Origin: Moorena sp. SIO1F2 | Lineage (GTDB): Bacteria; Cyanobacteriota; Cyanobacteriia; Cyanobacteriales; Coleofasciculaceae | Direction of reading: 5' to 3' | DNA: 15,248 nt | Assembly (NCBI RefSeq): GCF_010672755.1 | Contig: NZ_JAAHFV010000136.1 | Coordinates: 1-15,248 of the forward strand | In this document: positions 1-15,248 of the stretch, piece by piece | How positions within the stretch are numbered: the stretch's first letter is position 1 | Layout of the letters: each line of letters starts with the position of its first letter | Program-made: the position numbers and the translations under genes | Notes under the pieces: generated by a model | The model's database searches: none | The model's input: only the letters and a program-made list of their open reading frames with translations | Told to the model about the DNA's origin: nothing

Positions 1-1110
1 ACATTCTTCCGATCTCTCATTACTCCTATCCCATCGACGGAAAAAACGTGGAAGAGATTTTTGTTTAAACTGGTAGTAACGCTCTGATACTTGACAAAGA
101 TTTATCGTAGCTTGCTTGAATTCACCTTGACTAGCGAGCTCTTCTATAGCATAGGAAAACTGCAATTGATCTAACATTGACTGACATAGCTTGGGAAAAG
201 CCTTATTTTGACTCTTTATCTTTCTAAGTTGCTCTATTTGTTCTTTTCTGGTAATAAATTGGCGTCTGCATATGTCCTGAGGAACAAGGTTTTTTAGTTG
301 ATCGTCTGCTCTTCTAGCACTAGTACACTGAAATACACCAAAGGTAATGACTAGAAACAAGGCGATCAAGCCACCCCAAAAACTAATGGGTGATGGGATT
401 CTGCTAGTTGATGGGGTAGCCGAGGTTGTGGCTTGGTCTGGCTCTAAAGGTACTACAGTTGATTGGTTGGGCTCGTCAGTTGTCAGATCTGGGTGTTTGG
501 GCTCGTCAGTTGTTAGATCTTGGTGTTGAGTAACTGGGGTGATTGATAGGTTAGGAAAAGCCATGGCGATGGCTTGATCAGTAGCATCTGTCGTCAGCTC
601 AGATGCCAACCAATAGTCTGTACTGGTCAACTGTGCTAACTCTTGAGCTACCCAGTTGAGATTAAAAACAGCCTCATAAATACGGTTAGAAACTTTTAAA
701 TTTCCCCCCTGGTTAATCACCACACCGGAGTTGAGCAACACTTTTTGTTCCCAACTGTCATTTGCCATCATGGCTCCCTGCAAAATTTTCTGATACAGCC
801 GCAGGAATTGTTCTTCGAGCAAGAAACTACGAATATCTTGCAGAAGTTCAGCGGCTTCCTGAGTTTCCCAATTTTCAACGAAGTGAGTTTTGACGAGTTC
901 TTCGACTTTAAGAGCTTCCTCACCAACAGGGATGGGAGATTTAAAGTCAAGGATAACTTGACAAAGCTTCTGGGTCAAAAAAGGCTGAGAGCCAGTCCAT
1001 GCCAGTACCTCGTCTAAGATAACATCAGGGTTGATCAGATGTTCCGCCAATGCGGGTTTGAATGGTTCGAGGATTTTAGCCACCTCAGGTTTATCCTGCT
1101 TAGAGGTCAT
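1..1110 (-). CDS. Hypothetical protein, 3' end runs off the window (>370 aa). The N-terminal ~190 aa resemble the GxP/winged-helix region of cyanobacterial STAND (AAA-like) ATPases. A Thr/Pro-rich tandem-repeat linker, one TM helix and a C-terminal domain follow.
   Basis: By hand translation of the minus strand from ATG at 1110-1108 (MTSKQDKPEVAKILEPF...) there is no stop codon down to position 1. A TGA lies in frame just upstream of the ATG. Motifs WTGSQPFLTQKLCQ and NRIYEAVFNLNWVAQEL are present. A hydrophobic stretch ISFWGGLIALFLVITFGVF is present. The ORF is missing from the track only because it is edge-truncated. Confidence 0.6.
   Translation of the reverse strand, partial: MTSKQDKPEVAKILEPFKPALAEHLINPDVILDEVLAWTGSQPFLTQKLCQVILDFKSPIPVGEEALKVEELVKTHFVENWETQEAAELLQDIRSFLLEEQFLRLYQKILQGAMMANDSWEQKVLLNSGVVINQGGNLKVSNRIYEAVFNLNWVAQELAQLTSTDYWLASELTTDATDQAIAMAFPNLSITPVTQHQDLTTDEPKHPDLTTDEPNQSTVVPLEPDQATTSATPSTSRIPSPISFWGGLIALFLVITFGVFQCTSARRADDQLKNLVPQDICRRQFITRKEQIEQLRKIKSQNKAFPKLCQSMLDQLQFSYAIEELASQGEFKQATINLCQVSERYYQFKQKSLPRFFRRWDRSNERSEEC
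467..526. repeat. 30-nt tandem direct repeat, two copies, in frame inside the 1..1110 minus-strand CDS. It encodes DLTTDEP(K/N)... repeats in the linker.
   Basis: ttgggctcgtcagttgtcagatctgggtgt is followed immediately by ttgggctcgtcagttgttagatcttggtgt. Confidence 0.8.
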
Positions 1111-1241
1111 TTCATTCCTTGTGTATTCCAGACTATTTTTCCTTCAAACATATTTTGTGATAGTCTTAAATTTTGGATCAAGATTAACAAGGAATTTCTA
1201 TGACCTACAAGCCAGGTTATCGGTAAGACATGGGGTTTCGA

Positions 1242-1586
1242 CTACATGTCCATTACATCCAACCCCTCTGATGGCATAACCTTTCCCCCATAGGACTTAA
1301 CTACATCTTCAAACAAGGGCATATCATCCTGTGGGATTCCCACTACTACTACCATTTTGGCATATTCCTCTGCTCCTTCTTCCTTGTATTCTATTTGCTC
1401 GAAGGGCAGGTCTGTTGTCCAATCGTCTAAATTGCTATTAATCATAGGGATGTTGGGCAACAGTTCTTCAACTGGGATAGCGCGAGGTTTAAAAGGTAGA
1501 TCCACGCAAAATCGAGGCAGTGCCTGATGAGAAAAATTAACGAAATCCACGGGATTGGTAAAGACGACGGATACTTGGACTTTCAT
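1242..1586 (-). CDS. Hypothetical acidic protein, 114 aa.
   Basis: Complete ORF in the track (MKVQVSVVFTNPVDF...). It is co-oriented with and 130 nt upstream of the 1..1110 CDS, so it is a possible operon partner. No recognisable domain and no clear SD. Confidence 0.45.
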   Translation of the reverse strand: MKVQVSVVFTNPVDFVNFSHQALPRFCVDLPFKPRAIPVEELLPNIPMINSNLDDWTTDLPFEQIEYKEEGAEEYAKMVVVVGIPQDDMPLFEDVVKSYGGKVMPSEGLDVMDM

Positions 1587-1870
1587 AATCTATGCTATGC
1601 TATTCAATCTATTGAGACCGATTTGAATTAATACATCATAGCAAAGATAAGCAGTAAGCTTACCCCGGGCTGTTGGCGTAGCCTGCCGCCAGGCATAGCA
1701 CGGGGGCTTTCGCCCAGGCAACAGGCGCGTTGGTTTTCAGTACCCCTAGCTAACTAACGCCCTTAGACTCCCAATTAATTGAGCCTAAGGGTTAAGGGCT
1801 GAACCTCTAGGTCTGCTTACTCTACGGAAACCCGTAGCTTCTACAACCGAGTCAATTCCCGGACGACCCC

Positions 1871-1948
1871 ATTGAGAATTAAGAATTGAGAATTGAGAAT
1901 TGAGAATTGGTATTTCTGAATTCTTGATTCTTGATTCTTGATTCTTCA
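1871..1948. repeat. STRR-type heptamer tandem arrays: GAATTGA/AATTGAG about x4.5 (1871-1910), immediately followed by TTCTTGA x4 (1921-1948).
   Basis: Read directly: attgagaattaagaattgagaattgagaattgagaattgg ... ttcttgattcttgattcttgattcttc. Confidence 0.9.
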
Positions 1949-2232
1949 ACATTGCTCCGATTTACGTATCACTCGCCGATACTAACCTACTGGCCTAGCC
2001 GTTTTCTCCGGAGCTAAGAGTGCCTTGGCCAATTTCAACCTATATCTATTATACTTGACTGGGGTTAAAACTGCTATGCCGCTTCATCCCGGAGACGAAA
2101 CCTTTGTTTCTTACGTGAGACAGCCTCTGACTTGCAGTCATGCCAAATCTGGGTCTAATAGCACCGTTAACCAAACTGGTAATATGAACAGTATATTATA
2201 TCGCAATGACTCAATTTAGGAACTGATGCCTG

Positions 2233-2628
2233 GTGAATAAAGACGTATCAAGCAGTTTGGTTTACGAGTTCCAGCCTCATCAGATTATTTGCTTAGAGCA
2301 TGACAATACTCGTTTATACGCTGAAGTTATCGAATTTGTGTCATCGCGACAAATGTGTTGGGTGCGTTCTATGATATTCGTCACCTTGCATAGTCAAGAG
2401 CCTGTGCCAGTGAAACCCCCTGAACAGCTTACTCTTTACGACCTACGCTCTGGACCGGATTTACTTTGGCCAGCGAGTTTATTACGACTAGCCTTAGACA
2501 CTGAAGTAATTCCCCTCTTGGTTCGGTTAGATGACCCTGATGTCAATGTAGAAAGTGACCCTGATGCTCGCCAGCAACTAAGTTATTTTATCTGTGCAGT
2601 TTGGCAAGCTTATCCAGACAAGTTTTAA
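2233..2628 (+). CDS. Hypothetical protein, 131 aa. GTG start at 2233; alternative TTG at 2257.
   Basis: ORF track. Protein-like composition, no recognised domain. First internal Met is about 40 codons in, so a non-ATG start is required. Confidence 0.4.
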   Translation: MNKDVSSSLVYEFQPHQIICLEHDNTRLYAEVIEFVSSRQMCWVRSMIFVTLHSQEPVPVKPPEQLTLYDLRSGPDLLWPASLLRLALDTEVIPLLVRLDDPDVNVESDPDARQQLSYFICAVWQAYPDKF

Positions 2629-2779
2629 GTTTTGTTAATGGTTAATCGGTCATAGGACTTTGCCAACTCCATGGTGATCTGATCACGACTCAAGCAGTAG
2701 CAAGTCAGACCCCTTAGGAGAGTAAACTACAGTTGTAGGGGTTTTGCCACATGTAGCTGTCAGAGCTTGCCCCAACCCT

Positions 2780-2818
2780 GAAAGTCATGGCTAAAAGTCA
2801 TGGCTAAAAGTCATGGAG
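2780..2818. repeat. 12-nt tandem repeat AAAAGTCATGGC, about x3.
   Basis: gaaagtcatggctaaaagtcatggctaaaagtcatggag, located between convergent ORFs. Confidence 0.8.
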
Positions 2819-2868
2819 TAGTTACCAAGCCTCCGAGCTGGTCTAGCCTTAGTTTATAACCACTTTTT

Positions 2869-3063
2869 CTAGTGACTCGGAACTAGCTGTACGCGACCAG
2901 CATCCATCTCAGACATTAATAATTCCAGTGCTTCGTAATCCACATCAGAGATGTAACCCGTTTGAGTTAGTTCGTAGTTAATTGCATTCTCTATATCAGG
3001 AGTCAACTGCCTAATATAGAGGGCTTTTTCTACTAGTTGACGAATAACAAAGGTAGTTTTCAC
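2869..3063 (-). CDS. Small hypothetical acidic protein, 64 aa, GTG start.
   Basis: ORF track. Start codon is rc(cac)=GTG with an in-frame TAA two codons upstream. No SD. Confidence 0.3.
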   Translation of the reverse strand: MKTTFVIRQLVEKALYIRQLTPDIENAINYELTQTGYISDVDYEALELLMSEMDAGRVQLVPSH

Positions 3064-3282
3064 AATTACTTACCCACAATTCCATATAAATTTATTGTCT
3101 TCTGAAGTTACTAGCCACTATAGTGATCTTTATCTTATTGGTATGTGATCTAAATCACTGATAAGGTGGATTTGTACTCTCTTAAATACATATTATAAGC
3201 CTTTTGGACTTAACTCATAAAGCTTAACCTGAACGTAAGAAGCTATGCCGTTTCAAGGGTTAGAGGTATTGAAGTTTAGGTG

Positions 3283-3362
3283 CGACCCGTTCCCGTAGCG
3301 TCGGCTTTGCCCAAAGGTGCGACCCAAGGGCGATTTACTCGCCCTTGGAGGCGCGCACCTAA
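3283..3362. repeat. GC-rich nested inverted-repeat element: outer arms AGGTGCG/CGCACCT, inner perfect hairpin CCAAGGGCG-ATTTACT-CGCCCTTGG. SDR/MITE-like or a small structured RNA.
   Basis: ggtgcgacccgttcccgtagcgtcggctttgcccaaaggtgcgacccaagggcgatttactcgcccttggaggcgcgcacct. The 10-mer GGTGCGACCC occurs twice here and as its reverse complement at 7321-7330. Confidence 0.6.
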
Positions 3363-3710
3363 GGCAGTTATAAGGACATACTGCTTAGTACTACTTGCCT
3401 CTACACCCTAGTTAACGTTATACTTATCTAAAGCTAAACATTTGGCTCAAGCCTATAAAAAAAGTCTTATATTTCTATGTCAGGGCAGCTCTATTTAGTG
3501 AATGTAACAAAAATTATAAAAATTTAATCCCTACTTATAGGCATGAAATGAGCGATGCTCTTAGCCACTTAGACCATCGGAAATGAAAAATAAATAAATT
3601 ACTTAACTTGAAAAAAGTAATATATGATACATTTTGTTGATGGTAAGTTTTATGAAGATTTCAAAAACCATTAGCCATCTGTAAAGATTCGGCAAAGTAT
3701 CTCAGAAGTG

Positions 3711-3735
3711 GTATGGAATTAGCAAAATTCCATAC
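3711..3735. promoter_or_regulatory. Perfect 10-bp inverted repeat GTATGGAATT-agcaa-AATTCCATAC, about 60 nt upstream of the STAS gene. Candidate operator or TF binding site.
   Basis: Read directly: the arms are exact reverse complements with a 5-nt spacer and lie in an AT-rich promoter region. Confidence 0.45.
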
Positions 3736-3794
3736 TATCTTCAATATATTCTCTAGAAAATTTTATTGGATTTGACCAAGTGAGGATTCTGCTC

Positions 3795-4127
3795 ATGACA
3801 CAGGCGACCCTGAGTGCAAAATTAAGAATTATTCAACCTTCCGGTCATATTAACGCTTCTAATGCAATTGAGTTTAAAAGTCAGTTGACAGAAGCTGTGG
3901 TGGCTGCTGAGGATTCGGCTTTGTTGGTTGATATGCATAAGTTAGAGTCTCTCGACAGTGCTGGCTTAATGGCCTTAATTCATGCCCTGAAGCTAGCAAG
4001 AAGTCTAGAGAGGCGCTTTGGTCTTTGCTCCGTAGCTCCTTCAATTCGCATTATGCTGGAGCTAACTAAATTAGATGGGGTGTTTGAGATTTTTGAGAGC
4101 CATGAGGCTTTTGCTACAGCCCTCTAG
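3795..4127 (+). CDS. STAS-domain anti-sigma-factor antagonist (SpoIIAA-like).
   Basis: Motifs QPSGHINASNAIEFKSQL...LLVDMHKLESLDSAGLMALIHALKLARS...IMLELTKLDGVFEIFESHEAF are typical of anti-anti-sigma STAS proteins. ATG at 3795 lies 8 nt after GAGGA (3782-3786). The track's GTG at 3780 is an in-frame alternative. Confidence 0.8.
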   Translation: MTQATLSAKLRIIQPSGHINASNAIEFKSQLTEAVVAAEDSALLVDMHKLESLDSAGLMALIHALKLARSLERRFGLCSVAPSIRIMLELTKLDGVFEIFESHEAFATAL

Positions 4128-4375
4128 GGGGTTGGAGTAGGTTGGGAAGCTAACTCAATGGCTCTGAGTGCAGCAAAATAATAGGAAATCTAAGGAAGAT
4201 TAAGTGCTTACAGCGATGATGATGGGAGGAGATAGGGAAATACCAGTCAAGAAGTCTGGTGGTTCTTATCTCCCTCACTTCATCCAACTTCACCCAACCC
4301 GATCTCTACCCTGAGTACTGATAAAATGAATGGTGGATCAGGGCTAACTGCATTGAAAGCAGTAATAAAGTTTCT

Positions 4376-7210
4376 ATGGGAATCACTGTAGAGGAAATAC
4401 TAACACCAGACATCAACAGACCAGCCCGTTACTTAGGTAACGAGTTGGGAGCAGTCCATAAACCTTGGGAAGAAGCTGAGGTACGCTGGGTATTGACTTA
4501 TCCAGAAATCTATGAAGTGGGCGCTTCTAACTTAGGCCATATCATCCTCTACAATATATTGAATTGTCAACCTAGGCAGTTATGCGATCGCGCCTATCTA
4601 CCAGCGCCAGACTTGGCAGCTAAATTACGTTCCACTCAAACTCCTCTGTTTGCTGTCGAGAATCGGCGACCTCTGACAGATTTTGATATTATTGGCTTTA
4701 GCCTTAGCTATGAATTAGGGGCAACCAACATCTTGGAAATGTTGGATTTGGCAGGAATTCCTCTTACCTGGAAAGACCGTGCTGAGTTTGATATATCGGA
4801 AATCCCCCTAATTTTTGCAGGTGGACAAACGGCGACATCGAATCCTGAACCCTATGCTGATTTCTTAGATTTTGTTGATCTTGGCGATGGGGAAGAATTG
4901 TTGCCAGAGATTGGCTTAGTAATCGAAGAGGGCAAAGCAGCTGGCTTAAGTCGAGAAGCGTTACTCCTGGATTTGGCTCAGATACCAGGGGTGTATGTCC
5001 CCCAATTCTATGATATGACTGAGGATGGCTCAGTTAAACCCAACCGCCCTGATGTGCCGAAGCGGATTTTGCGGCGTGTGGCTACACCGATGCCTGCCTA
5101 TGCTATTGGACTAGTACCCTATATCCAAACGGTTCATGACCGACTCAAGATCGAAGTGCGGCGGGGCTGTACTCGCGGTTGTCGGTTCTGCCAACCTGGG
5201 ATGCTGACTCGACCAGCGCGGGATGTGGCACCAGAAAAAGTGGTGGAAGCTATTGAAGAAGGGATGCGTGCTACAGGGTATAACGAGTTTTCCCTTCTAT
5301 CCCTGAGTTGTTCCGATTACCTGGCTCTACCAGCGGTGGGGATGGAAATCAAAAATCGTCTTAAGGATCAGAATATTTCCTTGTCCCTACCGAGTCAGCG
5401 GGTAGACCGCTTTGATGAAAATATTGCCAATATCCTAGGGGGAAATCGCCAGAGTGGCTTGACCTTTGCCCCAGAAGCAGGAACTCAGCGGATGCGGGAT
5501 ATTGTGAATAAGGGACTGACTAATGAAGAACTGCTCAGGGGAGTAAAGACGGCATTTGAGCAAGGCTGGGAGAAAGTCAAGCTCTATTTTATGATTGGTT
5601 TGCCCGGTGAAACGGATGCGGATGTGTTGGGGATTGCGGAAACGGTGCGTTGGTTGCAGCAGGAGTGCCGTGCCAAAGGGAGGAAAACCCTTAAGTTTAA
5701 CATAACTGTTTCTAATTTTACCCCAAAACCTCACACCCCATTCCAGTGGCATTCCGTATCGACTTCGGAGTTTAAACGCAAGCAGGAATTGCTCAAACAA
5801 GTATTTGGTCAGATCAGGGGGGTGAAGGTTAATTACACCGATGTTCGGATTTCGGCCATGGAAGATTTCGTGGGACGGGGTGACAGACGCTTAAGTGCGG
5901 TGGTGCGCCGTGCTTGGGAATTGGGGGCAGGGATGGATGCCTGGATGGAAAGCTTGGATCGGGCATTTGCTGCTTGGGAAAATGCGATCGCTTCATCAGG
6001 TCTAACCTGGAAATATCGCCAAGTAGAAAATGGCGAATGGAACGTGATGGCGGGTGTAGAAGAGTTGCAAGTTGGAAGGTTGAAGGTTGAAAGTTCAGAT
6101 CAACCAGCTAACCTACAACCAGCTAACCTACAACCAACTAACCTTGGCCAAAAGGCCACGCTACGCGAACAACCGTCTAACCTTGGCCAAAAGGCCACGC
6201 TACGCGAACAACCTTCAACCCTTCAACCTTCAACCCTTCAACCTTCAACCCTTCAACCTTCAACCCTTCAACCTTCAACCCTTAACGCCCTTGATGCTCC
6301 CTTGCCTTGGGATCATATTGATACGGGAATTGATAAGAATTGGCTCAAGGAAGATTTACAAAAGGCCTTAGATGCAGCAACGGTACCGGATTGTTCCTTT
6401 GATGGGTGTTCTCACTGTGGTGTGTGTGGGATTGATTTTGGTCATAATGTAGTGATTGACCCGCCGCAGATTCCGCAATTTGCTGGTCACTTTAAACCCA
6501 ATACTAATAAGGATCAGCGGCTGCGGGTTTGGTTTGGAAAGTTGGGGGATATGACCTTGTTGGGTCATCTGGATTTGGCAAGTCTGTTTGAGAGAGCAGT
6601 AAGACGGGCGTCACTACCAATTCGCTATAGTGGGGGGTTTCGGGCTAATGCTCGGATTATGATTGCTAATGCATTGCCCTTGGGAGCGTCTAGTAGTGGG
6701 GAGATTGTGGAGTTTGAGTTAACTGAGAAAATGCCAGTTGAGGAGTTTAGGGAAAGGCTGGTGTCTGAGTTGCCTATAGAGATTCCGGTGTATGGGGTTG
6801 AAGCAGTGGATTTGAAGGAACCTGCTGGAACTCAGCTGTTGGAAAAGGCTGAGTATTTGATTCGAGTTGAGGCAATGTCATCGGTGTCTTGGGAAGAGTG
6901 GCAGGGTTGGATTGAAGCAATTAAGGGTAGTAAGGAAATTTGGTGGGAGCGGTTTACGAAGTCGGGTAAGAAGCAGTGGGTGAATTTATGCGATCGCTTA
7001 TTTGAGTTCGAGGTGATGGAACCCCAAAAACCCAAAGATGGTGAAGAGGAGGTTGCAGAGTCTGGGGTAGTTTTGCAGTATGTGGGGAGTTGTTTGAATG
7101 ATGGCACCATGTTGCGACCAGAGCATATTATTTATATGTTGGATCAGGTGGCGCAGCAGGAGTTTCGTTTGTTGCATGTTCATCGGCAACGGTTGATTCT
7201 GCGCAATTGA
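4376..7210 (+). CDS. Fused radical-SAM protein, 944 aa: an N-terminal TIGR03960-type B12-binding radical-SAM domain (CTRGCRFC = CX3CX2C) joined to a C-terminal TIGR03936/DUF2344-type module. The linker carries an in-frame repeat insertion.
   Basis: N-terminus MGITVEEILTPDINRPARYLGNELGAVHKPWEEAEVRWVLTYPEIYEVG, the radical-SAM cysteine triad, and C-terminal RVWFGKLGDMTLLGHLDLASLFERAVRRASLPIRYSGGF match the two families from memory. Confidence 0.8.
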   Translation: MGITVEEILTPDINRPARYLGNELGAVHKPWEEAEVRWVLTYPEIYEVGASNLGHIILYNILNCQPRQLCDRAYLPAPDLAAKLRSTQTPLFAVENRRPLTDFDIIGFSLSYELGATNILEMLDLAGIPLTWKDRAEFDISEIPLIFAGGQTATSNPEPYADFLDFVDLGDGEELLPEIGLVIEEGKAAGLSREALLLDLAQIPGVYVPQFYDMTEDGSVKPNRPDVPKRILRRVATPMPAYAIGLVPYIQTVHDRLKIEVRRGCTRGCRFCQPGMLTRPARDVAPEKVVEAIEEGMRATGYNEFSLLSLSCSDYLALPAVGMEIKNRLKDQNISLSLPSQRVDRFDENIANILGGNRQSGLTFAPEAGTQRMRDIVNKGLTNEELLRGVKTAFEQGWEKVKLYFMIGLPGETDADVLGIAETVRWLQQECRAKGRKTLKFNITVSNFTPKPHTPFQWHSVSTSEFKRKQELLKQVFGQIRGVKVNYTDVRISAMEDFVGRGDRRLSAVVRRAWELGAGMDAWMESLDRAFAAWENAIASSGLTWKYRQVENGEWNVMAGVEELQVGRLKVESSDQPANLQPANLQPTNLGQKATLREQPSNLGQKATLREQPSTLQPSTLQPSTLQPSTLQPSTLNALDAPLPWDHIDTGIDKNWLKEDLQKALDAATVPDCSFDGCSHCGVCGIDFGHNVVIDPPQIPQFAGHFKPNTNKDQRLRVWFGKLGDMTLLGHLDLASLFERAVRRASLPIRYSGGFRANARIMIANALPLGASSSGEIVEFELTEKMPVEEFRERLVSELPIEIPVYGVEAVDLKEPAGTQLLEKAEYLIRVEAMSSVSWEEWQGWIEAIKGSKEIWWERFTKSGKKQWVNLCDRLFEFEVMEPQKPKDGEEEVAESGVVLQYVGSCLNDGTMLRPEHIIYMLDQVAQQEFRLLHVHRQRLILRN
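6071..6290. repeat. Composite in-frame repeat insertion inside the radical-SAM CDS. Components in order: GGTTGAA x3-4 (6071-6098); a 15-nt repeat CAACCAGCTAACCTA about x3; a 39-nt tandem duplicate containing the GGCCAAAAGGCC palindrome plus ACGCTACGCGAAC (6140-6212); TTCAACC(C) x~10 (6214-6284). TTCAACC is the reverse complement of GGTTGAA.
   Basis: Read directly. Encodes ...VGRLKVESSDQPANLQPANLQPTNLGQKATLREQPSNLGQKATLREQPSTLQPSTLQPSTLQPSTLQPSTL... Confidence 0.85.
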
Positions 7211-7487
7211 GAAATTTGGTGTGGCATTGCTGAATCTTCGGATGAATATGAGTGGGGTGGGCATCCTGCCTGCCCAAAAAGATCCGGTGCGCTTGACCCA
7301 TTAAGAATTAAATTCGCCACGGGTCGCACCGTCAGGAACGGGCAAGATGCCCATTCCACAAAAGTCTTCAAATCATTCCATTATTAAGCAACGCTGCCGG
7401 GAGAGGAGTTGCTGCTTCAAGGAATGGTATAATCAAAAGAAAACCACTGCTTTGATAAGGAAAGCCAATGGTACGGGAGTAACCAAA

Positions 7488-7524
7488 ATTAGCCATTAGC
7501 CATTACACATTACCAATTACCAAG
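7488..7524. repeat. STRR-type heptamer run: ATTAGCC x2, ATTACAC, ATTACCA x2.
   Basis: attagccattagccattacacattaccaattacca. Confidence 0.8.
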
Positions 7525-7563
7525 AATTATATTCTCACTGAGCTAAATTGATCTAGCTAACAA

Positions 7564-8430
7564 TTACTTATTATTTCTAATCCTACCATTAGGCATAATA
7601 GTGTTACAGAAAATAGCATCATTTAATTCAGCCTTAGCTAATTTAGCCTTTTTAAGATTAGCATGGCTAAAATTAGCCTCACTCAAATCAGCATCATGAA
7701 AGTCAACACCTTCTAAATTGGCATAACTTAGGTTTGCGCCCCTCAAGTCACTATTATACAGTCTTGCACCACTCAAATTAGCATGACTAAGGTTAGCGCC
7801 AGACATTTCCTCATAACCAAGGTTGATATTTTTCAAGTCTAAACCGCTTAAGTCAGCCTCTGCACAAATAAAGATTGCTCCTGCTTTTGATGGGTTAAAT
7901 CCAGTCGGAAACTCAGTGCATGACGTATAGATAGCTTTAGTAAAATTTATACTACTAAGGTCAGCTTTTTTCCAGCCATCAACCCCTAGCATACGGGCAT
8001 AACTGAGGTTAGCATTGCTCAGGTCAGAATCACCTAGGTAAACGTCACATAAGGTAGCATAAGTAAAATTGGCATCCGTGAGCTTACTACCAGCCATATA
8101 GATTACAGATAAATCAGCATAGCTCAGATCAGTACCACTAAAGTCGCAGTTTTCCAAGGTTGATTCAGATGCTACTAGATGACTCAAGTTAGCCTTAGTG
8201 AGGTTGGAATTTTCGATAGTGGTTTCATATAGGTAAACATTCCTCAAGTTAGCATGACTTAGATCCACATCATCCCAACTAGCTTCCTCTAAATCAGCAT
8301 TACTCAAGTCAGCATAATTTAGACAAACACCCTTGAGGTTAGTACTTTTCAAGTTAGCCTTTTTAAAATTAATACCAGAAAAATCTCTTTCACCGGCTTC
8401 GTAGCGTTTTAGGAATTCATCACGATTCAT
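7564..8430 (-). CDS. Pentapeptide-repeat protein, 288 aa.
   Basis: Protein is dominated by A(D/N)LSxANLxxA pentapeptide units (ANLSHANLSGARLYNSDLRGANLSYANLEGVDF...). ATG at 8430 is preceded by AAGGGG. Confidence 0.9.
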   Translation of the reverse strand: MNRDEFLKRYEAGERDFSGINFKKANLKSTNLKGVCLNYADLSNADLEEASWDDVDLSHANLRNVYLYETTIENSNLTKANLSHLVASESTLENCDFSGTDLSYADLSVIYMAGSKLTDANFTYATLCDVYLGDSDLSNANLSYARMLGVDGWKKADLSSINFTKAIYTSCTEFPTGFNPSKAGAIFICAEADLSGLDLKNINLGYEEMSGANLSHANLSGARLYNSDLRGANLSYANLEGVDFHDADLSEANFSHANLKKAKLAKAELNDAIFCNTIMPNGRIRNNK

Positions 8431-8563
8431 AGTATGCCCCTTATTTGTTTAATATTAGATAGTAATCATCCTGATTATATCGTAAAAAAAAATTTTATTA
8501 GTATTTTCATGGGTTGGGTTAATGATTAATGGTTAATAGTTGTTAGTACTTAATGGTATCAAG

Positions 8564-8626
8564 CCTAATCTAAGGGTGCCTAATCCTTAATTCTTAATCC
8601 CTCATCCCTGATCCTTTATCCTTAAT
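8564..8626. repeat. Degenerate heptamer (TAATCCT-like) tandem repeats in the divergent intergenic region.
   Basis: cctaatctaagggtgcctaatccttaattcttaatccctcatccctgatcctttatccttaat. Confidence 0.6.
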
Positions 8627-8937
8627 GTGCCGATCAGCAGATGAAATTGCTCCCAACTCCATAAACTTGACGTAGTCATAACGAGTTTTGGTTATTTTAG
8701 CAGAACAGAAAAATAAAGGTTAGGTTAGTTTTATAGGGAGTTAATTTGCTGTCAGGTTACAAAATAGTTGATTGTTGATTAGGCTTTAGGGATAAACCAT
8801 GAACTATAGTAATCCTACATGAATCGTGAAATTTCCTGATCCGAAGTTACCTTGTAAAAAAATTCTGCTTTAATTGTGTCTGACTACTTACGACCTATAA
8901 AGGCAACTTAATAATCCAGTTCGATTAGACCAAGACT

Positions 8938-9813
8938 ATGACTACAACTGAGCGTAAAACAGAGAATAAAATGGAAGTGCCTAGGACAACTAGTGAAGTT
9001 ATTCGCATCAAACCTCAACAGTTTATTCATGTGCTAGACAACAACACCGGTGTTACCCGACTGGAGGTTGGTCCTCAAACCATTACCCTTCGCGATCACG
9101 AGCGGCTGATCTTAAAACCTGAACCGATGATTATTGTGCCGCCTCGGTATTATTGTGTGGTTGCTAATCCGTTACTCCGGGATGAAGACGGTCAACCCAT
9201 TGCTGATCAGCATGGTCAAATTCGACTGCGCTACGGTGATCTGGAAATTCGTTTCGCGCAAGATCCGTTTCCCCTTTATCCAAACGAGAAACTAGTAGGG
9301 GATGTCACCCAACTGGCAGTAGTCGAGACCAATCAAGCACTGCGTCTGAGAGCAATTCGGGATTTTACCGATACCGTTACGAGAATACTTGATGGAGAAA
9401 CCCAGACTGAAACAATTAACCGTTTAGCAGGTGATGAATGGCTATTTGAAGGACCTGGAACCTATATTCCCCGAGTGGAGGTGGAAGTAGTTGAGACAGT
9501 AACAGCTGAGGTGATTAAACCTAACCAAGCCTTACACCTGTTAGCACGGCAAAATTGCACCGATCGTCAAAGGAATAGACGTAGAGCAGGTGAAGAATGG
9601 CTCGTTAGAGAAGAAGGAGCCTATTTACCTGGTGTAGATGAAGAAGTAATTGGCATTATTAATGCTTACATTTTGACAGAACAAAAAGCATTACATCTCA
9701 AAGCTAAACGCACCTTTACTGATATTTTGGTCGTCAGCGTAAAGCTGGAGATGAATGGTTGGTCACCTTTGAAGATGCAGAAATTCATATTCCCGATGTT
9801 TATGAAGATGTAG
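8938..9813 (+). CDS. Major vault protein (MVP) homologue, N-terminal part (MVP repeat domains). Homology stays in this frame up to about 9722. A single -1 frameshift separates it from the next ORF.
   Basis: Aligns from memory with human MVP: FIHVLDNNTGVTRLEVGPQT, VPPRYYCVVANP, RLRYGDLEIRFAQDPFPLYP, GDEWLFEGPGTYIPRVEVEVVE, KALHLKAKRTFTD. After TD the sequence no longer resembles MVP. Confidence 0.85.
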   Translation: MTTTERKTENKMEVPRTTSEVIRIKPQQFIHVLDNNTGVTRLEVGPQTITLRDHERLILKPEPMIIVPPRYYCVVANPLLRDEDGQPIADQHGQIRLRYGDLEIRFAQDPFPLYPNEKLVGDVTQLAVVETNQALRLRAIRDFTDTVTRILDGETQTETINRLAGDEWLFEGPGTYIPRVEVEVVETVTAEVIKPNQALHLLARQNCTDRQRNRRRAGEEWLVREEGAYLPGVDEEVIGIINAYILTEQKALHLKAKRTFTDILVVSVKLEMNGWSPLKMQKFIFPMFMKM

Positions 9814-11576
9814 TGGGAGAAGTCACGATTACTACCCTGAGCGATCACGAATGGTGTATTGTGGTTGACCCCATTGATGAGTCTGGTAAACCTCAGCTGG
9901 GTATGCGAGAGATTCGCCAGGGGAGAACATCATTTTTCTTGCATCCCGGTGAGTCCTTGGAGAATGGTATCCAAAACATCTATGTTCTCAGTGAGCTGGA
10001 AGCACTGTTGCTTCGAGCCAAAGAAGCTTTTAATGAGGGAGAAGGTGACCAGGTCATTACTCATCAACCAGGGGATTTATGGATGATTGCTGGGCCACAA
10101 GATTATATTCCCCGTGTGGAAGTGGAAGTGGTTGAGAAGCGTCAAGCCATTCCCCTCGATAAGAATGAAGGTATCTATGTGCGTAATATTCAGACTGGTG
10201 AACTCAAGCTGGTCGGTGGTCCTCAGGCTTATATGCTCACTCCCTATGAGAAGCTTTGGGAAAAAGAACTGCCATCGGTAGTTGAGGAACTGTTGATGCA
10301 AAAAATCGACCCATTGTCTGGACGTGGTCAGCATTCTTTAGCTGGGGGCGATCAGTCGGAGGGAAAATCAGGAGTGCGCCAACGTCTATCCCAACGGGAT
10401 AAGACTAGAGCAGTTGTGTTTCATATTCCTCAAAATGCTGCTGTGCAGCTCCATGACTATAAAAACAGAACTGCCAGAACTGTATTTGGACCGGACTTGG
10501 TGATGCTCGAACCAGATGAAGCCTTTACGGTACTTTCTTTATCAGGTAGCAAGCCCAAACGACCTAATGTCATCAAATCCTTAGCCTTATTACTCGGTCC
10601 TGATTTTATGACCGATATCTTTACCGTAGAGACAGCAGACCATACCAGATTGCAGCTACAGCTGTCCTATAACTGGTACTTTGATGTGGACAGACACGAT
10701 GAACAAACTGCAGCCAGACTGTTTCAAGTACCTGATTTTGTGGGAGATACTTGTAAAGCGATCGCATCCCGAGTGCGGGGTGCTGTAGCAGGGGAAAAAT
10801 TTGATGAATTTCACCGCAATTCAGCCCGGATTATCCGACTGGCGGTGTTTGGCACTGATGAAGAAGGTCATATTCGAGATGAATTTCGTTTCCGAGCCAA
10901 TAACCTAGTAATTACCAATATTGACATTCAGTCAGTGGAGCCAGTGGATGAAGAAACCTTAAGGAGCTTGCAAAAGTCAGTGCAGCTAGCGATTCAAATT
11001 ACCACTGATGCTCAAGAAGCTGCTGCACGCCAAGATGCGGAACGGATTGAGCAAGAAGCGAAAGCCAGGTTGGAAAGGCAAGTAATTTTGGATCAAAGTG
11101 CAGCAGAAGCAGAACGCAAAAAACTTCTAGAATTACAAGCAGAAAATATAGCCATTGAGTCTACAGGTCAGGCAACAGCAGAAGCAAGAGCTAAGGCTGA
11201 AGCGGCTCAGATTCAAGGACAATTAGCAGTTAACTTGGCTCAGCAAGACGCCGAGGCGGCTCGGATTCGCAATGAAATGGAGTTAGCTCAACTCAAAGCA
11301 CGTCAGGAAGCTGAATTAGCCCATCAACAGAGTTTGAATAACCTAGAGATTGCCAAAGCTGAGCGTATGGCTCACATTAAGAGTGAAGAATACCGACAGA
11401 AAGTAGAAGCAATTGGTCCTCAAACCATTCAAGCGATCGCACAAGCAGGTCCGGAAATGCAGGCAAGACTTCTAGAAGCACTTGGTATCCAGAGTGTTTT
11501 GATTACCGATGGCAAAAATCCCATCAATCTATTTGGTGCAGCTAATGGTCTGATTACTCCCCCAACTTCTAACTAA
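9759..11576 (+). CDS. Major vault protein homologue, C-terminal part (remaining MVP repeats, shoulder, cap-helix, cap-ring). MVP homology in this frame begins at 9723, directly after a TGA at 9720-9722.
   Basis: ...GRQRKAGDEWLVTFEDAEIHIPDVYEDV, KTRAVVFHIPQNAAVQLHDYKNRTARTVFGPDLV, RPNVIKSLALLLGPDFMTDIFTVETADHTRLQLQLSYNWYFDV, VPDFVGDTCKAIASRVRGAVA and EAIGPQTIQAIAQAGPEMQARLLEALGIQSVLITDGKNPINLFG are near-identical to eukaryotic MVP from memory. Combined length is about 879 aa. Confidence 0.85.
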   Translation: MVTFEDAEIHIPDVYEDVVGEVTITTLSDHEWCIVVDPIDESGKPQLGMREIRQGRTSFFLHPGESLENGIQNIYVLSELEALLLRAKEAFNEGEGDQVITHQPGDLWMIAGPQDYIPRVEVEVVEKRQAIPLDKNEGIYVRNIQTGELKLVGGPQAYMLTPYEKLWEKELPSVVEELLMQKIDPLSGRGQHSLAGGDQSEGKSGVRQRLSQRDKTRAVVFHIPQNAAVQLHDYKNRTARTVFGPDLVMLEPDEAFTVLSLSGSKPKRPNVIKSLALLLGPDFMTDIFTVETADHTRLQLQLSYNWYFDVDRHDEQTAARLFQVPDFVGDTCKAIASRVRGAVAGEKFDEFHRNSARIIRLAVFGTDEEGHIRDEFRFRANNLVITNIDIQSVEPVDEETLRSLQKSVQLAIQITTDAQEAAARQDAERIEQEAKARLERQVILDQSAAEAERKKLLELQAENIAIESTGQATAEARAKAEAAQIQGQLAVNLAQQDAEAARIRNEMELAQLKARQEAELAHQQSLNNLEIAKAERMAHIKSEEYRQKVEAIGPQTIQAIAQAGPEMQARLLEALGIQSVLITDGKNPINLFGAANGLITPPTSN

Positions 11577-11690
11577 GTGCATCTGTGTCTGCTGCTTGCT
11601 GTGTCTGCTGCGCGCTGGCACGGCTTCCCTTATACACAGATACACGGATAACCCAACGCTATCTTACCGGTCTATCTTACCGGTCTATCT
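11577..11690. repeat. Repeat-rich convergent intergenic segment. Imperfect inverted repeat GTGCATCTGTGT / ACACAGATACAC (11577-11588 / 11634-11645). Direct 12-mer CTGTGTCTGCTG x2 (11583-11594 and 11599-11610). Tandem 13-mer TATCTTACCGGTC x2 (11660-11685), which overlaps the stop of the minus-strand small gene.
   Basis: Read directly. Confidence 0.7.
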
Positions 11691-11898
11691 GTGTCGAAGG
11701 TTGAGAGTTGAGGTGTTGCTCAACTCTGTTAATGACCCCTAGTACGAGAAACAGAGCAAATACTACAGCAACACCGATAGCAGTCCACTTGAAAAAAACT
11801 AACTTTGGCCGACCTTTAGCTGGATAACCACAACTGAGGCAAATTTCATCGTTGGTGCTGGTTAAAGAGCCACAAACGTTACACTGTTCTAAAGCCAT
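11677..11898 (-). CDS. Small zinc-ribbon membrane protein, 73 aa (CxxC-13-CxxC followed by one TM helix).
   Basis: MALEQCNVCGSLTSTNDEICLSCGYPAKGRPKLVFFKWTAIGVAVVFALFLVLGVI...; ATG start. Confidence 0.55.
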   Translation of the reverse strand: MALEQCNVCGSLTSTNDEICLSCGYPAKGRPKLVFFKWTAIGVAVVFALFLVLGVINRVEQHLNSQPSTQIDR

Positions 11899-12094
11899 AG
11901 TTCTTGGAAATCTCTACCGTCATAAGATAACTGAAAAAATTATCAGGTGGGTAGAGTACTTTGAGCCTTCGTTACCAACTCCTTGATCCCCAAGTTGCTT
12001 AGTTCAAGTGGGTAGGTTACAAAAAAATCAGGGCACAAGGGAAAACCTCCAGGTATGAAGCCTGTGACCAATTACCGATTACCCATTCCTAATC

Positions 12095-14296
12095 ATGGCC
12101 TCAGGACACAATTTAATTCTGGATCTAACCACAGTTCTAGGGGCTTCTGCTCTGGGAGGCTACCTTGCCAATCGGCTACGTCAACCTGTACTTTTAGGCT
12201 ATTTAGCCAGTGGTTTATTGGTTGGTCCGTTTGGTCTTAAACTCGTAGGCGAATTAGAACAAGTCAAATCCCTAGCTGAAATTGGGATTGTTTTTTTGTT
12301 ATTCACCTATGGGGTAGAATTTTCTCTATCCCAGCTTAAACGATTTAAAGATATTGTCCTGAAAGGTAGTTTACTGCAAATTAGTCTCACTATTACCCTA
12401 GTTGCAGTTTTAGCCAATGGACTTGGTTGGGTTGACGGATTTACTCCGGGAATAATGCTCGGATTCATCATCTCCCTTTCCTCCACCTCAGTAGTTCTTA
12501 AAACTCTGATGGAGAGAGGAGAAACCAATACCATTCATGGTCAAGTGATGCTGGCAATTTTGATTGCTCAAGACCTTAGTTTAGGTCTGATGTTAGCCGT
12601 CATCCCCGCCCTTCAGCAGCCCTCAGATATTGGCTCAGCTTTAGTTGTTGCTTTACTCAAAGCTTTGGTGTTTCTAGCTGCTGCTCTAGCCGCCGGTCGC
12701 TGGATAGTTCCCCATCTCATTAAATATATTGCCCGCACTGAAAACAGTGAGCTATTTCTGATCACAGTAATTGCCCTGTGTTTAGGGATTGCTTTGATTA
12801 CTGCTGGACTTGGTCTATCCGTTGAAATGGGAGCATTTGTGGCAGGCTTAATGATGGCTGAAATTGATTATGCTGACCAAGCAGTTGCCAAAATAATTCC
12901 CCTTAAAGATACGTTTGTATGTTTATTTTTTGCATCCATAGGAATGCTCATTGAGCCGGAAGTGCTGCTCGAAAACTTCGGCATAATCATCGGTTTAGTG
13001 ATGTTAGTCATGGGGGGCAAAGCAGCCATTATCCTACCGATTGTACTGAAATTTGGCTATTCCTTTAAAACTGCTTTTATTGCTAGTTTTGGTCTCAATC
13101 AAATTGGAGAATTTTCCTTTGTATTAGCAGTGGTTGGCTTTGAGTTAGGATTTATCACTAGGGATCAGTATCTACTCCTGGTGGGAACCACAGCCATTAC
13201 CCTAGTCCTGACACCCATGTGGCTGAGATGGTCTCCCCGAATAGCAGACCACCTGGTAAATCTGCCGTTTCTGAAAAACTACCTGCGTCAGTTTCAGGGC
13301 ACTAAAGCTTTGTCAATTCCAGAAACGATTTGTAATCATGTGGTAGTGGCTGGCTATGGACGAGTGGGGCGAGTACTGGTCAACATCCTGCGCAATCAAG
13401 GGCATCAGGTACTAGTGATTGAAAATAGCGAAGCTGCTATTCAACGATTAAGACATGAAAAAATTCCCTATATGTTTGGGGATGCTCACTCGGAACTGGT
13501 GTTAGAAAAAGCCCATCTAGAAAAAGCTAAAGCCCTAGCCATTGCTCTGCCCGATCCTGGCAGTACCCGCTTGTTGCTCAAACGTGCCCTCAAGTTTGCC
13601 CCAGGACTGGATATTGTGGCTCGTTCTCACAAAAATAGCGAAATTGACCTACTTACCCAGTTAGGGGCGCGGGAAGTAGTGCAACCAGAATTTGAGGCAG
13701 CATTGGAAATGGGAGCCCATGTGCTAGTAGCATTGGGAGAAACCCCAGGGATGATTCAGTCGGTCATCAATCGGATTCACCAAGACCGCTATTTGAGTGT
13801 ACGACCTGAACAAGCTACCTATTCAAAGCAGCAAGACATCACTGATGTTGCCCAAGAACTCCACAGTGAGTGGGTGACTTTGAGTCAAACTTCCCGTCTA
13901 GATTGGGTAACTCTGGCAGCAGCAGATATCCGTAACGTGACTGGGGTAACAGTTTTGACAATTCAACAAGGTAATGATATAGTCCACTACCCACAAGGTA
14001 AGATGACGTTGCGTTCAGGGGATCGATTGCTAGTTGTTGGGGAACCGGAAGAATTAGCAGCGTTTAGAGACTGGATCGAAAGTCGCAGTTTCCTTAGTGA
14101 GGGATCTAAGCATTGGGTAACTTTGGTAGAGAATTCAAGTTTGGTGGGTATGAAGCCAATTGATCTCCAGAATCAATACAATGTCATAGTTCAGGCGTTG
14201 CGTAGACAAGGGAAACTGTATAATCCGGTGGATGAAGCTGGAGTATTGCAGGTGGGGGATTGTGTGTTGTTGTCTGGGGAATGGGATGAGGACTGA
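12095..14296 (+). CDS. Kef-type monovalent cation:proton antiporter (CPA2 family) with a C-terminal RCK/TrkA-N domain and two TrkA-C domains, 733 aa.
   Basis: About 12 TM segments in the N-terminal half. Rossmann motif VVVAGYGRVGRVLVNIL. Two C-terminal RCK_C-like segments (...GDRLLVVGEPEELAAF..., ...GDCVLLSGEWDED). Confidence 0.85.
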   Translation: MASGHNLILDLTTVLGASALGGYLANRLRQPVLLGYLASGLLVGPFGLKLVGELEQVKSLAEIGIVFLLFTYGVEFSLSQLKRFKDIVLKGSLLQISLTITLVAVLANGLGWVDGFTPGIMLGFIISLSSTSVVLKTLMERGETNTIHGQVMLAILIAQDLSLGLMLAVIPALQQPSDIGSALVVALLKALVFLAAALAAGRWIVPHLIKYIARTENSELFLITVIALCLGIALITAGLGLSVEMGAFVAGLMMAEIDYADQAVAKIIPLKDTFVCLFFASIGMLIEPEVLLENFGIIIGLVMLVMGGKAAIILPIVLKFGYSFKTAFIASFGLNQIGEFSFVLAVVGFELGFITRDQYLLLVGTTAITLVLTPMWLRWSPRIADHLVNLPFLKNYLRQFQGTKALSIPETICNHVVVAGYGRVGRVLVNILRNQGHQVLVIENSEAAIQRLRHEKIPYMFGDAHSELVLEKAHLEKAKALAIALPDPGSTRLLLKRALKFAPGLDIVARSHKNSEIDLLTQLGAREVVQPEFEAALEMGAHVLVALGETPGMIQSVINRIHQDRYLSVRPEQATYSKQQDITDVAQELHSEWVTLSQTSRLDWVTLAAADIRNVTGVTVLTIQQGNDIVHYPQGKMTLRSGDRLLVVGEPEELAAFRDWIESRSFLSEGSKHWVTLVENSSLVGMKPIDLQNQYNVIVQALRRQGKLYNPVDEAGVLQVGDCVLLSGEWDED

Positions 14297-14326
14297 ATGA
14301 TCTGGTGCGCGAGACGATGCGATTAG

Positions 14327-14362
14327 CCCGAAGGGCTACGCTACGCGAACGCATCCTTCGAG
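14327..14362. repeat. Short dispersed repeat copy or hairpin: CGAAGG-gctACGCTACGCGAACgcat-CCTTCG. It shares the 13-mer ACGCTACGCGAAC with the in-CDS repeat at 6160-6172 and 6199-6211.
   Basis: Read directly. Begins 31 nt after the antiporter stop. Confidence 0.6.
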
Positions 14363-14769
14363 AGCCGAATCCCCCGATTTCACATAAATCCATACAGCAA
14401 GCAAATTTTTCTCAAACTAATTCTCAAACTAACTAGACACCCTTAGCAAAATACTATATACTATACAATAGTGACATTATGACAGTTGCTTCCTCAGCAA
14501 CTGGTGTTCTGGGTGTGCTTTAGGCTGAGAAGTAGGTTCGAGGCAAGATAATATAGACAGCATACCAGGCGTTTGTTTGGCATCAGGGCTAAAGTAGGTC
14601 AAAGACAGTTAGGTATAAACAAGTCCCATCAGTTCTTGGGTCTGCTTTAGGTCAATAAGTGCTTACACTTTCGTGGATCAAGGGATACTGAGTTATTAGC
14701 AACTTAAGTCCCAGCGAAGTCAGGCGAGTTTAATAGCCTTTTCTGACCAGTAAACGCAATTGAAGGATA

Positions 14770-14825
14770 ATCTAGCTCGACCCTCATGCCGAGCTAGATA
14801 AAAGTGGGCTCTCTGCTTATTTTTT
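14770..14825 (+). terminator. Perfect 10-bp stem hairpin ATCTAGCTCG-accctcatgc-CGAGCTAGAT, followed about 20 nt later by a T6 run. Candidate terminator of an unannotated transcript upstream of rplC.
   Basis: Read directly. The distance between stem and T-run is longer than in a canonical intrinsic terminator. Confidence 0.3.
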
Positions 14826-14835
14826 GAGGAGAGGT

Positions 14836-14880
14836 TTATCCACTATAAATAGTGACCAGGTTTATAATGACCAGGTTTGT
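14836..14880 (+). promoter_or_regulatory. Candidate rplC (S10 operon) promoter. TATAAT at 14863-14868 is embedded between two direct copies of TGACCAGGTTT (14853-14863 and 14868-14878). A second TATAAAT lies at 14844-14850.
   Basis: Read directly. It lies about 85 nt upstream of the rplC start. No good -35 box. Confidence 0.35.
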
Positions 14881-14952
14881 GGCACAAAGGGAATTCAGGT
14901 TTGTGAATATCCCTGCTGCCAGACTGCTGCAATGTCTACAAAGGAGAAACCC

Positions 14953-15248
14953 GTGTCTGTCGGTATCCTCGGTACCAAACTCGGTATGACCCAAGTGTTC
15001 GATGATGAAGGAAGAGCGATTCCTGTAACCATCGTCCAAGCAGGGCCATGTACTGTGACCCAAATAAAAACCAACCAGACAGATGGCTACAATGCCATTC
15101 AAATTGGTTATGACCAAGTCAAGCCTAAGGCAATTACTAAGCCTGAAATAGGACACTTGGCTAAGTCCAGCGCCCCACCCTTACGCCACCTACGTGAGTA
15201 CCGCGTGGATGATAGCAGTAAGTTTGAACTGGCTGACCCAGTTCAAAA
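14953..15248 (+). CDS. rplC: 50S ribosomal protein L3, 5' partial (runs off the window). GTG start at 14953 with AGGAG at 14942-14946. An in-frame ATG at 14932 is an alternative start.
   Basis: The GTG start gives (M)SVGILGTKLGMTQVFDDEGRAIPVTIVQAGPCTVTQIKTNQTDGYNAIQIGYDQVKPKAITKPEIGHLAKSSAPPLRHLREY, matching the canonical L3 N-terminus MSVGILGTKLGMTQIFD... The track omits it because it is edge-truncated. Confidence 0.95.
   Translation, partial: MSVGILGTKLGMTQVFDDEGRAIPVTIVQAGPCTVTQIKTNQTDGYNAIQIGYDQVKPKAITKPEIGHLAKSSAPPLRHLREYRVDDSSKFELADPVQ

Follow-up and report, generated by a model that had tools for sequence, protein, structure and literature searches.

A 24-nt dispersed repeat of Moorena in a radical-SAM gene: probable insertion into an older heptanucleotide array

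The DNA considered here, a stretch of 15,248 nucleotides from Moorena sp. SIO1F2 (hereafter the window), raises the question of how a segment made wholly of short repeats (6056-6290) came to lie in frame within the gene of a radical-SAM enzyme. A preliminary description had regarded about 220 nt of it as a single MITE-like or Nostoc-type element bounded by inverted heptamer arrays, which would have invaded the linker between the two halves of the protein. Comparison with related strains leads us to consider a two-layer origin probable, in which a 24-nt element specific to Moorena, called E below, was inserted into an old heptanucleotide array. The compared stretches carry L numbers where they have to be told apart. 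The host gene is the following.

4376..7210, + strand: radical-SAM fusion gene, 944 aa, TIGR03960 B12-binding radical SAM followed by TIGR03936/DUF2344, from profile matches

Both assignments exceed the curated cut-offs, with 598.7 bits for TIGR03960 (cut-off 462.3) and 182.9 bits for TIGR03936 (cut-off 71.9). The TIGR03960 match covers aa 8-550 and resumes at aa 640-686, and the TIGR03936/DUF2344 match extends from residue 715 to 940. Because the residues directly past the repeats correspond to profile positions 555-600 of 605, the segment lies inside the TIGR03960 domain, which it splits between profile positions 549 and 555, and not between the two domains as had been proposed; that the repeats are in frame in this ORF was correctly recognized. 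The closest orthologues, 93-96% identical, all belong to Moorena, as does the host itself, and not to Nostoc. Fifteen Moorena orthologues measure 882 to 971 aa and the whole of this difference is confined to the repeat segment. An AlphaFold2 model of the 944 residues, built on a 58-sequence alignment, is poor (mean pLDDT 53.6, pTM 0.36); the insert residues 542-637 fall below a pLDDT of 50, as do many other regions, and the model is unable to show a surface loop.

The segment is organized as follows.

6056..6095, + strand: left arm of AAGGTTG-type heptamer units, encoding ...VEELQVGRLKVES, reverse complement of the right-hand array
6075-6095, + strand: GAAGGTT x3.0, a tandem repeat forming part of the left arm
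6101..6145, + strand: three 15-nt units CAACC(A/G)NCTAACCT(A/T), encoding QPANL/QPTNL, derived from the heptamer array as 7+8 nt
6101-6144, + strand: the same region as a tandem repeat call, CAACCAGCTAACCTA x2.9
6146..6169, + strand: E copy 1, 24 nt, GGCC-AAAA-GGCC-ACGCTACGCGAA, encoding GQKATLRE and set at AACCTT^CAACC
6170..6184, + strand: 15-nt unit CAACCGTCTAACCTT separating both E copies; this unit and one E form a 39-nt tandem unit
6185..6208, + strand: E copy 2, 24 nt, identical to copy 1
6209..6283, + strand: right array, (CAACCTT+CAACCCTT) x5 with a 15-nt period, encoding (QPSTL)x5

The right array can equally be written as CAACCTTCAACCCTT x5.0 with 100% matches (6209-6283), that is, ten TTCAACC(C) units alternating between 7 and 8 nt. 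The 39-mer occurs 2.4 times at 6130-6220, its two full copies being 95% identical, and the 13-mer ACGCTACGCGAAC is found exactly at 6158, 6197 and 14338; allowing up to two mismatches it gives five matches against 0.10 expected, a number reached in none of 200 shuffles. All sequence features of the preliminary description, the heptamers, 15-nt repeat, 39-mer and 13-mer among them, are present where it had placed them. The inverted arms (6056-6091 versus 6222-6257) span 36 nt at 83% complementarity around a perfect core of 14 nt. In the predicted RNA fold of 6050-6295 (-67.6 kcal/mol, z = -6.24) the left arm pairs with the distal part of the right array. The segment translates as ...QPANLQPANLQPTNLGQKATLREQPSNLGQKATLREQPSTL(QPSTL)x4... 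Arrays of heptamers are also present in intergenic DNA of the window.

Comparison of empty sites (AACCTTCAACC) with filled ones (AACCTT[24 nt]CAACC) defines E as exactly 24 nt, GGCC-N4-GGCC-ACGCTACGCGAA, inserted without target duplication. It is predicted to fold as two adjacent hairpins, and stems co-vary across the family. In L005 the second stem has changed in a compensatory manner (CGC-TAC-GCG to CCC-TAC-GGG). The loop variants of E come as reverse-complement pairs (AAAA/TTTT, AATA/TATT, TAAA/TTTA). Its reverse complement reads TTCGC-GTAG-CGT-GGCC-TTTT-GGCC. Among the matches listed, which provide 152 unique contexts, the four bases 5' of E are C, C, T and T in 134, 132, 140 and 151 cases respectively, CCTT precedes E in about 90%, and E is followed by C in 123 contexts and by T in 26. 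The orientation is fixed relative to the arrays: within 60 nt around E, AACCTT was counted 476 times versus 11 for AAGGTT among the matches listed. E often lies nested, in loops belonging to other members of the family and at up to three levels, a minority of these nested copies being better described as a 25-nt unit. Within long ORFs, E copies follow one another at 39 nt in 24/24 cases, while outside them the spacing is varied and a multiple of 3 in 8/24; within arrays, an insertion of 24 nt is not fully separable from the gain or loss of whole 39-nt units.

The two layers differ in age. The peptide array NLQPxNLQP is common to relatives at about 75% identity and is therefore old, whereas the GQKATLRE part is found in Moorena only and is polymorphic, and therefore recent; the lineage specificity suspected in the preliminary description holds for the latter part and fails for the former. 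In the non-Moorena relative L006, the heptamer-derived array and the inverted left arm are present without E. Pure 7-nt arrays occupy this loop in L006, in L131, as (TCAGGAG)x19.6 with (AAATCCA)x4.6, and in L132, as (CAGCAGG)x16.4. The array scaffold is older than the genus Moorena, and the heptamer arrays found at this place differ in other genera.

Sister strains carry zero to five copies of E at three positions of the segment, in two forward frames and on the reverse strand; these strains are at least 93% identical. Copies in the orientation of the window number two in the window, five in L001, one in L004 (with loop TTTC) and none in L003 and L007. In L002 and L005 these 24 nt are likewise set at CCTT^CAACC but are read in a different frame, as WPKGHATRT, and in L001 and L007 an E on the reverse strand occupies the left arm at the same target on the opposite strand, with TAG changed to AAG. 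The right array of the window contains additional CCTT^C sites that are empty here and filled in L001. M. producens PAL (L003) retains only a short remnant of the array, lacking both the left arm and E. The expansion and contraction anticipated earlier are thus borne out, the number of repeats still differing between strains.

Outside this gene, a scan of 185,579 species genomes located at least 186 copies of E in at least 119 Moorena stretches of five species; the copy number is a lower bound, and the restriction to the genus, which applies to the matches listed and is not absolute, is broken there only by a chance match in Micromonospora. Other genomic copies, whose existence the preliminary description had made a point to check, are therefore numerous. 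Significant matches to the peptide encoded by E, among 5.8 billion proteins, are likewise from Moorena in 19/19 cases. E is found in intact ORFs for a non-ribosomal peptide synthetase (NRPS), a CurM-like polyketide synthase (PKS, in the ST-TE linker), a CheA-like kinase, a CHAT/TPR protein, a ChlH/CobN-type chelatase and a P-type ATPase, the coding copies using all three forward and two reverse frames. Some copies lie in unique coding DNA devoid of any array (L010, L013, L047, L073). A plasmid search with E and its flanks returned chance matches in enterobacterial plasmids only and a scan of viral contigs for E gave no match. Along the 8.26-Mb contig of M. bouillonii PNG, the orientations of E are mixed among the matches listed, with no visible switch.

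Two further members of the family reside in the window.

14324..14349, + strand: 26-nt family member, a TAGCCC-GAA-GGGCTA hairpin followed by a CGCTACGCGAA tail, in an intergenic HIP1 site (GCGAT^CGC), from strain comparison
3281..3361, - strand: MITE-like insertion of about 82 nt containing a diverged family member (GGC-AAA-GCC-G-ACGCTACGgGAA) flanked by a 10-nt duplication, from strain comparison

The first explains the occurrence of ACGCTACGCGAAC at 14338, which had been linked to the segment in the preliminary description and indeed belongs to the same family. The window, L001 and L007 have this copy in the HIP1 site, whereas L004 lacks it and retains an intact GCGATCGC. Like this copy, many Moorena copies with a GACC stem split HIP1, the exact cut point being ambiguous because GCGAT is present at both junctions; the two E copies of the radical-SAM gene are set at CCTT^C, not at HIP1. 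Plasmids of Nostoc, Gloeocapsa and Chroococcidiopsis contain relatives that are embedded in HIP1 and share the ACGCTACGCGA tail. A Nostoc plasmid displays GCGAT-T-hairpin-ACGCTACGCGATCGC, whose tail is that of the Moorena family; a plasmid of Nostoc sp. NIES-3756 carries GCGATTGCCTACGGCACGCTACGCGATCGC with this tail. The MITE-like insertion is absent in L003, L004 and L005.

The two-layer origin that we consider probable would proceed as follows. CAACCTT-type units, combined as 7+8 = 15 nt and thereby keeping the reading frame, would have formed the first layer, with an inverted AAGGTTG arm at its left; slipped-strand mispairing or unequal exchange would account for the variation in unit number between strains. 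E would then insert at a precise point, between CCTT and C, always oriented the same way with respect to the array, and be amplified together with the adjacent 15-nt unit as a 39-nt tandem repeat of 13 codons. Since E is eight codons long and open in five of six frames, most of its coding insertions survive, and selection would retain only those array states that preserve the frame.

Several other explanations compete with this one. The first is that a larger unit, approximately AACCTT-E-CAACC, spreads and seeds CAACCTT arrays that slippage then expands, E creating its own apparent target. Arrays and E do occur together in many genes, and RACCTT|E|CAAC(C) flanks surround single copies in unique DNA (L045, L053, L080, L105), so that the mobile unit could include a few flanking bases. 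However, over 30 of the nested copies have CCTT on one side and YGG on the other and lack CAACC, the flanks of the HIP1-embedded relatives are wholly different, E of intergenic arrays sits exactly between complete heptamers (L011, L014), and in the radical-SAM gene the array is older than E, as seen in L006. We regard this explanation as unlikely. Still less probable is the repeated local origin of E-like units without transposition, by template switching in quasi-palindromes or by gene conversion between arrays. The reverse-complement loop pairs are the signature expected from hairpin flipping by template switching, and the tandem amplification of E with its unit is clearly local. Template switching nevertheless requires a template nearby, whereas an identical 24-mer with sharp, identical boundaries occupies more than 150 distinct sites, some in unique coding DNA free of arrays, a distribution for which de novo local origin cannot account.

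The repeats might also be functional, either as a P/Q/S/T/N-rich peptide selected as a flexible tether or as hairpins that act in cis, for instance by making translation pause, stabilizing the mRNA or binding proteins, in line with proposals made for REP elements. Nearly all filamentous relatives retain some insert at this loop, the predicted RNA structure is strong and the inversion between left arm and right array is kept between genera. Against this, the insert measures anywhere between about 8 and more than 100 residues and is unrelated in sequence across lineages, sister strains read the same DNA in different frames and on both strands, PAL has almost no segment, and identical E DNA encodes different peptides in unrelated genes; we hold a selected function to be very improbable. 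The segment is a hypervariable, low-complexity insert, probably devoid of function, in a tolerant loop close to where the TIGR03960 domain ends C-terminally; we infer its lack of a role in the enzyme from just two sequence properties, frame-independence and polymorphism. Least credible of all is the transposition in a single event of the whole composite of about 220 nt as one MITE-like element that has undergone slippage since: the inverted arms and their long-range helix are real and the internal motifs recur at dispersed genomic sites, but L006 has the arms and array and lacks E, PAL keeps the array alone, strains differ unit by unit with E at three different positions and orientations, filled sites lack a target duplication, inverted arms almost never surround the other copies of E, and about 0.9 Mb of Moorena DNA contains no second copy of the composite. 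Accordingly, the dispersed invader of the preliminary description survives as the small repeat E, which entered in frame and was tolerated, and not as a composite MITE; the inverted arrays, present without E in L006 and hardly represented elsewhere (AAGGTT 11 versus AACCTT 476), are not the ends of an element.

Within the two-layer origin, how E would reach its target is a separate matter. Tentatively, we prefer insertion in trans by a hairpin-recognizing single-strand DNA enzyme of the HUH/Y1 type, comparable to those of IS200/IS605 and REP/RAYT; by analogy with these systems, such an enzyme would cut and rejoin 3' of a short target without duplication. It is rather unlikely, albeit conceivable, that E and its relatives are currently active, target-specific mobile DNAs of 24 nt moved by an undescribed mechanism, be it an HUH/Y1-like enzyme of the host that takes two hairpins as its substrate or a novel process. 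In about 0.9 Mb of Moorena DNA, no enzyme could be linked to E. The sole Y1 transposase of this DNA, in L088, was located with an IS200 TnpA probe and then confirmed by Pfam (Y1_Tnp at 2e-37); it adjoins a dimer of E, which is present on one side only. It belongs to an ordinary IS605 tnpA-tnpB unit whose end hairpin (CCCACATCA/TGATGTGGG) is unlike E, and was rejected as its source. The same applies to a polymorphic TnpB element of IS605 type in L001, which targets TGAC/TAAC, ends in ...GTCAA and bears GGGGC and CCCCAGC hairpins. Nor was a cargo-carrying master element splitting E found in the 0.9 Mb, all 39/39 orphan 3' halves merely hosting a nested E.

E invites comparison with several known systems. 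The small dispersed repeats (SDR) of Nostocaceae, including SDR5, were reportedly described by Elhai et al. in 2008 in Genome Res 18:1484. Later papers depict a hairpin-forming, dispersed size class of 21-27 nt in Nostocaceae (PMC4390886, PMC5861425, PMC2884548), an SDR5 insertion within HIP1 between its third and fourth nucleotides (PMC4390886) and a search by Elhai et al. that found no SDR-like repeat outside Nostocaceae (PMC5861425). By comparison with the descriptions in these citing papers, E is a member of the SDR kind, a rare sort of very small mobile repeat. It resembles SDRs in size (24 nt, and 26 nt for the copy at 14324), in its many copies dispersed over five Moorena species, in the precise presence or absence of family members between relatives and in their nesting, both inside each other and inside MITE-like repeats. 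The copy at 14324-14349 and many other Moorena copies split HIP1 (GCGATCGC), the site described for SDR5, at a cut point that is ambiguous. Unlike SDRs, E is hosted by Moorena, an Oscillatoriales-type genus of Coleofasciculaceae outside Nostocaceae, with relatives of its tail also in Gloeocapsa and Chroococcidiopsis plasmids, and heavily occupies coding regions in frame; its subfamily differs from SDR5 in its target, which is not HIP1 but CCTT^C, within heptamer arrays of CAACCTT and within hairpin loops. As far as the literature found goes, mobile repeats of about 24 nt are described for Nostocaceae only, and a search on repeats of Moorena returned nothing relevant.

REP sequences, or GTAG-tagged palindromic repeats, and REPINs are mobilized by RAYT transposases of the Y1/HUH family (PMC3733652, PMC3116915). 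E shares with them a short hairpin format (20-40 nt), a high copy number, species specificity, an occasionally intragenic location and the lack of target duplication. Its reverse complement has a GTAG next to a hairpin, but this GTAG is internal, being part of another, very small hairpin at 3 nt from the main one, and does not mark the element end. E differs by a main stem of only 4-5 bp, by mostly single and direct copies, many of them intragenic, where REPs form inverted pairs, and by the absence of any RAYT gene flanked by E in 0.9 Mb of Moorena DNA. IS200/IS605 elements, which transpose as single strands, and their miniature derivatives, the PATEs, insert 3' of a specific 4-5-nt target in a fixed orientation and without duplication and possess end hairpins and no terminal inverted repeats. 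E likewise lies 3' of a fixed short target in one orientation, without duplication or terminal inverted repeats, with predicted hairpins and precise presence or absence; it is roughly ten times smaller than PATEs, and the IS605 units inspected in L001 and L088 have end hairpins and targets unrelated to it. The absence of target duplication also separates E from MITEs, as do the arms, which the gene had ancestrally and which do not accompany E elsewhere.

The tandemly repeated heptanucleotides of filamentous cyanobacteria are known as STRR. Cyanobacterial heptamer repeats are discussed in PMC4679880. The scaffold of the segment, a tandem array derived from 7 nt and replaced by pure heptamers at the same spot in other genera, is akin to STRR, but is located inside a conserved enzyme gene and held to 7+8 = 15-nt units or to lengths divisible by 3. 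Palindromic elements of Rickettsia (RPE) were reportedly found in frame in protein-coding genes by Ogata et al. in 2000. RPEs are selfish elements of 100-150 nt that no longer appear active. They are also mentioned in PMC3733652. Like them, E is a selfish palindromic repeat that enters ORFs in frame and adds a peptide at tolerant sites of unrelated proteins; it differs in measuring 24 nt, in being polymorphic between near-identical strains and in its tie to tandem arrays.

The segment most likely has no bearing on the radical-SAM enzyme as such. In Moorena proteins, PKS and NRPS linkers included, peptides of the GQKATLRE, WPKGHATRT and LAKRPRYAN type and stretches of NLQPxNLQP should be read as products of selfish DNA and not as functional motifs, and short 'hypothetical proteins' that contain nothing else were probably called as genes in error. 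The E subfamily extends very small mobile repeats to another cyanobacterial lineage and offers experimental handles in its exact boundaries, four-base target, fixed orientation, self-nesting and HIP1-targeting relative. Should E prove active, the in-frame rewriting of protein loops and linkers, including those of the CurM-like PKS megasynthase, would be a continual process in Moorena, and the CCTT^C target, the nesting rule and the polymorphism between strains would make the movement of SDRs directly testable.

A radical-SAM fusion protein of 944 aa is encoded by the open reading frame 4376..7210 of the forward strand, within which the repeat segment 6056-6290 is located. The protein matches TIGR03960 with 598.7 bits and TIGR03936/DUF2344 with 182.9 bits, both above the curated cut-offs. 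The residues before the repeat stop at position 549 of the 605-position TIGR03960 profile, those after it match positions 555-600, and TIGR03936 does not begin until residue 715. The repeat thus splits the TIGR03960 domain instead of occupying the inter-domain linker, where the preliminary description had placed it. The host also needs correcting: it belongs to Moorena (previously Moorea), the genus from which all of the best 15 orthologues of the protein, 90-96% identical, come. The tandem units of the segment were located by Tandem Repeats Finder and a repeat finder:

6075-6095: GAAGGTT, 3 tandem copies
6101-6144: CAACCAGCTAACCTA, 2.9 tandem copies
6130-6220: 39-mer, 2.4 tandem copies
6209-6283: CAACCTTCAACCCTT, 5 tandem copies with 100% matches

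Positions 6222-6257 are complementary to the left arm 6056-6091 at 83%, and ACGCTACGCGAAC is found at 6158, 6197 and 14338, far above chance frequency; the repeats initially listed are thus real. As RNA, the segment is predicted to fold with -67.6 kcal/mol (z = -6.24), the left arm pairing with the distal right array. In Moorena, units of 7 nt alternate with units of 8 nt (together 15 nt, QPSTL/QPxNL), which keeps the array in frame, and the predicted translation of the segment contains, for example, ATLREQPSNLGQK.

In a set of 60 orthologues, the region bounded by the conserved TWKYRQVENGEWNV and by LDAPLPWDHI extends from 27-34 up to 132 residues, and it accounts for all the length difference between the 15 Moorena proteins (882-971 aa). 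The loop is an array hot spot in numerous genera; those other than Moorena have differing periodic peptides there, such as ESGVRSQ, QQAAGSR and IQNPKSK. Their DNA consists of pure heptanucleotide arrays, (TCAGGAG)x19.6 and (AAATCCA)x4.6 in L131 and (CAGCAGG)x16.4 in L132. In L006, a non-Moorena relative about 76% identical, (AGTTGAA)x5 already abuts (AACCTTC)x6.9, the arrangement of inverted arm and array seen in the window but with no 39-mer. An old STRR-like array, situated in a loop that tolerates it, therefore forms the scaffold, and the inverted heptamer arms, previously read as transposon ends, are ancestral gene sequence.

Codon-by-codon alignment of the DNA of eight alleles defined the unit inserted into this scaffold. 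The difference between the uninterrupted AACCTT|CAACC and the interrupted array is precisely GGCCAAAAGGCCACGCTACGCGAA, a unit of exactly 24 nt called E here. Its ends share no bases with the flanks, so the boundaries are unambiguous and the target is not duplicated. E is predicted to fold into two adjacent hairpins, (T)GGCC-N4-GGCC(A) and CGC-TAC-GCG. The preliminary description was largely correct in seeing a mobile-looking, small dispersed repeat, in frame, tolerated and still varying, but its unit measures 24 nt and not 220 nt. The Moorena alleles carry E as follows:

Window: two copies, 6146-6169 and 6185-6208
L001: five forward copies and one reverse-strand copy
L004: one copy with loop TTTC
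L003 (M. producens PAL): no E
L007: no E in forward orientation, one reverse-strand copy
L002 and L005: the same 24 nt after the 7-nt half-unit, in another frame (WPKGHATRT)

The orthologue alignment bears out the suspected variation, E with its GQKATLRE peptide ranging from no copy in PAL to five forward copies in L001. At least three independent insertion positions are found within 200 nt, between strains whose flanks are 92-98% identical. The reverse-strand copies of L001 and L007 occupy AGGTTG^AAGGTT of the left arm, which is the same target read from the opposite strand, with the relative orientation unchanged, and in both a change from TAG to AAG removes the sole stop in the six frames of E. 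In L005, the second hairpin has become CCC-TAC-GGG instead of CGC-TAC-GCG, a compensatory double change.

A search for GGCCNNNNGGCCACGCTACGCGAA in 185,579 species, each represented by a single genome, retrieved at least 120 stretches; among those listed, 119 belong to five Moorena species, and the remaining match, in a GC-rich Micromonospora, is due to chance. The listed stretches contain at least 186 copies of E, in agreement with the dispersal of the core surmised at the outset. The E-encoded peptide, compared with 5.8 billion proteins, has Moorena matches only, and E was found neither in the viral contigs nor in the non-Moorena plasmids searched. In the 152 distinct contexts listed, the four bases 5' of E are C (134), C (132), T (140) and T (151), preceded by R-A, and the first 3' base is C (123) or T (26). 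ACCTT^CAAC, i.e. a heptamer array, accounts for 75 of these 152 contexts; in more than 30 of the contexts listed, E interrupts the loop of a different member of the family, giving GACCTT^E^TGGTC... or GGCCTT^E^TGGCC.... Such nesting reaches up to three levels. The flanks in the matches listed read AACCTT 476 times versus AAGGTT 11 times, which corresponds to one orientation relative to the arrays, so inverted arms are not general at E sites. The loop variants include reverse-complement pairs (AAAA/TTTT, AATA/TATT), suggesting hairpin flipping. Nineteen annotated Moorena 'hypothetical proteins' (P0121-P0139, 46-100 aa) are essentially translations of E and arrays and probably represent spurious gene calls over intergenic arrays.

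E has relatives. The conserved tail CGCTACGCGA also follows other stems (TGACC/GGTCA, TAGCCC/GGGCTA, TCGGC/GCCGA and GCTCG/CGAGC), so the family has kept its structure and not its sequence. Such a member lies in the window:

14324-14349: 26-nt E-family member, TAGCCC-GAA-GGGCTA plus tail, splitting a HIP1 site

The corresponding site of L004 is an intact GCGATCGC. The layout GCGAT-T-hairpin-ACGCTACGCGA(T/A)CGC is also found on plasmids of Nostoc sp. NIES-3756, Gloeocapsa PCC 7428 and Chroococcidiopsis PCC 7203. Elhai's SDR5, one of the small dispersed repeats (SDR) of Nostocaceae, is described as inserting precisely inside HIP1 (PMC4390886), and SDR-like repeats were reportedly not found outside Nostocaceae (PMC5861425). 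The HIP1-splitting layout agrees with the SDR5 insertion as described in citing papers, and it is a well-founded inference that these E-family members would correspond to SDR5. E is a new member of the SDR kind and not a new category; its target is new, and its tendency to settle in coding DNA is striking.

Another family of small repeats, called E2 (TACCC-TAC-GGGAA-CGCC-AAA-GGCG-AA, roughly 24-26 nt), was seen in the M. bouillonii PNG orthologue (L096), L015, L048 and others, with no copy in the window. It is located in AACC...CAACC arrays and encodes PYGNAKGEQ or SNPKGEQ. The CCC-TAC-GGG-AA module of E2 recurs in L005 as the altered second hairpin of E, suggesting that the two families shuffle modules between them.

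Other polymorphisms were observed in the window:

1656-2114: insertion of about 460 nt, absent from L004, L005 and L007, with intergenic heptamer arrays ATTGAGA x5.6 and ATTCTTG x3.9
1672-1684, minus strand, within that insertion: GGC-TAC-GCC variant of the second-hairpin motif of E
3281-3361: MITE-like insertion of about 82 nt between GTTTAGG and CAGTTATAAG, shared by the window and L001 and absent from L003, L004 and L005; it has inverted ends GGTGCGACCC / GGCGCGCACC, a hairpin at its centre and, nested within it, a diverged copy of the E family with a duplication of 10 nt
8938-11576, forward strand: major-vault-protein-like gene (Pfam Vault, MVP_shoulder)

To our knowledge, vault homologues are unusual in bacteria. 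The gene is an intact 879-aa ORF in L001, L002 and L007 and is wholly missing from L004; in the window it forms two overlapping ORFs, because a T-run has lost 1 nt (T5 to T4) and the frame shifts near 9724, and it represents either a pseudogene or a sequencing error. The interval from the radical-SAM gene to the Na+/H+ exchanger also varies in gene content, the ABC transporter, TerB and vault genes being present in some sister strains and absent from others. Polymorphic TnpB-only IS605-type elements (L001 2315-3671, L002 13584-14840, L005 7178-9855) occupy differing places in their orthologous 20-kb region.

E is a 24-nt unit whose ends are exact and whose orientation is fixed; its target is short and sequence-specific, it leaves no duplication, nests in itself, is polymorphic between strains and is co-amplified locally with a 15-nt unit. 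We place good confidence in this descriptive model. Beyond it, the array would change by slippage, E would be inserted in trans, and the resulting peptide would be a tolerated passenger. The known mechanism that fits best is single-strand 'peel-and-paste' by a Y1/HUH enzyme, by analogy with IS200/IS605 and REP/RAYT, and we propose it for E quite tentatively. Such enzymes insert 3' of a 4-5-nt target, with hairpin ends and no duplication. The reverse complement of E has GTAG beside a hairpin. No cargo-carrying master copy of E was found in 0.9 Mb of Moorena DNA. None of the enzymes encountered could be linked to E: the Y1 transposase adjoining an E dimer in L088 (Moorena sp. SIO3I8) is part of an ordinary IS605 unit whose ends are unrelated to E, and the ends of another IS605-type element are equally unrelated. 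The L088 unit (5060-6888, Y1 TnpA and TnpB) itself hosts E-family insertions in tnpA (SRRCAN) and tnpB (VRVAEAVG), and the E dimer comes just after the stop codon of tnpA; in L073, a full E is inserted into a homologous tnpB (VRVAWPFGH).

Among the copies listed, 40 are found within open frames 250 codons or more in length, together using all three forward and two of the reverse frames. The identity of the host genes was confirmed by Pfam:

NRPS
KS-AT-KR-ACP-sulfotransferase-thioesterase PKS of M. producens 3L, E in the ST-TE linker
CheA-like kinase
CHAT/TPR protein
ChlH/CobN-type chelatase, E between DUF3479 and the CobN domain
P-type ATPase

The domain order of the PKS is the CurM architecture. 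In this CurM-like PKS (L082, scf45985, 312-320 kb), the run SNPKGEQPSNLQPSNLQPSNLQPSNLQPPNLGQKATLREE of the ST-TE linker consists of E2, array and E, building blocks shared with the radical-SAM gene. Among the matches listed, neighbouring copies of E in long ORFs are spaced by 39 nt in 24 of 24 cases; elsewhere the spacing is 31, 35, 38, 39, 44-46, 54 nt and others, a multiple of 3 in 8 of 24. This pattern is the signature of frame-preserving selection acting on a DNA-level process. E as a whole is of interest to researchers working on bacterial repeats and on the biosynthetic genes of Moorena.

Follow-up and report, generated by a model that had tools for sequence, protein, structure and literature searches.

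A one-base deletion in a short T-run divides a major vault protein gene on a contig of Moorena sp. SIO1F2

A vault protein gene in two reading frames

The window, i.e. the whole stretch of 15,248 nucleotides that was analysed, is a complete contig of the metagenome-assembled genome (MAG) Moorena sp. SIO1F2 and carries on its forward strand a gene for a homologue of the major vault protein (MVP). A single uninterrupted MVP frame is absent from it, and a change at 9723-9728 leaves two open reading frames, 8938-9813 and 9759-11576, with the following features:

8938-9723, + strand: N-terminal part of the MVP homologue, 262 codons; original frame, Vault_2 and Vault repeats, last residue D262
9720-9722, + strand: TGA of the C-terminal frame, the last stop before MVP homology restarts
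9723-11576, + strand: C-terminal part of MVP, 617 codons read in the -1 frame, stop at 11574-11576
9724-9813, + strand: out-of-frame tail ILVVSVKLEMNGWSPLKMQKFIFPMFMKM, 29 codons, with TAG at 9811-9813 closing a 291-aa product
9725-9728, + strand: T4 run, T5 in every Moorena relative, the site of the one-base deletion
9759, 9813 and 9903, + strand: TTG, GTG and ATG, in-frame start candidates for the C-terminal piece

The first frame ends its homology with ...LHLKAKRTFTD, in which the codon of D262 is GAT at 9721-9723, and these 262 residues match human MVP as far as its residue 237. The TGA at 9720-9722 is the last stop in the downstream frame and consequently sets the 5' limit for any frame change; directly after it the -1 frame reads YFGRQRKAGDEWLV..., and its translation from 9723, YFGRQRKAGDEWLVTFEDAE..., is free of stops up to 11576. 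The three start candidates of the C-terminal piece are weak and incidental. The original prediction had placed the switch from frame 1 to the -1 frame after KRTFTD, at 9723, which proved exact to the base, and the TGA and T4 run on which it relied are both present in the letters of the window at 9720-9729, TGATATTTTG. The 291-aa open reading frame is entered in RefSeq as WP_293042565.1, a 'hypothetical protein'.

Upon addition of one T to the run a stop-free open reading frame of 879 codons is obtained, in which D-I-F-G-R is regained. Residues 18-873 of the repaired protein align with residues 4-849 of human MVP, collinear from end to end (E = 8.2e-298), and the repaired junction reads ...alhlkakrtftdifgrqrkagdewlv against ...alhlrarrnfrdfrgvsrrtgeewlv in the human protein; the human letters at this place, ...RRNFRDFRGVSRRTGEEWLV, are matched by the repaired protein and are the same stretch that the original prediction had quoted. 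In Pfam searches PF01505 was found both in the first piece (5.4e-42) and in the second (2.4e-21), PF11978 (MVP_shoulder) in the second (7.2e-54), and PF17794, PF17795 and PF17796 exceed their gathering scores. The first piece thus holds Vault and Vault_2 repeats and the second Vault, Vault_2, Vault_3, Vault_4 and the shoulder, together with a cap-helix region, since the alignment with human MVP extends through residues 647-849, the C-terminal helical part of that protein. Its repeats, shoulder, cap-helix region and collinearity place the putative repaired product in the major vault protein family, and its identity with MVPs of known structure leaves no doubt about the fold.

Among eukaryotic MVPs (human and rat; PDB 4V60 and 7PKZ) the homologue finds its counterpart over residues 18-873 with all the Pfam MVP domains, but the host is a bacterium and the frame is broken at a position equivalent to human 237/238. 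This break lies approximately 16 residues past the end of the R3-R4 fragment 1Y7X, that is, early in repeat 5. The cyanobacterial homologue and eukaryotic MVP share about 55% identity, and a vault particle is reported for no cyanobacterial MVP in PMC3762200 or bioRxiv 10.1101/872010.

The neighboring genes, which encode a radical-SAM/DUF2344 protein, a pentapeptide-repeat protein, a Kef-type antiporter and the start of rplC, fit a cyanobacterium. The window encodes a 733-aa Na+/H+ exchanger and a 131-aa hypothetical protein, both of which, like the 291-aa MVP fragment, are matched exactly by proteins of the SIO1F2 MAG. The hypothetical protein lies at 2233-2628 in a gene-poor region (1-4375) which holds small open reading frames only, among them one of 115 aa at 3780-4127; those at 745-1017 and 1031-1279 adjoin each other on the same strand in different frames and look like non-coding noise. 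Within the radical-SAM/DUF2344 gene (4376-7210) an in-frame tandem-repeat linker at 6101-6283, with periods of 15 and 39 nt, encodes PANLQ..., two copies of NLGQKATLREQPS and five of STLQP. Its copy number varies across Moorena genomes by 24-nt blocks and other sizes, and the repeat contains GGCCAAAAGGCCACGCTACGCGAA, a motif similar to one within the insert in the MVP gene of M. bouillonii PNG described below. The neighborhood upstream of MVP (4376-8430 in the window, compared with 1-6400 of loci L057 and L061) varies within the genus. Radical-SAM and pentapeptide-repeat genes are found in the window, with which locus L001 is collinear, and the radical-SAM gene is accompanied by ABC-transporter and TerB genes in L059; in L057 and L061 genes for a LanM-type lanthipeptide synthetase (DUF4135 and LANC_like) and FlmR/OhkR_N genes are found instead. 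Downstream, the antiporter followed by the rplC operon is conserved.

The junction and the gene in other genomes

A scan with one genome per species returned 56 loci encoding an MVP homologue, mainly from filamentous cyanobacteria with a few from Chloroflexota, and each of the 48 which could be aligned over the junction has exactly one base more than the window. The sequence at this point is GATATTTTTGG (T5) in every Moorena relative and GATATTTTGG (T4, 9725-9728) in the window, and three Moorena loci among the 48 read ACTGATATTTTTGGTCGT as against ACTGATATTTTGGTCGT in the window. Three further Moorena assemblies (L057/L058, L059/L060 and L061) are continuous in frame at this site; T5 was read directly in L061, and DIFGR at the protein level in Moorena sp. 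SIOASIH and in Moorena producens 3L. Hence the claims that exactly one T is missing and that its restoration gives D-I-F-G-R, as the relatives read, both stood, and a search of the orthologous locus for a T4 run with a continuous frame, which had been proposed as the check on them, found T4 in none of the relatives. In having such a frame-breaking indel against intact close orthologues, the copy in the window resembles a frameshift pseudogene.

Across the full gene the nearest relatives reach no more than about 97.5% identity in nucleotides and differ by at least 12 amino acids, and none of them therefore represents the same population a second time; where the genes are collinear, the Moorena copies are 97.1-97.5% identical, with the one-base deletion in the window. 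Metagenome contigs scanned for the junction with either T4 or T5 permitted yielded neither allele, the frameshifted tail is covered by no protein in a collection of 5.8 billion sequences (best query coverage 93%), the window had no megablast match among plasmids, and a second assembly of the SIO1F2 sample is not on record.

The homologue of M. producens 3L (F4Y3B4 / EGJ28590.1, 879 aa, annotated as 'colicin uptake protein') is the copy for which a cyanobacterial MVP has already been described (PMC3762200, Daly et al. 2013; bioRxiv 10.1101/872010). It equals the repaired product in length, precedes the same downstream gene and is identical at the junction apart from T5, with 12 amino-acid differences and 97.3% nucleotide identity; unlike it, the copy in the window is interrupted, and lacks the one T, so that open reading frames of 291 and roughly 600 aa remain. 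What is added here, from comparison of the sequences, is an absence of relaxed selection and independent disruptions of MVP in other Moorena genomes.

In fact, the repaired gene displayed a dN/dS of 0.065-0.12 against its intact relatives, and of 0.07-0.13 downstream of the shift, while the intact copies gave 0.09-0.11 among themselves. Relative to five Moorena loci six codon changes are private to the copy in the window, of which four are synonymous and two non-synonymous; each of them lies upstream of the shift and none downstream, and L151, one of the two amino-acid changes, is also found in Moorena sp. SIOASIH. Accordingly, neither dN/dS, private changes nor stops revealed relaxed selection or additional lesions after the frameshift, and the constrained dN/dS together with the lack of downstream private changes indicates a lesion which is either very recent or artefactual. 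When approximately 9 kb of the window's coding sequence was set against three Moorena relatives, no indel other than that in the T-run broke a frame, the remaining coding indels being either multiples of three in the radical-SAM tandem-repeat linker or alignment artefacts, and the assembly is thus not full of homopolymer errors. In a sibling MAG from the same project, L001, 12.3 kb were free of private frame breaks.

Other copies of the gene are altered at other places. In M. bouillonii PNG (L043, 7419-8122, corresponding to 10355-10750 of the window) MVP has been broken up: some 190 bp, in part masked as N, are inserted after the position that corresponds to 10355, and about 345 bp of MVP are exchanged for about 460 bp of unrelated DNA with the hairpin ends TTGACACTCCCCGCCCTGGAAGGACGGGGATTC ... 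AAAGCCGTCCTGTAAGGACGGGGC. An M. producens MAG (L061, ctg92747_7.03x) has insertions of 524 bp at 7816-8340 and of 272 bp at 8777-9049, which leave MVP open reading frames of 630, 145 and 113 aa. The first of these and the PNG insert are alike in hairpin termini and 3' junction and different in the interior, and their shared 3' junction lies just 5' of GTAAAGCGATCGC, a HIP1 site. An Rfam search of the L061 insertions gave no match, and they are consequently described as MITE-like rather than as recognisable introns. These two copies share genus, gene and a destroyed frame with the window, but differ in having hairpin-ended insertions of 270-520 bp and a deletion of about 345 bp instead of the loss of one homopolymer base, and in their sites (gene nucleotides ~1420-1815 and 2252). 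Protein P0002 of L059/L060 (863 aa) has an in-frame deletion of 16 residues at ~411-426 and is otherwise intact. Frame changes in MVP are also seen in three cyanobacterial MAGs (L040, ~6447-6453; L047, ~7134-7137; L056, ~6228-6230), elsewhere than in the window, and could be errors or real pseudogenes.

Origin of the one-base deletion

Frameshifts in short homopolymers are both the commonest break of a gene and the commonest error of an assembly. Sequencing error, recent pseudogenisation and slippage had been named as the options for this site, and these are indeed the explanations to be weighed. We hypothesize that the sampled SIO1F2 DNA probably underwent a real, very recent and non-programmed loss of one T, by which the T5 homopolymer would have become T4 (9725-9728) and MVP would have been truncated after residue 262. 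The predicted product would comprise R1-R4 and ~16 residues at the start of R5, would end in a nonsense tail of 29 aa, and would be devoid of the shoulder and of the cap-helix region, both of which are required for vault assembly in eukaryotic MVP. Loss of function is the expected outcome if the allele is real, and we infer that T4 is a true allele with abolished function and not an error of assembly.

Alternatively, the organism may have T5 and an intact 879-aa MVP, the contig having lost one T through an artefact of sequencing, library or assembly, an explanation which we consider quite possible while leaning against it. A real allele and an artefact make the same prediction, a lone homopolymer indel, and sequence alone does not separate the two. 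The lesion consists of a single base in a homopolymer and recurs in none of more than 50 relatives, T4 having no second sighting in metagenomes, proteins or assemblies, which counts against a real allele; likewise, the fully constrained appearance of the remainder of the gene is equally expected from an artefact. Two of the MAGs with frame changes in MVP, L040 and L047, have contig names suggesting long-read assembly, and illustrate that such breaks may be generated by assemblies. The source is moreover a fragmentary MAG, with a contig of 15 kb, and the authors of the project report most of their assemblies as highly fragmented or contaminated (PMC7825088). SIO1F2 is not named in the text of that paper and apparently does not belong to its 24 high-quality genomes, and its coverage may accordingly be low; the low input and PCR amplification of the libraries likewise count against a real allele.

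The MAGs of the SIO series were obtained with Illumina HiSeq 4000 from low-input, PCR-amplified libraries and assembled with metaSPAdes (PMC7825088). To judge by its name, which follows that series, and by its NCBI description, SIO1F2 was probably sequenced and assembled on the same Illumina/metaSPAdes platform. In Illumina assemblies built on de Bruijn graphs the path of a contig needs read support, and consensus indels at 5-base runs are uncommon. This probable use of short reads and a de Bruijn graph argues against an artefact and in favour of a real allele, as does the lack of any other coding indel in the contig and of a private frame break in the 12.3 kb of L001. The independent breakage of MVP in other Moorena genomes favours a real allele slightly.

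A further explanation, in which the T4 allele is still expressed, either through low-level -1 slippage or with the halves made separately as a split MVP, would mean that a bacterial vault protein is split or recoded by nature, and is in our judgement highly improbable. Slippage would take place on A-UUU-UGG, where tRNA-Leu re-pairs from UUG to UUU and gives D-I-L-G-R, and any -1 shift within 9723-9813, the interval to which a productive shift is restricted, would regain the MVP frame. Nevertheless, an XXXYYYZ slippery heptamer is absent from all frames at 9716-9813, which covers this overlap zone; stimulatory RNA structure was not found 3' of the run (z = 0.16 for 9729-9800 and 0.04 for 9731-9830, against shuffles); and an Rfam search of the window returned no match. 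The shift is shared by none of the 48 junction-aligned relatives, nor by L061, and so nothing has selected for it. Programmed -1 sites, such as those of E. coli dnaX (A-AAA-AAG) and of IS3-family transposases, resemble the present case in that a -1 change is needed for the full-length product, but the present site has neither a slippery heptamer, an upstream Shine-Dalgarno-like element, a downstream stem-loop or pseudoknot, nor conservation in orthologues. Transcriptional slippage and a phase-variable tract were rejected as well, since they call for a long homopolymer, typically of 7-9 bases or more, and the run, T4 here and T5 in the relatives, is far too short.

In the split version, translation would start anew at GTG 9813, a codon in overlap with TAG 9811-9813, and R1-R4 and R5-to-cap pieces would be produced that co-assemble. 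A hairpin at 9694-9753 (CATCTC..AGCT..ACGC / GCGT..AGCT.GAGATG; -19.1 kcal/mol) is more stable than its shuffles (z = -2.9, 1/200) and holds the T-run in its apical loop; however, the slip site is preceded by the 5' arm, which the ribosome would already have unwound, so that the hairpin would be unable to stall it there. Both the GTG and the hairpin sequence also occur in relatives with intact MVP and are probably incidental. A quasi-palindrome-templated mutation was discarded as the cause of the deletion, because the inner stem needs G-U pairs and the hairpin is also present in T5 relatives. The original judgement that programmed frameshifting is unlikely, for want of a slippery heptamer or downstream structure, is therefore upheld, now with the lack of a conserved shift in addition, and the frameshift is an ordinary broken gene or assembly slip.

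Lastly, an old pseudogene in long decay, which might be suspected from the broken MVP of other Moorena genomes, deserves practically no credence in view of a single lesion with no further stops, a dN/dS of ~0.1 in both halves and zero private substitutions downstream of the shift.

Implications for bacterial vault proteins

For surveys of bacterial vault proteins, 8938-11576 is to be counted as one frameshifted MVP gene instead of two hypothetical proteins; in public databases the gene is split already, with the 291-aa piece under WP_293042565.1. The MITE-like insertions and the deletion that break the gene in L043 and L061 suggest that MVP is dispensable in Moorena. If the allele described here is real, it joins these two insertion-disrupted copies from other Moorena genomes, and together they would suggest that cyanobacterial MVP is dispensable and has been lost repeatedly within one genus. 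Such recurrent loss, if true, would be modestly useful for understanding what bacterial MVPs do.
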